Origin: a virus
Lineage: Duplodnaviria; Caudoviricetes
DNA length: 64,000 bases
IMG/VR virus record: IMGVR_UViG_3300046710_000146
Location: 49,863 to 113,862 of that record
Direction: 5' to 3' (one strand)
Shown here piece after piece: positions 1-64,000 of this stretch. Position numbers and translations under genes: made by a program. Positions within the stretch are counted from its first letter, which is position 1. Every line of letters begins with the position of its first letter. A model generated the notes under the pieces. That model saw nothing but the letters and a program-made list of their open reading frames with translations, did not search any database and had not been told where the DNA came from.

Positions 1-122
1 GAACGTACGTGCATTCCCCCGAACTGCCACGGCAGGTACGTTGTGTCGTTAGCAGCGTTGAATACAATCTAACTGCACAGGTCATCAATGTGTTATTAGT
101 GGACGAATAGACAGGTTTGTGA

Positions 123-128
123 TACAAT
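123..128 (+). promoter_or_regulatory. TACAAT -10 element, 6 nt upstream of ATG 135
   Basis: TGTGATACAAT-agcctc-ATG; the same spacing recurs at 4403, 7529, 15379 and 63515(-). Confidence 0.65.
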
Positions 129-134
129 AGCCTC

Positions 135-437
135 ATGACATGGAAACTCTTTCTTGACGATGTACGTGCTCCGCCCGATGGTTCTTGGACCGTCGCGCGC
201 AGTGTAGCCGCCGCTGAACACCACATTGAGGCGTACGGGCTGCCGTTGATCATGAGCCTAGATCACGATCTAGGAGATGGTCGAGACGCGCCGGTGTTGC
301 TCCATCTGCTGATCAACCGATACCTCGATGGTCGCATGGATTCGCTGAAGTCGGTGCAGATCAGCGTGCATTCCGCAAATCCACGTGGCCGTGAAAACCT
401 GCTGGGCCTCTGGGCCGGCTTTTTGAAAGATGGATAA
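135..437 (+). CDS. cyclic-phosphate-processing receiver-like domain protein
   Basis: LFLDDxR ... SLDHDLG ... VHSANPxG motifs, typical of this phage REC-like family. Confidence 0.7.
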   Translation: MTWKLFLDDVRAPPDGSWTVARSVAAAEHHIEAYGLPLIMSLDHDLGDGRDAPVLLHLLINRYLDGRMDSLKSVQISVHSANPRGRENLLGLWAGFLKDG

Positions 438-637
438 TGAGCAGCACATACGTTCTACATGACACCGAGGTCAAGCTAACTGGCCGAACCGCGCAGCGCA
501 AGATGCCTGGTGGTAAAGCACTGGAGCTCGTCGAGGTCTCTCCCGCTGATGAGAACGATGGAACCTGGAAGAAATGGGTTCCACGTGCAACGTTATTCGA
601 GATCCAATCAAGCCCACTGCTCCAGGAGACGAAATGA
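437..637 (+). CDS. hypothetical protein
   Basis: TAATG coupling to the upstream gene, ATGA overlap downstream. Confidence 0.7.
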   Translation: MSSTYVLHDTEVKLTGRTAQRKMPGGKALELVEVSPADENDGTWKKWVPRATLFEIQSSPLLQETK

Positions 638-870
638 AATACACCACCCTCACAACTGTTCAGCTTCTGATCATGACCTTGCTGACGGGCCTGATCGCTG
701 GTGCGCTTTCTGTTGGTGCTGGCATATACCATGAGTTCATGCTGCTGCCAACCGTGTACCGAGCGGGTACGGAATGTGTGAAGGTCGTGAACTACCAGAA
801 TGGGCACGCATTCACCTGCCCAGATGTTGATGTGCTGCTCCGTCGGTATCGCATTGGGGTTTCGCAGTGA
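634..870 (+). CDS. small membrane protein
   Basis: AGGAG RBS, ATG 634, hydrophobic N-terminal helix. Confidence 0.7.
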   Translation: MKYTTLTTVQLLIMTLLTGLIAGALSVGAGIYHEFMLLPTVYRAGTECVKVVNYQNGHAFTCPDVDVLLRRYRIGVSQ

Positions 871-882
871 TCTGACCGTATG

Positions 883-888
883 TAAATA
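883..888 (+). promoter_or_regulatory. late promoter TAAATA
   Basis: Intergenic copy of a motif found before 15 genes; a gp55-like sigma factor is encoded in the window. Confidence 0.65.
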
Positions 889-911
889 GGTTGTCCACAC
901 AAGGCAACCTC

Positions 912-2087
912 ATGACAAAACGTTACGTAAAACTGGAATGCTCGATCTGCGCTCGCACTCGTGATTCGCTGATCAACCCAAAGTACTACACCCCCGATAA
1001 GTGCACGATCACCCTTGGGTGTGAAGGGCGGCTTTCGCCAGTCGGTGAAACATCTGATGGGTCTTCACTGATCGGGGTTCCTCCGATTGGGCTTCAAAAT
1101 TGGTACGCGCGTTCTTCAACGCCAGTTGGCCCTACACCGCTAATGGCGGACGTGCTGTACGACACAAGCACCGGCAGAACAAGACAGCTGATCGTAGCTA
1201 TTCAGGATTCTGCAATTGGCTTTACGCCTAATGACACCTGCACCCTAACCCTGAACCTGATTGCTGAACAGCAACAAGCTCGCGACTATCGCCAGTACAC
1301 GTACCGTAAGACGGGTTCATTCGCGGTTGTGAATGGTGTTGAAGATGCAGTGGCGAAAAAGGTGCTACGGTACACGATCACCGGCGCAAATCCTGACCAG
1401 GTCGAGGTATATGTTGACGGGGTGAAACGCGTACGTGGAACAGGCGCTGCTGAATACCAGCTGTATGATGGGGTCGTTGGTTCGCCGGTGCCACCGAACA
1501 GTGTGCTGTTCAACACGGTGGTCACGGGTGTAGCACCACAAGTAGATGTGATCGTGACCAAGGCGGCCACCCTATCAACACTAAGCCTTCCGCTCGTTCG
1601 CATGATTGCCGATGATTCACGTGTTGGGACTGGTGCATGGGAAGGCGTAGATGGCATCAAAAAGTTGAACGATCGTTGGAGCTTGTTCTACTGTGACTTT
1701 ACTGAAGTTGGAACCACGCCAGTTGATGTGAAGCTTCGACTTGACCCTGCAGTGGCGAATATGGTTGTACAAGGTAATACGACCGCCATTGTGCCACCAG
1801 CGTCATCTGCCATTCTGTTATCACGTACAAAGCTGCATACTGCAGTGGATCGTACGCGTGGTAGTTGGGCGCCACTTTCGATGCTGACCTCGACCGCGAA
1901 CTACCTGGTGATTAAGTTCTATGACGGGGCGCGGCAGCTTCTCGTGACAACCGCTTCGGTGCTGGATGTGTTCCCACCGCTCGAGGTTCTTCGGTACAAC
2001 ACCCCTACTTTACTTCGTACGGGGCTATCAGGAAACAACGACGCTGGTGAAATTGACAGCTCAATCACGATTGGACCTGACGCATGA
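912..2087 (+). CDS. putative virion structural protein with an N-terminal Cys cluster
   Basis: Long ORF behind a late promoter, beta-rich T/V/G composition, CxxC...C...C. Confidence 0.55.
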   Translation: MTKRYVKLECSICARTRDSLINPKYYTPDKCTITLGCEGRLSPVGETSDGSSLIGVPPIGLQNWYARSSTPVGPTPLMADVLYDTSTGRTRQLIVAIQDSAIGFTPNDTCTLTLNLIAEQQQARDYRQYTYRKTGSFAVVNGVEDAVAKKVLRYTITGANPDQVEVYVDGVKRVRGTGAAEYQLYDGVVGSPVPPNSVLFNTVVTGVAPQVDVIVTKAATLSTLSLPLVRMIADDSRVGTGAWEGVDGIKKLNDRWSLFYCDFTEVGTTPVDVKLRLDPAVANMVVQGNTTAIVPPASSAILLSRTKLHTAVDRTRGSWAPLSMLTSTANYLVIKFYDGARQLLVTTASVLDVFPPLEVLRYNTPTLLRTGLSGNNDAGEIDSSITIGPDA

Positions 2088-2533
2088 TCGTCCCACCTGC
2101 AGGCACTCCTGCATTCTACACGGTGCTATTTGAAGAACCAGCGGCAAAGAAGCTCGCAAAGCTCATGTCGCCAAGCTCAGTTGACGTTGAACAGATTATT
2201 GTGACATCACTTGATCTTGGCTCTGATATAGAGGCCACGAATGAGCTCGACGCCGCGGTGCGTTCCTTGTTTGAAGGACAGAAGTATGATCACACGATGA
2301 AGTTCAACCCGATCTATCTGCCAATCGAGGGTGAAGAGCTTTCAACAAAGCTAGAGTTAGATCATGATGGTGATCTAACTGCCATTGATGGTTTTGCGAG
2401 CCCATACGTCAGCGCATCGATCAAGCTCAGCATTGAGGACTATCCCGATGTAGTTGACGGGGCAATCAACTTTAAACAGTTCGAGCTCCCAACAATGCGC
2501 GAGCTCATTGACCATCAGGTTCTTATCTCATGA
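2084..2533 (+). CDS. hypothetical protein
   Basis: ATGA overlaps on both sides. Confidence 0.75.
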   Translation: MIVPPAGTPAFYTVLFEEPAAKKLAKLMSPSSVDVEQIIVTSLDLGSDIEATNELDAAVRSLFEGQKYDHTMKFNPIYLPIEGEELSTKLELDHDGDLTAIDGFASPYVSASIKLSIEDYPDVVDGAINFKQFELPTMRELIDHQVLIS

Positions 2534-2943
2534 CCACCATCTCTCCTACACTTTATAAGTACGCGATGAACATCAAGCTTAGCTCGGTGGAACCATCGCC
2601 TATGAACCTGGTATTTCCAAGCATTGAGGACATGGTGTTATCCTCGCGAAAATTTGATAAGCTTGAGGAGGCTGTTGACTCAGCTAATCGATTAGTCGGT
2701 GAGATTACAGGAACGCTTAATCTGGCCGTTTCAGGCGAGAAGTACAAGATGGTGGCTGAGATCAACCCAAGATTTACCGGGAAAGAAACGATCTCAAAGG
2801 ATTGGGAGACGAATGAGGTTGCGAAGCTTTGGATCTACGACAAGATCCTGCACGAGGCAAAGAAGGGTGGAACTGGGAACATCCTAGCCATTGCGCTCAC
2901 ACAGCTTCTGGAGATCCCTGGAGATTCCGTGTTGTTGAACTGA
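2530..2943 (+). CDS. hypothetical protein
   Basis: ATGA-coupled ORF, 137 aa. Confidence 0.75.
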   Translation: MTTISPTLYKYAMNIKLSSVEPSPMNLVFPSIEDMVLSSRKFDKLEEAVDSANRLVGEITGTLNLAVSGEKYKMVAEINPRFTGKETISKDWETNEVAKLWIYDKILHEAKKGGTGNILAIALTQLLEIPGDSVLLN

Positions 2944-3024
2944 CCCTGACCCATAGGCGGGTTGCACGGGGCTTGGTGTTACGTTACAATTACATCTGTA
3001 TCAACACACCTACAAAGGTTTCCT

Positions 3025-3378
3025 ATGCGCAATCCCCTTGCTGTCGCCGGTGCGGCTGACAAACCAAACGTGAAGTTCAAGAGCATCCAAGACATCATGC
3101 GTGATCCCACCATGAAGGCAAAGCTGAACAACCTGGTCGATGAGGCCGTGCGTTGCAAGCAACGAATCTACACCGAACAACAGGCGATGAAGGATCTTCG
3201 CGACGTGGCCCGGAACGATGTGGCGTTGAACCCAAAGCTGTTCAACTACTACGTGGCCATGGTGTTCAACAACGACTACGCCGCTCGCAAAGAGAACGTT
3301 GATCAACTTGAAACACTGATTGAAACCGTGATGAACCTCGGTGGCATGGTTGACGATGCCCCTGGCTTCGACGACTAA
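3025..3378 (+). CDS. dsbA: T4 DsbA/GapR-like double-stranded DNA-binding protein
   Basis: Helical pattern LxxLVDEA..K.RI......KDLR..A......PKLFN resembles T4 DsbA; TACAAT at 2985-2990 upstream. Confidence 0.6.
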   Translation: MRNPLAVAGAADKPNVKFKSIQDIMRDPTMKAKLNNLVDEAVRCKQRIYTEQQAMKDLRDVARNDVALNPKLFNYYVAMVFNNDYAARKENVDQLETLIETVMNLGGMVDDAPGFDD

Positions 3379-3381
3379 TCG

Positions 3382-3633
3382 ATGACCTGCATTAGATTTG
3401 GTGATGATCGTTCCATGGGCTTTGTCTGTGTGAACGATCAGATCCGGCTTCATGTTGGAAACCGGTATGTGTGGATGAGCTGGCACGATTACACTGGGCC
3501 TTCTTTCTACACAATGGAAAACGGCGAGGAGGTCTATTATGATCCAGTTGACGAGAACGACCCAGTGTGGGAACCGTTCGGTCGCTGGCTTATAAAGCAC
3601 AACGCCGCTAAAGAGGCACGCACCAAAAAATGA
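3382..3633 (+). CDS. hypothetical protein
   Basis: 83 aa ORF in the operon direction. Confidence 0.65.
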   Translation: MTCIRFGDDRSMGFVCVNDQIRLHVGNRYVWMSWHDYTGPSFYTMENGEEVYYDPVDENDPVWEPFGRWLIKHNAAKEARTKK

Positions 3634-3638
3634 CAGTG

Positions 3639-4430
3639 TCATTGGCGGCAGTTGTCAAAATGCCATCGCCTCATGTTCCCTGCTGTTCCGGTTTTTCCAC
3701 AATGTGGGCATGTAATCTTTGGCAAGCTTAGCCCCTGTTCACTGCGCTTCTGCCATGCTGCACGCTGACTCTCTTTATGTTTTTCAGACAGCGGTTTTCC
3801 AGTATGCAGTGCAACGAGCCGATCCCGTTGTTCTTGTGACAACGGGATCCCCTTGCGGCTTTCAGACATCTTCCTGATTGTCTCGGCTGATCGTGGTTTG
3901 CCAGTAAACGCAGCCCTTAGTTTTGCCCGGGTTTCATCTTTAACCGGGCGACCCATCATGCCAGCGGAAATCTTGGCACACGTTTCAGCAGATGGCAGTG
4001 CTTTATTCTTTTGACCTTTACTGAGATTTGCACGCTCTTGCTCTGATCGTGGGCGACCTTTCTGAGCAGCCCCGATTTTGGCACGGTGCTCCGAGGATTT
4101 TGGCCTGCCAGCGACGCAAAAAGCGATACCGCCGGCTGGGTCAATAAAATGGCGATTGAGACATAGTGGATCTAACCGGTGCCCCTTAATCAGTTGCTGT
4201 TCTTCCCAATAGCAGTCTAGTGTTTCTCCAGTCATAATGATTTGCCACTCAAATGCCTCGATCCCAAATGCGGAAATATTGCGCTTCATAATAGTGCTGG
4301 AGGACTGATAGTGATGTCTAAAATCTTGCTCAGGAGTTCGCTTCTTACGGATGTTAGCAGACCTGGACCCATAATAGAACTCGCCAGTTTGCTTGTTACG
4401 AATACAATATACATATGCCTGAAATGTCAT
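3639..4430 (-). mobile_element. free-standing GIY-YIG homing endonuclease with NUMOD3 repeats (Seg-like)
   Basis: AYVY...FYYGS N-terminus, repeated S.E.R.K.S...KG units, C-terminal CPHC; antisense to its neighbours; AGGAG RBS. Confidence 0.85.
4403..4408 (+). promoter_or_regulatory. TACAAT -10 element for the polymerase, lying inside the HEG coding region
   Basis: TACAAT-N6-ATG(4415); no SD sequence. Confidence 0.6.
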
Positions 4431-6133
4431 CAAATACTCCTAAAGATCAGAACTATTTAGCAAGTTCGTACATTAGTTCAACACACGATTGGGACTCCGA
4501 CAAGATTCTTGTTTGGGAGCGCCCAATTGGTGGGGGTGAACGACGCGTCGTAATGCACGATGCCCCACGGTACTTCTACGTGCCGGATGATGAGGGTGAG
4601 CATACCGCAATTGATGGGGTGAAGCTCAAGAAGTTCGTGTTCGATTCGAAAGATGAGTTCACGGCTGAAGCCCGGCGCCATCGCATCAAGTATGAAAGCG
4701 ATATCCAGCCCGAGGCCCGACTGCTGATGGAGGCGTACTACGGGCGCCCAACACCAGTCGTGAACTACGCGTTCCTCGACATCGAGGTTGATTACTCCTC
4801 GAAGATTGGTTGGAGCTCGCCAGAGAATCCGTACGCCCCGATAAACGCGATCACGATCTTCCAGTCATGGACAGGTAAGTACCTGACGTACGCGGTGCCA
4901 CCAAAAACCTGGAAGGGTGATGAGGCTACGCTGCAGCTTGAAGTCCAGCGACTCTGGAAAGAGCACAAGCTGGACTTTGTACCCGATGTCACGATCTGTA
5001 AGACTGAGCGTGATCTGCTGTTGTATATGCTCGGTGATATCGAGGATGCCGACATAATCAGCGGCTGGAACTCTGAGTTCTTCGACAACCCGTACATCAT
5101 CAAGCGACTTGAACGAGTCCTTGGTAAGAAGGGTCCAGGGCACATGTCATTCAAGGGGGCACGACCCCCTGCTGAACGAATCGTGAATCGATTTGGATCG
5201 CCCGCGATCACGTTCACTTTGTACGGTAGAACACACCTTGACTATCTTGATCTCTTCAAGAAGTTCACGTTTGAAGGGCGGGTCTCATACTCACTCGCGA
5301 ACATCGCGGCTGAGGAGCTTGACGTTCCGAAGCTCGACTATCCAGGTACGTTGGAGCAGCTGTACCATAACGACTTCGCACATTTCATCACGTATAACGC
5401 CCGCGACGTTGAGGTGCTTGTGCAGCTGGATATGAAGTTCAAGCTCATGCAGCTTGTGAACCAGATGGCACATGAGAACACCGTGCCGTTCATGGCAATT
5501 CTTGGCACCGTCCGATACGTTGAGACTGGGATGATTAATCGTGCGCACAACGCGCACAACTTGATCGTGTGCGACAAGAACATGTCGGGCGAGTTGAATG
5601 AGAAGGTTGAAGGCGCCGTGGTGATGACACCTCGTGCAGGTCTATGGGAATGGATTGGTTCAATCGATCTTACCTCGCTGTACCCAAGCACCGCCCGCGC
5701 CCTGAACATGTCGATTGAAACCTTCGTTGGGCAGTTCGTTGATGAAGAGCGTGCATGGGAAGGTATCCGTGCCAGAGATGACAATCCATGGGAGGCCGTG
5801 ATCTCCCATGAGAGCATCACGGCTACTGGGGCTCAGTGGTTCGAGTACCTACGAGCCGAGAACTATGCAATCTCTGGGTTCGGCACGATCTTCGATCAGA
5901 ACAAACCTGGAATCGTTGCGGACACCCTGACATATTGGTTCAATGAGCGGCTTCGGCTACAGGCCAGTAAGAAAGCCGCGATTGCGGAGGTTAAGACGCT
6001 CAAGGCAACCTTGGGTATTCCCGCCCCCGCAGGGCTACTTATCAAGGAAATGGCTGATCATGATCCATCATCAAAATTAGACGAAGGACTGTCAATTTAT
6101 AACGACGACGATGGAATGCCAAATCAACTATGA
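4415..6133 (+). CDS. gp43A: family B DNA polymerase, N-terminal subunit (3'-5' exonuclease and motif A)
   Basis: ExoI DIE, ExoII GWNSEFFD, ExoIII YNARD, motif A DLTSLYPS. Confidence 0.93.
   Translation: MPEMSSNTPKDQNYLASSYISSTHDWDSDKILVWERPIGGGERRVVMHDAPRYFYVPDDEGEHTAIDGVKLKKFVFDSKDEFTAEARRHRIKYESDIQPEARLLMEAYYGRPTPVVNYAFLDIEVDYSSKIGWSSPENPYAPINAITIFQSWTGKYLTYAVPPKTWKGDEATLQLEVQRLWKEHKLDFVPDVTICKTERDLLLYMLGDIEDADIISGWNSEFFDNPYIIKRLERVLGKKGPGHMSFKGARPPAERIVNRFGSPAITFTLYGRTHLDYLDLFKKFTFEGRVSYSLANIAAEELDVPKLDYPGTLEQLYHNDFAHFITYNARDVEVLVQLDMKFKLMQLVNQMAHENTVPFMAILGTVRYVETGMINRAHNAHNLIVCDKNMSGELNEKVEGAVVMTPRAGLWEWIGSIDLTSLYPSTARALNMSIETFVGQFVDEERAWEGIRARDDNPWEAVISHESITATGAQWFEYLRAENYAISGFGTIFDQNKPGIVADTLTYWFNERLRLQASKKAAIAEVKTLKATLGIPAPAGLLIKEMADHDPSSKLDEGLSIYNDDDGMPNQL
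4454..4459 (-). promoter_or_regulatory. late promoter TAAATA for the HEG, lying inside polymerase codons 14-15
   Basis: TAAATA ... AGGAG(4441-4437) ... ATG(4430) on the minus strand. Confidence 0.6.
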
Positions 6134-7494
6134 ACCTCGCACAAATTAAGAAGCAGTTGAAATCCGGAGATCTGATTCTGGACGGGGGGAAACTGTACAC
6201 AAAAGAAGAGTGGGAGCAGATCAAAGCAAAGCAAGCTGAAGCAGATCACTACGATTTGCTTCAGCTCACGAAGAAGATTCAGCTGAACTCGGCATATGGT
6301 GCGCTCTTGAATGAAGCCTTCCGTTTCGGTCGTCGCGAAATCGGTGCGTCAATTACTGGCACTGGTCGCCAGATCACGAAGCACATGGGGCAGACGATTG
6401 GGACCCTTGCAACTGGGAACAAATGCACGTTCGAGAAGCGCTATGGTGACTTCAAGAACAAGAGCACACGCGCTGGGTCGTTTGAATCAGGCGAGCTGTA
6501 CGGTGAGTGGCTCCAAGCTGAGAACTTCGAAGCGCTCCGTAATCTGCCGCAAGAGCAGCAATGGACACGGAAGTTCAGCAAGGAAAAGAACGCCGAGGTT
6601 GATGTCGGTTCCGGTGCAATATGGTTCACAGAGTGCCCAGCAATCATCTATGGTGATACTGACTCGTGCTACTTCTTAACGTACGGAACAGACTACGACG
6701 AGGCGGTTGCGCTAGCTGATGAGATTGCAACGCAAACGAACGCGACATTCCCAGCGTTTATGCAAGAGGCATTCAACTGTACAGGCGGTCGAGAGCTGTT
6801 GATCAAAGGCGCTCGTGAAGTCGTAGCTGAGCGTGGACTGTTCATGCACATTAAGAAGAAGTACACGTTGCGTGTTGTCAATCTCGATGGGTATGATCTG
6901 CGGTCAAAGCCGAAGTTGAAGTCCATGGGATCTGAGATCAAGAAAGCTGACACGCCAAAGGTGGTGCAGGACTTCTTGAAGGATCTGATGGACCTGGTAC
7001 TCACCGGTAAACCGTACGCCGCAATGGAGGAGTTCATAAATGCACATCGTGGATCGTTGATCGGCGACGCGAAGGATGTGCTTGAGCTTGCAACCGCGAA
7101 GCAGGTGAACAACTTGGACGCGCTGTACGCTGAGTACAAGCGCACCGAGAAGATCAATAATGGAAAGATGAAGCACTGCCCAGGTCACGTTCGTTCCGCG
7201 ATAAACTTCAACGAGATGCTTGAGCTCTTCGATGCAGGTGGAATGCAACCGCTGAAGGCGGGTGACAAAGCCGCGATTCTGTACTTGAAGGACAACGCAT
7301 ACAGGATCAACTCAATTGGGTTTCCACCTGACATGCAGCACCTCCCTGACTGGTTCGTCGAGAACTTCGCGGTCGATCTACGAAAGACCGAAGAGAAGAT
7401 GATCGATAGCAAGGTTTCAGGGATCTTCAAGGCCCTTGGATATGAGACCCCAACCCTGCAGATGGCGCACCTGAAAAGCTCCTTCACATTCTGA
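6130..7494 (+). CDS. gp43B: family B DNA polymerase, C-terminal subunit (motifs B and C, thumb)
   Basis: KIQLNSAYG, YGDTDS, KKKY motifs. Confidence 0.93.
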   Translation: MNLAQIKKQLKSGDLILDGGKLYTKEEWEQIKAKQAEADHYDLLQLTKKIQLNSAYGALLNEAFRFGRREIGASITGTGRQITKHMGQTIGTLATGNKCTFEKRYGDFKNKSTRAGSFESGELYGEWLQAENFEALRNLPQEQQWTRKFSKEKNAEVDVGSGAIWFTECPAIIYGDTDSCYFLTYGTDYDEAVALADEIATQTNATFPAFMQEAFNCTGGRELLIKGAREVVAERGLFMHIKKKYTLRVVNLDGYDLRSKPKLKSMGSEIKKADTPKVVQDFLKDLMDLVLTGKPYAAMEEFINAHRGSLIGDAKDVLELATAKQVNNLDALYAEYKRTEKINNGKMKHCPGHVRSAINFNEMLELFDAGGMQPLKAGDKAAILYLKDNAYRINSIGFPPDMQHLPDWFVENFAVDLRKTEEKMIDSKVSGIFKALGYETPTLQMAHLKSSFTF

Positions 7495-7528
7495 CCCAAG
7501 AGCCAAATGCCCTTTACTCCTATTTGTT

Positions 7529-7534
7529 TACAAT
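7529..7534 (+). promoter_or_regulatory. TACAAT -10 element, 6 nt before ATG 7541
   Basis: TGTTTACAAT-catcat-ATG; no SD sequence. Confidence 0.65.
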
Positions 7535-7540
7535 CATCAT

Positions 7541-8266
7541 ATGAAACTAACTGAAGCTGATCTGCCTAAATTTCGTGCTGCGCTCCTAGCATGCAAACTT
7601 GCCGGTCTCGACACCGTTGTGATCTCTGAAGGTATGCTTCGGGGTCTTGGCGATAAACGGAACGCCGCAATTGTGAGTGAGCTGAAGCTCTCAATTGATC
7701 CTGTGATCAGCATGGGGATCTCACGGGTGCCTGAGCTTGAGAAACGAATTGCAATGTTCGGTGAGCTCGTTGAGATTGATCTTGATGTGAACGATGCGAA
7801 TAAGGTCAGAAAGCTTACCATTCGTGGTAAAGGCGGTAAGGTTGAATTCCGCTGTACTGACGAGAAGCTGATCACATACCCAAAGGCGAACAACGACGAA
7901 CCAGGGGCAGTGGTGACGTTCACCAGACCCGAGGTAGCACTCCTGGCAAAGGGCGCTAAGACCCTCTCTGTCGATCAGCTCACGTTCCAGATCAAGCGTG
8001 ATGGCGCGGTGCATATTGAATGCGCTGATGCAGCCATGGACCGATTCGAGATTGATCTGGAAACCCCCGCGATGTTCGTTGAGGACTCATATCCAATTGT
8101 GAATCCATTCGATGTGTCTTCGGGTGGTGTGTTCCTCCAGCTGCTGGAACACATGGTCAAGGACTCAGACAGCATTGAACTTGTCGTCATGAAAACGGGG
8201 AACGTTGGCATGAAGATCTTTGGGCACGATGTGCTCGCAATCCCACGCGTACAAATTGGAGATTAA
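7541..8266 (+). CDS. probable sliding clamp (gp45-like)
   Basis: 241 aa, MKLT start, two alpha/beta repeats, adjacent to the polymerase. Confidence 0.6.
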   Translation: MKLTEADLPKFRAALLACKLAGLDTVVISEGMLRGLGDKRNAAIVSELKLSIDPVISMGISRVPELEKRIAMFGELVEIDLDVNDANKVRKLTIRGKGGKVEFRCTDEKLITYPKANNDEPGAVVTFTRPEVALLAKGAKTLSVDQLTFQIKRDGAVHIECADAAMDRFEIDLETPAMFVEDSYPIVNPFDVSSGGVFLQLLEHMVKDSDSIELVVMKTGNVGMKIFGHDVLAIPRVQIGD

Positions 8267-8268
8267 TC

Positions 8269-8625
8269 ATGGATGATATGGAAAAGAACCGCAGCGAGAA
8301 CGTTGCAAGCTTGGAAACTCAGCTGCAACACGCGCTATCTGAGGCCGCAAGGTACAAAGCTATCGCTGACAAATGGGAGCCAGTGTGCCATGCTGAAGTC
8401 GGCACCGAGGAGGTGCGTGTTACGCTTTCATTCGGCGGCAAGCGCTCAACTGCCTCGATCACGTTCGATTCTTTGGCAAGAACTGATGTCGTCACGGCGA
8501 CCTCGGCAATCGTTGATGTGCTGATTGACAGCAACGTAGCAGCGCGTCTTCGTGAGGCGGTACAACCTGAGATTGCGCGCATTCAACCATCGTTGAAGGC
8601 CGTTGAGAGGGCAGGCAAATGGTGA
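8269..8625 (+). CDS. hypothetical protein
   Basis: GGAG RBS, operon context. Confidence 0.75.
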   Translation: MDDMEKNRSENVASLETQLQHALSEAARYKAIADKWEPVCHAEVGTEEVRVTLSFGGKRSTASITFDSLARTDVVTATSAIVDVLIDSNVAARLREAVQPEIARIQPSLKAVERAGKW

Positions 8626-8993
8626 ACTGGTTTAAACGGCTCTTCTCCAGTGAGCGATCGGCTGAGCGCCAGGATGCTGAGCTTCTGTTAGCCGACCGCG
8701 ATCGGTTCTTTGCAACGATGGAGGCAAGCGATCAGCCATGGGCCATGTTCGAGATCAAGGACTTCCCTGCTGATGGACAGATCAAGGTCGAGTTCAACTG
8801 GAACAAAGCCTTCATTGCCCGCATTAACGGTCTTGGGTTCCAAGCCGAGAATGAACAAGACACCGTGCAGCTGTTCTTCTATGCCAGCCAGATGAAACCA
8901 CAGGATCTTGCTGATGAAGGTGGTGATGGCGATGCGGCTCAGTCTGACAATCATCCAACCTTGACCGCTGCTACAAATCGAGTAGCACGATGA
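8619..8993 (+). CDS. hypothetical protein
   Basis: Overlapping operon ORF. Confidence 0.75.
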   Translation: MVNWFKRLFSSERSAERQDAELLLADRDRFFATMEASDQPWAMFEIKDFPADGQIKVEFNWNKAFIARINGLGFQAENEQDTVQLFFYASQMKPQDLADEGGDGDAAQSDNHPTLTAATNRVAR

Positions 8994-9244
8994 GCATCTC
9001 ATTTAAAGATCTAACTTCAGCTGATTTTGCGAAGGCCATTAAGAACGGCATTCAGCTGGAGCTTGAAGCGGCGATCGTCAAGGAGCTCACCAATGTCGTG
9101 ATGCCAAAGATTAAAGAGCTGGCAAAGAAGGCCGCTCGTGATGTGTGCGAACGGGGTAATGCGCAGATCGTGCATGACGCGATGTCCCAAGAGCTTCGTG
9201 CATATGTGTCATTTGATAGTGGCGTGACAATTGAAGAGGCTTGA
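8990..9244 (+). CDS. hypothetical protein
   Basis: ATGA overlap. Confidence 0.7.
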   Translation: MSISFKDLTSADFAKAIKNGIQLELEAAIVKELTNVVMPKIKELAKKAARDVCERGNAQIVHDAMSQELRAYVSFDSGVTIEEA

Positions 9245-9247
9245 ATT

Positions 9248-10264
9248 ATGAAACGAATGGTATGTGACGTCTCAAATTTATTTTGGAGATCAGTGAGCGC
9301 TCAACAGCGGTACGGCCCGGCTGATGCGACTGATTCAGCTGGTCTCGGGCTGCATATGAGCTTGATGTCGCTGCGCAAGCACTGGAACAACATCAAGCCA
9401 GACAAGCTCGCGATTGTGTTCGAAGGAAAGCAGAACTGGCGGAAAGAATACACCCGCTCTGATCAGTGCTATTCTCAGCGGCTGTACAAGGGAAACCGTG
9501 TTGCTGATCCAAGCATGGCTGTTCTGTTTGAGGTCATGAAGGCCTTTGAAGATCTTGCACGGCAGCATACGAACATCGTGACACTCGTGCACCCACGTCT
9601 TGAAGGCGATGATTTGATCGGTGGCTATGCGCATCATTTTGCTCAGCAGGGCGATGAGGTTGCAATCTTGTCTGGTGACAAGGACTTCGTGCAGTTCCTT
9701 GGTAACCCGCTGATCTCGCTGATCAACCCAGATGATGGCAAACCGCGGACCTTGTTGGATGTCTGTGGGGTTGATGATGCTGGGTACTTCATGTTTGAGA
9801 AGTGTTTCCGTGGCGACGCAGGCGACAACGTTCTCCCTGGGTTGCCGCGCGTTCGCAAGACCAAGCTGCAGAAGGCGTACGGCATAAATGGGGTGCCGGC
9901 CGATGACTTCGAGATGACGAACCTGATGAATAGCTCATGGGAGTTCATCCACCCCGAGTCAGGCGATAAGCGCATGATGTCTGTCGAGAAGATGTACGTG
10001 GAGAATGATCTGTTGATGAACCTCCGTGGGCAGCCACCTGAGATTCAGGCACTGATCACCCAGGTCATCGAGCATGAAAGTGAGAACCATGGGAAGTTCG
10101 ACTTCTTCCAGTTCCAGAAGTTCCTTGGCACATACAAGCTTCAACAGATCGCTGAGCGCTCGACGGACTTTGTGCCGATGTTCAGCGGGAAGTCACCATC
10201 AACGGTTCCAGCAAATTCAAAGGTCAAACAGCTCGCTGAGCGGCTTGGAGGGCTATCATTTTGA
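9248..10264 (+). CDS. rnh: T4 RNase H-like 5'-3' exonuclease (FEN family)
   Basis: D.SN, WRK..Y...YKGNR, EGDD, SGDKDF.Q, GD.GDN motifs. Confidence 0.9.
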   Translation: MKRMVCDVSNLFWRSVSAQQRYGPADATDSAGLGLHMSLMSLRKHWNNIKPDKLAIVFEGKQNWRKEYTRSDQCYSQRLYKGNRVADPSMAVLFEVMKAFEDLARQHTNIVTLVHPRLEGDDLIGGYAHHFAQQGDEVAILSGDKDFVQFLGNPLISLINPDDGKPRTLLDVCGVDDAGYFMFEKCFRGDAGDNVLPGLPRVRKTKLQKAYGINGVPADDFEMTNLMNSSWEFIHPESGDKRMMSVEKMYVENDLLMNLRGQPPEIQALITQVIEHESENHGKFDFFQFQKFLGTYKLQQIAERSTDFVPMFSGKSPSTVPANSKVKQLAERLGGLSF

Positions 10265-10497
10265 TTAAGATCTATCACATCTTTGATGAGGGTGGTGACG
10301 ATGAAGGTGAGATCGAGGGGATGTTCAACAAAGACGGTGAACTCCTCGGCGGTTGGTGCTTGAATGACGGGAACTGGCGTGGCGAGTACATGAATGGGTT
10401 CTTGGCTGCACTCGGCATTGAAGTCGTTGACGACAGCGGTCGGAACACGAAGAAGCGAAAAGACATGGTCAAGAAACTGCGTGAGCAACTGGTATGA
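10261..10497 (+). CDS. hypothetical protein
   Basis: TTGA overlap, GGAGG upstream. Confidence 0.65.
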   Translation: MIKIYHIFDEGGDDEGEIEGMFNKDGELLGGWCLNDGNWRGEYMNGFLAALGIEVVDDSGRNTKKRKDMVKKLREQLV

Positions 10498-10814
10498 ATA
10501 TAACGGACCCTAACACTCCAGGTACCCCGTCTTCTCGGTTCACTCATCTCTTAGGTGAGCTTGATAAGCGGTTCCCAGACAAAAGACCGTTCTCGGCCGA
10601 TCCCGCCGAGGGTCGATACCTAAACGAGATCGATCGTATAATTGCTAAGACTGCCGATAAGCTCGTGCATCAGGTGAAGCTTGATGACTGGGCGCATGTT
10701 GTGCGGGTGATGAAGGAATACAAGAAGAAGGTCCATGCTCGGTACTACCTGCATGTGTCCGAGCTAAAAGAAGGATATCGTGTGAAGATCTTCAAGCGAG
10801 CTGCATATGATTGA
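10494..10814 (+). CDS. hypothetical protein
   Basis: ATGA overlap. Confidence 0.7.
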   Translation: MNITDPNTPGTPSSRFTHLLGELDKRFPDKRPFSADPAEGRYLNEIDRIIAKTADKLVHQVKLDDWAHVVRVMKEYKKKVHARYYLHVSELKEGYRVKIFKRAAYD

Positions 10815-11349
10815 TTACGCCCGGCTTGGGCGATCAGTCGAGCACTACGAGAAGGTTGGGTACACTCACGTTGAGGTGCCTTGGACCGTCACCCAAGCGG
10901 TGTCGAATATCACGAAGCCGCCAGGTGCTGGCGAGTACTTGATAAACAGCAAGAATAAAGTGCTTGTTGCCTCGGGTGAGCAAGGATTTCTGTACCTCGC
11001 CCTAAAGGGGTTCTTGCCACCTGGGAAATTCCAAGCGATTACGCCGTGTTTTCGTGATGAGCCATTCGATGTCTCGCACACGAAGTACTTCATGAAGAAC
11101 GAGCTGATCATCACCGATGATCCGTCTATCGAGATGGTCAAGAAGATCATAGGCGATGCGTTGGAGTACTTCCATACTGAGCACCCAACGGGGGTGCTGC
11201 GCGTAGTTGAAACCGCGGTGGGGTGCGACATCGAGCTGAATGGCATTGAGCTCGGTTCATATGGGTTACGAAAGACGAGCTTCCTGACCTGGGTGTACGG
11301 CACTGGGCTGGCTGAACCCCGATTTACAATGGCGAAGAACGCAGCATGA
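10807..11349 (+). CDS. stand-alone class II aminoacyl-tRNA synthetase-like catalytic domain
   Basis: Motif 1 GYTHVEVPW, motif 2 CFRDE...YFMKNEL, motif 3 YGTGLAEPRF; 180 aa, no anticodon-binding domain. Confidence 0.75.
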   Translation: MIDYARLGRSVEHYEKVGYTHVEVPWTVTQAVSNITKPPGAGEYLINSKNKVLVASGEQGFLYLALKGFLPPGKFQAITPCFRDEPFDVSHTKYFMKNELIITDDPSIEMVKKIIGDALEYFHTEHPTGVLRVVETAVGCDIELNGIELGSYGLRKTSFLTWVYGTGLAEPRFTMAKNAA

Positions 11350-11528
11350 TTGAAAAAACTAAACTAGAACCCTGCCAAGGGACATGTGAAAAGCACGTCG
11401 GAGAAGTATCCGAAGTCGCTGTTTCAGGGTGGGGGACATTCTTCTACTGCGAAGAGGCTATTGCAGAAGATAAACGTCGTGGGCTTACCGTTTACAAGGT
11501 GCAGAAAAGAGAAGCGCAACATGATTGA
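11346..11528 (+). CDS. small Cys-containing hypothetical protein
   Basis: ATGA overlap; overlaps the next start. Confidence 0.6.
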   Translation: MIEKTKLEPCQGTCEKHVGEVSEVAVSGWGTFFYCEEAIAEDKRRGLTVYKVQKREAQHD

Positions 11529-12129
11529 GCTAACAGACGCGGCTGAGCGGTTCTATAATATGAACCCCCGTGAATATCACAATTACGATCATCACGCCAA
11601 TGATGTAGTCAGACAAATTTTTACACTCTGTGAAAAGCCGTCGAATGCACTTGTTCTTGCTGGCGTGTGGCACGACGCCATTTATTTTCCTGGCGCTGAT
11701 CAAGTTCAGAAGGCGCTGAATGAACACGCCTCGGCAGCGGCGTTGTTCAGCACGCACAAGACCTTGCGGTCTAAGGTGAAGCAAGCGGATGTGGATCAAG
11801 CGATGGTGCTTATCATTGGGACCTGCATCGATGAGCACCTATCAGCGCTGCCAAAATCAGGTGATCAAGCGATCTTGATGGACGCGGATCTTGGTGGGTT
11901 GGCGGCGCCGTGGCTGCAGTTCATTGATAGTCAGGAAAAGATCATCCGTGAGAACAATGCCGAGGTGAATGAGACCTCGCTGCGTGCATGCTCCACATTC
12001 TTAACTCGGTTGCTGAACTGCCGTCCACATCTGTATCACACTGATCTGGCTCGAGAGCTTTATGAAGTCAGGGCCAAAGCGAACATCATTGCATTTGAGG
12101 TGCTACATAATGAGCTACCATCTAGCTGA
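11521..12129 (+). CDS. HD-superfamily phosphohydrolase
   Basis: YHN..H, WHDAIY, NE..SA, DADL motifs. Confidence 0.8.
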   Translation: MIELTDAAERFYNMNPREYHNYDHHANDVVRQIFTLCEKPSNALVLAGVWHDAIYFPGADQVQKALNEHASAAALFSTHKTLRSKVKQADVDQAMVLIIGTCIDEHLSALPKSGDQAILMDADLGGLAAPWLQFIDSQEKIIRENNAEVNETSLRACSTFLTRLLNCRPHLYHTDLARELYEVRAKANIIAFEVLHNELPSS

Positions 12130-12352
12130 AATTGAACGGGGTGTATTCGGCGAGTTCTCCAAGATCGAGGAGGAGTTCCTCGAGGCGAAGGATGCCCTAG
12201 CACAGGAGAACCCGGTGATGGTTCTTCAAGAGCTGAGCGACATGCTTGGCGCCATTGAGGCGTACACTGCCAGATACAACATCACGCTGATTGATTTGAT
12301 CATCATGAAGGACGCCACGAAGCGTGCATTTGAGAGCGGACATCGGTCATGA
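12110..12352 (+). CDS. MazG-like all-alpha NTP pyrophosphohydrolase
   Basis: KIEEEFLE..DA ... ELSD (ExxE...ExxD); GAGG RBS. Confidence 0.7.
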   Translation: MSYHLAEIERGVFGEFSKIEEEFLEAKDALAQENPVMVLQELSDMLGAIEAYTARYNITLIDLIIMKDATKRAFESGHRS

Positions 12353-12609
12353 GTAACTTCGTTCAAGAGCTGCCAGTTGATCCGGAAGAAGGGTGCTTGG
12401 TCTGGCTGTCGCTCGGCAAAGAGGGATTTTGGTCTGAGCAGCTTTTCAAAGATGGCAGGTGGTGTGAAGTTGGAGGTATGGCCGTGCCATATATTCCATC
12501 AGAGTTTAAGAAGCTAATTCCATTGCTCCGTGTGGCATCAGAGCGCTCAATGACTCTTGAGAAACTTGGGATGTTTCCAATGGGTAGCCCCGAGGTAAAA
12601 AGCTCCTAG
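12349..12609 (+). CDS. hypothetical protein
   Basis: ATGA overlap. Confidence 0.65.
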   Translation: MSNFVQELPVDPEEGCLVWLSLGKEGFWSEQLFKDGRWCEVGGMAVPYIPSEFKKLIPLLRVASERSMTLEKLGMFPMGSPEVKSS

Positions 12610-12632
12610 CAGGTGCTTTCGGCCGGGCCTTG

Positions 12633-12638
12633 TAAATA
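12633..12638 (+). promoter_or_regulatory. late promoter TAAATA
   Basis: Intergenic motif copy. Confidence 0.65.
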
Positions 12639-12640
12639 AA

Positions 12641-12709
12641 GTGCGGCTTCGTCCGCACAAAGGGTTCAGGTCAGCTGTTGCTGCCCTGGTAAATCGTTCA
12701 CGATTACCC
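12641..12709 (+). promoter_or_regulatory. structured 5' leader (hairpin plus three-way junction)
   Basis: GTGCGG/CCGCAC; GGGT/ACCC enclosing CAGG-CAGC/GCTG-CCTG and ATCG/CGAT. Confidence 0.45.
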
Positions 12710-12725
12710 ATACAAGGAGCATAGA

Positions 12726-13154
12726 ATGGCAACACGTAATGTTATCGAAAAGCGCGCGACTGATCTCCGCCACGTTTTCCTCATTGACTGGAACGACGAT
12801 GGTCTCCTGAAGGAGATTGCAGTCGTCATGGAAACGACAGATGGCACGATCTTCGGCATTCAAGTTGATCGGCTTCACCCGATTGACAAAGGCCGTCTGA
12901 AAAAGGTGGTCACGAGTGTGCACGCAGACAAATATCCGCTGTGGGAACTTCTCTCACAAGGCAAGTTGAACAATGGCATGAACGCATTGGACTTCTTCCA
13001 TACAAACTACGTGAAGATTAAACGTCCACGTGGTGCGGTTGTTGGCGGCGGCTTGGCTACTATTCAACTCGACCTGGATGATGGCAAGCAAATTGGCTCG
13101 CAGTTCTCGGACCCACGTGGCGCCGTGGTTGCGGGTGAACGTCCACAGATGTAA
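12726..13154 (+). CDS. hypothetical protein (late, monocistronic)
   Basis: AAGGAG RBS, own promoter and terminator. Confidence 0.85.
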   Translation: MATRNVIEKRATDLRHVFLIDWNDDGLLKEIAVVMETTDGTIFGIQVDRLHPIDKGRLKKVVTSVHADKYPLWELLSQGKLNNGMNALDFFHTNYVKIKRPRGAVVGGGLATIQLDLDDGKQIGSQFSDPRGAVVAGERPQM

Positions 13155-13173
13155 TTCATCTGGGCGCAAGCAG

Positions 13174-13197
13174 AAGGTCGCTTCGGCGACCTTTTTT
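13174..13197 (+). terminator. rho-independent terminator
   Basis: AAGGTCGC-TTCG-GCGACCTT followed by a T tract. Confidence 0.9.
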
Positions 13198-13308
13198 GTT
13201 AACCTGAACAGGAGAAACACCGTTAATTAAACGCTCTGTATAATGAGCCTACCTCTGACCCATAGAATAGACGGGGGAACCCGCTGAACTATCACTAAGG
13301 AGATACCA

Positions 13309-13950
13309 ATGTACAAGATCCATGCAGCCCTTGCGGTTGTACTTTCTCTTGTTACCGCTGCCGTCTTGAAGCTTGATTTCTTGATGCCAGAACCAACCGC
13401 AAACGTCGTGTTGGCCGAAAAATCGAACGTCATTCTCGGCGGGCAGGCAGCCGTCGTAGTTCCTGGCGATCTCTCAACATCTCAACATCTGATTCTGAAC
13501 AAGGCATATGAGCAGGCAAAGGCCGACGGGCACAAGAACCCCGAGCTCGTGCAGGGTGTGCTGCTCCAAGAATCCAAGGCGGGTGGCATGGCATCGTACA
13601 AGGTCGCCGGAAATAAAGGCGACGAGTACTTTGGGCTTGGGCAGTTGAAGCTGTCCGCTGTCCGTGATGTGATGTTGAAGTGGCCTGCACTTTGGGCGAA
13701 GTACAAGTTCCAGACGCGCACCGATGATGAACTGAAAGCGAACTTGATCTTGAACCACGCGTTCAACATTGAGTGCACGTCAAAATACCTGCGGCTGCTG
13801 CAGCTCACGTACGGCTTTCAAGGTCGTGAGCTGGTGAACGCGTATAATCGCGGGCCTGGTGGCGTGAAGGCAATAAACAACGCCGACTTCCACTACGCAA
13901 TAGGTGTTGAACAGAAGCTAGCAAGTGCCCGGCGCAGTGGGAAGATGTGA
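13309..13950 (+). CDS. SLT/lysozyme-like lytic transglycosylase with an N-terminal hydrophobic anchor
   Basis: QES catalytic Glu, GLGQ, AYNxG motifs; TAAGGAG RBS; TG-TATAAT upstream. Confidence 0.8.
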   Translation: MYKIHAALAVVLSLVTAAVLKLDFLMPEPTANVVLAEKSNVILGGQAAVVVPGDLSTSQHLILNKAYEQAKADGHKNPELVQGVLLQESKAGGMASYKVAGNKGDEYFGLGQLKLSAVRDVMLKWPALWAKYKFQTRTDDELKANLILNHAFNIECTSKYLRLLQLTYGFQGRELVNAYNRGPGGVKAINNADFHYAIGVEQKLASARRSGKM

Positions 13951-13980
13951 AGATGTGAAGATGTGAAGATGTGAAGATGT
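13941..13980 (+). repeat. perfect tandem repeat (GAAGATGT) x5
   Basis: Read directly from the sequence. Confidence 0.97.
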
Positions 13981-14008
13981 GTTTTGATCCAACTTTAGAA
14001 AGTGTAAA

Positions 14009-14425
14009 ATGAAAAAAACTCTTATTGCAATGAGTCTCGTGTTTACGGCTGCATTGGCAAATGCAAATATGGTCATGATTGGTGAGTCTGCAACGGGTGG
14101 GCTACGGCTCATGGTGGATGCGCAATCTCTCGTCAAGAACGTGGGCAATGATGGAGTGCCCCGTTACGCCGCGGCTTTTCAGTACGTGGAAAATGGCGTA
14201 TTTGAACCAATGATCGTATACGCCACCGCCGCAGCATCGTGCCGTCAGAAACAGGGGAAGCTGTCGCTCTTTGAAGACGCAGCAGGTGGCGGTGTTGTGA
14301 ACACTGCCAATTACTTCTGGGTTGAAGGTGGCAGCAAAATGTATGACTTCGCAGGCATTGCGTTATGCGCGCTTGCCAACATCGATGCCAAAAAGCCCAA
14401 AAAGATCAACAAGGAAAAGCTATGA
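14009..14425 (+). CDS. exported protein with a Sec signal peptide
   Basis: MKKTLIAMSLVFTAALANA signal peptide. Confidence 0.75.
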   Translation: MKKTLIAMSLVFTAALANANMVMIGESATGGLRLMVDAQSLVKNVGNDGVPRYAAAFQYVENGVFEPMIVYATAAASCRQKQGKLSLFEDAAGGGVVNTANYFWVEGGSKMYDFAGIALCALANIDAKKPKKINKEKL

Positions 14426-14964
14426 CAATGCGCATCCCGCTGACCGGTGAAGGTGCTGAAGCCCCGAAGAATTTGCAACGGTATATCAAAGAACGGCACG
14501 TGATTCAGCGGCTGAATACGATGGGTGAGTGGGAAGATGTAATTGAAGCAGATGCTGGTGCCATCGATCCAAAAACACTTGCTGAAATCGACTTCGCCGA
14601 GGCGATCGCTGATAATTTCAACGATGAACACATTGCTAGAGTTGATGTGGTGAACGCGGTTTATGCTGGGATGCGCTTCAAGATGCAGCAAGAGGTGCCC
14701 GCGCCCCGCTCAATTCTGCGCCTGACCCCAGAAGAGCGGAAGGAGATCATGGCGAAGAACCCGCCCCTGATCGCAGGAATTCACAGTGCTAATGCGTACT
14801 TCGATTGGCAATGGCAAGGTTGCGGCTTTGGCCAGTTGGCTTTCAGCTATGATCGCGAAACTGACGAAATCACGTGTTCAGACGAACGCATGGGCAAGGA
14901 GCGGGTCCGCACACTTTTGTACGCGCTGGCTGATCACATCGCTGATAACGCCACGTTCGACTGA
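14422..14964 (+). CDS. hypothetical protein
   Basis: AAGGA RBS, ATGA overlap. Confidence 0.7.
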   Translation: MTMRIPLTGEGAEAPKNLQRYIKERHVIQRLNTMGEWEDVIEADAGAIDPKTLAEIDFAEAIADNFNDEHIARVDVVNAVYAGMRFKMQQEVPAPRSILRLTPEERKEIMAKNPPLIAGIHSANAYFDWQWQGCGFGQLAFSYDRETDEITCSDERMGKERVRTLLYALADHIADNATFD

Positions 14965-14984
14965 CTACGGAGTGAGAGCCAAAA

Positions 14985-15182
14985 ATGATCAGCACAATTC
15001 AATTTGAACATGGTAAAGAAACCTGTGCAAGTAAGCCCGGTGTATTTTGTCGTTGGCAAGGTGCAATGGGTTTTGGTACACGTCCTGTTTGCATGTTGTT
15101 TAACAACGAACCACTGCGGGATAAAGATGGTTGGTTGCAACGCTGCAAACAATGTAAAGAAGAATTCCCACCCGCACCTTAA
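14985..15182 (+). CDS. small Cys-rich hypothetical protein
   Basis: GGAG upstream, five Cys residues. Confidence 0.55.
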   Translation: MISTIQFEHGKETCASKPGVFCRWQGAMGFGTRPVCMLFNNEPLRDKDGWLQRCKQCKEEFPPAP

Positions 15183-15290
15183 ATGGCCAAAGGTTGGGTT
15201 GCGCAACATACGTGCGCGAATGTTGGAATCAACCCAATGTCGTGCTCCCTTTACGAACGCACCTCGGCATAATCCTCGGCCCTCCAGACA

Positions 15291-15315
15291 ATGCCCGGTT
15301 CATCCGGGCATTTTT
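15291..15315 (+). terminator. rho-independent terminator
   Basis: ATGCCCGG-TTCAT-CCGGGCAT followed by a T tract. Confidence 0.85.
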
Positions 15316-15378
15316 GTTTATGGAACCTATCATCTGATCCCGGACCTTCTGCAGGGACGCACGTCATGGCCCAATTGT

Positions 15379-15384
15379 TACAAT
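15379..15384 (+). promoter_or_regulatory. TACAAT -10 element, 6 nt before ATG 15391
   Basis: TGTTACAAT-tgagct-ATG. Confidence 0.65.
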
Positions 15385-15390
15385 TGAGCT

Positions 15391-15726
15391 ATGAAACACA
15401 AGACCCCAAAGTGCGATAACCCAAAAGCCAAGAGAGTCGAGCTTGAACGATCTTGGGCTGCGATGCTTGCTAAGCACGCCAAGCCGTTGGAGCGGGGTGC
15501 GTGCGCGTTTGGTATCAAGGTCAAAGCGCAGGCACCCAAACCGGTCGAAGTTCCTCCTCGGATTCGATCTAATCCAAACTGCATGATGGGGCCAGCAACG
15601 AAGGCCCCACCAAAGATCTACACAGGGAACAAGATCATTGGGATCGCCACGATGCACAAGTCGAACATGGTGCCGATCTTCAATGAAGAGGCGGCAATTG
15701 AGGTCGCGCAGATGCGCAGGAATTGA
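15391..15726 (+). CDS. conserved T4-like phage hypothetical protein
   Basis: C-terminal YTG..IIGIATMHKSN.VP motif. Confidence 0.75.
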   Translation: MKHKTPKCDNPKAKRVELERSWAAMLAKHAKPLERGACAFGIKVKAQAPKPVEVPPRIRSNPNCMMGPATKAPPKIYTGNKIIGIATMHKSNMVPIFNEEAAIEVAQMRRN

Positions 15727-15727
15727 T

Positions 15728-15859
15728 ATGGGCTATGAACGTAAGAACAGTGACGATGATGAAGCGAACGGGCAGTTCAGCTGGTTTGGGGCGTGCTCGA
15801 TCCTCGTCATCTGCCTCAGTCCGCTAATACTTTTGGTGATACTCCAACTGAAGACATAA
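15728..15859 (+). CDS. small membrane protein
   Basis: Hydrophobic C-terminal helix, TAATG coupling to primase. Confidence 0.5.
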   Translation: MGYERKNSDDDEANGQFSWFGACSILVICLSPLILLVILQLKT

Positions 15860-16884
15860 TGCAACAGAAGCTTCTTCGTGACTTAATCGAGTCGAACATT
15901 CACCTGGGTCAAGAATCCAGCACGGGATTTCGAGGGCTGCGATGCGCGGTCTGCAATGATCACTCTGAACGTGCTGGGTTTAAGTTCGACGGTGACATGG
16001 TGATCTACAACTGCTTCAACTGCCATACGAAGTCGTTGTACGAGGAGCGCACGACCGACATGTCGGTCTCGATGAAACGGGTCCTTGAGGCATTCGGAAT
16101 CTCACGAGAGAAGATCAACGAGGTCGTTGGTTCCGCGTTCTTTGTGCAGAGCCAAGAACCAAAGGAGATTACCTCAGCTTCAATGAAGCCACAGGTTCGG
16201 CTGTTCACCCCCGAGGTTCCGCTTCCACCGAAATCATATCCAATTGGCGCCCCGCATAATGAGGACCTTCAGCTTCCGCTCGCCGAGTACATCGTTCACC
16301 GAGGGTTGGATCCAGAAAAACTGAATGCGCACTTCAGTCTTGACACTCGGTTTCTCAATCGCGTGATCCTCCCGTGCATGCGTGATGGGAAGGTCATCTA
16401 TTGGCAGGCGCGTACGCTTGGGAACACCAAACCGCGGTACCTATCGCCAGGCACGAACAAAGATGCGGTGATGTGGGGGTACGATAATCTTCGTATGAAC
16501 TACGATGCGCCGCTGTTTATCACCGAGGGAATCTTCGATGCTGCATCATGTGATGGTGTTGCACTGCTTGGGTCGGAGATCAATGAGTCAAAGCTGCAGA
16601 TTCTAAATCGGTCGCGGCGAAGACGAGCGGTCGTGATCGACCGTGATGACAATGGTGGGCGGCTTGCCCAACTCGCACTGAGCCATGGCTGGGAGATCAC
16701 GTTCCCGCCAACAGGTGCGAGCGATGTAAATGACAGCGTGCAGAAGTTCGGAAAGCTGTTCACGATCTGGACCCTACTTCAGAACATGACGGTCCCAACA
16801 GGACTGAGAACAGCTGAAGGTACCACGTTACAATCACAACTACAGCTTGGTGTGCAGATGGCACTGGCAAAGATGAGGAGATAA
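15859..16884 (+). CDS. gp61: DNA primase (gp61-like)
   Basis: Zn ribbon CxxC...CFNC, TOPRIM EGIFD and DRD motifs. Confidence 0.9.
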   Translation: MQQKLLRDLIESNIHLGQESSTGFRGLRCAVCNDHSERAGFKFDGDMVIYNCFNCHTKSLYEERTTDMSVSMKRVLEAFGISREKINEVVGSAFFVQSQEPKEITSASMKPQVRLFTPEVPLPPKSYPIGAPHNEDLQLPLAEYIVHRGLDPEKLNAHFSLDTRFLNRVILPCMRDGKVIYWQARTLGNTKPRYLSPGTNKDAVMWGYDNLRMNYDAPLFITEGIFDAASCDGVALLGSEINESKLQILNRSRRRRAVVIDRDDNGGRLAQLALSHGWEITFPPTGASDVNDSVQKFGKLFTIWTLLQNMTVPTGLRTAEGTTLQSQLQLGVQMALAKMRR

Positions 16885-16885
16885 G

Positions 16886-17053
16886 ATGGCAGAATTTGGA
16901 ATAACACTTGGGTTTGTGATCACCGCAGATTCATATGAGGGCGCGGGTGAGATTGCCGCAAAGATACGAGATGACGCTGTTAAGGCAGGTGATGCTAACT
17001 TCGGGAACATTGCCGAAGTAGAGCTCATTTCAGGCGAGGTGTCTGATGAGTGA
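16886..17053 (+). CDS. small hypothetical protein (55 aa)
   Basis: GAGGAG RBS; fills the primase-helicase gap. Confidence 0.6.
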   Translation: MAEFGITLGFVITADSYEGAGEIAAKIRDDAVKAGDANFGNIAEVELISGEVSDE

Positions 17054-18389
17054 GTTCATGGTCGATGATGCCGCACAACGGCTATACATAAACGCAATGT
17101 TGGGGAACCCATCGCTGTTTGCACGTGTTCAACATCTGGTGCAGCCATCATACTTTGACGGTGGTCTCCAAGGGGGCGTGCAGTTCATGAAGGAGTTCTA
17201 CTACAAGCACCGCGGGGTGCCATCACCTCAGGTGTTTGCAGCCGGTACGAAGCTCAAGGTCGATGCACAGGAGCTCCCATTGCAGGATCTTGCTTTCGTA
17301 GCTGAACAGATCGCTGGGTTCTGTCAGATTCGAGCGGTCACTGAGGCCGTGCTGAAGGCACCAGCCTTGATGGAGAAGGGTGACTTCGGCAAGATGGTCG
17401 AGCAGATCAAGCTTGCATCACAGGTTCAGCTGCACTCTGATCTCGGCATCGAGTACTTCTTGGATCCCGTTGCACGCCTTGAAGAGAGTGAAGCACTTGA
17501 GGTGTTGATCCCGTTGGGATGGAGCTCAGTTGACGATATGATCGGTGGTGGTGTTGGCCGACAAGAGCTCGTGCTGATCACCGCGAATTCTGGTGGCGGT
17601 AAATCCGTCGTGATGTTGAACATTGGCTTTAACCTCTTAAAACGTGGGTTGAATGGCGTGTACATCACATTGGAGATGCGTGATCGTGTCGTGGCAAAGC
17701 GCCTTGACTCAATGATCAGCCGAATCTCGGGCAAGAACATCTTCATGAACAAGCTTAAGGTAGGCCAAGAGGTTGAGCTGTTCAAGGAGCAGGAGGCCGG
17801 TCGGTTGTTCATCAAGCGTATGCGCGAAGGCTCCACCACGGCAGATCATATCGCCTCATACCTTCGTGAACTAGAGGCCGTGCACGGCTTCCGGCCAGAC
17901 TTTGTGATCGTTGACTACATCGACCTGATGTCGTCAATCCAAAAGCATGATGGTTCGAACATGTTCACCAAGGACAAGTTCGTGACTGAAGAGGTCCGTG
18001 CAATCGGCTTTGACTTCGACTGTCTGATGATCAGCGCATCACAACTTGGGCGCGGCGCCATTGAAGCAACCCGTGAGCAGAAGTCATTGGATCAAGCGCA
18101 CATCCAGGGCGGCATCTCAAAGATCAACACCTCCGATCTCGTGATCGCGGTCGTGAAGGATGAGGCGATGGATGCCGCTGGTGAATATCGATTCGAGTTC
18201 CTAAAAGCTCGAAATTCAAATGCCGTGAATAAAAAGGTCACCATGGCATGGGATGCTGACAGTCTACGGGTCACGGACCTGGGGCTAAAACTTGTGACCG
18301 CGCCGCATCGTCGACCAGGGCTAACCCTTCCAGACACTAAACCTGGCAAGGGTGGAGATGGCCTGGCCGATTTGCTGGGACGAAAGTGA
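17046..18389 (+). CDS. gp41: DnaB-like replicative helicase (gp41-like)
   Basis: Walker A ANSGGGKS, TLEM, VDYIDLM, SASQ, KAR motifs. Confidence 0.93.
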   Translation: MSEFMVDDAAQRLYINAMLGNPSLFARVQHLVQPSYFDGGLQGGVQFMKEFYYKHRGVPSPQVFAAGTKLKVDAQELPLQDLAFVAEQIAGFCQIRAVTEAVLKAPALMEKGDFGKMVEQIKLASQVQLHSDLGIEYFLDPVARLEESEALEVLIPLGWSSVDDMIGGGVGRQELVLITANSGGGKSVVMLNIGFNLLKRGLNGVYITLEMRDRVVAKRLDSMISRISGKNIFMNKLKVGQEVELFKEQEAGRLFIKRMREGSTTADHIASYLRELEAVHGFRPDFVIVDYIDLMSSIQKHDGSNMFTKDKFVTEEVRAIGFDFDCLMISASQLGRGAIEATREQKSLDQAHIQGGISKINTSDLVIAVVKDEAMDAAGEYRFEFLKARNSNAVNKKVTMAWDADSLRVTDLGLKLVTAPHRRPGLTLPDTKPGKGGDGLADLLGRK

Positions 18390-18403
18390 TTTTTCGATCT
18401 CGC

Positions 18404-18409
18404 TAAATA
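18404..18409 (+). promoter_or_regulatory. late promoter TAAATA
   Basis: Intergenic motif copy. Confidence 0.65.
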
Positions 18410-18451
18410 CCAGTGGTACCAACCACATATCTCAACCTATAGGAGTTAATC

Positions 18452-18745
18452 TTGGAACAATCAAAGCAAACTATCACCCTCGACGGCCAAGCATACCCGC
18501 TCGACCAATTCAGCCCAGCCGTTCAACAAGCTGTTGGCATCTACAACGCGATCGGTGCCGACCTCCAGAAGGCTCAGCTCGATGTCGTGAAGTGCCAGTC
18601 TGCTATGCAGAGCATCAGCGCTCAGATCGGCGAGACCGTGAAGAAAGAGCTGGCTGATAAGGCCGCTGCTGAAACAGCCGCTGCGCCTGTTGAAGCCACC
18701 GTCGTCGACGCTGAGGTGATTGCTGCAGGCCAAGCGAACGCATAA
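18452..18745 (+). CDS. small coiled-coil protein (late)
   Basis: AGGAG RBS with TTG start; starts ITLDGQAY. Confidence 0.75.
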   Translation: MEQSKQTITLDGQAYPLDQFSPAVQQAVGIYNAIGADLQKAQLDVVKCQSAMQSISAQIGETVKKELADKAAAETAAAPVEATVVDAEVIAAGQANA

Positions 18746-18762
18746 GCTGCCTCTTCGAGAAT

Positions 18763-18788
18763 ATGAAGCCGCCGCAAGGCGGCTTCAT
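18763..18788 (+). terminator. GC-rich hairpin, probable terminator
   Basis: ATGAAGCCGCC-GCAA-GGCGGCTTCAT; weak T tract. Confidence 0.65.
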
Positions 18789-18800
18789 CGTTTCCGGGCC

Positions 18801-18806
18801 TAAATA
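18801..18806 (+). promoter_or_regulatory. late promoter TAAATA, 4 nt before ATG 18811
   Basis: TAAATA-gcca-ATG. Confidence 0.65.
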
Positions 18807-18810
18807 GCCA

Positions 18811-21132
18811 ATGCGCACTATGACCCGACTTTCCGAATCCATTGTTCACATCGAGGATCTTCCAATCGATGAGTTCATCCGCACCCTGCAGAACATGAAC
18901 ACCATGGTCGCACAGGAAAAGTTGGATGGAGCAAATCTCTGGGTTGGCATTGACGAAGATGGGAAGCTCTTTACCTCTCGTGAAGGCAAGCGTGGTAACG
19001 CTGAGCGCCGATACTCTGAAGAAGAGTGGCCAAAGGTTTCAGCATTTAATCAATTCCGCGCGGCGCAAGCTGCCCTGCAGTCGAAAGAGCAGGAGATTAA
19101 GCGCATAATGCGCCCAGGCGACATGGTTGAGGCCGAGGTGCTGTTCGGGCGGCAGCCTAATAGTGTCACATACGGTGCTGGCGGAAAGAGCTATATCGCC
19201 TTCCTGCGCGCCGTGAATGATACGCCTGATACCATCGCTGACCAGCTCAGCTCGTCGCTGGCGAATCAACAGGCTGATGCGAAGCTAAAGCTCGTTGACA
19301 CCTCTGATGGTACAGACCTATCGATGCGTGAAACTGACGTGTCGTTTCAGTTCATTGCGGCACAACGAATGGACGCCGCAAAGCTCAAGAATGAGTCAGG
19401 GGTTGACCCATTGCTCAAGAAACTTCAGACATTCCTGAAGCAGGATTCAGCCGTCGCTGGATATACAAATCAAATGTTGGCGACGCTTTCATTGAACACC
19501 GTCCCAAAGGAAGAGCGCGAAGCTATAAAGCAGGCACGCATTGAACTTCTTGCGCAGCTCCAAACTGAATACAAACTGCCAATTAAGAACGCGCTGTTGT
19601 CAAAGGCGGGCACAAAGTCTGGGTTGGCGGCTGATGACATAACTCCTGACGAGGATGTTGGTATCGAAGGCATTGTGCTTCGGGATCCAAGTACTGGGAA
19701 GCAGGTGAAGGTTGTTGATAAGGACATCTTCACCGCGATCAATCGCTTCAATCAGTCAATGCGTGGTGAGGTTCAATCAGCGCTGAACAGCACTGACCCG
19801 GACGCGCCGCTCGAGAGCCGTGGTGGCTTGCTCGGCGCGTTGCGCATTGAGATTGCGGCGGCACTTGGTAATCGTGAACTTGCAAAGCCATCAAATGTTC
19901 GAAAGCTGCTTGAGCCGCTCAAAGGCGGCTCGCCAGAAGAGGCGATCAAGAACTTCGCAAAGTCATTGAACATTGATGATTTCGTTGGCGTTAAAAAGAA
20001 GATCCTTGCGCTGGCTGCAAACACCGCAAAGAAGCTGAATGAGAAGCTCGAGTTCTTCAAGGAGAACAAAGAAAATTACCGTCTAAAGCTCAAGAATGGC
20101 AAGGAGATTGGGTTATCAGATGAAACAATCAAGAAGACACTGCTGTCGTTCGCTGAAGCCCGTCGTAATCTAGTTGAGCTGTTCGACAAGTTGAAGCTTG
20201 CGAAGACGCCAGCATCGATGCTGGCGGTGCTGTATGGTAACTCAGCACGTGCTGTGCATCAGACTGAAGGGCTGACTGAAGAGATGCTGCTCGAGAAGCG
20301 CCGAGATAGAACTGGCGAGATCAGCACAAGCGATTTCGAGCGCAAGGATACCTTCCAGCTTGTGAATTCATATATGTCAACGGTCATGATGGCTATGATC
20401 ATCTACCACGCTGATGATACGATTGGGATGCGATACCTTCGGGACCGCAAGAACTACTTGATGCGATCGCACAATGACGATATGAGCCCATTGAATCATT
20501 GGGGGTTTGTAATTTGGCGGACTGGTAAGCCAGACCTGAAGAAACATGTGATGAAATCAGCGATCTCGGAGCTCACACGGGTCACGAAGAAGATCCCAAC
20601 CCCTTGGTGGAAGTACCTGCATATGGACTTTTCATATGACAAGAAGGTCAAGGTTGATTGGGGAGACCATAAGCGAACCCTGAACCGCCTTTTGGAACTG
20701 TCCGGGCTACGCACTGAACGTCTAAATACTCTACTTGATCTGTCTGTCCGATTCGACGAATTGGAGCTGAAAGAGCAGAAACACGCGGTAAAGATGCTGC
20801 AGGCATTTGCCTATCGCTTTGTTCCGCGCTCCAGACTGCTTTCACGGATCAGGGTCATTGCGAACGGCTTGAAAGATGCGAAGGAACCAATTGTGACAGA
20901 AGGACTTCTACGGAAAATTGCAGCGCTCTCTGAAGAGGGTGAGGCTGCCGTCGATGGAACCGAGGTGAACACCACGGTGAACGGCGCGTCAAGCGGTACC
21001 GCGGCAGGGGCGATTAGCTCGCTCCCAACCAAAATTTTTGGCGGCGCGCGTAAAACCGTGATGATGAAACGAAACAAGAATCCACAGTTCGCGCGTGAGC
21101 TGTTGAAGTTCAAAGACACACGGAAACCCTAA
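18811..21132 (+). CDS. probable internal head protein with an RNA/DNA ligase-like nucleotidyltransferase domain
   Basis: EKLDG, EAE, EGIVLR and KVV motifs; LSE/LTE/VTE putative protease sites. Confidence 0.6.
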   Translation: MRTMTRLSESIVHIEDLPIDEFIRTLQNMNTMVAQEKLDGANLWVGIDEDGKLFTSREGKRGNAERRYSEEEWPKVSAFNQFRAAQAALQSKEQEIKRIMRPGDMVEAEVLFGRQPNSVTYGAGGKSYIAFLRAVNDTPDTIADQLSSSLANQQADAKLKLVDTSDGTDLSMRETDVSFQFIAAQRMDAAKLKNESGVDPLLKKLQTFLKQDSAVAGYTNQMLATLSLNTVPKEEREAIKQARIELLAQLQTEYKLPIKNALLSKAGTKSGLAADDITPDEDVGIEGIVLRDPSTGKQVKVVDKDIFTAINRFNQSMRGEVQSALNSTDPDAPLESRGGLLGALRIEIAAALGNRELAKPSNVRKLLEPLKGGSPEEAIKNFAKSLNIDDFVGVKKKILALAANTAKKLNEKLEFFKENKENYRLKLKNGKEIGLSDETIKKTLLSFAEARRNLVELFDKLKLAKTPASMLAVLYGNSARAVHQTEGLTEEMLLEKRRDRTGEISTSDFERKDTFQLVNSYMSTVMMAMIIYHADDTIGMRYLRDRKNYLMRSHNDDMSPLNHWGFVIWRTGKPDLKKHVMKSAISELTRVTKKIPTPWWKYLHMDFSYDKKVKVDWGDHKRTLNRLLELSGLRTERLNTLLDLSVRFDELELKEQKHAVKMLQAFAYRFVPRSRLLSRIRVIANGLKDAKEPIVTEGLLRKIAALSEEGEAAVDGTEVNTTVNGASSGTAAGAISSLPTKIFGGARKTVMMKRNKNPQFARELLKFKDTRKP

Positions 21133-21133
21133 T

Positions 21134-23431
21134 ATGTCACTCCTTAAAGAACTCTCCAAAGGCTCAATGCAAACTGACCTGAAAACCAGTGATGGTTCTT
21201 CAGCAGGCACGACTGACGTCTCAAAAGCAACTGATGACGTTGGATTCTCACTCATGCGGAACATGATCAATAAAGACGGTCAGGTGACCGGCTCTAATGT
21301 GAATGATTATCTCGAGCGTGCGCAGGATCTGAACGATGAAGTTGAAAGCGTGGGCTTCGCCGTTGAGACTGATGATGGCGACATCATCAAGATCTACGTG
21401 AACGCCACTGAGGCCGACAAGTTTGAAGAAGCACTCTCAAAGCTACTTGGCCTTGAGGGTGACACAGAAGAAGCAATCAATCAGCTTGCACAAGAGTTCG
21501 ACATTGTCGATGTAGTATGGCCACGAGACCCTGAGGGTGACGATGAAGCTGAAGCTGACCCAGACGCCGATCTATCGATTGACGATATGGAGCTGGATAC
21601 AGAAGAAGAAGGTGATGACACCGCAACCGCTGATATGCCGGTTGAACCAGATGCCGAGATTGATGCGGCTGCGGCGGCCGATGTAGAAGCCCCAGCAGAA
21701 GATGAAATTCCTGCTGATGAAGCCCCACTTGATGACGAGGGCTTTGAAGACATTCCACCAAAGCCTGAAGGTGAAGAAGAGCCTGAAGGCGAAGCTGAAG
21801 GTGAAGAAGAGCCTGAAGAGCCTGAAGAAGAGCCTGAAGAAGAGATGGAACCTGTTCTTAATGACGATGGCACTCAGAAGCTTGACAAAGACGGTAATCC
21901 AGTCATGCGCAAGAAGGCTGAGAAGAAACCTGAAGTTACTGAAGAAGGTCTCAAAGGTCTTCGAAAGCTGGCTGAAGCAGCTCGCGATGAAATGGGCAAA
22001 CACATTAAGGCGGTTATCGACAAAGGTAACACCGGTAAGTGGATGATCATGAAGCGCGTTTCAGGTGGTATCGCTGGGCTAAAGACGGCGCCATTGAAGC
22101 AGGACGGCGAGGTCATTCACTTTGATAATGAAGAGCAAGCCCGTGCCGAGGCTGAGAAGCTTACCAAAAAAATGAATGGGGCTGGTGCAACCGCCTCGTA
22201 CACATACATTCCAAAGCTTGTTGAAGACAAGCAACCACAAGCAAAGGACAACTCAATGACAATCGGATCAAAATTTCTGGACCGCCTCTTCGAAGCAGAA
22301 GACAAAGATGCCGTCAAAGACGGTATGAACATTCCACTGGATGCTCAACAGAAGGCACTCGTGTCCCAGTTGAAGCGGCCACTGGAGAAGAAGATCGTTG
22401 CGTTCTTCGCAATGTGCGGTATTATTGGCCGTCTCCTGAATCAGGAAGCTGATGTAGTTGACAGTATCCGTACCGCCGGTGATGTGCTGCGTAAGAACGC
22501 CACGGCGCGGAATACCTTCAATACGTTTTATTCCTCGCTCGCAACCGCGAAGGGGTTTGCAATCAAGCCTGAGGTGAACGAAGCCATTGGTAAGCTGACT
22601 CCAGTCAAAGGAGTAAAAGCTGATAACGATGAGGAATCACTTCCTAAGGAGAACACTGAGAAGTCAAAGAAGCTCCGCGGCTCCATGATGCAGAAGAAGC
22701 TCGAAGCGGTTATGATCGCACTGGGTCTACCACGTGCGTTGGTCACGACTGATGGCCCTGGTCAATTGGCGCCATATCTACACAAGACCGCAATGACTAT
22801 CGACAGCGATTCAAATCTCGAGCACCAGCTCCGGATGTTAGCAACCCGCCTTGGTGTGAAGCTTAATGAGGCTGTTGCGGTGACGGTGAATGACCCGTTC
22901 GCTAAGGACGTACTTGCACTGCTCCGGGCAATAGGTGTTCCTGAGGAACACCTGTCTTACAAGCCAAATGATCTGCGCGCTGCGCTGATTGGCTTTGGTA
23001 AGTCACTGACGAACCGCGCGCTGGTAGACAACCGCATCGAACAGCTGCTCGACGTGATTTCAAAGGGCAAACGTGTCGAAAAAAAAGTAGTTCAGCAGGA
23101 ATCTCTGACTGAGGCCTTTGGCGAGCTTGAGGCGCTCGTTGACAGTGATATGACTGAACACGACGTGCTCGAGCCAAATGGCGGACCGGCAATGAAGGCG
23201 TTCTATGACGGTGCTGGCACTCATTCTGAGACCGTGCTGTTGTTAGGCGTTGACCCAGAGCGTGATGGAAACAAGAATCTGAAGGTCAGCGTTGATGGGC
23301 CATGGGACGGCACAATTCATGCACGGTATTTTCCAAATGACAAGGATGGGTACAAGGCCGCGCTGCAGTACGCGAATCAGCTTCGCTCAGCAAATCTAAA
23401 ATCTGGTGGCCGTCCAAAGGGGTGGAAATGA
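21134..23431 (+). CDS. acidic multi-segment protein, probable internal head/core protein
   Basis: Long D/E-rich linker, many (L/V)xE(A) motifs. Confidence 0.6.
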   Translation: MSLLKELSKGSMQTDLKTSDGSSAGTTDVSKATDDVGFSLMRNMINKDGQVTGSNVNDYLERAQDLNDEVESVGFAVETDDGDIIKIYVNATEADKFEEALSKLLGLEGDTEEAINQLAQEFDIVDVVWPRDPEGDDEAEADPDADLSIDDMELDTEEEGDDTATADMPVEPDAEIDAAAAADVEAPAEDEIPADEAPLDDEGFEDIPPKPEGEEEPEGEAEGEEEPEEPEEEPEEEMEPVLNDDGTQKLDKDGNPVMRKKAEKKPEVTEEGLKGLRKLAEAARDEMGKHIKAVIDKGNTGKWMIMKRVSGGIAGLKTAPLKQDGEVIHFDNEEQARAEAEKLTKKMNGAGATASYTYIPKLVEDKQPQAKDNSMTIGSKFLDRLFEAEDKDAVKDGMNIPLDAQQKALVSQLKRPLEKKIVAFFAMCGIIGRLLNQEADVVDSIRTAGDVLRKNATARNTFNTFYSSLATAKGFAIKPEVNEAIGKLTPVKGVKADNDEESLPKENTEKSKKLRGSMMQKKLEAVMIALGLPRALVTTDGPGQLAPYLHKTAMTIDSDSNLEHQLRMLATRLGVKLNEAVAVTVNDPFAKDVLALLRAIGVPEEHLSYKPNDLRAALIGFGKSLTNRALVDNRIEQLLDVISKGKRVEKKVVQQESLTEAFGELEALVDSDMTEHDVLEPNGGPAMKAFYDGAGTHSETVLLLGVDPERDGNKNLKVSVDGPWDGTIHARYFPNDKDGYKAALQYANQLRSANLKSGGRPKGWK
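21762..21845 (+). repeat. coding low-complexity repeat (EEPE/EGE units)
   Basis: Repeated GCCTGAAG/GAAGAAGA units. Confidence 0.75.
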
Positions 23432-23706
23432 AAATAGCTGAACTTATGCAAGAGGCTAAGGCCTTCGTGAAACTTCCTAACACCAAAGCTGGTGTTATCC
23501 AGATGTTCAAGGACAAAGGACAGGTGAAGCCTGCGCTCGCTGCTGAGCTTGACATTGAGAACTGCAAGATCACCCCCAATCGAACTGAAGAGGGGAAGTG
23601 GCATGTCTACAATCCAACGACCAAGAAGCGCGTTGACGTTTGGCTCGGCGGTTATGAAGATCAGAACGGTCGCGTTCGACCATTTAATGACTTTGAAGAG
23701 CTGTGA
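23428..23706 (+). CDS. hypothetical protein (possible head protein)
   Basis: MKIAELMQEA N-terminus, ATGA overlap. Confidence 0.7.
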   Translation: MKIAELMQEAKAFVKLPNTKAGVIQMFKDKGQVKPALAAELDIENCKITPNRTEEGKWHVYNPTTKKRVDVWLGGYEDQNGRVRPFNDFEEL

Positions 23707-24263
23707 GCACCTTAGGAACACCAAAGAAAGTTGACGGCTGGAATGTGGCTGAACTTGCTGGTGGGCTGTTGCTAAGTGCTGAGGGCTTCATTTTACAGTT
23801 GTCAACTGATCAGGTTGATCGATTCCTCGAGATCCTAAACTCTGGTAAGGACGGCACCGTGCATGACAGCCATGGTGACCCAGTCCAAGTCAGCACCCCG
23901 AAAAGAGAGTACGTGATCCTTACACGGGTAGGTGATGAGACCTATCCGCATGGTATTATCCTACCTGTAGACGCATTCTCTGAGCTTGAAAGCGACGAAA
24001 CACCGGTGATTGAAGGAGTTCGCGCGGCGTTCCGTCGCGTTGGCACTAAGATCAAGCGCGGCTTTCGTGTGACTTCAGGACGGCGTAAAGGCCGTGTTGT
24101 TGCGAATCCAGGAACGGCAAATAAACCGCCAGTATCAGGTTCCACACGTGCAAAGCTTCGTGCTGCCTCCCATCGGAAGCGGCTGGTTCGTGCCCTTAAA
24201 GCTAAGATGACACGCCGTAAATCCGCGTCGATCCGTCTTCGCCGCATGAACCGTACAGACTAA
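23703..24263 (+). CDS. protein with a highly basic C-terminal half (prohead-core-like)
   Basis: Acidic N-half, VIEG site, then an R/K-rich tail. Confidence 0.6.
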   Translation: MSTLGTPKKVDGWNVAELAGGLLLSAEGFILQLSTDQVDRFLEILNSGKDGTVHDSHGDPVQVSTPKREYVILTRVGDETYPHGIILPVDAFSELESDETPVIEGVRAAFRRVGTKIKRGFRVTSGRRKGRVVANPGTANKPPVSGSTRAKLRAASHRKRLVRALKAKMTRRKSASIRLRRMNRTD

Positions 24264-24943
24264 TGAACAAATTTCCATACGCCGACTATCAAGCTGAGAT
24301 GGTGAAGGGCATGCGGTGGTATCATACCCCGCACGGCGCGTTCCCATCAATCACCACAATTCTGGGGGTCAGTGAACCAGCTGAGAAGACAGCTTCACTT
24401 GAGAGCTGGCGTATGTCGCTTGGCCACGAGAAGGCCGCATCCGTTACGCAGAAGGCATGTGATCATGGCACAATGGTTCATCTATTGATTGAACGACATC
24501 TCGCAGGTGAAGACCCATTCGCGCTTGTAAATGGGCAGAAGATCCCCGACCCAGATAAGTCAGCGTTCAATGCGTTGAAGTTGAAGCTGAAGTTGATCAA
24601 CGAGGTTTGGGGGCAAGAACAGGCGGTGTACTCACCATCCCTTGAAGTTGCTGGTCGATTAGACTGTGTGGGCGAATATAAGCAGGTCCCATCGATCATC
24701 GACTTTAAGACCTCCATGAACAAGGTCAAGAGCAAAGATGACATCAAGGACTATGAGCTGCAGCTTGCATTTTATGCGCAGGCGCACAATGAGTTGTACA
24801 ACACAGACATCAAACAAGGTGTGATCTTGATGGTGGCGCAGACTGGTTTTCCACTGGAGTTCACCATTGATCTTGAACCAAAATTAGATGAGCTCAAAGC
24901 CAGGATCAAGATCTTCTGGGCTAAAGTTCTTGCTACAGTTTGA
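24263..24943 (+). CDS. PD-(D/E)xK exonuclease
   Basis: PSITTIL, GT.VH, AGRLD, IDFKTS, QL..YA motifs. Confidence 0.88.
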   Translation: MNKFPYADYQAEMVKGMRWYHTPHGAFPSITTILGVSEPAEKTASLESWRMSLGHEKAASVTQKACDHGTMVHLLIERHLAGEDPFALVNGQKIPDPDKSAFNALKLKLKLINEVWGQEQAVYSPSLEVAGRLDCVGEYKQVPSIIDFKTSMNKVKSKDDIKDYELQLAFYAQAHNELYNTDIKQGVILMVAQTGFPLEFTIDLEPKLDELKARIKIFWAKVLATV

Positions 24944-24956
24944 GCCCGAACTGATC

Positions 24957-24962
24957 TAAATA
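24957..24962 (+). promoter_or_regulatory. late promoter TAAATA
   Basis: Intergenic motif copy. Confidence 0.65.
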
Positions 24963-24988
24963 AACCGAATGAATTGCTCGGAGCCAAA

Positions 24989-25609
24989 ATGTCAGATCTC
25001 AAAGAATTTTCCATGAACATGCCAATGATCGGCATCGGCGGCTCGGTGCCGTCGTATGATGTCACTGCAGCGGTCGAGATGCCAGCTGAGGTCTGTGCTG
25101 ATAAGGTCGACCACATCTATGTTGCTGTTGACTCAGCAACTGTTTCAAATTACTCGGCAACTGACCCAATGGTCTGTGTTGACCTTGTTCTTACCGTTGG
25201 GATCACAAATCCAATCGGTGGTGAGAGCATGAACTACAAGATGGTGAAGCGCCTGAAGCTCGACAAGGCAAAGCTCGCCTATGAAGCTGAATCGCTGACA
25301 CCGATCGCGGTCGCTGAAGAAGAGGACCCACTTGAGGTTGCTCGCATAATGGAAGCGTTCTATGCAGCAACTCGGGCCCGCGAGATCGCAGGCCTAACTG
25401 AATCTGCTGGCACCAAGGCGTTCAAGGTCATGATTAGCTTTGATGACGAGAAGGCGAGCAAGGAGCATCCAGATGCTAAGCATCGCGCGTCAGCGGTAGT
25501 TGAAATCAAGGCAGTTCGCGACGCAGCGCATGCACGGCATGTGTTCGACGTGAAGTACGCCAGCAAGTACCCAGGTGTGAAGATCACACGCGTCACGGAG
25601 GTCGCATAA
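24989..25609 (+). CDS. hypothetical late protein (possible head protein)
   Basis: GGAG RBS; REIAGLTES motif. Confidence 0.7.
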   Translation: MSDLKEFSMNMPMIGIGGSVPSYDVTAAVEMPAEVCADKVDHIYVAVDSATVSNYSATDPMVCVDLVLTVGITNPIGGESMNYKMVKRLKLDKAKLAYEAESLTPIAVAEEEDPLEVARIMEAFYAATRAREIAGLTESAGTKAFKVMISFDDEKASKEHPDAKHRASAVVEIKAVRDAAHARHVFDVKYASKYPGVKITRVTEVA

Positions 25610-26574
25610 TGCATCCAATCGTAATGATCGCTGGTGATAAAGATCCAGCAATTGGCAAGGCCGTTGAGGATCTCGAGGCTGCTGGCTTTGAGGTTCGTGT
25701 TCTGAACTCCGCGAAGGCGAAGCTCATTGACTTTCTTGGTGCCATTGCTGGCGCTGATGAAGAGCCTGATGAAGAGGGTTCTCCTGAGGATGAGGTTGCT
25801 GATGAACCAAAGCCCAAGAAGGAACCTGCTTCAGAACCCGCTTCAGAACCCACCGATGAACTGCCACCTGAAGAATCTGCTGACGAAGAAGAGTCGGATG
25901 AATCTGATCCGCTTGATCCAAGGAACTTAATTAAGAAAGAAGCTCGCATCTCAGGTGAACTAGTGCAGGTTGTTCTCGTTGATGGGGTCAACATCACGTT
26001 GCACCCATCGTCAATCACCGCTGGGGCAAAGACCTTCTATGCGCTGAATGAAAGCCAGTTCTCATTCTGGCCTGGTGCCGTGAGCAATGAGCCAATTACT
26101 GGTGGCGTTGAGCTCTCACTAAATGGTGAAGAGATCACTCATCTCACAAAGGTGATCTTCAGCGAAGAGGCTATGAATCCGCCAGTCCTCAAGATTGGGC
26201 GTACTTGGCTCAAAGAGGCCAAGTACCCGCAGAATTCCTGGGCGCTGCTTCCAGCATCAAAGATCCTGTACAACAAGGCGAAGGTCGGCGTTGAGGACAT
26301 CCGTAAAGAGATGGGTAGCAAAGGCGTAATCTTGGTCTGCACCCGCGATGGGAGGGGGCTTTTCCTCCTGACCAGCTATGGTCACATTGCAAAACCCGGT
26401 ACCGACAAGATGGGGCACAATGACCAGACATTCCGAAATCTCGGCGCGTTCCATGTGGTTGGTACCATTGAGCTCGGCAAAACTGCTGCTGACGACAAAG
26501 TTGAACATGAGAATAATGATCTGAAGAAATTCGATCCAGCCACCCTCAAGGGTCCAGTTTACGTTTTCAAATAA
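25609..26574 (+). CDS. hypothetical late protein with an acidic linker
   Basis: TAATG coupling; IKKEA and LKEA motifs. Confidence 0.7.
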   Translation: MHPIVMIAGDKDPAIGKAVEDLEAAGFEVRVLNSAKAKLIDFLGAIAGADEEPDEEGSPEDEVADEPKPKKEPASEPASEPTDELPPEESADEEESDESDPLDPRNLIKKEARISGELVQVVLVDGVNITLHPSSITAGAKTFYALNESQFSFWPGAVSNEPITGGVELSLNGEEITHLTKVIFSEEAMNPPVLKIGRTWLKEAKYPQNSWALLPASKILYNKAKVGVEDIRKEMGSKGVILVCTRDGRGLFLLTSYGHIAKPGTDKMGHNDQTFRNLGAFHVVGTIELGKTAADDKVEHENNDLKKFDPATLKGPVYVFK

Positions 26575-26581
26575 GATTCAA

Positions 26582-26776
26582 ATGCTCGTAACATATACCC
26601 CCTTAGCCTCGCTCTCAACAGGCGAGCGACAACAGCTCTTGAACGTCCTGCCAAACATGGTCCTTGAAGGCCGTGCATATGTGGACATTGGCGGCAAGTA
26701 CATTTCCTGCGCGGAACTTCGCGGCGTTAAAGAATCGATGGCGCAATCAGCACAACGGCAACGGCTATTCGAATGA
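26582..26776 (+). CDS. hypothetical protein
   Basis: ATGA overlap with the next gene. Confidence 0.6.
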   Translation: MLVTYTPLASLSTGERQQLLNVLPNMVLEGRAYVDIGGKYISCAELRGVKESMAQSAQRQRLFE

Positions 26777-27408
26777 TTCATTCTCCTTTTCACGTTATCG
26801 AGGACTTCGTCTCTCCGCTTCGCTGTGAGCAACTTGCTCGCCAGCTCGGGCTATCTGAACCTGATCAAACCCCAGAAGGAAAGCCGCTAAAGCACGAGCG
26901 AATAGTGCCAAGTGATCTGATCGGCGACATAGCGTCTGACTTCAGCGCGATTGGTCCGATCCTCGAACATCGGTATAAGGCGCAGCTCAGTGGTGAGCCA
27001 GGGTTCGTGTTCCAACAATTCCCCGAGAACCCAAAGACACCAGCTGAACAGCACACCGCTGAGGGGTGGCGATATCTGCGGAAGAAGTGGACCAAGGTCA
27101 AGGACATTGATTTGGTTGGGTTTTTATGGCTCAAGGACTATCACACCTCAGTTCCACTGGATCCTCGTCATGAGGTGTACGGCGGGAAGCTCGAATTCCC
27201 AGGGTACAACTTCAGCTTGACCCCAGTTCGTGGAACACTTGTTGTGTTCCCAGCCACACCACATTTCATCCATGCAATCTCTCATGTGATGCTCGGTTCG
27301 CTTGAGCAAATTAAGATCACCGCTCGTTTACGGAATGACGGGCTTCCCTGGATCTATGACCCAACGGCTTTTCCGGGCGCGTTCCAAGAGTGGTTCACTG
27401 AAGAGTGA
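26773..27408 (+). CDS. 2OG-Fe(II) oxygenase-like protein
   Basis: GG.LEF, P..GTLVVFP....H, V..G jelly-roll motifs. Confidence 0.75.
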   Translation: MIHSPFHVIEDFVSPLRCEQLARQLGLSEPDQTPEGKPLKHERIVPSDLIGDIASDFSAIGPILEHRYKAQLSGEPGFVFQQFPENPKTPAEQHTAEGWRYLRKKWTKVKDIDLVGFLWLKDYHTSVPLDPRHEVYGGKLEFPGYNFSLTPVRGTLVVFPATPHFIHAISHVMLGSLEQIKITARLRNDGLPWIYDPTAFPGAFQEWFTEE

Positions 27409-27522
27409 CCGTTACACCGTTACAGATTCAGCCGGGGGTTGGTACGACCTCGCAAAAGCGAGCTCAATGGATCTCACCGGCTCGGTTCCAGAGCTGATGG
27501 CACTCGTAAACGCTTCTCACTG

Positions 27523-27645
27523 ATGTTAACTGCTGTACAGCAAGCCCAGACTGATCGCCTTGCCTTCAGCTGGCTCAGCACCGGTATGGTTTGTGAACAT
27601 TGGTCCGCCGCGTACGCGGCCCTTGGATTTTGGGGACGGAAATGA
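27523..27645 (+). CDS. small hypothetical protein
   Basis: TGATG and ATGA overlaps. Confidence 0.35.
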   Translation: MLTAVQQAQTDRLAFSWLSTGMVCEHWSAAYAALGFWGRK

Positions 27646-27911
27646 AACTCGTGATCTGCTACAGCGTCGGCGACTGCTGCACGTACTCATGTGATGTCGT
27701 GCGTCCAGTTGAATATGAGTCCGCTGAGGCGGCGATTGTTGAGTTTGAACGCCTGGCAGTTGAAGCCCGTGCGGCATCGGGTTATGTTTTCTGGTTTGCT
27801 GGTCACGAGTTCGACACCTCAGATTTCTTTTGGAAGAACACAACGCCTGATCGGTTGTATCTGCCTGAAATCCTAACAATCGACGAGTGGTTCGCTCAAC
27901 CTAATCAATAG
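27642..27911 (+). CDS. hypothetical protein
   Basis: ATG 27642 with a GGGGA RBS. Confidence 0.7.
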   Translation: MKLVICYSVGDCCTYSCDVVRPVEYESAEAAIVEFERLAVEARAASGYVFWFAGHEFDTSDFFWKNTTPDRLYLPEILTIDEWFAQPNQ

Positions 27912-28808
27912 TCAACTGTACCGCTGCCAGCTCCCAATGCTGGCGGTGTCACCTACCCACTCAAAGACCTGATTGAGCACCCCCATCGAGCCATCATCCT
28001 TCTCGGAGTAGTTCAGATGGATCATGACCCGGTCGGGGCCGGTGTTCAACCCAACAGGCGTGCTTGGTAGCCCATCACCGCCGCCCATATTCGTCGGTGC
28101 AAGCGCGCTGAGAATATCATCGTCTACGCCCGTATCCTGTGCATCTTCACCACCGCTCGTTGGGGCGATCAGGGCGCTGCCCCGCGCCGGCATGTACACG
28201 AACCCGGTGGTGTCAGCATTCAGGGCGGCCCGGAGGGCACCGGGGTCCCAGCCTATAGTACTTTGCATCGTGATCTGATCGGTGACGACGTGGGACACCA
28301 GGGGGTACCGACGGGTGCGTGGCCGTAGATAGACGACTGCTCCTGTCGGCCAGCCTCCAATTCCGGTGACTTTGAATGAGATGTTGCCTGCGCTGAACAA
28401 CCCGTCATGCACCTGGCCAAGATCAACTGCTGGGGGCGTTGGACCGGCCGCTATCTGCCACCTAATGCCTGTTAATTCCGCCCGCCACTCGGTGCCATTG
28501 AACTTGATCCTCAGTTCTTGGTTCCAATCGATGGTGAGCTTTAGAAGTGCCAACGTTGGCACTTCCATCCCCGTTGCAAAGATCTGCTCGTCGGGTTTAA
28601 GACGCGTGTGATGGACGACACAGGTCCCCTCAGCTCCGTCTTCAACAACGGCGATCTTGATTAGATTTGCCTGTTCACCCCGCTCAATCGATCTAAAGAA
28701 TGTGCCCGCGACGTAAAGTCGCGATCTGGTCGCCGACCTAGACGTGAGCTTCACTGGCCCAACTGGATTGGGAACATACGAGCCTGATTTGGGTTGATTC
28801 AATGACAT
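27912..28808 (-). CDS. hypothetical structural protein
   Basis: TGATG-coupled to the PAAR gene. Confidence 0.7.
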   Translation of the reverse strand: MSLNQPKSGSYVPNPVGPVKLTSRSATRSRLYVAGTFFRSIERGEQANLIKIAVVEDGAEGTCVVHHTRLKPDEQIFATGMEVPTLALLKLTIDWNQELRIKFNGTEWRAELTGIRWQIAAGPTPPAVDLGQVHDGLFSAGNISFKVTGIGGWPTGAVVYLRPRTRRYPLVSHVVTDQITMQSTIGWDPGALRAALNADTTGFVYMPARGSALIAPTSGGEDAQDTGVDDDILSALAPTNMGGGDGLPSTPVGLNTGPDRVMIHLNYSEKDDGSMGVLNQVFEWVGDTASIGSWQRYS

Positions 28809-29107
28809 CAAGCTTCAACGTAAACGTCAGGGGAGGCGGAGGAAGCAACGCCGCCATGGGTTTGTTTACCACATCGATGCGGCACGATTGAGGTCACACC
28901 AAGTAAAGCGACTGCTTGGTTGTTCACGAATACGGTACTTGACCAGCCACCTGAAAATACAGTTGGCGGAAAGCACCCATGCCCCGTGGTTGTTTTTTGC
29001 CCTTGGTGTGTGATTGGCAACCCGTTCGCGAACACGTTGTTCGACCCTGCGGCCGAATGATCGCCGCATGATACGCTATCGCCAATTCGAACGGTATTTC
29101 CTGCCAT
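28808..29107 (-). CDS. PAAR-like spike tip protein (gp5.4-like)
   Basis: RIGD, GS.NVF.NG, H.C, S.TVFVN, S..V motifs. Confidence 0.9.
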   Translation of the reverse strand: MAGNTVRIGDSVSCGDHSAAGSNNVFANGLPITHQGQKTTTGHGCFPPTVFSGGWSSTVFVNNQAVALLGVTSIVPHRCGKQTHGGVASSASPDVYVEA

Positions 29108-29111
29108 GCCC

Positions 29112-29117
29112 TATTTA
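29112..29117 (-). promoter_or_regulatory. late promoter TAAATA, 4 nt before ATG 29107
   Basis: TAAATA-gggc-ATG; no SD sequence. Confidence 0.65.
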
Positions 29118-29128
29118 GGTCGTCAGAA

Positions 29129-29677
29129 TCACATATTCACTGAGATCGTTGGGGTGCACCCAAGCGCCCGAAGATCTGACTTCAAACGCCCTGGTGAAAG
29201 ATTCAAATTTGGCAGCGGCACACCACCTTGATGTAGGACATCAGCAACCAACTCAGAGCAGACCTGCCGCTTAGTATTACCTGCTGGGATCCCAAAGAAC
29301 TCCTTCAGCCCAATGCTGATTAGGTCGAAGTATCCATACGGCTCATCCGCAACCCGTGACAGCAACAGCTCTTCCATCTTGGTGAAGTCACCGGGACAAG
29401 GGGTGACATCAAATTTGAAGTTTGCGTAGTGACTCAGTGGAATTAGCCGCTTGCCATCACCCGCGGCATGGGCCTCAACCATCATCAACCGGTCAATACC
29501 ACTTGGGGACTTCATCCAGATCACCATCCCAGTGTGATACACGGGCGAGCCCGTGAAGATTCTGACGAGCGTTGGGAAGATCTTCTTTAGTGAGAGCGAG
29601 AATGTCGTGTAAACAGAGATCACATCTCCATTCTTGATAAATGCGCGCGCGGCCTCATAGCTCATGTCTTGTGTCAT
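29129..29677 (-). CDS. permuted papain-like (YaeF/YiiX, C92) amidase
   Basis: GD.I, HTG, EA, Y, CSELVA, SP motifs. Confidence 0.8.
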   Translation of the reverse strand: MTQDMSYEAARAFIKNGDVISVYTTFSLSLKKIFPTLVRIFTGSPVYHTGMVIWMKSPSGIDRLMMVEAHAAGDGKRLIPLSHYANFKFDVTPCPGDFTKMEELLLSRVADEPYGYFDLISIGLKEFFGIPAGNTKRQVCSELVADVLHQGGVPLPNLNLSPGRLKSDLRALGCTPTISVNM

Positions 29678-29686
29678 ATTGAATCC

Positions 29687-31312
29687 TTATAATGCTGGAA
29701 GTGATTGGCAGTATGCCAAACAGTTGTTCGCACGAGTCGTCCAGCCTGGGAAGTCGGCAAGTCGTGCAAGCTTCTTGATGAAGTTCAAGCGGGCGGTGTT
29801 CAGCTGAACACACATCGCCTGCTGCTGCGCCTGAGATTGAACACCGCTGATTGCAAGACCAGCATCGTTGAAGATCTTTCTACCATTTCCGCCGCCATGA
29901 TGGAAGTTTATGTCAAACAACATCACGCTGACGAGTGGAGCGTTCGTCAATAAGGTTCCCGTAGATGGGATTGGGGACCCCTTCCAGTAGTTATTGAACC
30001 CAGTCTTCTTGGCGCCCGCGTAGTCGACAGTTCGTACGACAGTTCGTGGATTTGGTTTCTGTGCAATGCCAAACTTTGTTTCTCCACCTGGAAAATTTTC
30101 AATGTTCACGTACCCAACTTTGTTTCGCTGGGCGGAGGTACCAATCAAACCCGCGATCACATCTGGATCTGATGCAGAGGAAGCTGACCAATGCGGTCCA
30201 ACTTCGGCGGTCATTGTGAAGAACCAAGCTAACTCAAATGGATCATTTGTTGGCGGTGCAGGATTCGCTGGATCAGTAGTCTCTGGTGGCAAAGCAGCTG
30301 GATATGCTGGTCCAAATGGTTCACAGCTCTCTTGTCGTGCTTGAACCTCGGCTTCACCTAATGATGCGGTGCTGGTCCGTGTTTCAACATCAGCCCCATC
30401 GCCGTTCGGAAGGGTTGAGCGTGCAACATCTAGCGAACCGCGGATAAGTGGTTCTGGATCAATGAACTTGCCATCAGGCAGCTTGCATTCAAAGTGCAGG
30501 TGATTACCGGTGCTCGCGCCTGTCGATCCTTCCAGCCCGATCTTCTGGCCCGCCATAACCTTCTGGCCCTCTTGCACATACACCTTTGCTAGGTGATTGT
30601 ACGTCGTCGTGCACAGATGTTTACCAGCACCGCTTAGGTGCTTCACCCATACTCGAACGCCATATCCAGTTCCTGGATTTCCACCAGCGAGCATCACGGT
30701 GCCGTCAGCTGCGGCTAGGCAGTCTTTGACCGCCCGATCAGCATACTTCATGTCGATGCCAGTATGCATCTTCATGACCTTCTGAATTGGGTGCATGCGC
30801 GGACCGAACTTAGAGTTCACAATCGACCCGGGTAGTGGGCTGATCAGTTGAATCTCAGTGCCTTCACCACCAGCGGATGGGGCTACGGTATATCCACGAA
30901 CATCGAGGGTTCCACCACTCCAGGCGACGGTGATCTTGATCTTGTACTTTGCGGTCAGATCACTGAACGTGCCACTCAGGTGACCGCTGGTGGTGAGCGT
31001 CAACCCTGGTGGTAGGGTATCAATTGTCCAGGCAAGGGTGCTCTCAGTCTCATGTGTGGAGCCCTTAGTTAGCCTGAACTGCACGTCCACTGATGCTGAT
31101 GTTGGGGTGCGCACAATTGGGATCGAAGCATTCTCGATCTTGTCGTTCACATTCCCCGTGGCATCATCTTGTAACCCCGTTGTGTTTCCACCACGGGCCA
31201 TGTAGCATTCAACGGTCTCTCCAGGGCGCATGTCACTCTCGGGGCCGCTGGCCTCAGAGAAGGCTGCACCGATCGCGGTACTTGGTGGAACTGGTGGGCA
31301 GCAGCCGGCCAT
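29687..31312 (-). CDS. modular peptidoglycan hydrolase: Ig-like + M23 peptidase + GH108-like lysozyme
   Basis: LPPGLTL; HTGID, Y.HL, STGNHLHFE; E...GGETKFGI...YW...LFD...HHG. Confidence 0.8.
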   Translation of the reverse strand: MAGCCPPVPPSTAIGAAFSEASGPESDMRPGETVECYMARGGNTTGLQDDATGNVNDKIENASIPIVRTPTSASVDVQFRLTKGSTHETESTLAWTIDTLPPGLTLTTSGHLSGTFSDLTAKYKIKITVAWSGGTLDVRGYTVAPSAGGEGTEIQLISPLPGSIVNSKFGPRMHPIQKVMKMHTGIDMKYADRAVKDCLAAADGTVMLAGGNPGTGYGVRVWVKHLSGAGKHLCTTTYNHLAKVYVQEGQKVMAGQKIGLEGSTGASTGNHLHFECKLPDGKFIDPEPLIRGSLDVARSTLPNGDGADVETRTSTASLGEAEVQARQESCEPFGPAYPAALPPETTDPANPAPPTNDPFELAWFFTMTAEVGPHWSASSASDPDVIAGLIGTSAQRNKVGYVNIENFPGGETKFGIAQKPNPRTVVRTVDYAGAKKTGFNNYWKGSPIPSTGTLLTNAPLVSVMLFDINFHHGGGNGRKIFNDAGLAISGVQSQAQQQAMCVQLNTARLNFIKKLARLADFPGWTTRANNCLAYCQSLPAL

Positions 31313-31566
31313 TATTTGCAGCTCTTCAGCGCGATCCGGAGTTCATTTTCATATGCAGTTGTGACCTCAACATCACCCATTAGATCACGAACAGCCTCGA
31401 AGACATCAGTGTACGGCGGGGTGAACCGAAGGGTAGGCGCAGCTGGCTCTTCAGTCTTGCATGGCACCTGCACCTCGACCTTTACCACTGGTGGAACTTG
31501 AATTGTTGGGGCTGTTACGCAGCCACCCAATGCCAGCATAAGAATCAGCGTGAATATAAGTTTCAT
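31312..31566 (-). CDS. o-spanin lipoprotein (Rz1-like)
   Basis: Lipobox LGGC, Pro-rich, C-terminal Cys. Confidence 0.8.
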   Translation of the reverse strand: MKLIFTLILMLALGGCVTAPTIQVPPVVKVEVQVPCKTEEPAAPTLRFTPPYTDVFEAVRDLMGDVEVTTAYENELRIALKSCK

Positions 31567-31925
31567 TTTTGCACCCCGTTGATCAGATCTAATGCAGACT
31601 TGCAGGAGTTTCCTGGTGTTGACGGCGGCGTCTTGTAGATCATGGTCGCCTTCTTCTTTGCCTTCACCGTCTCAGCCTTAGCAGCATCGATCAGGACCTT
31701 TGCTTCAGCAACTCGCTTGTCAGCCACAACCTTGGCCGCATCCACCGCGGCGTTCTGATCAAGGATCTTCTGCGAGAGGACATTGCCCTGAGCCGCACAG
31801 GTTATAAGCTGCTGCTCAAGGTCTTTGACAGCGTGCTGCAGATGTGACACATACAAGAGTGCGCCAACGCACGCGGACACGATAAGTCCAATGCCAATCA
31901 ACTTGGCGTATAGTCCTGATAACAT
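31563..31925 (-). CDS. i-spanin (Rz-like)
   Basis: N-terminal TM helix plus coiled coil, overlaps the o-spanin. Confidence 0.8.
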   Translation of the reverse strand: MLSGLYAKLIGIGLIVSACVGALLYVSHLQHAVKDLEQQLITCAAQGNVLSQKILDQNAAVDAAKVVADKRVAEAKVLIDAAKAETVKAKKKATMIYKTPPSTPGNSCKSALDLINGVQK

Positions 31926-31945
31926 ATGGGTATGCTCCTATGGAG

Positions 31946-32554
31946 TTAGATGAAGTCGATTGTGCCTACAGCTTCACCGATCGAACCAACCGATGGGGAA
32001 GAAATTGTGATTGCCACAGAGTATGGCAATAGATATGTACCACCCGGTGTGAAGGTTACGTGTACCACAGCGCTGGTTGCGCCAATAGCAAAGGTTAAGG
32101 TACCGGCGTCGTTGAACGGGGCATCACCGTCATACGCGCCGTATGTGCCATCATTGCTGGGCAGTCTGACCATCGACCAAGCCACCGTGGCTGCTGGTGT
32201 ATCACCAGTCCGGGTCACGGTGAATGGCGCGGTGAATCCATCAACGGTGGTGTCAATTGTACTTGCACCCGCATAGAACACGGTTGGGTACGCGAACACT
32301 GGGTCAATTGCCTGGGCTCCAATTGGATGTATATCAGCAACATTGCCATACAGGCGAACGGTGCCGCTGTATGGTTTTGTGAACTCAACCAAGAGCTCCG
32401 TGGTGCTAACGGCTTTCACTGACATTGGAAGGATCTGTGTCGCCACCCCATCAATGATAGTTACCACACTGGTGATTGGCACATTGGTGTACGAGTGATT
32501 GATCGTCCATGTTTGAGCTGGAACGACCTGAGTAAAGATTTGCGCAAAGTTCAT
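31946..32554 (-). CDS. virion protein: WxxxH module plus Calx-beta-like domain
   Basis: WTINHSY; FTVTRTG...GTLTFAIG. Confidence 0.65.
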   Translation of the reverse strand: MNFAQIFTQVVPAQTWTINHSYTNVPITSVVTIIDGVATQILPMSVKAVSTTELLVEFTKPYSGTVRLYGNVADIHPIGAQAIDPVFAYPTVFYAGASTIDTTVDGFTAPFTVTRTGDTPAATVAWSMVRLPSNDGTYGAYDGDAPFNDAGTLTFAIGATSAVVHVTFTPGGTYLLPYSVAITISSPSVGSIGEAVGTIDFI

Positions 32555-32784
32555 GATAGCGTCGCCTTTCCGGTGAGCGGAACCGAGAACGTGATCGTGC
32601 ACGTATTTGGATTCGTGTACGCCACAGATTTTGGCAGGATCTTCTGGCTCTCACCTTGATAGTCGACAAAGACATCAACAATGGGGTACATCCCCATGTT
32701 GTGTACAATGACCCAAGATGCAGACGCCACGGCTTGGGTGTGTTCAAACACCTGTGATGGTAGCTGTGAGTGCAGGTTTGCCAT
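32551..32784 (-). CDS. small virion protein (single WxxxHN module)
   Basis: WVIVHNMG...ITFS; AAGGAG RBS. Confidence 0.7.
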   Translation of the reverse strand: MANLHSQLPSQVFEHTQAVASASWVIVHNMGMYPIVDVFVDYQGESQKILPKSVAYTNPNTCTITFSVPLTGKATLS

Positions 32785-32797
32785 TATTGCTCCTTGA

Positions 32798-33397
32798 TTA
32801 GATGAGGCGCGCGTAACCAACCTGCGGGGTGCTGAACGTTACGGTGATTTGGTTCAAGCTGTCATGAATGATCGTGAGCGGCTGAACTTCCTGTGAACCG
32901 ATAAAGACTCGAACAATTGGGTAGTACCCAAGATTGTGCACAATAGTCCAGGCAGAATCAGCTGCGCCTTGTTGAAACGTGAATGCGTATGTTGGCTTCA
33001 CATTACCGTCAAACATACCTGAGATACATACAGCGCGACCGGCCATTGCACCCGCAAAGGTGATCGTTGCGGTGTTTGCACTGGTGGTTTCAATCTGGTC
33101 AGGAATCACAACCCGATTTGAGTTGTCAAAAACCTGGAAGTTCACCGATGAGGTGTTCAGCCCGTGCACAACGTACCAGGTGGTGGCAGCGGTAACCTGA
33201 GGATGCGTGTACGCGGTGATTTCATTTGTGAGAGGAACCCAAACTGGAAGGGCTCCGGCTGCAACGCAGATGTATACGATGCTGTTCATAAATGCGATCT
33301 GCCCAACGCCTGGAAGTGGCGGGAAGGCGGTGAGAGTTTCGAGAGTTGCATTTTGCAACTGGTTCTGTTGTAGATTGGCGTGGCCGTAGAACTTCAT
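32798..33397 (-). CDS. virion protein with two WxxxH modules
   Basis: WYVVHGLN and WTIVHNLG. Confidence 0.75.
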   Translation of the reverse strand: MKFYGHANLQQNQLQNATLETLTAFPPLPGVGQIAFMNSIVYICVAAGALPVWVPLTNEITAYTHPQVTAATTWYVVHGLNTSSVNFQVFDNSNRVVIPDQIETTSANTATITFAGAMAGRAVCISGMFDGNVKPTYAFTFQQGAADSAWTIVHNLGYYPIVRVFIGSQEVQPLTIIHDSLNQITVTFSTPQVGYARLI

Positions 33398-33430
33398 TTG
33401 GGTGTCCTCAATTAGGGAAGTGGTCAGATG

Positions 33431-33436
33431 TATTTA
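33431..33436 (-). promoter_or_regulatory. late promoter TAAATA
   Basis: Intergenic motif copy. Confidence 0.65.
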
Positions 33437-33457
33437 TGAGCTTAGGGGATCTGGATG

Positions 33458-33487
33458 AAAAAAGGGGTAGTCCATCGGACTACCCCT
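33458..33487 (-). terminator. rho-independent terminator
   Basis: AGGGGTAGTCC-GAT-GGACTACCCCT followed by a T tract on the minus strand. Confidence 0.9.
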
Positions 33488-33519
33488 GTTTCATGTACCT
33501 AGCGATAGGCGATCGTCAA

Positions 33520-36264
33520 TTAGACAATACCCATAACAACGACCTTACCAGCGATGGCGGTGTTGAAGGTAACTGTCAGGCTGGTGGTGCCATCGAACTT
33601 GATGGACTGTGGGATCACCACTTCGTCGGTTGAATCGACAATGGTCACGTTGCAGTACTTCTGGCCGATACCGTGGGTAACGGTCCATGAAGTAGAAGCT
33701 ACAGCTTGAGTGTGCAGGTGATAGATCTTCGCAGCTTGCCAAGCAGAACCGTCAGCGATCAGAGCTTGACCAGCGGTCGTTGCTGGTGCAATACCAACAT
33801 CTTGCAGATCACCAAGTGTAATCGTTGCACCAACCGCAGCTGGAGTAACAGCAACCCAGTCACCAGCGCTCTTCTGCAGCAGGCTGTTCGTAGCAGCGGC
33901 GTCAGCGGCTGAGACGTTTGACAGCGCGTCGAGCGAAGAAGCCAGAGTCACGGCGCCATTTACATCGACCGCGAAGTTTGCAGCTGCAAACGAAGCAACG
34001 CCGGTAAGCGAGGCAGTTGCCTTGCGAGCCGTGATCACCAGGCTGTTTGCACCCATAGCGGTCGAGATCGCAGCACCGTCACCGATGATTGCGAATGACT
34101 CACCAAGTGCAACTGGATCAGAACCGGCGACGCTGTCAGTGATGGTGATTGTGCTGTTGTCCAGCTGTGCATTCGAAATTGCAGCAATTGAAACAACGCC
34201 AGCAACCACAGCAAAGTCAGCCGATGCGAACTGTGCAACACCCTTCTGAGTGTATGATGCATCAGCAACACTGATGGTAACGCTTGAGGTGCCAGCTGGC
34301 GACTCAGTCGTTGCAGTAGAAACACCTTGAGCTGGCGTACCCTTGATCTGCAGTGTATCACCAAGAATGAGAGCATCGGTACCGGTGTCACCATTCAGGG
34401 TGAACTGTGAGTGAACCAACATGTCATTCGTAACACCAAGTGCCGAGATCTTCAGACCTGCAGTTGATTGCTCAAGACCAGCACCATCCAACATGAATGT
34501 CAGTTGACCACCAGCAGCAACCGATGAGAGCTGAACAGCCTTGTTCGGAACAATGTCGAGACCAATTTCATCAGTTGGGAGCTCGGAGATACCAGCACCA
34601 AGGTTCACATAGATGGTGTTGCCAGAAGAACCGAGACCAGTGCCCCATGTGTATGTGCTTGAACCAGAGAACTGGGTCCAGACAACTGGAGATGTACCGA
34701 TCGTGGTAACAGTGCTGGTTTGTGTCCAACCTGAGTTATCATTGATCGTACCGTCAAGAACGAAGACCGTTGCGCCATTGAACTCAGCGGCAGTGTCCAT
34801 AGCTGGATCACGAACTGGAGCACCAGCAGCTTGAACAACGTAGATGCCGTTTTCAGCAGGAGCGGTCTGATCTTTGACCAAGACACGATTGCCAGCAATA
34901 AGCGTGATGCCGTCAAGAACGGAACCAGCTGTGATGGTTGCCAGTGCAACGTTAGCAACCGTAGCGGCGTTAACAGCTTGCTTCCATGAGAGACCAGCAG
35001 CAACTGCGTCAACGTATGCTTTGTTTGCACCTTGATTGTCGAGCGTTGGGACACTGTCCATGGTCACGAAGTTCGTGCCCATAATCAAGTTACCCGACAT
35101 GGTGTCACCAATGACGTTCACGTATGTAGCATCAGTCAAGGCGGTGATATCGGCAAGAACCACCGCGGTGTTACCAACAACACGACCCTTAGAGTCAAGG
35201 GTGATCTTACGGAAGTCACCGGTGGCGGCTTGCGTAACAGGTGCCAGACCAAACGTGGTGTCAGTAGTGATACCAGCTGCGTCACCAGTAATCACGATGT
35301 CGGCAGCAACCGTTGAGAATGAACGGGTTGTTGCGCCGCCGTCAGCAGTGCGAACAATATAACCGGTCGTTGCGAGGCCTTCAAGAGCAGCCAAGTCATT
35401 GGCAAGCGCAAAGGTTGGGTTACCAGAACCGTCGAGATTTGACAGCGTGAAACCAGCAGCTGGATTCACAAAGGTCCGTGAAGAAACGATGTTCCCAGTT
35501 GCATCAACGGTGACGAAGCCAGGGCCGGTCAACGAGGCCAACGAGGTCAGACCGGCATCAAGCGGTTGCTTGTTGTCAAGTTGGCCTTGAATGCCAGAGG
35601 TAACACCATCAACAAAGCTCAGTTCACCAGCTGTGAGGGTAGATACGATGCCGGTAAGGACATTCAGCTCAACAGCGGTAGAGGTGACGTTGTGCAGCTT
35701 GATGAAGTCAGCTTGAACAGCGGTACCAAGGTGCAGCTCATTCAGCTCGAGTGCAGTTGCGGTAACATTCGAAACGTCAGCGAGGACCAGCGTGTGATCG
35801 AGCCAGTTTGAATTTCCAGCGGTGAACAGGAACTTAGCGCCAGTTGGAACTGCGGCTGACAACGTAACGTCATCGAGTTCGTACAACGTGTTGTTCGCGG
35901 TAGCGTACGCAGCAATTTGGTTGATCGCGTTCGTGAATGATGTTGGGGTCGACAGGCCGGCTTGGGCTGGGAAGCCAGCAGCGTTGAACGTACCGTCGGT
36001 GTTGATACCAGCACCGAGGGAAGCCTCGATTGCATCGCCTTCAGCTTGTGAGAACGCGGTGCCACCAGTTGCCGTTGCAACCCATGATCCGCCGCCAATG
36101 GTGTCTGAACCGAAGGACAGCACTGAGGTAGTTGAATTGTAGATCAGACGGCCATGGTCTTGTCCTGGGGTGTAACCTGGCATTGCGGCGTATTTTTCAA
36201 CGCGAAGGTTCTTGATTTCTGATGCGGATGATGCATCAAATGCTAGTGAGCCGTTAACTTTCAT
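33520..36264 (-). CDS. long fibre-like virion protein (914 aa)
   Basis: A/T/G-rich, RVLVKDQT...ENGIY domain, KGVA.F repeats, C-terminal WxxxH module. Confidence 0.75.
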   Translation of the reverse strand: MKVNGSLAFDASSASEIKNLRVEKYAAMPGYTPGQDHGRLIYNSTTSVLSFGSDTIGGGSWVATATGGTAFSQAEGDAIEASLGAGINTDGTFNAAGFPAQAGLSTPTSFTNAINQIAAYATANNTLYELDDVTLSAAVPTGAKFLFTAGNSNWLDHTLVLADVSNVTATALELNELHLGTAVQADFIKLHNVTSTAVELNVLTGIVSTLTAGELSFVDGVTSGIQGQLDNKQPLDAGLTSLASLTGPGFVTVDATGNIVSSRTFVNPAAGFTLSNLDGSGNPTFALANDLAALEGLATTGYIVRTADGGATTRSFSTVAADIVITGDAAGITTDTTFGLAPVTQAATGDFRKITLDSKGRVVGNTAVVLADITALTDATYVNVIGDTMSGNLIMGTNFVTMDSVPTLDNQGANKAYVDAVAAGLSWKQAVNAATVANVALATITAGSVLDGITLIAGNRVLVKDQTAPAENGIYVVQAAGAPVRDPAMDTAAEFNGATVFVLDGTINDNSGWTQTSTVTTIGTSPVVWTQFSGSSTYTWGTGLGSSGNTIYVNLGAGISELPTDEIGLDIVPNKAVQLSSVAAGGQLTFMLDGAGLEQSTAGLKISALGVTNDMLVHSQFTLNGDTGTDALILGDTLQIKGTPAQGVSTATTESPAGTSSVTISVADASYTQKGVAQFASADFAVVAGVVSIAAISNAQLDNSTITITDSVAGSDPVALGESFAIIGDGAAISTAMGANSLVITARKATASLTGVASFAAANFAVDVNGAVTLASSLDALSNVSAADAAATNSLLQKSAGDWVAVTPAAVGATITLGDLQDVGIAPATTAGQALIADGSAWQAAKIYHLHTQAVASTSWTVTHGIGQKYCNVTIVDSTDEVVIPQSIKFDGTTSLTVTFNTAIAGKVVVMGIV

Positions 36265-36276
36265 GGGTGTCTCCTG

Positions 36277-36504
36277 TTATAGAATGCGTTTTGTGGCGGT
36301 TGTCAACGCCTTTACCGCGTTGTTCAATGCGACTGGTTCAACTCGAGATTGTCCCAAATTGAACTCTGTTAGCTGCGAATCCTCAACATCGGCAAAGCAA
36401 AAAATGCCTCGCTTACCGTCTTTTTCGATCCGGTCAAGGCGATACCCGTGCACTTTTAACACTGCAGCTAGGACGATATCACTCGTTTCGACGTGTTGCT
36501 TCAT
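36277..36504 (-). CDS. small hypothetical protein (DUF5659-like)
   Basis: TSDI.LAA.L...G..L...........F.F pattern. Confidence 0.65.
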   Translation of the reverse strand: MKQHVETSDIVLAAVLKVHGYRLDRIEKDGKRGIFCFADVEDSQLTEFNLGQSRVEPVALNNAVKALTTATKRIL

Positions 36505-36537
36505 GGATAAACATCTTGGTCTGGTTTTCTTCAGTGG

Positions 36538-36543
36538 TATTTA
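36538..36543 (-). promoter_or_regulatory. late promoter TAAATA
   Basis: Intergenic motif copy. Confidence 0.65.
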
Positions 36544-36577
36544 GAGAATTGACTGTAAGAGCAGTAAAAAAGTGCTA

Positions 36578-36976
36578 TCAATCTAAAAATATCACCCGGG
36601 CAACCCCAGCCTGAGCCGTGTTGAACGTGATGACGATGGTGTTTGCGTCCAAAATCTGCATGTTATCTGGAATGATCACGTACTTGTTCTCATCGAACGC
36701 CTGGATAATCACCTCTTCCGAGGCCAAATTATGTGCTACCACCCATACGGCGTTAGGTACCATGACAGCGAGTTTAAAGGATCGAAGTGTAGAGTTTGGA
36801 ACGCCTTGAACAACGCCACCAACTGAGCCTAGAACTTGCCCATCGGCAATCGGAACACCAACGTGCTGACGGGGTCCAGGCCCGCGACGGACTAGAACAT
36901 TTTCTTGACCGCTATCAGTTTCAGTATATGGTCGTTTAGGTAGCTCTACCTGAACGAAGGTCTCAAATGCACTCAT
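36578..36976 (-). CDS. virion protein with a WxxxHNL module
   Basis: WVVAHNLA...ITFN. Confidence 0.75.
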   Translation of the reverse strand: MSAFETFVQVELPKRPYTETDSGQENVLVRRGPGPRQHVGVPIADGQVLGSVGGVVQGVPNSTLRSFKLAVMVPNAVWVVAHNLASEEVIIQAFDENKYVIIPDNMQILDANTIVITFNTAQAGVARVIFLD

Positions 36977-39489
36977 TATGCAGCCTCCGCCACGGTTAGC
37001 TGCAGGGTTCCAGAGGTGTTAGCTCCAGAGAATGCTAAGTCAGAGATGAATATGTACGAACCAACTGGGTCAAATACTCCAGCCGCGTTCACAATCGTGA
37101 AGTTCTGGAACACATTGTTCGTGTCAGATCGCCGTGTCAGCACTGAAGATCCAGTGTACAAAGCGGTGACCTTGCTGAAGTCAACAATTCCAGTACCAAT
37201 CGCATGGAACCGTTCGAACGCGGTGAAGGTGATCACCCGGGCTGTGAAGCCGCCGACGATGTATGAAGCCCCTGAGGTGATTGTCGTACCAGTGACACCA
37301 GCCAATCCCGTTAGAGACATGGCACTGAAAGACTGCGTAGCCTTTGGATTGGTGTCAACAATTCGAAGTACCCGTGTCCAAGTGGTTCCAGCACCAGTCC
37401 AACTACCTTGCCATGTACCTGATGAGGCTGACAGAGTTGGTGCTGATGCTAGCAGTTGATCAGTGGTGAGTATGATTGTGTAATCGACACCAGCGGGCGA
37501 TGAGAACAACCGGGCTGGTGAACCAACAATTGTGATTGCCGCTTGTGGTGCAGCATCCGCAATTGTGACTGCTGAAGACGCGGTGCTTGTTGCATTGTTC
37601 GATGCCTTATTCGCGGTGATCGTGTAGTTCTGGGCGTTGTACGAGTATGAACCACCTGTACGGGTAACAACCTTAGCGGAGCTGTATATTCCCGGATTGA
37701 ACACCGACATATTCAGCGCGGTGTACAACACGGTGTCAAAGTTCGAGATCGTTGATGTGATCGTTACCGCTTCAGCACCCTTGATAGCCGATTGTCCAAC
37801 TGGATAGATGATCGTGCGCGGCCCAATTGCAGGGTATGTTTGATTCAGTGTAATGTTGTTCGACGATGTAAATGGTACGCCAAAGGTGCCAAGCACCGTC
37901 TTACCACGTGCTTGAACAGTCTGTACCCCTGTGCCATTTCCAATCGACAACACGGCGTACAGCGTCCGATATCCAACCCCACCAGAATCCAGTGCACCAA
38001 GAGTCATTGGCACCAATACTCCGGCTGCGCCACCAGCCATAATCTCAGCGTACACCGCGGCATTTTGAATCGCGCCGGTCACAACCACTGTGTCACCGGC
38101 CTTGACTTCAGTCTGTGATCCTGGAAGTGTACCAATGATCAACGAACTCAGGGTTGGACCCACTGCAGCACGTTGAATGAGCAGCGTCGCGGTTGCACCA
38201 GCGCTCGAAACAGCGGTAACCGTGGTATTCGCAGTTATCCCTACGAGCGGGGCGGTGCCATAGTATGAGCGCTTGTGAGCAGGATCTTCAGTGACGGAGG
38301 CGATGACCGGCCCACCCGCTTGTGCAGGTACCGTTGTGATCGTAATTGTTGGTGAAAAGAATGCAGAGTCCCCTTCAGCAAATACCGTCACCGTCACCGA
38401 ATCTGTATCAGTTGTCGCTTGGTAGATCACCTTGTTTGCCGGCGTTGTGCCGGAAACATAGAGCTTATCACCAACATTTCCGGTCGAGGTTGCACTAACG
38501 TCCGTGAAGAACAGCCCAGGAGCGCTTCCACCACCGCCCGTGCTTGCAGTTACCCAAGAGACCACGGTTCCATTTGTGCTGAGCACCTTGCCAGTTTGCC
38601 CAGTCTGATCTGGGACAAGTGCATTGATCGCAGCGCTTGCAGTAGTTTCACCAGTACCACCCTTGGAGAGTGGAACGATGTTCAGCTCAAGCGCAATTGT
38701 ACCTGCCGCCGTGATTGGCGAGCCGGTTACCGTCAGGTCATCAGAGGTAACTGCAACTGAGGTTACTGAGCCGCCGCCACCTGCACCACCGCCCGTGATG
38801 AAGGTGTCAATTGCAGCCAGCACCGACTGAACATCGGTCCCAGGAAGATTCGTAAGTGCCGCAACGCTGATTTGGCTGGCGGCGTGCTTAATGCCACTAA
38901 CGGCGATATGCGATGTGAACGCGTTATAAAACGTAGCAAAATCAATGCCACCAACATTCAGGGTCCGAATGATGGTGTCACCAAGCGCGTCAATGACGAA
39001 GACCGGTAGCCCACCATTTTGATTCTGGATCTTGACCAGATCAGACGTCATCATGACACCAGGCATCGGCTCAATCAACAGGCTTGAGATCGTACCAGCC
39101 GGTGCGCTAATTGAGATCTGATCAACGTTGCTGATCGTGCCTTCAATGACGCTCGACGACCCAAGAACCTCGAGGTCACCAGTGATCGTGACCTTACCGG
39201 TTGCGGCGTTGAACTGGAAGGCCTTCGAGTTCAACGCATTGAACACCAGATCTCGGCCACTGGTCAGGTTAATTGTGGCTGGGAATCCGCTGTTGTTGTA
39301 CGCGCCTTGCAGCGAAAGTGACAACGATGATGGTGATCCATCCGTTGTGGATCCATCGGCAAACATCAGCGGTTTGCCGCCTACCGTGAAAGTTGGCCCG
39401 ATGGCGCCGCCAATGTCTACAATTGCAAACTCTGGGAGCCTCCCTAGTTCGCCGCTAACGGTGTTTAGGTAAACAAGTTTGAAGGTCAT
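36976..39489 (-). CDS. tail fibre-like protein (837 aa)
   Basis: GSVTSV, GGTG.T, GKVL.TNG...SW fibre motifs, beta-rich C-terminus. Confidence 0.7.
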   Translation of the reverse strand: MTFKLVYLNTVSGELGRLPEFAIVDIGGAIGPTFTVGGKPLMFADGSTTDGSPSSLSLSLQGAYNNSGFPATINLTSGRDLVFNALNSKAFQFNAATGKVTITGDLEVLGSSSVIEGTISNVDQISISAPAGTISSLLIEPMPGVMMTSDLVKIQNQNGGLPVFVIDALGDTIIRTLNVGGIDFATFYNAFTSHIAVSGIKHAASQISVAALTNLPGTDVQSVLAAIDTFITGGGAGGGGSVTSVAVTSDDLTVTGSPITAAGTIALELNIVPLSKGGTGETTASAAINALVPDQTGQTGKVLSTNGTVVSWVTASTGGGGSAPGLFFTDVSATSTGNVGDKLYVSGTTPANKVIYQATTDTDSVTVTVFAEGDSAFFSPTITITTVPAQAGGPVIASVTEDPAHKRSYYGTAPLVGITANTTVTAVSSAGATATLLIQRAAVGPTLSSLIIGTLPGSQTEVKAGDTVVVTGAIQNAAVYAEIMAGGAAGVLVPMTLGALDSGGVGYRTLYAVLSIGNGTGVQTVQARGKTVLGTFGVPFTSSNNITLNQTYPAIGPRTIIYPVGQSAIKGAEAVTITSTISNFDTVLYTALNMSVFNPGIYSSAKVVTRTGGSYSYNAQNYTITANKASNNATSTASSAVTIADAAPQAAITIVGSPARLFSSPAGVDYTIILTTDQLLASAPTLSASSGTWQGSWTGAGTTWTRVLRIVDTNPKATQSFSAMSLTGLAGVTGTTITSGASYIVGGFTARVITFTAFERFHAIGTGIVDFSKVTALYTGSSVLTRRSDTNNVFQNFTIVNAAGVFDPVGSYIFISDLAFSGANTSGTLQLTVAEAA

Positions 39490-41132
39490 GGTCGCACCCC
39501 AATCGTCGCAGTCGCTGAGTTATCAGCAAGCGTGCTGTCGGTTTCTGGAGAGCTCACGGTGCCTTCGAGCTGCATGCTGGTTACGTTTGCGTTCACCTGT
39601 GCCTGCAGGGTGATCACGGTATTTCCACCTGATAGAATGTTCGTCAGGGGCAGGGTGATGGTTGTTCTACCACCAACGTAAGAAACGTTGGTGCCAGTTG
39701 GCACTGAGGTCATGGTGATCTGCGAGTTGTTGTTCGCACGAAGCTTCAGCGTGCGCAGCACATTCGTTGCGTTTGCCAGGCCATCATTCGTCACGATGAC
39801 TTGGAAGTTGAAGACTTGCCCACCGGTAACTTGACCAGGAACACCAAATGATAAGCCAAGGTTCGTGAACGTCACGCCTTGAGTTGGGAGGCTAACCACA
39901 ATGTACCCGACTTTGATCTCATCATCTTGCCCAAAGCTATTGATGGCACGCTGACGAACAGTGTATGTTCCAGGCGTCGCATATGTGTATGTTGCAGTCG
40001 AACCAGTCGCATCAACGAATGAATCATTTATGAAGTCCCACTCGATGTTCGTTGCATATACGCTGGTCGAGGTGAAGTTCACGGTCAACGGAGCAATACC
40101 AGTCGTGGGTGTTGCGGTGAAGTTCGCAATTGGGCGGGTCAGCGGTGGTGGTTCAGGTGGTGGAATGAGGTCATCGGGGTTGTCAAGCACAATCACCTGG
40201 TGTATGTTCATCAAGATTGAATCGACGTCATACACGTACCCAATTTGCTGCAGTGCTCCCTGTTGTGGCGGAATTAGTGTGACCTCACCAGCCGCACCAC
40301 AGAACAGCGGCTTGTTGATCTTATCAACTGGCCATGACCAAACGGTTGATCGTACAATACCAGAGGTGATCAACTTACCGACGTCGCTCTCATATAGATC
40401 CTCAACAACCAATCCTGAAACCCGTGACCGATAGTCGGTCGAGCGAGCAAGAACAGACCTAAACCCAGCACGAATCTGCACCAAGCTGTTCTTTGGAATC
40501 TCTTCCAGCGCCATAACGTATGTGATCGTGCTCTCAAGACGAGAGGTGACGGTACCAAGGTTAATTGCGCCGAAGCGTGTAACTGATGTGACAAACGCGC
40601 CGTTTGATTCACGAAGCGGCTTGTTGAAGCTGTCAAGGACAATGTTGCCGCCTTCGCAGTCACCAACCAAACCAGCCTGTGATCCGATCTTTGCTGGCCG
40701 GACAATTGCACCTGAGGTAACATAACCAGCAAATAGTCGAACACGTTCAGACCAGCCCTGTGCGGTCCAGACATGGAACACATTGTCGCTGGTATCAAAC
40801 CAATTTTGATCGATTGCAGGCGCCACTGGCGCAGTCGAGCTGTAAAGCGGTGGCAACAGCGTCATGCCGCGCGTCAGCGCGCCGGTCAGAAGATTGATGT
40901 CCCAGTACAGATACCGCGTCGCGGGCGTTGTAATAGGCCCCCAAGCGTTCTTGACGGTCTTTAGCTCCTCAACGATGTAGTTTGCATCGTGGTGTGCAAA
41001 GGTGAGCACACATGGATCTGGTGATACGATGAGATCAACAAAGTTCCCAGTTGCAGAACGTTGAAGGAAAGTAGGATTTCCGCTAACGTCTGTCTGGTGT
41101 CTGATGATCCCTTGTCGGAAATTTAACTTCAC
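39486..41132 (-). CDS. virion protein with PKD and DUF11-like Ig domains
   Basis: ANFTATPTTG.APLTVNF...WDF...YATPGTYTV; V.N.G...A ... D....DN. Confidence 0.8.
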   Translation of the reverse strand: MKLNFRQGIIRHQTDVSGNPTFLQRSATGNFVDLIVSPDPCVLTFAHHDANYIVEELKTVKNAWGPITTPATRYLYWDINLLTGALTRGMTLLPPLYSSTAPVAPAIDQNWFDTSDNVFHVWTAQGWSERVRLFAGYVTSGAIVRPAKIGSQAGLVGDCEGGNIVLDSFNKPLRESNGAFVTSVTRFGAINLGTVTSRLESTITYVMALEEIPKNSLVQIRAGFRSVLARSTDYRSRVSGLVVEDLYESDVGKLITSGIVRSTVWSWPVDKINKPLFCGAAGEVTLIPPQQGALQQIGYVYDVDSILMNIHQVIVLDNPDDLIPPPEPPPLTRPIANFTATPTTGIAPLTVNFTSTSVYATNIEWDFINDSFVDATGSTATYTYATPGTYTVRQRAINSFGQDDEIKVGYIVVSLPTQGVTFTNLGLSFGVPGQVTGGQVFNFQVIVTNDGLANATNVLRTLKLRANNNSQITMTSVPTGTNVSYVGGRTTITLPLTNILSGGNTVITLQAQVNANVTSMQLEGTVSSPETDSTLADNSATATIGVRP

Positions 41133-41147
41133 GCGTTATCCTCAAGT

Positions 41148-41153
41148 TATTTA
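41148..41153 (-). promoter_or_regulatory. late promoter TAAATA
   Basis: Intergenic motif copy. Confidence 0.65.
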
Positions 41154-41174
41154 GTCCTGGAGAGAACGGGCGAA

Positions 41175-41813
41175 TTAAGTCACGGTGATGGTGAGTGTAT
41201 AAACGATTGTTAGTTCACGATTTCCGGTGTGTTCAATTGGTGAGAAGATCAGGTGTGACAACATGAGCTCATCTGTCTCATTCAGAATGTCTGGGGTTCC
41301 AATGCCTTCAGTAAAGAGCCCAAGCTCATCAAAGAAGAACTGCCCTTCCGTTGGGGTTGCTGAAACGCCATCAAGACCACCACCATCAGCGGTGACCGCG
41401 TCGGCTTGGTCAGTTGGGCGATTGACCGCCTCATTTGCAGCAACAATACAGGTCACGATAACGCGGGTGCTCGTGCTCAACGGAATGTTCGTGAACGTTA
41501 CGCTGTTCCCAACACCGGTACCAGCGCCCGCATCATCAACCACTTCGTAGTACGTAGGGTTGTACAGATCAGCGGTAACACCAGCGGTGTTTGGCGGACG
41601 GAACACGATCTGTTGCGATGAATCAACATATGTTCCTTGATTACCAAGCTTTAGTTTCCAAATTTGATGATTGGGGGCATTTGATAGGCCGCGCGCGATC
41701 GCGGTTGCCATATTTCCTGGGTGAATTGCGTTCGTGTTGTTCACGAGCACGTTTCCAAGATCATCCTTTACGAGGACATGACCTAGGACTTTAGTGACGA
41801 GTGCTTCCTGCAT
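41175..41813 (-). CDS. putative baseplate-associated structural protein
   Basis: FDELGLF...HLIFSPI...R.L.I.Y motif; late promoter upstream. Confidence 0.6.
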   Translation of the reverse strand: MQEALVTKVLGHVLVKDDLGNVLVNNTNAIHPGNMATAIARGLSNAPNHQIWKLKLGNQGTYVDSSQQIVFRPPNTAGVTADLYNPTYYEVVDDAGAGTGVGNSVTFTNIPLSTSTRVIVTCIVAANEAVNRPTDQADAVTADGGGLDGVSATPTEGQFFFDELGLFTEGIGTPDILNETDELMLSHLIFSPIEHTGNRELTIVYTLTITVT

Positions 41814-41838
41814 GGAGGTTCCTTAGCTTGAATGGTTC

Positions 41839-41844
41839 TATTTA
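41839..41844 (-). promoter_or_regulatory. late promoter TAAATA
   Basis: Intergenic motif copy. Confidence 0.65.
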
Positions 41845-41849
41845 CCAAA

Positions 41850-44800
41850 TTAGACGATGATGACCTTGAGCTCAGCCGGCGCAGGTAGGTTGAACCTGAG
41901 TCTACGCGCTGATGGGCGTTCTACCACAGGAACAATTGACGGTTCTGGGTCAGTTGGTCGCCAGATCTTAACAGTTGAAAACACCGGCAACCCATTAAAT
42001 GAAACTTCGATAATGCGACCAACGGCAAGCGCCGCTAATCGTGTATCAAAGAGCTCATAGCTGATCACGGTACCTGTGCCGCTGCCAGCCGCCGTAGCCA
42101 CAAACATCGTAAGTGGATTGTTATCCGGTGCACCGAGCGTGGTATAATCGGTGCTTCCAACAGATTTAATGGTGTATCGAACGCCTGGAATGATGGTAGC
42201 GGCGCTGAACGGCACCGGCCCGCCGAATGGGGCAGGTAGGTCTTGTGGCAACCCAGACGGGAACATCACGAGCGTACTCTCGGGTGGCTCATCCAATGGG
42301 CCAATGTCATATTCAACCTGATTAAATCCGTACCCAAAGTCAACCGCCAGAATGGAGGCAGCCTCGGCGATATTCGTGCTGGCGGTTCCGGTTGAAGACG
42401 TCTCAATCTGCATGCCCATGCCAACCGCAGGAATACCAAAGCCACCAGTCGTTGGGGTCCAGTTCAGCGGGTTATTATGCAACGGCTGGGTCGGTGGGCT
42501 GGCACCGATATTCGCGACAAACTCTGTCAGCGTAGTCGTCAGGATATCACCATCGAGCCAAGGGCCTAGAACACTGAGCAGCTCATTTAACAAGGCCTGT
42601 TGCGGTGCGGTCAGAGATGAAAGTAGTGAAAGCCCCTGCGCCTGTTGGAACCAATCGGTTAGCGGCACGCCAGCGTCATAGTAACCGTCTGGGGTTTCAC
42701 TGTTCAGATCACCAACACCAGCTTCAAAGTCAAACTGCAGGTTGTCGTACCCCGGCATGAAGCCGCCGAACGGGCCATCAGCAATTGTTATACCAGCAGC
42801 TTCATTGTATGTTGAGGAGATTGATAGCGTCGTTGTATCAAGGATGTTCGCCTGCATCACGTCCGCGAACAGCACATCTTCGAGCAAACCACCACCGCTG
42901 ATCAAGAACAGAACGTCATCCGTCATATTCACGTTCACACGGTCATTCATACCTGACCCAAGTGTGACGATCATTGCCTCAGCATTCAGTGGCAGGTACT
43001 TTCTATGGAACGCCGTATCCCAACGGAAGATCACTGGCTCGGCTGGTGTTGGCCCTAGTGACAGAACTTCACCGATAGTTTCACCTGTAGCGGCGGCTCG
43101 GACCACGACGTGCGTCTGAGCGTCACTGAACTCAGCAATGGATAGGCCCTTATCATATCGGGTTTCAAGCAACGGGATCCACCCCTGGAGAACCGCAGTT
43201 TCTGGAGAAGTAACCGAGAGCGGCACCCCAGAAGTTGTGAAATGATCGACGTTCGTTAACACCTGGCCATATGCAGTCCCAACGGCTGACAGCGGCTGCA
43301 GCGCCATCGCGTGCGCTGGATCTTTCGGCTTAATTGAGATGCTCAGGGTATCGCTCTTTGAGCGTTCAAGTAGCACGAAGTCATTGGCAGTTGGTTCACG
43401 TCCTGCTGTCGTACGAACTATTGCCAGATCGTGCCCAATGGTTAGTGGCCGCTCCTGCCCACGCACGCTCAAGATGAACTCAGTCCCAATTGGGGCGGTT
43501 GGCATCGTCACGCTTAGGGTCTGGTCACCAACGATGTTAACACCATCAGCAATTAGGGCACCATTCCGGTACAAGGTCCAGTGCCCGGCAGCCTGTGACT
43601 TGATTCGATACGTGGCCGATTTTGCATCAGCCCGTAGGTAGTTCAGGGTGATCTGTCCAAAGGTGGTAATCCAAGGGGCTTCAGCCCCAAGTTGATCGCC
43701 AGACGCATTGAACAGCCAGACTTCGGCAACTGGAATCTTAAAGCCAATCTTCCCATTCCAGTACCACTCACCAACGACCGCATCAGCCTGCCAACCAGTG
43801 ACGGAACCGTGCACGAGATACGATGGCTTTCGGCTGAACGTACTGAACGTAAAGGAGTCAGTTCCCGCTAATCCTGCGGCACCGTTCACCACGGTGTAGT
43901 GAATACCAACCGCATCATTCTTGTATGAACGACCATTGTCCGTGGTATTCACGCTGATTGGAGAATCAAAGATATGCTGACCATTCAATGAACCGCCGAC
44001 ATGCGTTCCTTGAAGATCGTACTGGCTTGGCCCGGTGTATGTGAGCGTCCAGCTTGCTGGGATTGAGAAATGATAGCTGTCACCGTACATCACCAGCCGT
44101 GGAATGCGGCGGCTGGTTAGACTAGCGGGTTCAAGCTGCACTGGTGGATCATTCCGAACGGTCCACGCGATCGTATCACCACCAAAAAGCTGCTCAGCAA
44201 CTATTGGGCCTGTTGGGCTGTCGTAGCGACTTGAGTTTAAAACTGCCGCGATGAATGGTTTACCAGTCTGAACAATCGTGAACGAGAGCCCATGCGTTAG
44301 GTTTGTGTACGGGGCATTTATCGGAACGTTGTCGACTGAGACCCACGTCATTGTTACATCATTGTAGTACTCTAACTCAAATGAGGTTGCGTAGTACAGC
44401 AACAGATCAGCAACAACATCTGGGTCATTTGAGGACTGAACACCCTCTCCCGTTACAGTATTCGCCATGTCTACCTGCAGAATTGCAAGTGGATTCAGAG
44501 GATCATTGGTTGCAATTACGCTAACCTCATTGGTTCCAGTGGCAGGTGACGTGATAGGGTGCAGATTAAGCGGCATCGACAGATCAGCAACTGCACGAAG
44601 ACGCCACTGAACGTCCTGCGCTGTATTTGGGGTCAGCACTAGACCGAAGGTTGTAAGATCGTACCCAATAAAGCGGCTGTCGAAGTTAAAGTCAAGTGAC
44701 TTTAAGTAGTCGGCCAACAGGGCATTCATGTTGTTGTACACCATCGGCCCAGTTGGAACGATTATGGTTGGCTCGATCGGATTACCAAATACATCGTATT

Positions 44801-46610
44801 CTGGTGAATAGCTTGGTGAGCCAGCATCATACGAGTCGAAATCATATCCGTAATACAGATCCAGCCCTTCGGCATATGGAGGATGATTCTCAATTTCAAT
44901 GAAAAATTTATCACCGACTGTGAAGGTGTACGCTGACCCAGCAACAATTGTGAATGCCACTCGACCGTCATTGAACGCGGTGTTCACTGGAATGGTCGCG
45001 TTGTACGTTGCCTCAGCGGTCGATGTAAGATCAAAGGTGGTTGGTGATGTTGCCGTAAGCACCAACGTACCAGTTGGCAAGCCAGTATCAAGAATCGTGA
45101 CCTGATTCAGCGCGAGGGTCTGTGATCGAATGAACCCATACCGTGTTGAAGAGAACACCGGGCGGCTGTATGCCAGTGGATTTGTCTTGATCAGACTCCA
45201 GGTTTCAAGTGGTGCATCGTAGTGCACCGTGATATCGGCTCCAGGGGTCAGCACGATAGTTGTGCCAACTGGAACTGTGGCTGGGCCAGAGAAGTCAAAG
45301 CCAAGTTGTGGGCTGCTGAAGGCGCCGCTTGGTAGTGTGATCGCGCCAATTGAACCAGAGCTTGAGCCGTAAACGAGGAAGGTGTTCGCTGCCGTTGCCT
45401 TCAGCGTCCATTCTTCGTACATTACCCGAAATGGATCGCCATGGATATTTGAAACTGTGACGCCACTTTGCTTAACGTTCGCGTACTGTAACCGCCCACT
45501 TTCGCGATTGGCTACGTCGGTGTACAGATTGAAGTACAACCCTGGCGACAGCGCGGACAGAGTCTGATCAACATAGGCGTCGGCATACGGTGCGGTAATA
45601 TCCCGCCCGCGCCAACCAGCGTATCCAACAATGACAGGCGTAGCCCCAGCGATCAGCGCGTTCAACAGCCCCTCATACGAGTTCGGCAGCATTGGGGTGC
45701 TAAGAACACCTTGAATAATTGCAAGTTCAGCCGATGCATTTGCATTTGGCGTTAACAGAAGCTGCGCCTCGATCGAGCCAAGGACTGCTGCGATCTTGTT
45801 TACGGCAGAAGCTGGATTGCTAACGTCAAGGGCAAGTACCTGCACAGCGGTCGTTGCTGCAGCAAGGGTATTTTCCTTCTGACGTTCAGTAAACAGTGGA
45901 TCATAATTTAATGAATTTGACAGCCCAGTGACCTTCACTAGGCCAGGTCCCGTGACAGAGATTGATGTAAGCGAAACCTGTGTTGCTGGGCCAATGACCA
46001 CAAGTGCATCAGCGTTTGTGAATGTCATTGAAACTAGAACGGGGTACGGGCCGTCTGTTGCAGTCCATTCATGTGTATATCGCCCCACGACCGGTGGTTG
46101 AGTGTTCACCGTCTGCTTAATCTGGAACACGTATGCACCCTTGCTCAGGAAGACATCATGCCCTTCTAGCAACGGCTCATTCAGATTGATCGAACCATTT
46201 CGCTGCACGAATGCATCGCTCAGCCCCACACCCTGAATCTGCTGTGGATCAAACGCAAATGGCACCAACGGAAGATCATGGCTCTCATCACGGAAGGCCT
46301 TGAATGCCCCACGGCAGTTCAATGGATCATTGTTCCGGGTGTATCCACGGATCAGCGGGCTGACCAGCTGATGCAGTGACATTGGTTGCCCAACACCCGG
46401 CACCGACTCTGGAACGCCGCTTGAGAAGTACGTGTACGGCCATGCAGCCTTCGTCATCAGCGTGCTGAACAGCCGCTCTTCGAAGTGCACCGTCATTTCA
46501 TCGGAGAACTGATAGATCTCCTGAATCTCTGTTAGTTTTGCATGATACGGTTTTGTATCGAGAATGAACGAGGTAAGTGCACCAACGTAGATTGAGTTCT
46601 TGTTTACCAT
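41850..46610 (-). CDS. large structural protein (1586 aa), probably baseplate
   Basis: KPYHAKL N-terminal motif, repeated W.L.AT...F.V.GS beta domains. Confidence 0.65.
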   Translation of the reverse strand: MVNKNSIYVGALTSFILDTKPYHAKLTEIQEIYQFSDEMTVHFEERLFSTLMTKAAWPYTYFSSGVPESVPGVGQPMSLHQLVSPLIRGYTRNNDPLNCRGAFKAFRDESHDLPLVPFAFDPQQIQGVGLSDAFVQRNGSINLNEPLLEGHDVFLSKGAYVFQIKQTVNTQPPVVGRYTHEWTATDGPYPVLVSMTFTNADALVVIGPATQVSLTSISVTGPGLVKVTGLSNSLNYDPLFTERQKENTLAAATTAVQVLALDVSNPASAVNKIAAVLGSIEAQLLLTPNANASAELAIIQGVLSTPMLPNSYEGLLNALIAGATPVIVGYAGWRGRDITAPYADAYVDQTLSALSPGLYFNLYTDVANRESGRLQYANVKQSGVTVSNIHGDPFRVMYEEWTLKATAANTFLVYGSSSGSIGAITLPSGAFSSPQLGFDFSGPATVPVGTTIVLTPGADITVHYDAPLETWSLIKTNPLAYSRPVFSSTRYGFIRSQTLALNQVTILDTGLPTGTLVLTATSPTTFDLTSTAEATYNATIPVNTAFNDGRVAFTIVAGSAYTFTVGDKFFIEIENHPPYAEGLDLYYGYDFDSYDAGSPSYSPEYDVFGNPIEPTIIVPTGPMVYNNMNALLADYLKSLDFNFDSRFIGYDLTTFGLVLTPNTAQDVQWRLRAVADLSMPLNLHPITSPATGTNEVSVIATNDPLNPLAILQVDMANTVTGEGVQSSNDPDVVADLLLYYATSFELEYYNDVTMTWVSVDNVPINAPYTNLTHGLSFTIVQTGKPFIAAVLNSSRYDSPTGPIVAEQLFGGDTIAWTVRNDPPVQLEPASLTSRRIPRLVMYGDSYHFSIPASWTLTYTGPSQYDLQGTHVGGSLNGQHIFDSPISVNTTDNGRSYKNDAVGIHYTVVNGAAGLAGTDSFTFSTFSRKPSYLVHGSVTGWQADAVVGEWYWNGKIGFKIPVAEVWLFNASGDQLGAEAPWITTFGQITLNYLRADAKSATYRIKSQAAGHWTLYRNGALIADGVNIVGDQTLSVTMPTAPIGTEFILSVRGQERPLTIGHDLAIVRTTAGREPTANDFVLLERSKSDTLSISIKPKDPAHAMALQPLSAVGTAYGQVLTNVDHFTTSGVPLSVTSPETAVLQGWIPLLETRYDKGLSIAEFSDAQTHVVVRAAATGETIGEVLSLGPTPAEPVIFRWDTAFHRKYLPLNAEAMIVTLGSGMNDRVNVNMTDDVLFLISGGGLLEDVLFADVMQANILDTTTLSISSTYNEAAGITIADGPFGGFMPGYDNLQFDFEAGVGDLNSETPDGYYDAGVPLTDWFQQAQGLSLLSSLTAPQQALLNELLSVLGPWLDGDILTTTLTEFVANIGASPPTQPLHNNPLNWTPTTGGFGIPAVGMGMQIETSSTGTASTNIAEAASILAVDFGYGFNQVEYDIGPLDEPPESTLVMFPSGLPQDLPAPFGGPVPFSAATIIPGVRYTIKSVGSTDYTTLGAPDNNPLTMFVATAAGSGTGTVISYELFDTRLAALAVGRIIEVSFNGLPVFSTVKIWRPTDPEPSIVPVVERPSARRLRFNLPAPAELKVIIV

Positions 46611-46613
46611 TGT

Positions 46614-49600
46614 TTACTCGTATGAAGGCAGCACTGGGCCTGGGCGCACGACTTTGATCGAGTACGCACTGAGCCGTGACGTCTTGAAGATGTCTGAGAG
46701 CTCATAATTTGATGCAATCATGTCCTCAAGCACGGCGAAGAATAGTTCGTTGATTTGTGACACTTTTGCTCGGTTCCAGATCGTGGTCAGGGTGTTACGT
46801 GTGGTTGCGGGGGTGCTGAACCAGGTATCACTCTCGTTGAAGTCCAAGAACAACATGTAATCTGGAATTGGCACCGTACCGCTCTCATCAAGCAGCTGAG
46901 TATTTAGGACCGTGAACAATAGCGTCGAGGTCACAAGTGCCGTCGGTGCCAGAACCTGATCAACACCGAAGCCGAACTGCGTGCGCGTGCCATTTCGATC
47001 ATCATAGCTCGACCGACGTGGTGATGGCAAGGTGTTCCCGGCCTCATCGAGGCCACACGCCGTGTTCACAAGCTTCCGCCAGAGAGCTTCAGGGATCTTA
47101 GTACGTTGACCTGGGCGAATCAATGACCATTCAACGTGTGTGTCCTTCAGATCGAGCTGTTGTGGATCATCACGAAGCGTGAAGTTCCTGGTGAACCGGA
47201 GCTTGAAGGTGTCATTCTTGGTGACCACATAGTTCAAGCCGTTGATCGCAAGGGCATTGTACTCCCAGGTGTCAGCTGGCTTCTGAATGTTTTGGAACGT
47301 CAAGAACTGTGATGGCCCAGCTGCGAGCAGCTGCGCAACCGCCTTCACTGACAGATCATTCTTTGGAGCAGGCGATGTACGATTCTTGACCCAGAAGAAG
47401 TACTTGGTGCTCACGATCGTGCCAGCATCATCACGAACTGGAAGCTCTACATATTGGTAGTCTGACTTGTACTGACGCTGGATCAATAGGTTATCCGTGA
47501 TAGCTGGGTCAAATGCAAGTTCCGTCGCCGTTGGGGCGTACGGGCGTACGATCACAACGACATACTGCCCAAATGGAACCTTCAGCACGGTGAGTGTTCT
47601 GCCTACCAATGAGTATGTACCTGTGAGCTGTGCAACACCATTCAAGTACACCGAAAGTTGGTCCACAGTCGTACCAGCCGGTAGATTTACAAACAATGAT
47701 TGACCCCCTGCCTGAGTCTGGACTGCACGAAGGGTAAGTTGCTTCAGCTCTGACCAATCGGCCCAGGCAGTCTGATATCGCTCAATGACCGTACCGTTGT
47801 TCAATGTGAACGACGCATCAGAAGCACCATTAAGCACGGTCTGAACTGGGGTTGCGGTGAACGCAGCATACGGGCCAGCATATGGATACCATTTAGAATC
47901 TGGAACGCGGCTATCGGCGTCAAGCTCAGCCTGTGTTGGAACGTTCCAAGCGCGCCAGCCGATACCGTTGTTGTTCGTATTCACTGGATCTAATGCATCG
48001 TTGGAGAGCTTGGTCGGGTACGGCAACACCGTTGTGCCAGGGTCAGCAACAATGCGTTGAACACCAACGGCGTCAAACAGCATGATGTCATTATCAAGTG
48101 CATTCGCAATGAAGCCAACCATAACTTCAGAGTTAACCACCCCACTGATGCTGCTCTTGATCGTCAAGCGAAGCCCAAATGCTGGAATATCAAAGCTGAA
48201 TGTTTGACCTGCGAACGTGGTGAACGTTGCGCCATATGGCACAGAAGAGCTTGTTCCACGGTCATTCCGAATAGCAATGACCTCCTCTTCACCACTTGCG
48301 TCTTCAACCACGCGCAGGAAGGTCTTAATGTCGAACTCTCCAGTTGGTAGCCCAGAAGCATCAAGCACCGGCGCTGCCGTTACTGGATCATCTTGAAAGC
48401 GGATGATACCAACTTTGTCAGTATGCATGTATGCCGCCACCGTGATCTGACCAGTAAAGCCAGAGAAAGTAGACGTGAAGGTCGCAAAGTCAGCACCTGC
48501 ACGTTGGATACGCTTCGTGAACGCGTCAAGCACCAGGAACTCGCTGAGCGGCCGGGTGTATGACAGATCCTGTTGCCATGCACCAAGATGCATGCCAGCG
48601 TCGATGCCAAGCTGGGCAAAGGTACCATTCTCAAGTGAAACAAGTTCACCACCGTTCAGGAACGTGAGATTTGACAGATACGACCCATTGAATGCTGGAT
48701 GGGCGCTTGCGGTTGCAACCCCAGCTTCGCTCCACGCAATTGGGCGGACGCTCCAGACCCGATCACGGATGTATGTCTTCGCGCCGTACACTGTGCCTTC
48801 AGCACGAGTACGTGAATCTAGATCAGCATTCCCAGCGTCAACTGCAGCTTGCATGTCATATTCGTTTGGTGGAACCGTGCTCTGCACCCACTCCACAACA
48901 TCAACCGTTGCGTAATCAGCGAGCGTGCCCCAGCGGCTTAGGCGCTCGTCAACAGATGCAAAGATCGTTTCATCTGAATATGGAAGGTAGTCCAGATTCG
49001 TGGTATCCCACCAAACACGGCCGACCTCTTTGGTGCCCCACATCCTAAGTGGATCATAGTTTGAGTTCCCAAGAACCAGCGTTGACACATTGTATCGTGC
49101 TGGATCTTTATCTGAGATGATGTTCACACTCTCCAATGCGGCTGGAGCGTGTTGCCCGATTGCTGGGTGCCAGTGCGGAATCTCCTCAACAAGCTCAGGA
49201 TTCACATAGTTGAATAGCTTTACTGGATTGAACTTCGGCGTTGCTGGGCCATACCCAATGGCGGACAGCGTACCGGGTGCGGTAACCCGCAGGGTACGAG
49301 CATTGATCTGTTCGGCCGTCGCGGTCGAGGATGGGTCAATGATAAGTTTGTCGGCAATAAATGACAGGGTGATCACCTCACCACGCTGTACCATATCATT
49401 CGAGTACGTGCCAGCAACCTGCGCTTCGAACGTAACCGGGCCAACTGACAGATCATCAAGCGTGAACCAACGTGCTTCATCGTCAGAGATGATGTTCGTG
49501 AATGCCTCATATCCGGCTGGGGGTGCCAGCGGATTTGGTAGATCAAAGATCAACTTCGTGAACTGTTGAAGGGTGTCACCAACCGTGAGCTTCAGTTCTG

Positions 49601-52600
49601 GGAAGATCTTCGAGCGTGAGTCACCATACTCAGCAACCTTGTATGCCCAGTACTCATCAAGCTTTGCATCTTCAAAGCGATCGTTGTTCAAGAACGCCGT
49701 GATCGAGGCATTCGTGCCCTTCATCTGAATCAGCCCACGCCAGAAGTTGAACTGCGTCCGATCATTCAGATCCAGATCAGCCATGTACTTCTTCGGTGTG
49801 AACCCAAGTAGTGCCAGCGCGTGCTTCGTTGACTGCTCATCTTCGTACACGCTGTCGGTGTCGTAATAATGAGCGATCTTGTCGGTTGATGCCTGAAGAT
49901 TCTTCTTGACTTCATTACCAACCAGATAGTGTCCGCCAAATTCCGGCCGCAGCGTCTTCGATGCTTGACGCCGCCCGTTCAGCTTAATCGTCGAGATCCG
50001 TGCACCACTGAATGGATCATAGATCAGCCCACTATTCGTGCTTGGAGATGACAGATTATTGAACACGAACAGATGTTCGAACTCATCGATCTGAGCATGC
50101 ACCGAGTACATTGGAACGACTGCACCGATCTGCGACTTCCCACGCTGGCGAAGCATCGTCAGATCGTGTGTATTAATTTTCACACCAAGAATATCGAACA
50201 CGGCGGGGTGCGCAGTCACGTCGAACAACGCGCTGTCGTAGTATTCAGACAACAGCCCAGTATCCTGATCAAGCCAGATCCGGTCGATGAATGGGTTCAA
50301 AATGTACCCTTCACCAAGGCGAACACCAGTGCTGTACACCGCGTCAATGAGCTTCTCAATTTCAAGTTGCCAGTTCCTGACACGGCCAGTCACCTGATCA
50401 ATGTTCTGGATCCCGTCATCATTGAACACCCATCCATCATCCTGCATCTTGCGCGAGTACCCGTACACAAGGTTAACCACGTTCTGCAGGCCCACAATCG
50501 TCAGTGGAAGCTGAGCAGATATGGTGCCGGCGACGTTCGTGTAGTTCCTCCAAGCGGTAAGCGTGTGTGCTTGATCAAGTGCGTTGAACGTGCTGAACTC
50601 ACCAGTGGTGTCGAGCGTGTAGTACTCAAGATCGAGGTACCGAGCATTATACCCTTCCACACGGAAGGTCCAATCACCTGCATCACCGGCTGGAATTACG
50701 GCGCTGTTATCACCAGTTCCAGTCAAGGTGCCAGCCCCCATTTGCACGACGGTAACACGAAGCGCCTGGGCCCAGAGGTTCTTGGCATATGGCGAGCGCT
50801 TGAACCGTAGCGCATATGAACTTTCTGGAAGGGCCTCATTATCAGTGAAGACCCGCAGATCATCGGTTGACACGAGCCCACCAGCACGATACCCAAGATT
50901 GATATCCCAACCCTTGTACGCGCTGATTGCATATCCGCGGTTCGTGTCAATTGAAGATTCACGAAGGGCCTGTGCAAATGTCTGCCCTAAGCCATGAACC
51001 ACATGATAGTTAAATGGCTCAAACGTCACGATCATCCCAGCGCCGTTTGCATTTGCCTGTAGCCGGAACTTATCACCAAGCCGGAATGGACGGCCTTCAT
51101 CTTCAATCCGAAGATTAGTGAGGGTGTACCCAAACCCGGTGACCGTGCTGGTCAGCCCTTCATTCACATGACCAATCAGCGCGCCATCAACTGTGATGCT
51201 CCAGCTTTGAGCGCGGGCCGCGGTGTATGCATCACGAGTGATCTCAAGCACAAAGGCTGCTGGGCCAGTAGCCAACACAATTGAGAACGGGGCAGCACGG
51301 CTTATGCTCAGCTGCGGCTGCCCATGCAGACGGAAGCGTGGGTGCCCTGGCACCGCGATGTCATACCCATCATACAGAATACCGTCAACTGACACCCATT
51401 CAAAGCCCCAGCACGCGCCAAGGAATGACATCGGATCATATCGGAATGCAGCACGAGCCAATGAATATCGGTACTCAATGGACTTCACCCAGACCGTTTC
51501 AACCGGTGATGATTCACCGAACAGATAGGCTGCCGATGGGTTCGGTGGCATGACATTCGTCAAGGCATTCACACCCCAAGGGATGTACGCGCTGACATAT
51601 GGTGGCAACAGCGCATCACGATTGGTATCAACTGAGAGCTTCAGCGTTGGCCGGGCCGTTTGGATGTCAGCCCACATCGTTGGCTGCCAGAGGCGAACCT
51701 GTGTAAAGTTCACTGGATCAACATTCACGGTGATGACGCTGGTCAAGAGCACGAACTGCGTGCCCATGAACTCATTACCGGTCTGAATGTTGAACAGTGT
51801 ATTTGCTGCAAGTGGCGTGCTTGCGCGTGCCCACCCACCGGTGGAGACCACCCATGGTCCATTATTTGCCGAATTTGCTTCGCTCACAAGCAACACCGTT
51901 TGATTAGCACTCAGAAGATTTCCATCTACGACCGGAAGGCCATTAAGTGATGTGCTAAGTGGAACCACGCTATACGCAACGGCAGTTACGGATACCTCGG
52001 TGTACACCCCAGCAGCAATATCCACGGGGGTGACCACCGCCCTGTACATGGCATCCCACGTGCTAGGCTTTGTTGCATTTCCGAGGAGCTTCCATGGCTC
52101 CAGATTTGGGCGTGAAGTTGGAACAACAGCTGCCCCGAACGTTGCATGATGCGCTTGGAGCGCGTTGAACCAGCGCGCTGGCACTGGACCACCAACAGGG
52201 GCAAACGTGATGCTGCCAGAGTAGTTCCATGTGAACGCATCGGTGCTCACGTAATCTGGTGCGGTTGGGTCATATCCGTTCTGTACGGCCCAGGTGTTCA
52301 GCTCTCGCTTGAGCTGCATGTTCAGGTCACCAGTTCTAGCGGTCTGAATCTCAGATTTGGAGAAGTAAGACCGTTGCTCAGATGAGATCCCATCGAACAG
52401 GCGCTGCTCGACGATCAGCATAACCTCATTCAAGATGTTTGCAATGTCGACCGTACCCCAATACGCGGCGGCACCAGCTTCAAGCCGATCACGGAACACC
52501 GCATCTTGGACGAACAGCGGGCTCAAATGCCCGTCATGATGCTGAACGAGCTCGACCCCAAGCTCATTGTCAAAGATCACGCCTGGCTGCGCGAGCGGGG

Positions 52601-55085
52601 TAACGCCAAGCTGCGGCAGCGTTGCCGGGAACCCAACCACTGGTGAGGTACTGTCGTACAGCACCGTGCGTACATCATTGTCCTTCGCCCGAATTGCCAA
52701 CAGGTAATCAACCAGCGTGTTCAACTCAGCGGTCGTGTTTGGGATCCCCTGCATATTGAAGTATTCAATAATCTTCGTGCAGAAGATATCGACAAGGGTG
52801 TTGTACCCAATCTCATACTGCCGCTGCGCCAGATCAATCATGCTGATCGGGGTCATATCACGTTGCATCAACAGCGATGCGAGCAGATTCTGCTGCTCAG
52901 ACCACAGCTTGATCGAGCCGCCGAACGCACGATCTTCAGCGGTGGTCTGCAGTTGGTTCACAAGGATACCACGGAAGTGCGAGTACAGTGTGCCTTCTGG
53001 AATCTCATCGCCGTTATCGGCCGCGACGTTGTTGAAGAACATACGTGGGATCTGCCATGCCCCAACACCAGCCGTATCAGAAGCCGCACCGCCAAACAGA
53101 TCGTACAGCATATCAGATGGATCACGGTACACGTACCGCGTCGTTTCAAAGTTCGCGATCCGGAACTTGAAGTTATCACCGATCGCAAAGGGGATAGCCC
53201 CAGCGGTGATGGTTGCGGTGAACAACCCATTTGAATATGGCACACCAACGTGCAGCACGTTGAACGGCGCGGGCAGAACATTGACCTTAGACCCAAGAAC
53301 GCTGAATGTAAATGGCCCCGTGGCCGTAAGCGTCCAGATCTGCTGTGCTGAAAATGGGTCTGACCCAACATCAACTGTCAGCGTACCGTCACCTAGGCCA
53401 CCGTACTCTTGGTCAACCACCGTTGCGGCAGAATAACCAGGGTGCCAGATCGTATGCAGCTCACCGAGTCTGTCCTTGTAGAACAGCAGACCGTTGTCTT
53501 CCTCCAACATGCCGTGGGCGAATAGAAAGTCAGCGCTGGCATTATCAGCATGTTTTACGCGGCGCTGGAGCGCAACGTCGATCGCGGCGGCTGGGTCCTC
53601 AACGTAGAAGAACAGAGATGAAGCTCGCTGTGAATGGGTCCCATCATATCTGAATAGATCATACAACGGAACCTGATTGAACTCAGTCTTCCGCTGTTCA
53701 TACAGGGTGCCACCAACATCGGTCGGCAGCCCATTGGACACACGAGAGTTCAGCTGTAGGTTCGACGAGTATTCAATGATTGGCCGCGTTGCTTGAATGA
53801 CCTTTGATAGATCAGCGCCAATCGCAATGAGATCGTCATGTTTCGCCCAGAAGTTACCCTCTTGCCAGTCATTTGTGTTGCTCACCGTGTTCGTTGCAAT
53901 GCGGTTCCAACCGTAACCGCCATCTGCGGAGAATGATTCGAACATTGAATTCGCCTGCCCACCAGCGGTCACAAAAACCCGGGCACCTGCACTCGCGGTG
54001 GTAGCGTTAAAATCAGACACCGCCTCCCACACCCCTGGCTTCACCACGTAGATTCCTTGAACTGTCGCTGGGCCATGCTGTATAAGCACACGGTCATTCT
54101 CTTTGAGGAGCACGCCGTCCATCGTTTGATAGATGTTCAATGAGTTCACCGCCGTGATCTTGCCCTTGGTACCTGGGCCAACGGTGAGCGTTATGTTGTA
54201 CGTGCTCGTCAAGAACGGTGCGGTGATCGTGAAGGTGTCACCAGCCGCGAAGGCCTCATACCCAAGAGGTAGCCCACCACCGTCAAGCACGATGTCGCGT
54301 GTGATGTTGAAGGTCAGCAGCGGAGCGGGGGCGCCAGCGCGGGTGAACGCAACTGGGAAGGTGTCAGTTGGCCACGGCCCAGGGTATGCTGCAGCAACCA
54401 GTGAAGGAAGCGTAAATGGCCCCTGGAGCTGTTCTGAAACAGGCGCCGTTGAATCGGATGTTGCGATCATGAACTCGGTAGCCGAGGTGAACGTGATCGT
54501 CCAGGTCTGCGCTAGGTACCCAGTGCCTGTCAGCGTTGAGGTTTTAGTGCTGCTCGCCCGCGCATTCAGCTTATCCAGATCAGTGAGCTTTGGCACCGCA
54601 ATGGTGTAGTACTCAGGCGCAACGGTTGGGTTCCACGCCAAATCAGGCACTGATGGAAGGGCCTTTGCGATCCAGTAATAGTTGAAGAAGTTCGTGAACT
54701 TATCCAGATCAATTGGTGGCGCGTAGTTGTTCCCTTGTGAGTACAACCACTGAGCTTGATCTTCAGAGATCCCAAGAACCTCAGCTTTACGGATTAAATC
54801 CTGCGCTGTGAACGAATGTGTCTCCGTGCCTGTCTTGAAGGACAACACTGGAATGAGCGCATTGATGTCACGCTCAACATTCAGCTGTGGAACCTTTGGG
54901 GTTCGATCGTCCGGTGACGCTGGCTTACGGCCCACGTACCCGTACAGCGGGACAGCTTCGTCCTGAGTTAGGAACCTGTTGAACAGATTGTCCAACAAGG
55001 ATTTGACCATTGGATTCCGCAGATTAGAGGGAACCAGATTCGTCAAATCTTGGAAGGGGAGGGTATAGTCTTTGTTTGCCATCAT
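46614..55085 (-). CDS. very large structural protein (2823 aa), probable baseplate wedge
   Basis: PPIDLDKF.NF..YYW and W...VG.VWWD motifs; late promoter upstream. Confidence 0.65.
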   Translation of the reverse strand: MMANKDYTLPFQDLTNLVPSNLRNPMVKSLLDNLFNRFLTQDEAVPLYGYVGRKPASPDDRTPKVPQLNVERDINALIPVLSFKTGTETHSFTAQDLIRKAEVLGISEDQAQWLYSQGNNYAPPIDLDKFTNFFNYYWIAKALPSVPDLAWNPTVAPEYYTIAVPKLTDLDKLNARASSTKTSTLTGTGYLAQTWTITFTSATEFMIATSDSTAPVSEQLQGPFTLPSLVAAAYPGPWPTDTFPVAFTRAGAPAPLLTFNITRDIVLDGGGLPLGYEAFAAGDTFTITAPFLTSTYNITLTVGPGTKGKITAVNSLNIYQTMDGVLLKENDRVLIQHGPATVQGIYVVKPGVWEAVSDFNATTASAGARVFVTAGGQANSMFESFSADGGYGWNRIATNTVSNTNDWQEGNFWAKHDDLIAIGADLSKVIQATRPIIEYSSNLQLNSRVSNGLPTDVGGTLYEQRKTEFNQVPLYDLFRYDGTHSQRASSLFFYVEDPAAAIDVALQRRVKHADNASADFLFAHGMLEEDNGLLFYKDRLGELHTIWHPGYSAATVVDQEYGGLGDGTLTVDVGSDPFSAQQIWTLTATGPFTFSVLGSKVNVLPAPFNVLHVGVPYSNGLFTATITAGAIPFAIGDNFKFRIANFETTRYVYRDPSDMLYDLFGGAASDTAGVGAWQIPRMFFNNVAADNGDEIPEGTLYSHFRGILVNQLQTTAEDRAFGGSIKLWSEQQNLLASLLMQRDMTPISMIDLAQRQYEIGYNTLVDIFCTKIIEYFNMQGIPNTTAELNTLVDYLLAIRAKDNDVRTVLYDSTSPVVGFPATLPQLGVTPLAQPGVIFDNELGVELVQHHDGHLSPLFVQDAVFRDRLEAGAAAYWGTVDIANILNEVMLIVEQRLFDGISSEQRSYFSKSEIQTARTGDLNMQLKRELNTWAVQNGYDPTAPDYVSTDAFTWNYSGSITFAPVGGPVPARWFNALQAHHATFGAAVVPTSRPNLEPWKLLGNATKPSTWDAMYRAVVTPVDIAAGVYTEVSVTAVAYSVVPLSTSLNGLPVVDGNLLSANQTVLLVSEANSANNGPWVVSTGGWARASTPLAANTLFNIQTGNEFMGTQFVLLTSVITVNVDPVNFTQVRLWQPTMWADIQTARPTLKLSVDTNRDALLPPYVSAYIPWGVNALTNVMPPNPSAAYLFGESSPVETVWVKSIEYRYSLARAAFRYDPMSFLGACWGFEWVSVDGILYDGYDIAVPGHPRFRLHGQPQLSISRAAPFSIVLATGPAAFVLEITRDAYTAARAQSWSITVDGALIGHVNEGLTSTVTGFGYTLTNLRIEDEGRPFRLGDKFRLQANANGAGMIVTFEPFNYHVVHGLGQTFAQALRESSIDTNRGYAISAYKGWDINLGYRAGGLVSTDDLRVFTDNEALPESSYALRFKRSPYAKNLWAQALRVTVVQMGAGTLTGTGDNSAVIPAGDAGDWTFRVEGYNARYLDLEYYTLDTTGEFSTFNALDQAHTLTAWRNYTNVAGTISAQLPLTIVGLQNVVNLVYGYSRKMQDDGWVFNDDGIQNIDQVTGRVRNWQLEIEKLIDAVYSTGVRLGEGYILNPFIDRIWLDQDTGLLSEYYDSALFDVTAHPAVFDILGVKINTHDLTMLRQRGKSQIGAVVPMYSVHAQIDEFEHLFVFNNLSSPSTNSGLIYDPFSGARISTIKLNGRRQASKTLRPEFGGHYLVGNEVKKNLQASTDKIAHYYDTDSVYEDEQSTKHALALLGFTPKKYMADLDLNDRTQFNFWRGLIQMKGTNASITAFLNNDRFEDAKLDEYWAYKVAEYGDSRSKIFPELKLTVGDTLQQFTKLIFDLPNPLAPPAGYEAFTNIISDDEARWFTLDDLSVGPVTFEAQVAGTYSNDMVQRGEVITLSFIADKLIIDPSSTATAEQINARTLRVTAPGTLSAIGYGPATPKFNPVKLFNYVNPELVEEIPHWHPAIGQHAPAALESVNIISDKDPARYNVSTLVLGNSNYDPLRMWGTKEVGRVWWDTTNLDYLPYSDETIFASVDERLSRWGTLADYATVDVVEWVQSTVPPNEYDMQAAVDAGNADLDSRTRAEGTVYGAKTYIRDRVWSVRPIAWSEAGVATASAHPAFNGSYLSNLTFLNGGELVSLENGTFAQLGIDAGMHLGAWQQDLSYTRPLSEFLVLDAFTKRIQRAGADFATFTSTFSGFTGQITVAAYMHTDKVGIIRFQDDPVTAAPVLDASGLPTGEFDIKTFLRVVEDASGEEEVIAIRNDRGTSSSVPYGATFTTFAGQTFSFDIPAFGLRLTIKSSISGVVNSEVMVGFIANALDNDIMLFDAVGVQRIVADPGTTVLPYPTKLSNDALDPVNTNNNGIGWRAWNVPTQAELDADSRVPDSKWYPYAGPYAAFTATPVQTVLNGASDASFTLNNGTVIERYQTAWADWSELKQLTLRAVQTQAGGQSLFVNLPAGTTVDQLSVYLNGVAQLTGTYSLVGRTLTVLKVPFGQYVVVIVRPYAPTATELAFDPAITDNLLIQRQYKSDYQYVELPVRDDAGTIVSTKYFFWVKNRTSPAPKNDLSVKAVAQLLAAGPSQFLTFQNIQKPADTWEYNALAINGLNYVVTKNDTFKLRFTRNFTLRDDPQQLDLKDTHVEWSLIRPGQRTKIPEALWRKLVNTACGLDEAGNTLPSPRRSSYDDRNGTRTQFGFGVDQVLAPTALVTSTLLFTVLNTQLLDESGTVPIPDYMLFLDFNESDTWFSTPATTRNTLTTIWNRAKVSQINELFFAVLEDMIASNYELSDIFKTSRLSAYSIKVVRPGPVLPSYE

Positions 55086-55106
55086 GCACGCAGTTCATCA
55101 GTGCAG

Positions 55107-55112
55107 TATTTA
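55107..55112 (-). promoter_or_regulatory. late promoter TAAATA
   Basis: Intergenic motif copy. Confidence 0.65.
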
Positions 55113-55209
55113 GACAGCAGCCAAATGCGCGGAAATCACCCCATCCCAACAGAGATGTAACGGGCGACGACGACCGGTGATGCGCTAGATGTTGGTGCAG
55201 AGCATATCA

Positions 55210-55235
55210 GACGAGGGACCCTAGGGTCCCTCGTC
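55210..55235. repeat. perfect 26-bp palindrome
   Basis: GACGAGGGACCCT|AGGGTCCCTCGTC. Confidence 0.95.
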
Positions 55236-55250
55236 ATCGTCTGGTGCTAC

Positions 55251-55439
55251 CTACAACTGTTCAGGCTCAGGCGGTGCATCTCGTGTTTGCTCCCATTCGG
55301 CTCTGTTATGGGCGCGCCTATCCTGTTCAGCATTATTTATTTTCCAATGTGCAGCTGTCAGCCACCGTTCGGCCTCTTCATGAGTGCAACCAGTTCTCAG
55401 AGAGAACCACAGCACCTTCTGTTTCTGTTTGTTGTTCAT
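55251..55439 (-). CDS. small UBA-like three-helix protein
   Basis: F...TG.....A...L....W....A pattern; ATGA overlap. Confidence 0.55.
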   Translation of the reverse strand: MNNKQKQKVLWFSLRTGCTHEEAERWLTAAHWKINNAEQDRRAHNRAEWEQTRDAPPEPEQL

Positions 55440-56686
55440 GCTGTGAGCCGTAGCCCAAGGGTTTTGATCAGCTCCGGCAGTCGGTCCAGGTACTCCTGTG
55501 GAACCCCGTCCAGCCCATCGTGCACCATGATCCCATGCCGATCACATGCCTCCCACAGCGCGTACCGAGCTTTTCGCTCCCAGGCAAAGTACGAGCTGAA
55601 CACGGCCTTCACGTTCACACGGCTTGGTGCCAACTTCAGGAGCTCAACACAGGCATACTTCTTGGCGGATGCAAACTGATCTGAGATCCGTTGAAGCCGG
55701 TTTCCAATCGTCGTGAGCTCACTGAGCGTTGCATTCGGCGCTGCATCGTTGATAAGCTTTGCGGTCTGTGAGAACTCCGCGCCGTTCGTCAGCACAGCAG
55801 CGGAGGCACGCGATCCATTCGCAATGCTCATGAGCACCCGCTTGATCAGCGCACGGTTCTTTTCGTCATACGGTTGCTGAAGAACCTGCGTGCAGAGTTC
55901 ACGTCGGAACGCCTCTTTATCATCCAGCAGCCGAATCAGATCAGGGAACAGGGTGGGCAGCAGATGCCGCTTGTTCTTGAACGCCAGCTTTAAATGTTCC
56001 ATCAGGAACTGGATGTACGCGGCATCAAGATCAATGCCAGGGCCGAACAGCTCTTCACGAAGCCAGGATGGCCAGGTCTCAATGCCAGAGATCGGCCAAA
56101 TGCTGGTGTCACGCTGTTTTAACCGGCCACTGGGGACGAAGTGAAAGTTCAATTCACTTGACTGCTTCACCAACCAGCGTAGCGGTGGAACAAGTTCAGG
56201 TCGGCCATCAATCAACGTTCGAACGATCAGGCTCTTAAGATCCAAATTCGGTCGCAGATGAATCTTCGAGATCGTCGCGTGCTCTGGGAGCGGTGGTGGG
56301 GTGAATCGTGCCTCGTTCGACACCGCCTCAATGAGGCCAAGCTCTTCAGGCTTTAGGAACTTCGGCACCAACGTCGTGATCTCACGCTTCTCCTCGTCGA
56401 GGTGATACCCAAGCTGCTTCACCTCAAAGAAGTAATCAAGCGCAGGGCGGTAGTCACGTACCCATTCACGAAGCTCAGTGAGCTGCACCTGCACCGAACA
56501 GAATGCTCGGGGTTTGCCGCTTCGAATCGTGCCATGGTAAAGATTTGCCAACCAGAGCACCAGATCCTGTCGGGCCTCGGATCGACCACGATGTAGTCGT
56601 TGGAGATCCGGCCAGAACTGGGTCCAATGCAGCGGGTGCGTTGGCGCGAGTGGTTCAGCGGTGCTGAGCTTGTACGGTCTTGTCAT
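55436..56686 (-). CDS. divergent family A polymerase-like protein
   Basis: SGRL, DLDAAY (motif A), R..IK......NG (motif B), MVHDG (motif C). Confidence 0.65.
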   Translation of the reverse strand: MTRPYKLSTAEPLAPTHPLHWTQFWPDLQRLHRGRSEARQDLVLWLANLYHGTIRSGKPRAFCSVQVQLTELREWVRDYRPALDYFFEVKQLGYHLDEEKREITTLVPKFLKPEELGLIEAVSNEARFTPPPLPEHATISKIHLRPNLDLKSLIVRTLIDGRPELVPPLRWLVKQSSELNFHFVPSGRLKQRDTSIWPISGIETWPSWLREELFGPGIDLDAAYIQFLMEHLKLAFKNKRHLLPTLFPDLIRLLDDKEAFRRELCTQVLQQPYDEKNRALIKRVLMSIANGSRASAAVLTNGAEFSQTAKLINDAAPNATLSELTTIGNRLQRISDQFASAKKYACVELLKLAPSRVNVKAVFSSYFAWERKARYALWEACDRHGIMVHDGLDGVPQEYLDRLPELIKTLGLRLTA

Positions 56687-56865
56687 AGGGGTGGATAACC
56701 AAATTGCTCACTTAGCTCTTGATCTCGCTCACCGTAATAATAGATCGTCACGGGGGTGCGTTTGCCGAACATCGCCTGCCAAAGCTCAGTCCTTTGCATC
56801 TGCACCTCGCCGATGTAGTTTCCCACAAGGGCAGTGTGCAGATCGGTCGTGAGGTACCAGGTCAT
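56683..56865 (-). CDS. hypothetical protein
   Basis: ATGA overlaps on both sides. Confidence 0.6.
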   Translation of the reverse strand: MTWYLTTDLHTALVGNYIGEVQMQRTELWQAMFGKRTPVTIYYYGERDQELSEQFGYPPL

Positions 56866-57344
56866 TTGAACTTCGAGGTTACATCCGGCACGGGGGTTTC
56901 GAACCAGAATACCTCGAATGAGGAGAATACCCGGCAGAAATTCGGCTCGCACGTATAGCAATCGTTCGATGTGCTGCCAAGCAAGGTGCTTATCATCTCA
57001 GTTGCATCGCCACCAAGATCATCGAGCTCATCGTCGTCAAGCTCTTCAAGATCCTCCAGATCAGGTACCCCTTCAAGGATCCAAACTGAACGGAGATCAT
57101 CGGAGATGCTTGGGTGATCTGTCAGCGCCTGCTCAATGAGCTTCACGAGAACTGATGAGCTGTTCCCTTGATTGCCTAGCCCTGAGCCGCTCCCGTGTCT
57201 TGATGTGAACTGCTTCGCGATCGAAAGCAAGAACCTCACATCCGCTTCCGTCAGCCCGCTGATGATCTCGGTGCCGTAGTCATCAGCATCGTTCTCCCAG
57301 GAGGTGACGTGCAGCTGATACCCGACTGGGATTGGCTCAGACAC
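56862..57344 (-). CDS. hypothetical protein
   Basis: GTG start, AAGGA RBS. Confidence 0.7.
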   Translation of the reverse strand: MSEPIPVGYQLHVTSWENDADDYGTEIISGLTEADVRFLLSIAKQFTSRHGSGSGLGNQGNSSSVLVKLIEQALTDHPSISDDLRSVWILEGVPDLEDLEELDDDELDDLGGDATEMISTLLGSTSNDCYTCEPNFCRVFSSFEVFWFETPVPDVTSKFK

Positions 57345-57534
57345 GACCGGTGTCCTTCAGCACGCCGCTCTTCAGCGCCTTGTATGCACCCTTCCAGGTG
57401 TTCTTGGCAACGGAGATCGTGCCCTTGCGTTCAGCCACATACGCGACCTGCTGAATAGTCTTACCCTTTTCTTCGGCGGCGACCACCATGCCACGGGCGA
57501 TTGCACGAAGACGCTTTGCAGTTTTTTGGTTCAT
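57337..57534 (-). CDS. small basic hypothetical protein
   Basis: AAGGA RBS; TACAAT at 57563-57568(-). Confidence 0.7.
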   Translation of the reverse strand: MNQKTAKRLRAIARGMVVAAEEKGKTIQQVAYVAERKGTISVAKNTWKGAYKALKSGVLKDTGRV

Positions 57535-57598
57535 TGTCGGTTCCTTTAGTTGGTGACGTACAATTGTACACCACCGGAGCACCGACGAATAGCGCCTT

Positions 57599-57997
57599 TT
57601 AGGACGACTTTGCGAGTTTCACAGCCTTCGCCTTAACCCGAGCTTTCTTGGCCTTGACCTTGGCGCGGGCCAGCTTTTCTTCAGGCGAGAAGTGCGTTGG
57701 GTGCGTCATGCCCGTCTGATCTGTGGCATGCAACTTATGGTATTCCATCATCCCAATCAGAAAGTTTGGCACATCCTTAATGCCCATGCGTCGCCCCATA
57801 CTGAGAATCTTACCCTCAAATGCATTACACCCACGGTGAAGCACTGCACGAATGAAACCGTGCTCGTGATTATGGTCAAGCACAGCTTGCTCTTCAGAGC
57901 AAGGCTGTTTGCAGATGGCACAGGTGTATCCTTGGGCTTCAAGGAGTTGAAGCCGCGTAGATCTAACGAATTTGGATTTAAGCTTAGGAGAGGTCAT
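57599..57997 (-). CDS. gp49: recombination endonuclease VII
   Basis: CAIC, LDHNH..G.IR..L...CN..EG motifs. Confidence 0.88.
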   Translation of the reverse strand: MTSPKLKSKFVRSTRLQLLEAQGYTCAICKQPCSEEQAVLDHNHEHGFIRAVLHRGCNAFEGKILSMGRRMGIKDVPNFLIGMMEYHKLHATDQTGMTHPTHFSPEEKLARAKVKAKKARVKAKAVKLAKSS

Positions 57998-58001
57998 CCC
58001 C

Positions 58002-58007
58002 TATTTA
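58002..58007 (-). promoter_or_regulatory. late promoter TAAATA, 4 nt before ATG 57997
   Basis: TAAATA-gggg-ATG. Confidence 0.65.
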
Positions 58008-58021
58008 TTTCAGCCGGTTGG

Positions 58022-58624
58022 CTACTTCGCCTTCGTGAGCGTCGCCTCGAAGGTGCTTGACTTTTCAATCGCGTACTTGAAGTCATTTCCATCGTTTGAA
58101 CGAACCACATAGTCGCCATTGTTCAGGCGACCACCAACCTTGTCAATCATGACCTTCGTTGGTTCGCCTTCATACTGAAAGGCCTCAACCTTTTCAGGAT
58201 CAATGTACGTTGTGAAGCCCTCGGCATCCGGCTTTTGACCAGCACGAATTGGTTCAAGCGACGCCTTCAGTTCAACTGCGTCAAATTTGCCGAACGGTTT
58301 TCGTTGATCACCAACAATTGAGAACGCCTCGTATCGTGCTGGCGAGGAGCCCGGAATCGGCCGCACCTGGTACTGCATGCTGTTGTTGTACCATGCGGTC
58401 TTGTCCTTGTTCTCTTCCCAGACATCCTCAATATTCTGAGTTGCAAGGGCTTCTTCTTTGATACGCCGAGCCGTGCCGATCATGTCATCTTTGATGTTAA
58501 AGTCAACGGCCTTCAAATCTTCTTTGCGACGACGAACAGCAAGCTCTTTAGCGAGACCCCGTAGTGGCTTCCCATCCATTGAACGTGGGATGTCGGTTTT
58601 CTTCTTGATCTCGTGTAGGAACAT
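58022..58624 (-). CDS. hypothetical late protein
   Basis: MFLHEI N-terminus; GDYVV-type C-terminal domain. Confidence 0.7.
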   Translation of the reverse strand: MFLHEIKKKTDIPRSMDGKPLRGLAKELAVRRRKEDLKAVDFNIKDDMIGTARRIKEEALATQNIEDVWEENKDKTAWYNNSMQYQVRPIPGSSPARYEAFSIVGDQRKPFGKFDAVELKASLEPIRAGQKPDAEGFTTYIDPEKVEAFQYEGEPTKVMIDKVGGRLNNGDYVVRSNDGNDFKYAIEKSSTFEATLTKAK

Positions 58625-58633
58625 GGATGCCTT

Positions 58634-59041
58634 TTAATGCAGGAATTTTAGTTTGTAGCAGGTACGATCGATCAGCGTGAGGATCTCATCAATCGTGTTC
58701 TCAAGCTCAGTGTTACCCTCGCTGGCAGATGAACGATTCGAAGCAACCCATGCACGCAGCGTGCCAAGATAGGTAAGCGGTGGAGTGGATTGATCTGGCA
58801 TCATCGCCGGAATGCTGGCCATCTGACCAGTGATGCCCATGTGGCATTCAATGAAGCCATCAGCCAGCCCGGCAATCGCATCATAGAAGTCCCCAAGCGC
58901 AATGTGCTCAGCGTAGTTTGTCGAACGAAGATGCGCGATATGCATTGCAGTGCGAGCCGCAAAGCATAGAGCAACGAGTTCACTTGCAGCGGTGATACCA
59001 CCATCAGCTTCAGTTAGTTTACGAAGTTTACGAAGTTCCAT
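58634..59041 (-). CDS. ferritin/Dps-like four-helix protein (DUF5856-like)
   Basis: H..H..S..YAEH.ALG.FYD....L.D.F.E motif. Confidence 0.75.
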   Translation of the reverse strand: MELRKLRKLTEADGGITAASELVALCFAARTAMHIAHLRSTNYAEHIALGDFYDAIAGLADGFIECHMGITGQMASIPAMMPDQSTPPLTYLGTLRAWVASNRSSASEGNTELENTIDEILTLIDRTCYKLKFLH

Positions 59042-59077
59042 GTCATCCTCTTATCGGGTTGTTTGTGGGGTTTCCCA

Positions 59078-59083
59078 TATTTA
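59078..59083 (-). promoter_or_regulatory. late promoter TAAATA
   Basis: Intergenic motif copy. Confidence 0.65.
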
Positions 59084-59102
59084 CACCCGACAGGAACCGT
59101 AA

Positions 59103-60842
59103 TCAGGTTTCGACAATCACGCTGAAGCCATGTGTTTTCTGGATGACCATTGTTCGGTCAAGACGACCTTGGATATTCGGGTGATGGCTGATCACGTAGA
59201 TCCCCAGGCCATCATCACGTGCCTTCTCCTTCAGCACCCGAATGATGGCGTCGATGCCAGCACCATCAAGCTGCCCATCAAGCTCGTCGATCAATAGGAT
59301 GTTCGTCTTGGCGTGCAGATGATGTAGCACATCACGGAACGCCAAGGCAAGGGCTGCATTCACACGCTTCTTCTCGCCAGCCGACAAGTTACCAAAGTCC
59401 AGCTCACGGCCAAACTCAGACACCGTGCACGACATGTCTGCATCGAACTTCACGATGTGCGGCAGCCCAAGCTTCACCGTGTACTCGTTGATTCGGCCAT
59501 TCAGGAATGGGATTGTCTTGTTGATGATTCGCCGCCGTAGAAATGAGTCCTTGTTCGTTAGGAGCTTCAGCAGGAACTGTTGGTGCTCTAAGCGCTTACG
59601 AAGGGCATCGACCTTTTCAGTGTCGACCTGCTTTTGTGTTTCAGTCTGAAGCTGCTCGTGCGCTTCGTAGTGCGGGTTCTTGGTGTTTGCTAGATCGATA
59701 AGCTTTGCCTGCATTGCGGATGCATTCTCACGGACCTTCAGCAGCTCCTTGAGATTCGCGTGCTGGATCGCACCCTGAACCTCCTTCAAACGGGTCTGTT
59801 GCTCCTTGGCCTTCGCCTGAAGCTCGGTCACAATACCTTCGGTGTTCAGGAGCTTCTCACCATGCGCTTCAAGCTGCACTTCGATCTCAGCGAGCTTCTT
59901 CGGGGCATCAGCAAACAGCTGGGTACAGTACGGGCAACGAGCATCAGCCAGATGTGTCTGCTCCCCGAGGAGCTCACCAACTCGCTTGGTAAGAACCTGC
60001 AGATCTTTTTTGGCTGGTGCCAGCTTCGCGGCAAGATATGCACCTTCAGTGGTTAAGGTGGCCTTCTCATCGTGCAGCAGCTGTTCAAGCTCAAAGTCGA
60101 CGGTACCAAGCATGCCTAACGAGCTTTCAATGAGCTCAATTTCGGCGGTGCGCTGTTGCTCCCACCGCTGGATTCGAGCTTCAGCTTCCTCGATGTGCCG
60201 GTTGTGCAGCTCAATTGCCAGCTCCTGCTGCTTGGTCACCGCCTCCTGGATCTTCAGATCCTGCTCAGTCTGCTTCAACAGCTCCTTAAGCTTCACCGCC
60301 TTCTCAGACAACAGCGTGATGTTGAACAGCTCTTCAATCTGAGCACGTTGTTGCGCGACGGGGAGCTGCAGAAAGGCAACGGCATTTCCAGAGAAGATCA
60401 CGGTTTTTGTGAACAGCTCATAAGAGATCCCAATGATGTCCTCGATCATCGCATCGCATTCAATCACGCCTTTACCTGGTGTGATGTCATCACCGTTCTT
60501 GGTCACGCTAATCGAGTATGTCTCACCACGTTGTCGAACGATCTCATACTCATCGTTTCCACGGGTGAATGATAGTCGAACCTCCATCATCGTATTCTTC
60601 GTGGCGTTCGTGCTGTTTATCAGCCGCTGAAGTGAGATGTTGTCGAACGGTTTGTTGTACAACGCGTAGCACAACGCATTTATGATCGTAGTTTTTCCTG
60701 AACCATTTGACCCGCCTTGGTCAAGGTTCTGCCCCTCAATCGAGACCGTACCATTCTCAGACAGGTCAATGACCGTATCCTGATTTCCGAACGATAAAAA
60801 GTTCCGTAGCGCGAGTTCGTTGAAATGTAGAACTGTGCTCAT
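59103..60842 (-). CDS. gp46: SbcC/Rad50-like recombination ATPase
   Basis: NFLSFG, GSGKTT, CPYC zinc hook, LSAGE, LIDE motifs. Confidence 0.95.
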   Translation of the reverse strand: MSTVLHFNELALRNFLSFGNQDTVIDLSENGTVSIEGQNLDQGGSNGSGKTTIINALCYALYNKPFDNISLQRLINSTNATKNTMMEVRLSFTRGNDEYEIVRQRGETYSISVTKNGDDITPGKGVIECDAMIEDIIGISYELFTKTVIFSGNAVAFLQLPVAQQRAQIEELFNITLLSEKAVKLKELLKQTEQDLKIQEAVTKQQELAIELHNRHIEEAEARIQRWEQQRTAEIELIESSLGMLGTVDFELEQLLHDEKATLTTEGAYLAAKLAPAKKDLQVLTKRVGELLGEQTHLADARCPYCTQLFADAPKKLAEIEVQLEAHGEKLLNTEGIVTELQAKAKEQQTRLKEVQGAIQHANLKELLKVRENASAMQAKLIDLANTKNPHYEAHEQLQTETQKQVDTEKVDALRKRLEHQQFLLKLLTNKDSFLRRRIINKTIPFLNGRINEYTVKLGLPHIVKFDADMSCTVSEFGRELDFGNLSAGEKKRVNAALALAFRDVLHHLHAKTNILLIDELDGQLDGAGIDAIIRVLKEKARDDGLGIYVISHHPNIQGRLDRTMVIQKTHGFSVIVET

Positions 60843-61066
60843 TGGGTAATTGTAGCAATGCTAATTGTGACTGATTTATCCATTACCAAGACCTTGTTGT
60901 TTGGGAAGGCGGTGGCGACACCCGCTTTCAGCGCCTCAACGAACTGTGTTCGTTGAGCGGTGTTCAAATTAAGATCGACACGAATAATGATTACATCATC
61001 TGGGCCGATTGTAGTCTTGACAATGTCTTCAATGTCGAAAACTGCATCCTGTACTTTGAGCTTCAT
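60839..61066 (-). CDS. hypothetical protein
   Basis: ATGA overlap with gp46. Confidence 0.65.
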   Translation of the reverse strand: MKLKVQDAVFDIEDIVKTTIGPDDVIIIRVDLNLNTAQRTQFVEALKAGVATAFPNNKVLVMDKSVTISIATITQ

Positions 61067-61068
61067 AA

Positions 61069-61428
61069 TCAAGCGTGTTTCAGCAGATCGGGGGTAGCCT
61101 TCAGCAGGTTTAACAGCTCCTCCATCTCAATGACCTTAACGGTGAAGGTGCCAGCATCTTCGGCCTGCTGCACGAAGTCGGCGAACGTCATCGCCATGAT
61201 ACTTGACATTCGCTCAGCGGTGGAATGACAGATGTACGTGCTCCCACTTGACTGCGGCATGGTGTACTGTTCACCATCAAAGGTCACGCCCTCAATACCC
61301 GAGCTAAGCTTCCAGGAGTTCCCATGAGTGAATCCACCGTACCAACCGGCCAGGACTTTGTATATCTTGCCATGTTCAGCGCTATCAAGCTCAACGATGA
61401 CCCATGCGTTAGGATGGTAAGTGCTCAT
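61069..61428 (-). CDS. conserved phage hypothetical protein
   Basis: YKVLAGWYGG...SWKL.SG...SGS.Y.C motif. Confidence 0.75.
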   Translation of the reverse strand: MSTYHPNAWVIVELDSAEHGKIYKVLAGWYGGFTHGNSWKLSSGIEGVTFDGEQYTMPQSSGSTYICHSTAERMSSIMAMTFADFVQQAEDAGTFTVKVIEMEELLNLLKATPDLLKHA

Positions 61429-62507
61429 CAGTCAATCCCCAATTCTTCATATAGTTCGACCAACACCGTCGGGTCGATTGTTGTTGTTGCCACAACACCT
61501 TCGTGAATGAGACGCCGTACGGTGACGTCCAATGACGATAGATCCAGATCATCTTCGAGGTCTATGCCTTCACTAAGCGCATCTTTTTTAGATTGTATGT
61601 CTTCTTCTACTGAGAATTCACGCAAACCGAAGGTTGACATCATCTCTTCTCGAAGAGCCTGCACGTCGCTATACCCAACCTCGGCATCGAGAAGACATCG
61701 AACTCGGGAGCGGGCCGCGAAGGTCTCACCACCCGCCAGCACCGCGGTCAGACGGGTCTTGTAGAACAGCGGCGCGTTATCGTAGTTGAAGAACGTCATG
61801 TCCTCGGTATTCGTAACCAACATCGCCGCGCCACGCTCTGAATCGTTCGCATCGCCATACGTGGTCGGGAACGTGTTCCCAATGTAGATCACGTTCTTAT
61901 CGAGCTGCCGTTTGTGAAAGTGTCCACTAATAAGGTACTTTGGCCCAGTGAAGGCGCCGGCATCCGGGCCATGATCCAGCCGTCGATCGGTGCCTGACAC
62001 CACGAAGTTCCGGAACTCAAAGTGCCCAAGGACGTATTTGTACGAGTTGATCTTCTCGGCCAGCTCAGGGTACTCGTCCTTGAACAGAAATGGCGTTGCG
62101 AATAACTCGGGGGTGAGCTCCATCGGCTCGCTGATCAGCTTAAAGTTCTCCAGATCATGGAAGGGGTCCGTGCTGAACACCTCGCGATTTGAGCGATGGA
62201 ATAGATCGTGGTTCCCAATCAGGAAGTACACCGGGATCCCAAGTGCGTTCAGGCGGCGTGCGCCCTCTTGCGAGGCGATAAGGGTTCGAACATTGATCTG
62301 ATTCCGGTTCTCGTACCAGTCACCGAGGAACGCGATGTGCGTTGCTTTCTCTTTGACCGCAAGCTCACAGAACCATTCGATGTACTCGAGGCAGTCTGTC
62401 AGATGCTGATCTGAATTCGACCGAGCGCCCCAATGAATATCCGTGAACATCATTAGGCGCATCGGTTCGCTTTTCGTCTTAAATTTTTTAGAGGTTAGAG
62501 CCACCAT
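61428..62507 (-). CDS. gp47: SbcD/Mre11-like nuclease
   Basis: DIH, GD, GNHD, GHF, SGHFH metallophosphoesterase motifs. Confidence 0.95.
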   Translation of the reverse strand: MVALTSKKFKTKSEPMRLMMFTDIHWGARSNSDQHLTDCLEYIEWFCELAVKEKATHIAFLGDWYENRNQINVRTLIASQEGARRLNALGIPVYFLIGNHDLFHRSNREVFSTDPFHDLENFKLISEPMELTPELFATPFLFKDEYPELAEKINSYKYVLGHFEFRNFVVSGTDRRLDHGPDAGAFTGPKYLISGHFHKRQLDKNVIYIGNTFPTTYGDANDSERGAAMLVTNTEDMTFFNYDNAPLFYKTRLTAVLAGGETFAARSRVRCLLDAEVGYSDVQALREEMMSTFGLREFSVEEDIQSKKDALSEGIDLEDDLDLSSLDVTVRRLIHEGVVATTTIDPTVLVELYEELGID

Positions 62508-62586
62508 AGGATCTCACGGAGTTTAGGTGGCGATGGTGTATTGTAATCAAACGTCGTTACAATTCCTCTAGCAACTGTGTTCGGGA

Positions 62587-62769
62587 TCAGATGGCCGCGG
62601 GCTTTACGAATTCACGAGTTGTAATAACCCGCTCATCGTAGATGTACCGTTCAGCGGTTTCACCATCCTGAATGGTGAACTCCTCCACAAGCTTCGTGCC
62701 CTCATGCATGGTTACGAGGACCGCCTTGTCAGGTGAGACGTGCGCTTTGATGATTACGGTAGTTGTCAT
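62587..62769 (-). CDS. hypothetical protein
   Basis: AAGGA RBS. Confidence 0.6.
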   Translation of the reverse strand: MTTTVIIKAHVSPDKAVLVTMHEGTKLVEEFTIQDGETAERYIYDERVITTREFVKPAAI

Positions 62770-62771
62770 GT

Positions 62772-63005
62772 TTATTCCTTTACTGTGCCAGCTTCGATGC
62801 ACTCAATCCAACGCACATCCTTGATTACGTATCTCACGCTCGGCGCCGGGAGGCCGAACACCGAGAGGGCCTCGTCGATAAACTCGATAAGCACCGTATG
62901 TTTTGTGGTTTCAATGATCTTCGCAAGCTGCGCAAATCGTGTGCCAGGCACAACAACGTACCATCTACTGCCAATGGTGAATTCTTCTGGTGATGAAACT
63001 TGCAT
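62772..63005 (-). CDS. hypothetical protein
   Basis: GGAGG RBS; directly follows gp55. Confidence 0.65.
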   Translation of the reverse strand: MQVSSPEEFTIGSRWYVVVPGTRFAQLAKIIETTKHTVLIEFIDEALSVFGLPAPSVRYVIKDVRWIECIEAGTVKE

Positions 63006-63479
63006 TTAGTCCTCCGAACCACCGCCGAACGCGGTGTCATCGCTCGTCTTCCCAGATATGCCGTGCTTTGTTTGATAGTTGAAGGAAGGATTTGCCCCAG
63101 CCGAAATCAACAACTCATCGCGAATGTCACGTTCTTTGCGTTCACCATCGAGGTAAGACAGGAATGATCGATAGCAAGCCGTTGTGTAGTACGAGAATGG
63201 GTTCGGGTTCTCACTCTTTTCGGGGTTGAACTTATGCCAGTTCGCCACGAGGTTCACAACCGCTGAGCAGACCATATCTTCTCGGAACGAGTACCCGGCG
63301 AACCATGGGTGGTATGAATACTTTTCGGCAACCATCCATAGGTACTTTGCCATTTTATCAGTAAGCTTTCCATGTGCCTTTGACACATGGAACTCCTCTA
63401 GGAGTTGAGCATTCGTGACATAGTGCCCCTTGGTGCTTGTTGCTCGTTCTTTCTTGATTGGTTTCAGCTTTGTCGCCAT
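63006..63479 (-). CDS. gp55: late transcription sigma factor
   Basis: HYV.N..L, F.GYS.REDM, FNPEKS.NPF.Y.T motifs; T4-like 55-47-46 gene order. Confidence 0.92.
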   Translation of the reverse strand: MATKLKPIKKERATSTKGHYVTNAQLLEEFHVSKAHGKLTDKMAKYLWMVAEKYSYHPWFAGYSFREDMVCSAVVNLVANWHKFNPEKSENPNPFSYYTTACYRSFLSYLDGERKERDIRDELLISAGANPSFNYQTKHGISGKTSDDTAFGGGSED

Positions 63480-63514
63480 TAGGACCTCTCGGTGGTTGTA
63501 GGCGGCATGGTGGT

Positions 63515-63520
63515 ATTGTA
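63515..63520 (-). promoter_or_regulatory. TACAAT -10 element upstream of gp55
   Basis: GGTTACAAT; a second GTGATACAAT lies about 60 nt further upstream. Confidence 0.6.
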
Positions 63521-63629
63521 ACCTTATTCTACCCCCGCGCACAGTTAAGCCCAGGTCGACTGGATCTGTCCCCGCATTGTATCACGTCCTCGTTCACGGT
63601 TGCCCCTCGATCCCTTATTGTTACAGTTC

Positions 63630-63635
63630 TAAATA
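63630..63635 (+). promoter_or_regulatory. late promoter TAAATA in the loop of a 9-bp inverted repeat
   Basis: GTTACAGTT-cTAAATAgc-AACTGTAAC. Confidence 0.6.
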
Positions 63636-63656
63636 GCAACTGTAACGAGCATACCT

Positions 63657-64000
63657 ATGACTGACACCAAAAATCCCACCGTCGGTGAACAAACAAAACG
63701 CGCCGCCGTGATTATCGGTCGGTTTAATCCACCGACGATCGGGCACTATTCGATCATGGACGTGGTAAAGAAGTTCGTCCTGGAGCATAAGGACCTGCGA
63801 CTCGACGTTGTGCCAATCATTGTCGTGATTGAGGGCAAGGAGACGAGTAAGGATAAGAATCGAAATCCCTTAACTGGGGATGAGCGCGTGTCCTTCATGA
63901 TGGGCTCAGGCAATGCGGATGGGGTGAAGTTCTTGAAAGCTGGCTCCGCATTTGCTGCGTTCGAAGAGGTTCGCAAAGCCGGATTTGAGCCAATTGCAAT
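63657..64000 (+). CDS. cytidylyltransferase-like (HIGH-fold) nucleotidyltransferase, partial
   Basis: Manual translation gives IIGRFNPPTIGH ... NPL...ER; runs off the window edge. Confidence 0.85.
   Translation, partial: MTDTKNPTVGEQTKRAAVIIGRFNPPTIGHYSIMDVVKKFVLEHKDLRLDVVPIIVVIEGKETSKDKNRNPLTGDERVSFMMGSGNADGVKFLKAGSAFAAFEEVRKAGFEPIA

Follow-up and report, generated by a model that had tools for sequence, protein, structure and literature searches.

How is an essential replication gene expressed when a reversed homing endonuclease gene (HEG) overlaps its start, and what does such a layout mean for the endonuclease gene? The locus that poses this question lies on an IMG/VR contig from an uncultivated T4-related jumbo phage, of which one stretch of 64,000 nucleotides (the window) was analyzed. 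An earlier note on this DNA had claimed that a HEG and a DNA polymerase gene overlap head-to-head and that each carries the other's promoter, the polymerase's on the antisense of the endonuclease's GIY-equivalent codons, the HEG's, together with its ribosome-binding site, inside the polymerase reading frame. As anatomy, the claim holds in every coordinate: the coding overlap at 4415-4430 measures 16 nt, TACAAT-N6-ATG is antisense to HEG A5-Y6-V7-Y8-C9-I10, in which YVY is the GIY equivalent by alignment with I-TevI, and both TATTTA (Y14-L15) and CTCCT (T8-P9) lie within the polymerase coding sequence (Table 1). Reciprocal promoter embedding gains further from genome-wide motif statistics and from comparative evidence, with promoters that are predicted and start sites deduced from them. 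We consider it likely that a reversed HEG cassette occupies the junction of the dsbA and polymerase genes, with the polymerase expressed from inside the cassette and the HEG from a late promoter that faces it. The anatomy, the motif statistics, the conservation among relatives and the HEG-less ancestral state described below were read or computed directly.

Table 1. Features of the HEG/polymerase junction and of related genes in the window
Feature	Position	Strand	Remarks
dsbA promoter, GACCCA-N31-TACAAT	2948-2990	plus	marks the ancestral dsbA-polymerase operon
dsbA-like gene (T4 DsbA family)	2962-3378	plus	Pfam Phage_DsbA, 25.1 bits; gene order in 24 loci
83-aa ORF between dsbA and HEG	3382-3633	plus	PHROG 7990; convergent with HEG, stops 5 nt apart
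AT-rich short hairpin, then U6	3623-3641	minus	overlaps HEG stop; from folding; possibly a weak HEG terminator
HEG, free-standing, 263 aa	3639-4430	minus	GIY-YIG and NUMOD3 profile matches
GGACCCA upstream box	4365-4371	plus	antisense of HEG Y20-G21-S22 (YIG motif)
TACAAT, predicted -10 of polymerase promoter	4403-4408	plus	antisense of HEG Y8-C9-I10; ATG 4415 after N6
Polymerase N-terminal extension, 18 codons	4415-4468	plus	antisense of HEG start, 5'UTR and promoter
DNA polymerase 43A, N-terminal half of split family-B enzyme	4415-6133	plus	exonuclease domain and motif A
Predicted overlap of both primary transcripts, ~34 nt	4415-4448	both	from promoter geometry
AGGAG, HEG Shine-Dalgarno	4437-4441	minus	6 nt before ATG 4430; polymerase T8-P9 (CTCCT on plus)
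CTAAATA, predicted gp55-type HEG promoter	4454-4460	minus	polymerase Y14-L15-A16; predicted start near 4448
DNA polymerase 43B, C-terminal half (motifs B, C)	6130-7494	plus	PF00136, PHROG 262
Sliding-clamp gene	7541-8266	plus	own TACAAT-N6-ATG at 7529-7543; reference member of the leaderless class
gp55-like late sigma factor gene	63006-63479	minus	E 2.1e-7 to T4 gp55; likely reader of TAAATA

The polymerase is split into two cistrons. 43A carries the exonuclease motifs and motif A (DIEVD, NSEFFD, YNARD, DLTSLYPS), matches PF03104 (DNA_pol_B_exo1), PF00136 (DNA_pol_B) and PHROG 262 (E 2.5e-100), and is 49% identical to the polymerase of Ralstonia phage RsoM2USA. The start of 43B overlaps the stop of 43A as ATGA (6130-6133); 43B contains NSAYG, and YGDTDS is seen in the polymerase of the relative L004 when aligned; that enzyme is unsplit and places the split point after WFNERLRLQAxKK. 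The small ORF downstream of dsbA is weakly similar to an ORF at the equivalent place in L004. Genes for the gp55-like, clamp and DsbA proteins all fall in the window, and gp33 was not identified in this record, which is only 32% complete; the homology of the gp55-like ORF is weak and is confirmed by neither Pfam nor PHROG. A megablast search of GenBank phages with positions 3300-6200 returned no match.

The HEG encodes an N-terminal SegE-like GIY-YIG nuclease domain (Pfam PF19835, SegE_GIY-YIG, 29.2 bits; cut-off 25) and NUMOD3 repeats (35.8 bits in Pfam; cut-off 20.4) that form a separate DNA-binding module, and it matches PHROG 314, 'homing endonuclease', at E 5.8e-36. Its C-terminal tail, CxxC...HxxxC, is zinc-ribbon-like, and CPHC...HFDNC is kept in homologues. 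The I-TevI catalytic domain (1MK0) aligns to the HEG profile at an E value of only 0.013; there, the HEG's YVY pairs with GIY of I-TevI and its YYG with YVG, and a downstream Arg and Glu are also aligned. The closest homologues are P0004 and P0005. An intron-encoded origin was rejected, as Rfam gave no hit to a group I intron, or to any further RNA family, within 3000-7600 and the orientation of the HEG also speaks against it. Folding lent no support to an RBS-sequestering hairpin of the I-TevI type (z = 0.63), and a consensus terminator scan did not call the hairpin at the HEG stop.

Whether TACAAT acts as a promoter ahead of the polymerase gene is addressed by its behavior elsewhere. In the window TACAATN6ATG occurs six times where 0.50 are expected, a count that none of 100 shuffles reaches. 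Across the genome, the spacing to an ATG is exactly 6 at 9 of 44 TACAAT copies, any other spacing being found 0-2 times, and upstream of ORF starts the hexamer is 8-fold enriched (rank sixth among hexamers with at least five copies). Of the 44 sites, 11 have a second element, G[AT]CC[CT], at 36-39 nt upstream of TACAAT (simulated mean 0.53, maximum 2, n = 200), with a modal distance of 37 nt and 0-1 sites at control offsets. At the polymerase gene GACCC begins 37 nt before TACAAT, about -47 to -49 from the predicted start, and the same box recurs in the orthologous dsbA promoters of relatives. Polymerase, clamp, gp46/SbcC-like, dsbA and gp55 genes lie behind this class, which is to say replication, recombination and regulatory functions. 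A Shine-Dalgarno sequence is found in none of the six leaderless-class genes, and a search for GGAG, GAGG or AGGA at -18 to -4 found none before ATG 4415 or before the second in-frame ATG of 43A at 4424, a start at which would shrink the coding overlap to 7 nt. Because TACAAT-N6-ATG comes without a Shine-Dalgarno sequence, the polymerase mRNA is probably leaderless, with its predicted start on the A of ATG 4415; folding predicts that its 5' end is unstructured.

These motifs might instead be by-products of the GIY and YIG codons, with the polymerase expressed by read-through from dsbA and an internal AUG, and only the late promoter of the HEG being functional. The site does have flaws as a promoter: it reads ATACAAT, without the T that precedes TACAAT at 7 of 11 composite sites, and its -35 match is only 4 of 6. 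The composite element (4365-4408) falls within HEG codons 8-22, and homologues of the HEG with 50-52% identity retain Y(V/T)YCIR and Y(Y/F)GSRS, which speaks for codon by-products. Conditioned on the HEG amino-acid sequence, chance alone would yield the antisense pair of TACAAT and GACCC in ~12% of cases with the HEG's own codon usage (TAT 6/6, GGG 7/20) and in ~2% with that of the genome. On the plus strand, terminator prediction returned nothing from dsbA to the polymerase gene, and read-through transcripts could also include the latter; a related locus of the L017 type seems to express its polymerase gene by read-through, with a Shine-Dalgarno sequence. The by-product account nevertheless needs three coincidences, namely TACAAT exactly 6 nt ahead of the sole usable ATG, GACCC at the modal 37 nt and a frame open into the polymerase. 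Both ATGs, moreover, lack a Shine-Dalgarno sequence, and an internal AUG would thus be poorly translated; between 4424 and the conserved YISS there is no further in-frame start codon. Finally, the -10-N6-ATG grammar is kept at the clamp gene in ~10 relatives, with a spacer of variable sequence. We regard it as quite unlikely that the motifs are by-products, and retain a predicted polymerase promoter inside the HEG.

What preceded the present arrangement can be read from relatives without the HEG, a comparison that the earlier note had named as a check and that came out in its favor. In 24 relatives the polymerase gene is preceded by a co-oriented dsbA-like gene, which often runs into the polymerase start, and no composite promoter other than that of dsbA lies ahead of the polymerase gene. 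Occurrence of the HEG is sporadic: L004 and 20 other relatives have none between the two genes. Alignment with L003 and L004 gives the 43A extension 14 codons more than the HEG-less forms have. The polymerases of close relatives begin MTTNYIS or MNTSYIS at the position equivalent to 4457, in 18 of 26 relatives the ATG precedes the conserved Tyr by 2-8 codons, and the ancestral polymerase ATG aligns with 4457-4459, here TTA. Since the relatives start 14 codons later and share the dsbA operon, the cassette appears to have replaced the polymerase start and now to supply the promoter, the ATG and the first 14 codons. The HEG signals are therefore located in polymerase codons, as claimed, in a segment that is not ancestral polymerase sequence. 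As for the source of that segment, NYLASS (codons 13-18) was considered as a degenerate duplicate of the polymerase's NYISAS and dropped, the match being short and the L017-type extension having no similarity to it; this reading would have derived the late promoter from polymerase sequence. The cultured relative RsoM2USA has a Shine-Dalgarno sequence and a TTG start on the polymerase gene that follows dsbA, and a clamp gene without TACAAT; lacking the leaderless grammar, it is not a ready experimental proxy.

The same comparison bears on whether the HEG is still mobile. A polymerase without the extension exists at 93-97% identity, polymerase P0123 (encoded, like P0151, on a Logan contig) being 93% identical and beginning MTTNYISAS. 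Such closeness suggests that the insertion is either recent or polymorphic, which is what an active HEG would show, and weighs against a scenario in which the element is no longer active, its 5' region having been domesticated as a polymerase promoter and leader and the remainder being young or neutral. The reading frame is, moreover, intact, the aligned GIY/YIG Tyr, Gly, Arg and Glu are present, and the gene retains a good Shine-Dalgarno sequence and the best local late-promoter words (CTAAATA, TAAATAG). Domestication would fit the small extent of the protected segment, only ~70 bp, the single copy of the exact arrangement in all collections searched, and an extra NUMOD3-type insertion that has no counterpart in the HEG's homologues. 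We find it very improbable.

For the HEG itself the earlier note had proposed a late promoter. The window contains no copy of the canonical T4 late box TATAAATA; the local late motif is (C/G)TAAATA(G/A), the site at the HEG reading GCTAAATAG. CTAAATA has 11 copies in the window where 2.1 are expected, a number that was not attained in any of 100 shuffles. Its core, TAAATA, is the most enriched hexamer upstream of ORF starts (19-fold; hexamers with at least five copies), with 22 of 34 copies at most 60 nt upstream of called starts, and it is found ahead of endonuclease VII, PAAR, head-decoration-like and giant virion genes. In the relative G002, CTAAATA has 23 copies and the reversed control none. 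At the present locus CTAAATA occupies the place of the ancestral polymerase ATG.

Taken together, these observations suggest the following course of events. A reversed GIY-YIG cassette, comprising late promoter, Shine-Dalgarno sequence and ORF, would have entered between the dsbA operon and the polymerase gene and destroyed the original polymerase start codon. A middle-type promoter (GGACCCA, 31 nt, TACAAT) on the antisense of the YIG and GIY codons would now drive the polymerase, transcription beginning on the A of the new ATG, and the leaderless mRNA would add 14 N-terminal codons by running through the antisense of the HEG's start codon, Shine-Dalgarno sequence and promoter. The HEG would be transcribed leftwards and late from CTAAATA (4460-4454) by RNA polymerase with the gp55-like sigma, and translated from AGGAG-N6-ATG. 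The transcription starts, their timing, their interference and the fitness cost of a deletion are what we infer from this anatomy.

With the predicted facing promoters and ~34 complementary 5' nucleotides, expression of the polymerase (middle) and of the HEG (late) is likely to be exclusive in time, and one may ask whether the layout is kept mainly as a timing switch of the phage, shutting down the polymerase late and blocking the HEG early, with selfish retention secondary. The predicted starts are convergent and ~34 nt apart, and the complementary part of the predicted transcripts covers both AUGs and the HEG's Shine-Dalgarno sequence. The earlier note had suggested that late antisense transcription could dampen the polymerase; the predicted transcripts share only ~34 nt. 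A second face-to-face pair, built as an inverted repeat, is found at L002 2207-2254, and T4 likewise confines HEG expression to middle and late times (PMC2988022). The arrangement is, however, absent from HEG-less relatives, including the 93% identical one, and the predicted overlap is short. A layout maintained chiefly for timing is, in our view, unlikely, and the insertion of a cassette that then took over the polymerase start remains our preferred account.

On that account the HEG would be entrenched, as the earlier note had argued: the first ~70 bp of the gene would not be deletable without loss of an essential gene's promoter and start codon. The logic holds at this locus, where TTA now stands in place of the ancestral ATG and the HEG contains the predicted polymerase promoter together with the polymerase ATG; it extends to those ~70 bp of the gene and not to its activity. 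A stronger version, which we put forward tentatively and consider doubtful, is that the GIY and YIG codon blocks, 13 codons apart, double on the antisense as middle-promoter elements, such that selection would hold the residues both ways. If so, selection on the polymerase promoter would hold HEG Cys9, Gly21 and Ser22 and, in part, Tyr8 and Tyr20, and the HEG's late promoter, Shine-Dalgarno sequence and start codon would be held in turn as polymerase codons. Such dual-strand entrenchment would slow the decay of the element and not just its deletion, and could represent a general way for reversed HEG cassettes to become established 5' of leaderless genes.

How far the layout recurs is a related question. 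The exact arrangement has one copy only in all collections searched. A scan of viral contigs with just the HEG as query yielded distant HEGs and nothing closer; with the HEG alignment, the only arrangement found beside a polymerase gene was that of the L017 type, and a metagenome scan with the alignment returned 80 distant HEGs, none adjoining a polymerase gene. The reversed GIY-YIG gene of L017, L012 and L175 shares its DNA-binding half with the HEG at ~70% identity. In L017, L175 and L176, GCTAAATA stands 23 nt before the ATG of the reversed HEG, conserved among them and at the same distance as here, and the predicted L017-type HEG promoter, too, is inside a polymerase N-terminal extension. 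The polymerase gene of that type has a Shine-Dalgarno sequence and no embedded TACAAT promoter, which counts against our main proposal. Like the L017-type gene, the second reversed HEG of the present genome (L002) repeats the face-to-face layout; its neighbor's CTAAATA lies inside HEG codons 5-7.

For the uncultivated clade of T4-related jumbo phages to which this genome belongs, the analysis yields two promoter grammars, a leaderless one, TACAAT-N6-ATG plus a GACCCA box, and a predicted late one, (C/G)TAAATA, both of which improve the annotation of start codons and operons on such contigs. The expected fate of HEGs is a cycle of invasion, decay and loss, and embedded host promoters partly explain their persistence in T4. 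There, promoters of gene 32 lie inside segG, with similar cases at segA, segE, mobB and mobC, and an embedded promoter of a neighbor is stated to favor retention of the HEG (Edgell, Gibb and Belfort, 2010, PMC2988022); the concept of entrenchment is thus already published for the T4 seg and mob genes. As in those cases, insertion of the HEG here displaced a neighbor's expression signals, and HEG codons harbor the neighbor's predicted promoter. Whereas the T4 genes are co-oriented with their neighbors and carry the promoter in the 3' part, the present HEG is reversed, with the promoter antisense to its first 22 codons and falling on both catalytic motifs. The cassette here also provides the host gene with a start codon and 14 codons, and the coding sequences overlap head-to-head with reciprocal embedding. 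The locus would then be a more extreme, reversed form of the T4 solution.

The sole T4 HEG opposed to its neighbors (genes 23 and 24) is segD, for which no promoter of its own can be identified and which is believed to be transcribed hardly at all (PMC2988022). Both it and the present gene are Seg-type GIY-YIG endonuclease genes lying antisense among essential genes; segD, however, sits between complete genes, while the HEG here abuts its neighbor's start and has a strong local late-promoter match and a good Shine-Dalgarno sequence, both predicted signals. Aeromonas phages offer another parallel in their HEG-associated split of gene 43, with seg43(25) in phage 25 and 43A/43B in Aeh1 (PMC2988022). 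There, too, a polymerase gene of the T4 family is the HEG target and is divided into two cistrons, but the split here (6130-6133) is without a HEG, which lies instead at the 5' end of 43A.

With HEGs of the I-TevI kind the locus would share a gp55-type late promoter, here a predicted one, just upstream of the HEG ORF, within an earlier transcription unit, although the motif is CTAAATA in place of TATAAATA. In contrast to that kind, no RBS-sequestering hairpin is predicted, and early silencing would come from convergent transcription or antisense pairing. Leaderless mRNAs with a -10 element 6 or 7 nt before the ATG are known from lambda cI, transcribed from PRM, and from many genes of Actinobacteria and Deinococcus. 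In mycobacteria, too, leaderless mRNAs are described (PMC4633059). Like the lambda class, the polymerase gene has a -10 hexamer 6 nt before its ATG and no Shine-Dalgarno sequence; unlike it, the grammar here is phage-wide for replication genes, and a GACCCA box replaces the -35 element.

Face-to-face promoters with transcriptional interference are exemplified by pR and pL of coliphage 186. As predicted here, the convergent promoters would similarly lie tens of base pairs apart with overlapping 5' transcript ends, but they would set a selfish element against an essential replication gene, using different sigma factors at different times. The locus offers a test object of ~100 bp, both for the mutual constraint of signals on opposite strands and for promoter interference as a means of timing a selfish gene.

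The homing endonuclease gene (HEG) and 43A, the first half of the split family-B DNA polymerase gene, overlap head-to-head by 16 nt, and all coordinates of the earlier note, which held that each gene carries the other's promoter, proved correct when re-read on both strands. On the plus strand, TACAAT (4403-4408) is followed after 6 nt by the ATG (4415) that opens 43A. On the minus strand, CTAAATA (4460-4454) is followed after 12 nt by AGGAG (4441-4437) and, 6 nt further on, by the ATG (4430) of a 263-aa ORF ending at 3639, whose product is a GIY-YIG (SegE-like) + NUMOD3 homing endonuclease; its AYVYCI...FYYGS aligns with GIY...YVG of I-TevI. TACAAT is the antisense of HEG Y8-C9-I10, TATTTA (the core of the HEG late promoter read on the plus strand) is polymerase Y14-L15, and CTCCT, the complement of AGGAG, is polymerase T8-P9. 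A GGACCCA box (4365-4371) is likewise the antisense of HEG Y20-G21-S22, i.e., the YIG motif. An Rfam search around the locus gave no matches.

The IMG/VR record is 113,862 bp long (estimated completeness 32%); the window, its right-hand 64 kb, has no near relative at the DNA level among GenBank phages. The family-B polymerase shares 49% identity with the enzyme of Ralstonia jumbo phage RsoM2USA and 33-38% with its counterparts in XacN1, Xoo-sp13 and PA5oct. The neighbourhood is T4-like, with a DsbA-like gene, split polymerase and sliding clamp. The polymerase cistrons encode 572 and 454 aa and share an ATGA overlap (6130-6133), the split falling between motifs A and B with a unique tail on each half. 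The first half measures 527-550 aa in many relatives (P0123, P0127, P0129, P0134 and others), in the related loci L003 and L004 the polymerase is in one piece, and an intein domain (PF14890) occurs in some relatives.

Genes and candidate promoters (window coordinates; "genome" marks positions in the rest of the record, counted from the window)
Feature	Position	Strand	Remark
DsbA-like gene	2962-3378		
Polymerase 43A	4415-6133	+	
Polymerase 43B	6130-7494		
Sliding clamp gene	7541-8266		
gp55-like late sigma factor gene	63006-63479	-	E 2e-7 to T4 gp55
G(A/T)CC(C/T)A-N~31-TACAAT	2948-2990	+	
G(A/T)CC(C/T)A-N~31-TACAAT	4365-4408	+	
G(A/T)CC(C/T)A-N~31-TACAAT	7492-7534	+	
G(A/T)CC(C/T)A-N~31-TACAAT	11288-11330	+	
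G(A/T)CC(C/T)A-N~31-TACAAT	15342-15384	+	
G(A/T)CC(C/T)A-N~31-TACAAT	16792-16834	+	
G(A/T)CC(C/T)A-N~31-TACAAT	57568-57526	-	
G(A/T)CC(C/T)A-N~31-TACAAT	63520-63557	-	
TAAATA-N4/5-ATG candidate	18801		
TAAATA-N4/5-ATG candidate	29117	-	
TAAATA-N4/5-ATG candidate	58007	-	
TAAATA-N4/5-ATG candidate	-4328		genome
TAAATA-N4/5-ATG candidate	-42454	-	genome
TAAATA-N4/5-ATG candidate	-44684	-	genome

Both promoter motifs stand out when hexamers with at least 5 upstream copies are counted in the 60 nt before each of 141 crude gene calls. TAAATA leads in fold enrichment (19-fold; 22 of its 34 genomic copies lie in these regions), TACAAT is sixth (8-fold; 12 of 44), and of the five hexamers placed between the two, four overlap the motif TAAATA. 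An ATG lies exactly 6 nt after TACAAT in 9 of the 44 copies, as against 0-2 at any other spacing, and TACAATN6ATG occurs 6 times in the window versus 0.50 expected (at least 6 in 0 of 100 shuffles). The genes so preceded, none of which has a Shine-Dalgarno, include those for polymerase, clamp and a gp46/SbcC-like nuclease. At 11 of 44 sites, G(A/T)CC(C/T) starts 36-39 nt upstream of TACAAT; 200 Markov simulations gave 0.53 such sites on average and never more than 2, and control offsets gave 0-1. The box stands at the modal distance in the polymerase promoter, as GGACCCA, and likewise in the dsbA, clamp and gp55-like promoters. Both elements are confirmed by their retention in relatives: TACAAT, TATAAT or TAAAAT-N6-ATG, with a variable spacer, precedes the clamp gene in ~10 related contigs (more distant relatives have a Shine-Dalgarno in place of this leaderless grammar), and orthologous dsbA promoters keep GACCCA or GTCCCA ~31 nt upstream of TACAAT.

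The resulting class, G(A/T)CC(C/T)A-N~31-TACAAT without a conserved -35, numbers 11 in the 114-kb record versus 0.5 expected and sits before genes for replication, recombination and regulation. On the model of MotA and the middle promoters of T4, this class suggests a putative phage activator binding near -47. At the gp55-like gene (63477-63520, minus strand), GACC-N31-TACAAT-N6-ATG opens a 9-codon ORF, MPPTTTERS, whose stop overlaps the gp55-like start (UAAUG), with GAGAGG just upstream; the short ORF may be a leaderless uORF to which translation of the late sigma factor is coupled. Elsewhere in the record, a near-identical pair of promoter regions (~7400-7460 and 31250-31300; window -42415 and -18572) combines paired GTTAC boxes with an extended -10, in the layout TAGC(C)GTTACA...GTTACR-N11-TGATACAAT-N6-ATG, and may represent an early host-sigma70 class, also leaderless. 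A full-text literature search found no paper on leaderless grammar in this phage clade; PA5oct is reported to have conventional TATAATA and TTGAC promoters (PMC7318152), and RsoM2USA does not share the grammar.

The T4 late octamer TATAAATA is not found in the window. CTAAATA occurs there 11 times versus 2.1 expected, and 23 times in the related genome G002 versus 0 for a reversed control. Of the 34 TAAATA copies, 30 have an ORF of 50 aa or more starting within the next 80 nt, the nameable products being endonuclease VII, a PAAR protein, a head-decoration-like protein and a putative virion protein; a 2823-aa ORF without annotation is also among them. The HEG's site, GCTAAATAG, holds both top-enriched TAAATA-bearing 7-mers, TAAATAG and CTAAATA. 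This motif pattern, together with the gp55-like, clamp and DsbA genes, makes (C/G)TAAATA the putative local counterpart of the gp55-dependent late promoter. Leaderless late-class candidates, TAAATA-N4/5-ATG, precede ORFs 99-773 aa long, those for PAAR and endonuclease VII among them. A GC-rich hairpin directly follows TAAATA at window 883-912, L004 1214-1245 and L017 44-75, as well as at window 12633 and L004 9424; its stem varies between orthologues while pairing is kept (GGTTGCC.../GGGCTGT...), and it looks like a conserved hairpin at the extreme 5' end of some late mRNAs.

How the arrangement arose is indicated by 26 related polymerase loci surveyed on viral contigs. All those with upstream sequence have a dsbA-like gene, read in the same direction, ahead of the polymerase gene, and the two often overlap (ATGA) at the polymerase start. 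From the polymerase ATG to the conserved Tyr of YIS the distance is 2-8 codons in 18 of the 26. The comparison with HEG-less relatives proposed in the earlier note shows a short polymerase start: L004 begins MNTSYISS, coupled to the upstream ORF, and P0123, a 93% identical 43A from another assembly, begins MTTNYISAS. In the close relatives L003, L004, L011 and L017, the dsbA promoter is the only composite promoter within 1.5 kb upstream of the polymerase gene. The window's polymerase instead reads MPEMSSNTPKDQNYLASS-YISS. The ancestral ATG aligns to 4457-4459, now TTA within the CTAAATA box, and no further in-frame start codon lies between 4424 and YISS. The relatives' short starts and the lost ATG indicate that the HEG cassette took the place of the original polymerase start: the antisense of the cassette's 5' end now provides the polymerase with its ATG and 14 codons, and that of the HEG's first 22 codons with its predicted promoter.

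A promoter of sigma-70-type geometry at TACAAT would start transcription at the A of ATG 4415, and one of T4 late geometry at TAAATA, a geometry that the TAAATA-N4/5-ATG genes support, would start it near 4448. Primary transcripts from these face-to-face promoters would be complementary over ~34 nt, spanning the polymerase AUG and the HEG's Shine-Dalgarno and AUG; folding predicts no structure in the first 35 nt of the polymerase mRNA. No terminator is predicted against dsbA read-through. Such transcripts are probably poorly translated for polymerase, since neither polymerase ATG has a Shine-Dalgarno before it, and the embedded promoter would thus matter for both transcription and translation. 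At middle times, transcription of the polymerase gene and read-through would cross the HEG in antisense; the HEG would then be expressed late, by gp55-driven transcription that could disturb the polymerase promoter.

Mutual embedding, then, is largely upheld, on promoters predicted from motif statistics and relatives. Entrenchment would be partial: precise deletion would take the polymerase promoter and ATG, the old ATG being gone, but only ~70 bp is protected, and the nuclease can still decay through mutations elsewhere. The polymerase promoter would fix HEG Cys9, Gly21 and Ser22, and partly Tyr8 and Tyr20. Given the HEG protein, antisense TACAAT plus GACCC would arise by chance in ~12% of cases with the HEG's own codon usage and ~2% with genome usage, which leaves selection on the synonymous sites at most a possibility.

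At the dsbA/polymerase junction, a hot spot for HEGs in this clade, three different GIY-YIG genes have inserted; two are reversed and one is co-oriented. L003 (3295-4005) has an unrelated plus-strand GIY-YIG gene overlapping the polymerase start, and L017 (2684-3454; same as L176), L012 and L175 have a reversed one. Compared with the window's HEG, this L017-type gene is ~25% identical in the nuclease domain and ~70% in the NUMOD3 + zinc-ribbon half, a pattern suggestive of domains shuffled around one shared target site. As with the late box of the window's HEG, its GCTAAATA lies 23 nt before the HEG ATG, here within a 16-codon polymerase extension, and the motif is kept between two diverged copies while the flanks differ. 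There the polymerase has a Shine-Dalgarno (GGAG or GAGG) formed by the complement of the bases immediately before the HEG ATG, and this HEG shows no embedded TACAAT promoter. A metagenome scan for HEG homologues gave no match near a polymerase gene. The window's own genome holds a second reversed HEG, HNH-type + NUMOD3 (L002 1300-2226, PHROG 655, E 7.5e-38; L002 1300-2300 is 35024-36024 of the record, outside the window), which faces a virion-protein gene head-to-head. Codons 5-7 of this HEG contain the CTAAATA of the virion-protein gene (2207-2213), whose 72-nt leader in turn contains the HEG's CATAAATA (2254-2247), and the two boxes form the arms of an imperfect inverted repeat.

The central principle of entrenchment is already published (PMC2988022). 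In that account, HEG-specific promoters are middle or late, and segD, which lacks a promoter, is the only antisense-oriented HEG of T4 (Edgell, Gibb and Belfort, PMC2988022). New here are that the HEG is reversed and the embedding reciprocal, that the host gene has had its start codon replaced, that an essential gene is predicted to be leaderless, and that predicted promoter elements coincide with the GIY and YIG codons.

Follow-up and report, generated by a model that had tools for sequence, protein, structure and literature searches.

Bioinformatic analysis was focused on positions 10807-12352 of a 64,000-nucleotide stretch of viral DNA (the window), which belongs to a 113.9-kb record that is only 32% complete. 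This segment, for which a previous sequence-only reading had reported four overlapping genes, indeed contains all four, each on the + strand and overlapping the next by 4, 8, and 20 bp in gene order:

10807..11349, + strand: aaRS-like core, 180 aa (PHROG 4806 match, motifs 1-3, AF2 model)
11346..11528, + strand: three-Cys orphan protein, 60 aa (open frame and overlaps with its neighbours only)
11521..12129, + strand: HD-superfamily metal-dependent phosphohydrolase, 202 aa (PHROG 19425 match, invariant H/HD/D)
12110..12352, + strand: MazG/HisE-like all-alpha NTP pyrophosphohydrolase-like protein, 80 aa (PHROG 6408 match, EExxE...ExxD motif)

The flanking ORFs (10494-10814 and 12349-12609) overlap this block as well. 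The ATG at 11521 was retained as the start of the HD gene since it agrees with the N termini of homologues; a 247-aa GTG ORF from 11386 is an over-extension. The start of the MazG-like gene was placed at 12110 because the N terminus of the family (M-G/S-Y-H) is conserved. We confirmed that all four genes are present. Three of them are backed beyond chance coincidence, whereas the backing for the Cys protein is limited to an open frame that is coupled to the adjacent genes. In this phage, they are probably co-translated. The segment lies in a replication block on a fragment of a jumbo phage, and the window also encodes a DNA polymerase, a 5'-3' exonuclease, a primase, and DnaB. The 113.9-kb record contains no tRNA gene, and megablast of the region against GenBank phages returned no match.

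The 180-aa protein, which matches PHROG 4806 with an E value of 1.2e-39, is a class II aaRS catalytic core that displays motifs 1-3 (..P, fRxE-loop-H/RxxxF..E, and GxGxxxxR, respectively) and has no tRNA-binding appendages. No variation is seen among 42 relatives at the motif residues P25, R83, H91, F95, E99, and R172, and the alignment of these relatives contains 41 invariant columns. Several invariant Lys and Arg residues exceed what ATP binding needs (K51, K67, K93, K97, and R155). The window protein scores below the cut-offs of the Pfam families tRNA-synt_2 (PF00152, 17 bits for a cut-off of 25) and tRNA-synt_2d (PF01409, 15.7 bits for a cut-off of 19.8), and 41 of the 42 relatives match PF00152 at E <= 1, the best at 1.7e-7. 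As assessed by AF2 modelling (pLDDT 91.5), Foldseek, and VIA structure comparison, the protein adopts the antiparallel beta-sheet catalytic fold of class II enzymes. Foldseek matched the model to PylRS and SerRS at E 1e-9, whereas VIA ranked SerRS (mt-SerRS) at Z 19.1 with 178 of the 180 residues aligned, HisZ/HisRS at Z 17.8-18.1, and PylRS at Z 16.5. The fold calls of the sequence-only reading (class II aaRS core, HD, and MazG-like) are thus borne out by PHROG matches and invariant motifs and, for the core, by these three structural approaches.

Comparison with canonical synthetases refines this picture. The cores of SerRS, PylRS, PheRS-alpha, and HisRS share the fold of the phage protein over its whole 180 residues and have motifs 1-3 in common with it, and its motifs align with the active-site motifs of SerRS and PheRS. 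In an hhalign alignment with E. coli SerRS, the S-G-E and TPCFRxE segments are aligned, the latter being nearly identical in the two proteins and S56-G-E58 corresponding to the SerRS TxE motif. On the other hand, the motif 2 loop has five residues versus ~12 in SerRS; this short loop with D...H resembles that of PheRS-alpha and, presumably, that of PylRS. Canonical class II synthetases also differ in that the phage protein is only 180 aa long, is almost entirely viral, is tied to a pyrophosphatase, and consists of the core alone, with no anticodon-binding domain, SerRS coiled-coil arm, or other RNA-binding domain. No longer relatives (316-2000 aa) were found in a word-index search. Because subclass signals diverge, with VIA pointing to SerRS (HisZ/HisRS lying within one Z unit), Foldseek pointing to PylRS, and the profile search tying PheRS-alpha and SerRS, we assign no subclass or amino-acid specificity to the core. 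The usual annotation of the family, "histidyl/seryl-tRNA synthetase", is argued against by the missing tRNA-binding parts.

The 80-aa protein encoded at the end of the block is predicted to be a minimal MazG/HisE-type NTP pyrophosphohydrolase-like protein with an intact metal site. It matches PHROG 6408 (E 3e-26), and 48 relatives all share Y3, H4, K18, E21, E22, E25, E41, and D44 with it, thereby keeping the EExxE...ExxD metal-binding motif, carried on two helices. The best Pfam lead is PF01503 (PRA-PH), matched by 45 of the 48 relatives (best E 4.6e-5), the window protein itself scoring 14.7 bits, below the cut-off of 21.3. Its AF2 model consists of three helices (pLDDT 93), and eight of the 10 best Foldseek matches are MazG/PRA-PH proteins with probabilities of 0.66-0.99, but at E >= 0.57. 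Both this family and the aaRS-like family are acidic, with median pI of 5.1 and 5.6, respectively.

The core and MazG-like genes form a conserved pair. By tblastn, 60 of 61 loci have a MazG-like gene in the vicinity of the aaRS-like one. ORF clustering of these loci shows that the two genes are on the same strand, and 48 of 58 intergenic gaps are either <=13 bp or overlaps; after the partner gene, the most frequent neighbour family is present in only 15 of the 61 loci. Among GenBank phages, the aaRS-like gene was found in 276 records and the MazG-like gene in 259, the genus counts being similar, and in every record listed for both genes the distance between them is at most ~400 bp, the two mostly abutting. 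Moreover, an exhaustive profile search brought up natural fusions, which the word-index search for longer forms had not found. Of the 150 clusters with the best scores (clustering at 50% identity), seven are such fusions, which are gene calls from metagenomes encoding proteins of 259-268 aa in which the core precedes a MazG-like part (E 1e-25 to 2e-33). Other relatives of 259-320 aa, beyond these seven, have extensions without explanation. A complex prediction for the two proteins scored 0.00 and was counted neither for nor against the pairing. Acinetobacter phage Acj61 encodes the aaRS-like core, but a MazG-like gene could not be detected at any place in the Acj61 genome, and therefore the core can exist alone.

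In contrast, the two genes between the partners are local features. The HD protein matches PHROG 19425 "phosphohydrolase" (E 2e-15), its H20, H51-D52, H106, D121, and D123 recur without change in all 14 relatives found, and six of these relatives are named predicted HD superfamily phosphohydrolase by JGI. The window protein does not match the Pfam HD family (PF01966), which three of the 14 relatives match (best E 0.0026), and the profile weakly matches an HD hydrolase structure (PDB 2pq7, E 0.019). The Cys protein, with its three cysteines at positions 10, 14, and 35, has no Pfam, PHROG, or NCBIfam match and no relatives in GenBank phages or IMG/VR, its protein cluster having a single member. 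A resemblance to an Atlas cluster labelled "PRA-CH" (TM 0.56 over 38 residues, with a model pLDDT of 0.58) was too weak to be retained. Using tblastn, HD and Cys genes were found beside the pair at the window's own locus and at none of 60 other loci. Conversely, the pair is absent from 19 other viral HD loci, and the junction between the core and MazG-like genes carries other, unrelated inserts in other phages. Close HD relatives (~90% identity) and close core relatives were both found on contigs of 11,874 and 52,062 nt, probably the same two contigs. The HD and Cys genes are therefore lineage-specific insertions between the partner genes, and the HD gene is unlinked to the pair elsewhere. Hence, the module of four genes proposed in the sequence-only reading does not hold up: in the neighbourhood and fusion analysis, the core and MazG-like genes co-occur and fuse, whereas the HD and Cys genes accompany the pair in this lineage only. 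The functional unit is very probably composed of two genes, not four.

The aaRS-like family comprises 1587 clusters at 50% identity and is almost entirely viral. Its Atlas clusters are 91-100% viral, and a search of 185,579 species genomes yielded two MAG contigs only. Carriers of the pair include Phapecoctavirus, Acinetobacter T4-like phages (Twarogvirinae), phiCbK-like phages, and megaphages. In loci other than that of the window, neighbours of the pair include RNR, Nampt, NMNAT-Nudix, ThyA, Prs, and FolD genes. The context of the pair is one of replication and nucleotide metabolism, which we count in favour of the explanation proposed below.

Several known systems resemble the pair in part. 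In amino acid:[carrier protein] ligases (Bll0957, PDB 3MEY), an armless SerRS-like core, with Z 14.8 to the phage core in VIA, hands its activated amino acid to a non-tRNA acceptor encoded next door. However, these ligases are ~290-320 aa long and work with a carrier protein that is phosphopantetheinylated, whereas the phage partner is MazG/HisE-like. We rejected the possibility that the latter is a carrier protein because it has no invariant Ser for phosphopantetheine, S43 being replaced by Ala, Cys, or Thr in several relatives and no other Ser being invariant. EpmA (GenX/PoxA) and AsnA are likewise stand-alone class II cores with non-tRNA acceptors, but they belong to class IIb, are ~325-330 aa long, have no pyrophosphatase partner, and reach only Z 12.7-12.9 to the phage core (VIA). 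The HisZ-HisG system with HisE also combines a class II paralogue that has no tRNA role with a PRA-PH-type all-alpha pyrophosphatase. HisZ, which has been described as non-catalytic, is 9-13% identical to the phage core, in which the catalytic residues belonging to motifs 2 and 3 have been retained. Finally, the PurZ/DatZ/MazZ pathway, invoked in the sequence-only reading, is similar in placing MazG-type and HD-type hydrolases beside an ATP-using ligase in a phage replication block. Nevertheless, the ligase fold of the phage core is different, the conservation of the pair does not extend to the HD gene, and nothing specific links the hydrolases to DatZ or MazZ, as the HD profile retrieved no DatZ structures and the MazG-like profile no MazZ structures. 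PurZ, which the sequence-only reading had correctly noted as missing, has no match in the 113.9-kb record (32% complete) and none in five complete genomes carrying the pair; HisG is absent from the same five genomes, the positive controls being matched in both searches. Since neither PurZ nor HisG accompanies the pair in these genomes, we do not regard it as an analogue of the Z-genome pathway or of the histidine pathway.

How might the two proteins function together? Our preferred explanation, which we hold tentatively and rate somewhat below an even chance, is that they are an adenylate-forming ligase and a nucleotide pyrophosphatase acting on a non-tRNA, nucleotide-type substrate. The core would adenylate a carboxylate, probably a small amino acid, with R83, H91, and F95 of motif 2, R172 of motif 3, and S56-G-E58 predicted to bind ATP and stabilise the acyl-adenylate, and would then pass the activated acyl group to a nucleotide-type acceptor. 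The MazG-like pyrophosphatase would make or trim this acceptor, converting an NTP-type substrate into an NMP-type product and PPi. Most likely, the two enzymes would thus act one after the other on the same substrate. The partners are co-produced, their genes abutting or overlapping and, in some lineages, being fused into a single reading frame; in this phage, an orphan Cys gene and an HD gene were inserted at their junction. A more specific version, to which we give slightly less weight, is that the pair may represent a new type of phage enzyme, in which the smallest natural class II core and its fused or adjacent MazG/HisE-type partner, acting as a unit, aminoacylate a nucleotide or make an aminoacyl- or dinucleotide product. 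Of the sequence-only reading, it is thus the fold calls and a non-tRNA aaRS paralogue as the best reading that stand, the four-gene module and the Z-genome analogy being dropped.

Alternatively, the core could be a minimal tRNA-directed enzyme that aminoacylates the 3' end of a phage or host tRNA, or acts on it in some other way, by contacting the acceptor stem alone, its partner being accessory or clearing an inhibitory nucleotide. Three observations sit uneasily with our preferred explanation, namely the tRNA context, the near-complete SerRS-like catalytic set, which would suit a minimal tRNA-charging enzyme, and the lone core in Acj61. Indeed, the pair is embedded in a tRNA array in Caulobacter phage CcrBL9, an RNA ligase gene is near it in seven loci, the five complete genomes with the pair all encode 15-65 tRNAs, and at locus L058 the MazG-like ORF continues into a weak RF-1-like domain. 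tRNA genes, all on the same strand, lie within 6 kb of the pair in 24 of 61 loci, but the background for tRNA-rich megaphages, roughly estimated from tRNA coordinates, is already 15-25%. Considering that the core has neither a coiled-coil arm nor an anticodon-binding or other RNA-binding domain, that its motif 2 loop is shortened, that both proteins are acidic, and that the record holding the window has no tRNA gene, we regard a tRNA-directed role as unlikely; it would also leave the invariant pyrophosphatase partner, with its intact metal site, without explanation. The same objection applies to an EpmA-like protein ligase that aminoacylates a host or phage protein, the MazG-like protein being co-regulated with it but serving another purpose. 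Protein modification is indeed carried out by truncated class II paralogues such as EpmA/GenX, and GenX aligns at Z 12.9 in VIA. Yet, in its fold the core resembles SerRS, HisRS, and PylRS more closely than it does the class IIb enzymes, and pairing and fusion with a nucleotide pyrophosphatase would be unaccounted for, which is why we give this idea little credence.

Class II synthetases make Ap4A from aminoacyl-AMP and ATP, and the pair could thus be an alarmone or dinucleoside-polyphosphate enzyme in which the acyl-adenylate is attacked by a MazG-held NTP to give an Ap4N-type product, or which makes and degrades signals to reprogramme the host. The fusion of a partner with an NTP-binding fold to the core in seven clusters, the additional invariant Lys and Arg residues of the core, and the HD hydrolase insertion in this lineage are all consistent with this. 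It is nonetheless distinctly unlikely, because it would be unusual for a synthetase to be fused to an enzyme that hydrolyses what it makes, and because the metal site of the MazG-like part speaks for hydrolysis and not for binding alone. The good structural matches to HisZ and HisRS-like subunits, the best score of the partner being to HisE/PRA-PH, and the presence of Nampt and NMNAT-Nudix genes near the pair in 8-9 loci could instead point to a HisZ-like non-catalytic binder or regulator, or to an anti-defence sponge/hydrolase, in which the core binds an aminoacyl-adenylate-like molecule (e.g. an amino-acid-ADPR immune signal) that the pyrophosphatase cleaves. This we consider very improbable. 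The catalytic Arg residues do not vary in either motif 2 or motif 3, no HisG is found in the five complete genomes, and the pair is strongly conserved over very different phage groups, unlike fast-evolving anti-defence genes. As for a nucleotide-modification module in which ligase, Cys, HD, and MazG-like proteins would together form a PurZ/DatZ/MazZ analogue, the overlap of all four genes and the two contigs probably shared by close core and HD relatives speak for it, but the distribution of the HD and Cys genes, the unrelated inserts at the same junction in other phages, and the lack of PurZ and of DatZ or MazZ structures among the matches make it scarcely credible.

The pair is of interest for several reasons. 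Lengths of about 270-330 aa are typical of HisZ, PylSc, EpmA, AsnA, and amino acid:[carrier protein] ligases, and we know of no characterised natural class II synthetase paralogue as small as 180 aa. With its full set of catalytic motifs, the phage core thus offers a natural test case to those debating "urzymes", the minimal or ancestral cores of synthetases. Its obligatory pairing and fusion with a nucleotide pyrophosphatase suggest that phage nucleotide or tRNA metabolism includes a reaction not yet described. The pair occurs in more than a thousand phage lineages, and its conservation spans coliphages as well as megaphages of 600 kb. A nucleotide-aminoacylating or dinucleotide-forming pair would represent chemistry that has not been described for phages. 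Genera used in phage therapy (Phapecoctavirus and Acinetobacter Twarogvirinae) carry the pair under the synthetase annotation given above. The literature we searched contained no functional study of the pair and only annotation-level mentions, as in phage RXM, where g118/g119 are annotated "MazG" and g121 "SerRS" (PMC8953757). E. coli phages with the pair are tractable, which makes the question directly testable.

The four overlapping genes at 10807-12352, which the sequence-only reading had recognized, are real. They lie on the + strand, with successive overlaps of 4, 8, and 20 bp, and their surroundings form a + strand replication block. The record that contains the window (as its bases 49863-113862) is 113.9 kb long and 32% complete according to CheckV, and is therefore a jumbo-phage fragment.

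Genes of the replication block (window coordinates, strand, description)
4415-6133 and 6130-7494, +, DNA polymerase, two ORFs overlapping by 4 bp, matching the N- and C-terminal halves of PHROG 262
9248-10264, +, 5'-3' exonuclease
10494-10814, +, flanking ORF of 106 aa, overlapping the four-gene block by 8 bp
10807-11349, +, aaRS-like protein, 180 aa
11346-11528, +, Cys protein, 60 aa
11521-12129, +, HD protein, 202 aa, start set by the conserved N-termini of homologues
12110-12352, +, MazG-like protein, 80 aa, start set in the same way
12349-12609, +, flanking ORF of 86 aa, overlapping the four-gene block by 4 bp
15793-16884, +, primase
17046-18389, +, DnaB-like helicase

The two polymerase ORFs could represent a split polymerase or a frameshift. 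Neither flanking ORF has a family match, or a relative among 60 other loci.

To define which of the four genes belong together, we compared 61 loci: the window's own neighborhood, four from GenBank phages, and 56 from IMG/VR that carry an aaRS-like gene. As assessed by tblastn, a MazG-like gene is found near the aaRS-like gene in every locus except that of Acinetobacter phage Acj61 (GU911519.1, locus L004), where none is detectable across the entire 164 kb; other Acinetobacter T4-like phages retain it about 400 bp from the aaRS-like gene. ORF clustering showed that the partner genes share a strand, with the aaRS-like gene upstream in 51 loci and downstream in seven, and that they overlap or are separated by 13 bp or less in 48 of 58 cases. 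The second most frequent neighbor family of the pair occurs in only 15 of the 61 loci. Among GenBank phages, 276 records have an aaRS-like gene and 259 a MazG-like gene, the genus counts being similar, and in records on both lists the two genes are always within about 400 bp, mostly abutting. An exhaustive profile search for the aaRS-like core, a family that is almost entirely viral, returned 1587 clusters at 50% identity. Among the best 150, seven are single chains of 259-268 aa, in which a MazG-like part comes after the core. With high confidence, we read the core and the MazG-like protein as a widespread two-component phage enzyme. No paper that we found considers the two genes together; in genome papers they appear simply as "SerRS" and "MazG" entries (PMC8953757).

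The HD and Cys genes do not share this linkage. Both were absent by tblastn from all of the 61 loci but the window's own, and none of 19 other viral loci with the HD family has the pair within 5 kb. The proposed four-gene module thus reduces to two genes, whereas its class II core, HD, and MazG-like assignments are upheld by invariant residues. The HD protein belongs to a small group, named "predicted metal-dependent HD superfamily phosphohydrolase" by JGI, in which H20, H51-D52, H106, and D121/D123 are invariant (n = 14) and which shows weak links to Pfam HD and PDB 2pq7. The Cys protein is an orphan, with no relative among GenBank phages or IMG/VR. Other phages with a split pair have different inserts, so the junction collects insertions, with HD plus Cys being that of the window's lineage. 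A recurrent ~190-aa protein without a Pfam match occupies the same junction in loci L008 (6521-7126) and L025/L026 (6536-7102), and is truncated in L039 (6536-6748); small Cys-containing proteins lie there in L012 and L054. Core relatives and HD relatives (83-90% identity) are both recorded on Logan contigs of 11,874 and 52,062 nt, and the four-gene arrangement therefore probably also occurs in close kin.

Both its motifs and its fold place the aaRS-like core in the class II superfamily. It matches PHROG 4806, labeled "histidyl tRNA synthetase" (E 1.2e-39), and its matches to class II families in Pfam stay under the threshold. Across 42 relatives, 41 columns are invariant, including P25 (motif 1), R83/H91/F95/E99 (motif 2), and R172 (motif 3). 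Its AF2 model (pLDDT 91.5) aligns with SerRS over 178 of 180 residues (Z 19.1), with HisZ/HisRS at Z about 18, and with PylRS at Z 16.5; Foldseek concurs (E 1e-9). In the SerRS alignments, S56-G-E58 falls on the TxE motif and TPCFRxE is a near letter-for-letter match. The motif 2 loop is short, with D...H, and resembles PheRS-alpha, which ties with SerRS in profile searches. We therefore left the subclass unassigned and inferred no amino acid. Structural alignment and a search for longer relatives revealed no tRNA-binding part, which is why the protein is not a canonical synthetase. As judged from sequence and predicted model, it is a complete yet minimal class II core.

The MazG-like partner displays the EExxE...ExxD pattern of MazG/HisE enzymes, with E21, E22, E25, E41, and D44 invariant among 48 relatives, as are Y3, H4, and K18. 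Pfam PRA-PH is matched by 45 of the 48. MazG or PRA-PH structures account for eight of the 10 best Foldseek matches to its predicted model of three helices, with weak E-values, as expected for only 80 residues.

The suggested analogy with the PurZ/DatZ/MazZ Z-genome pathway does not hold, because PurZ was found neither in the 113.9-kb record (32% complete) nor in five complete genomes carrying the pair, and the HD gene is not conserved with it. HisG was likewise missing from all five genomes. By analogy, truncated class II paralogues (amino acid:[carrier protein] ligases, EpmA, AsnA, and HisZ) would be nearest in mode of working, although the phage core differs from each in size, partner, and conserved residues.

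Both partners are small, have intact catalytic residues, and are made together, at times as one chain; the pair is located in phage replication or nucleotide-metabolism regions. Our tentative proposal, which we hold at somewhat less than even probability, is that the two carry out successive steps on a single substrate. After forming an acyl-adenylate, the core would pass the acyl moiety to an acceptor other than tRNA, probably to a nucleotide generated or trimmed by the pyrophosphatase partner. The main rival, that the pair acts on tRNA, is unlikely. In its favor, both genes of Caulobacter phage CcrBL9 (L002, 4739-5564) lie inside a tRNA array, between tRNA-Thr and tRNA-Glu, an RNA ligase is near the pair in seven loci, and 24 of the 61 loci have tRNAs at a distance of 6 kb or less. 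Against it, the background of such proximity in these tRNA-rich genomes is, by rough estimate, already 15-25%, the record holding the window has no tRNA gene, and both proteins are acidic, without RNA-binding parts. Beside sequential action on a nucleotide, dinucleoside-polyphosphate or alarmone chemistry is improbable, protein aminoacylation by the core slightly more so, and a HisZ-like binder or anti-defense role the least probable.

Several neighborhoods have features of their own. In 8-9 loci (L023, L035, L040, L042, and others), the 6 kb around the pair hold NAD-salvage genes, namely Nampt and a cytidylyltransferase-like/NUDIX fusion read as NMNAT-Nudix. In megaphage LR745206 (L001), adjacent ORFs read as a PRPP-synthetase-like protein and FolD. 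In the MazG-like gene of L027 (6539-6790), an in-frame TAA stands precisely at the near-invariant Gln32 position, and L032, from a second sample, is identical. Either a CAA-to-TAA mutation (or a pseudogene) or recoding of the stop codon in this AT-rich phage could account for it. In L058 (5306-5989), the MazG-like ORF is longer by ~150 aa and stops just ahead of the aaRS-like gene; the added region matches the RF-1 (peptidyl-tRNA hydrolase) domain below threshold (E 6.4e-5), with GGQ apparently absent.
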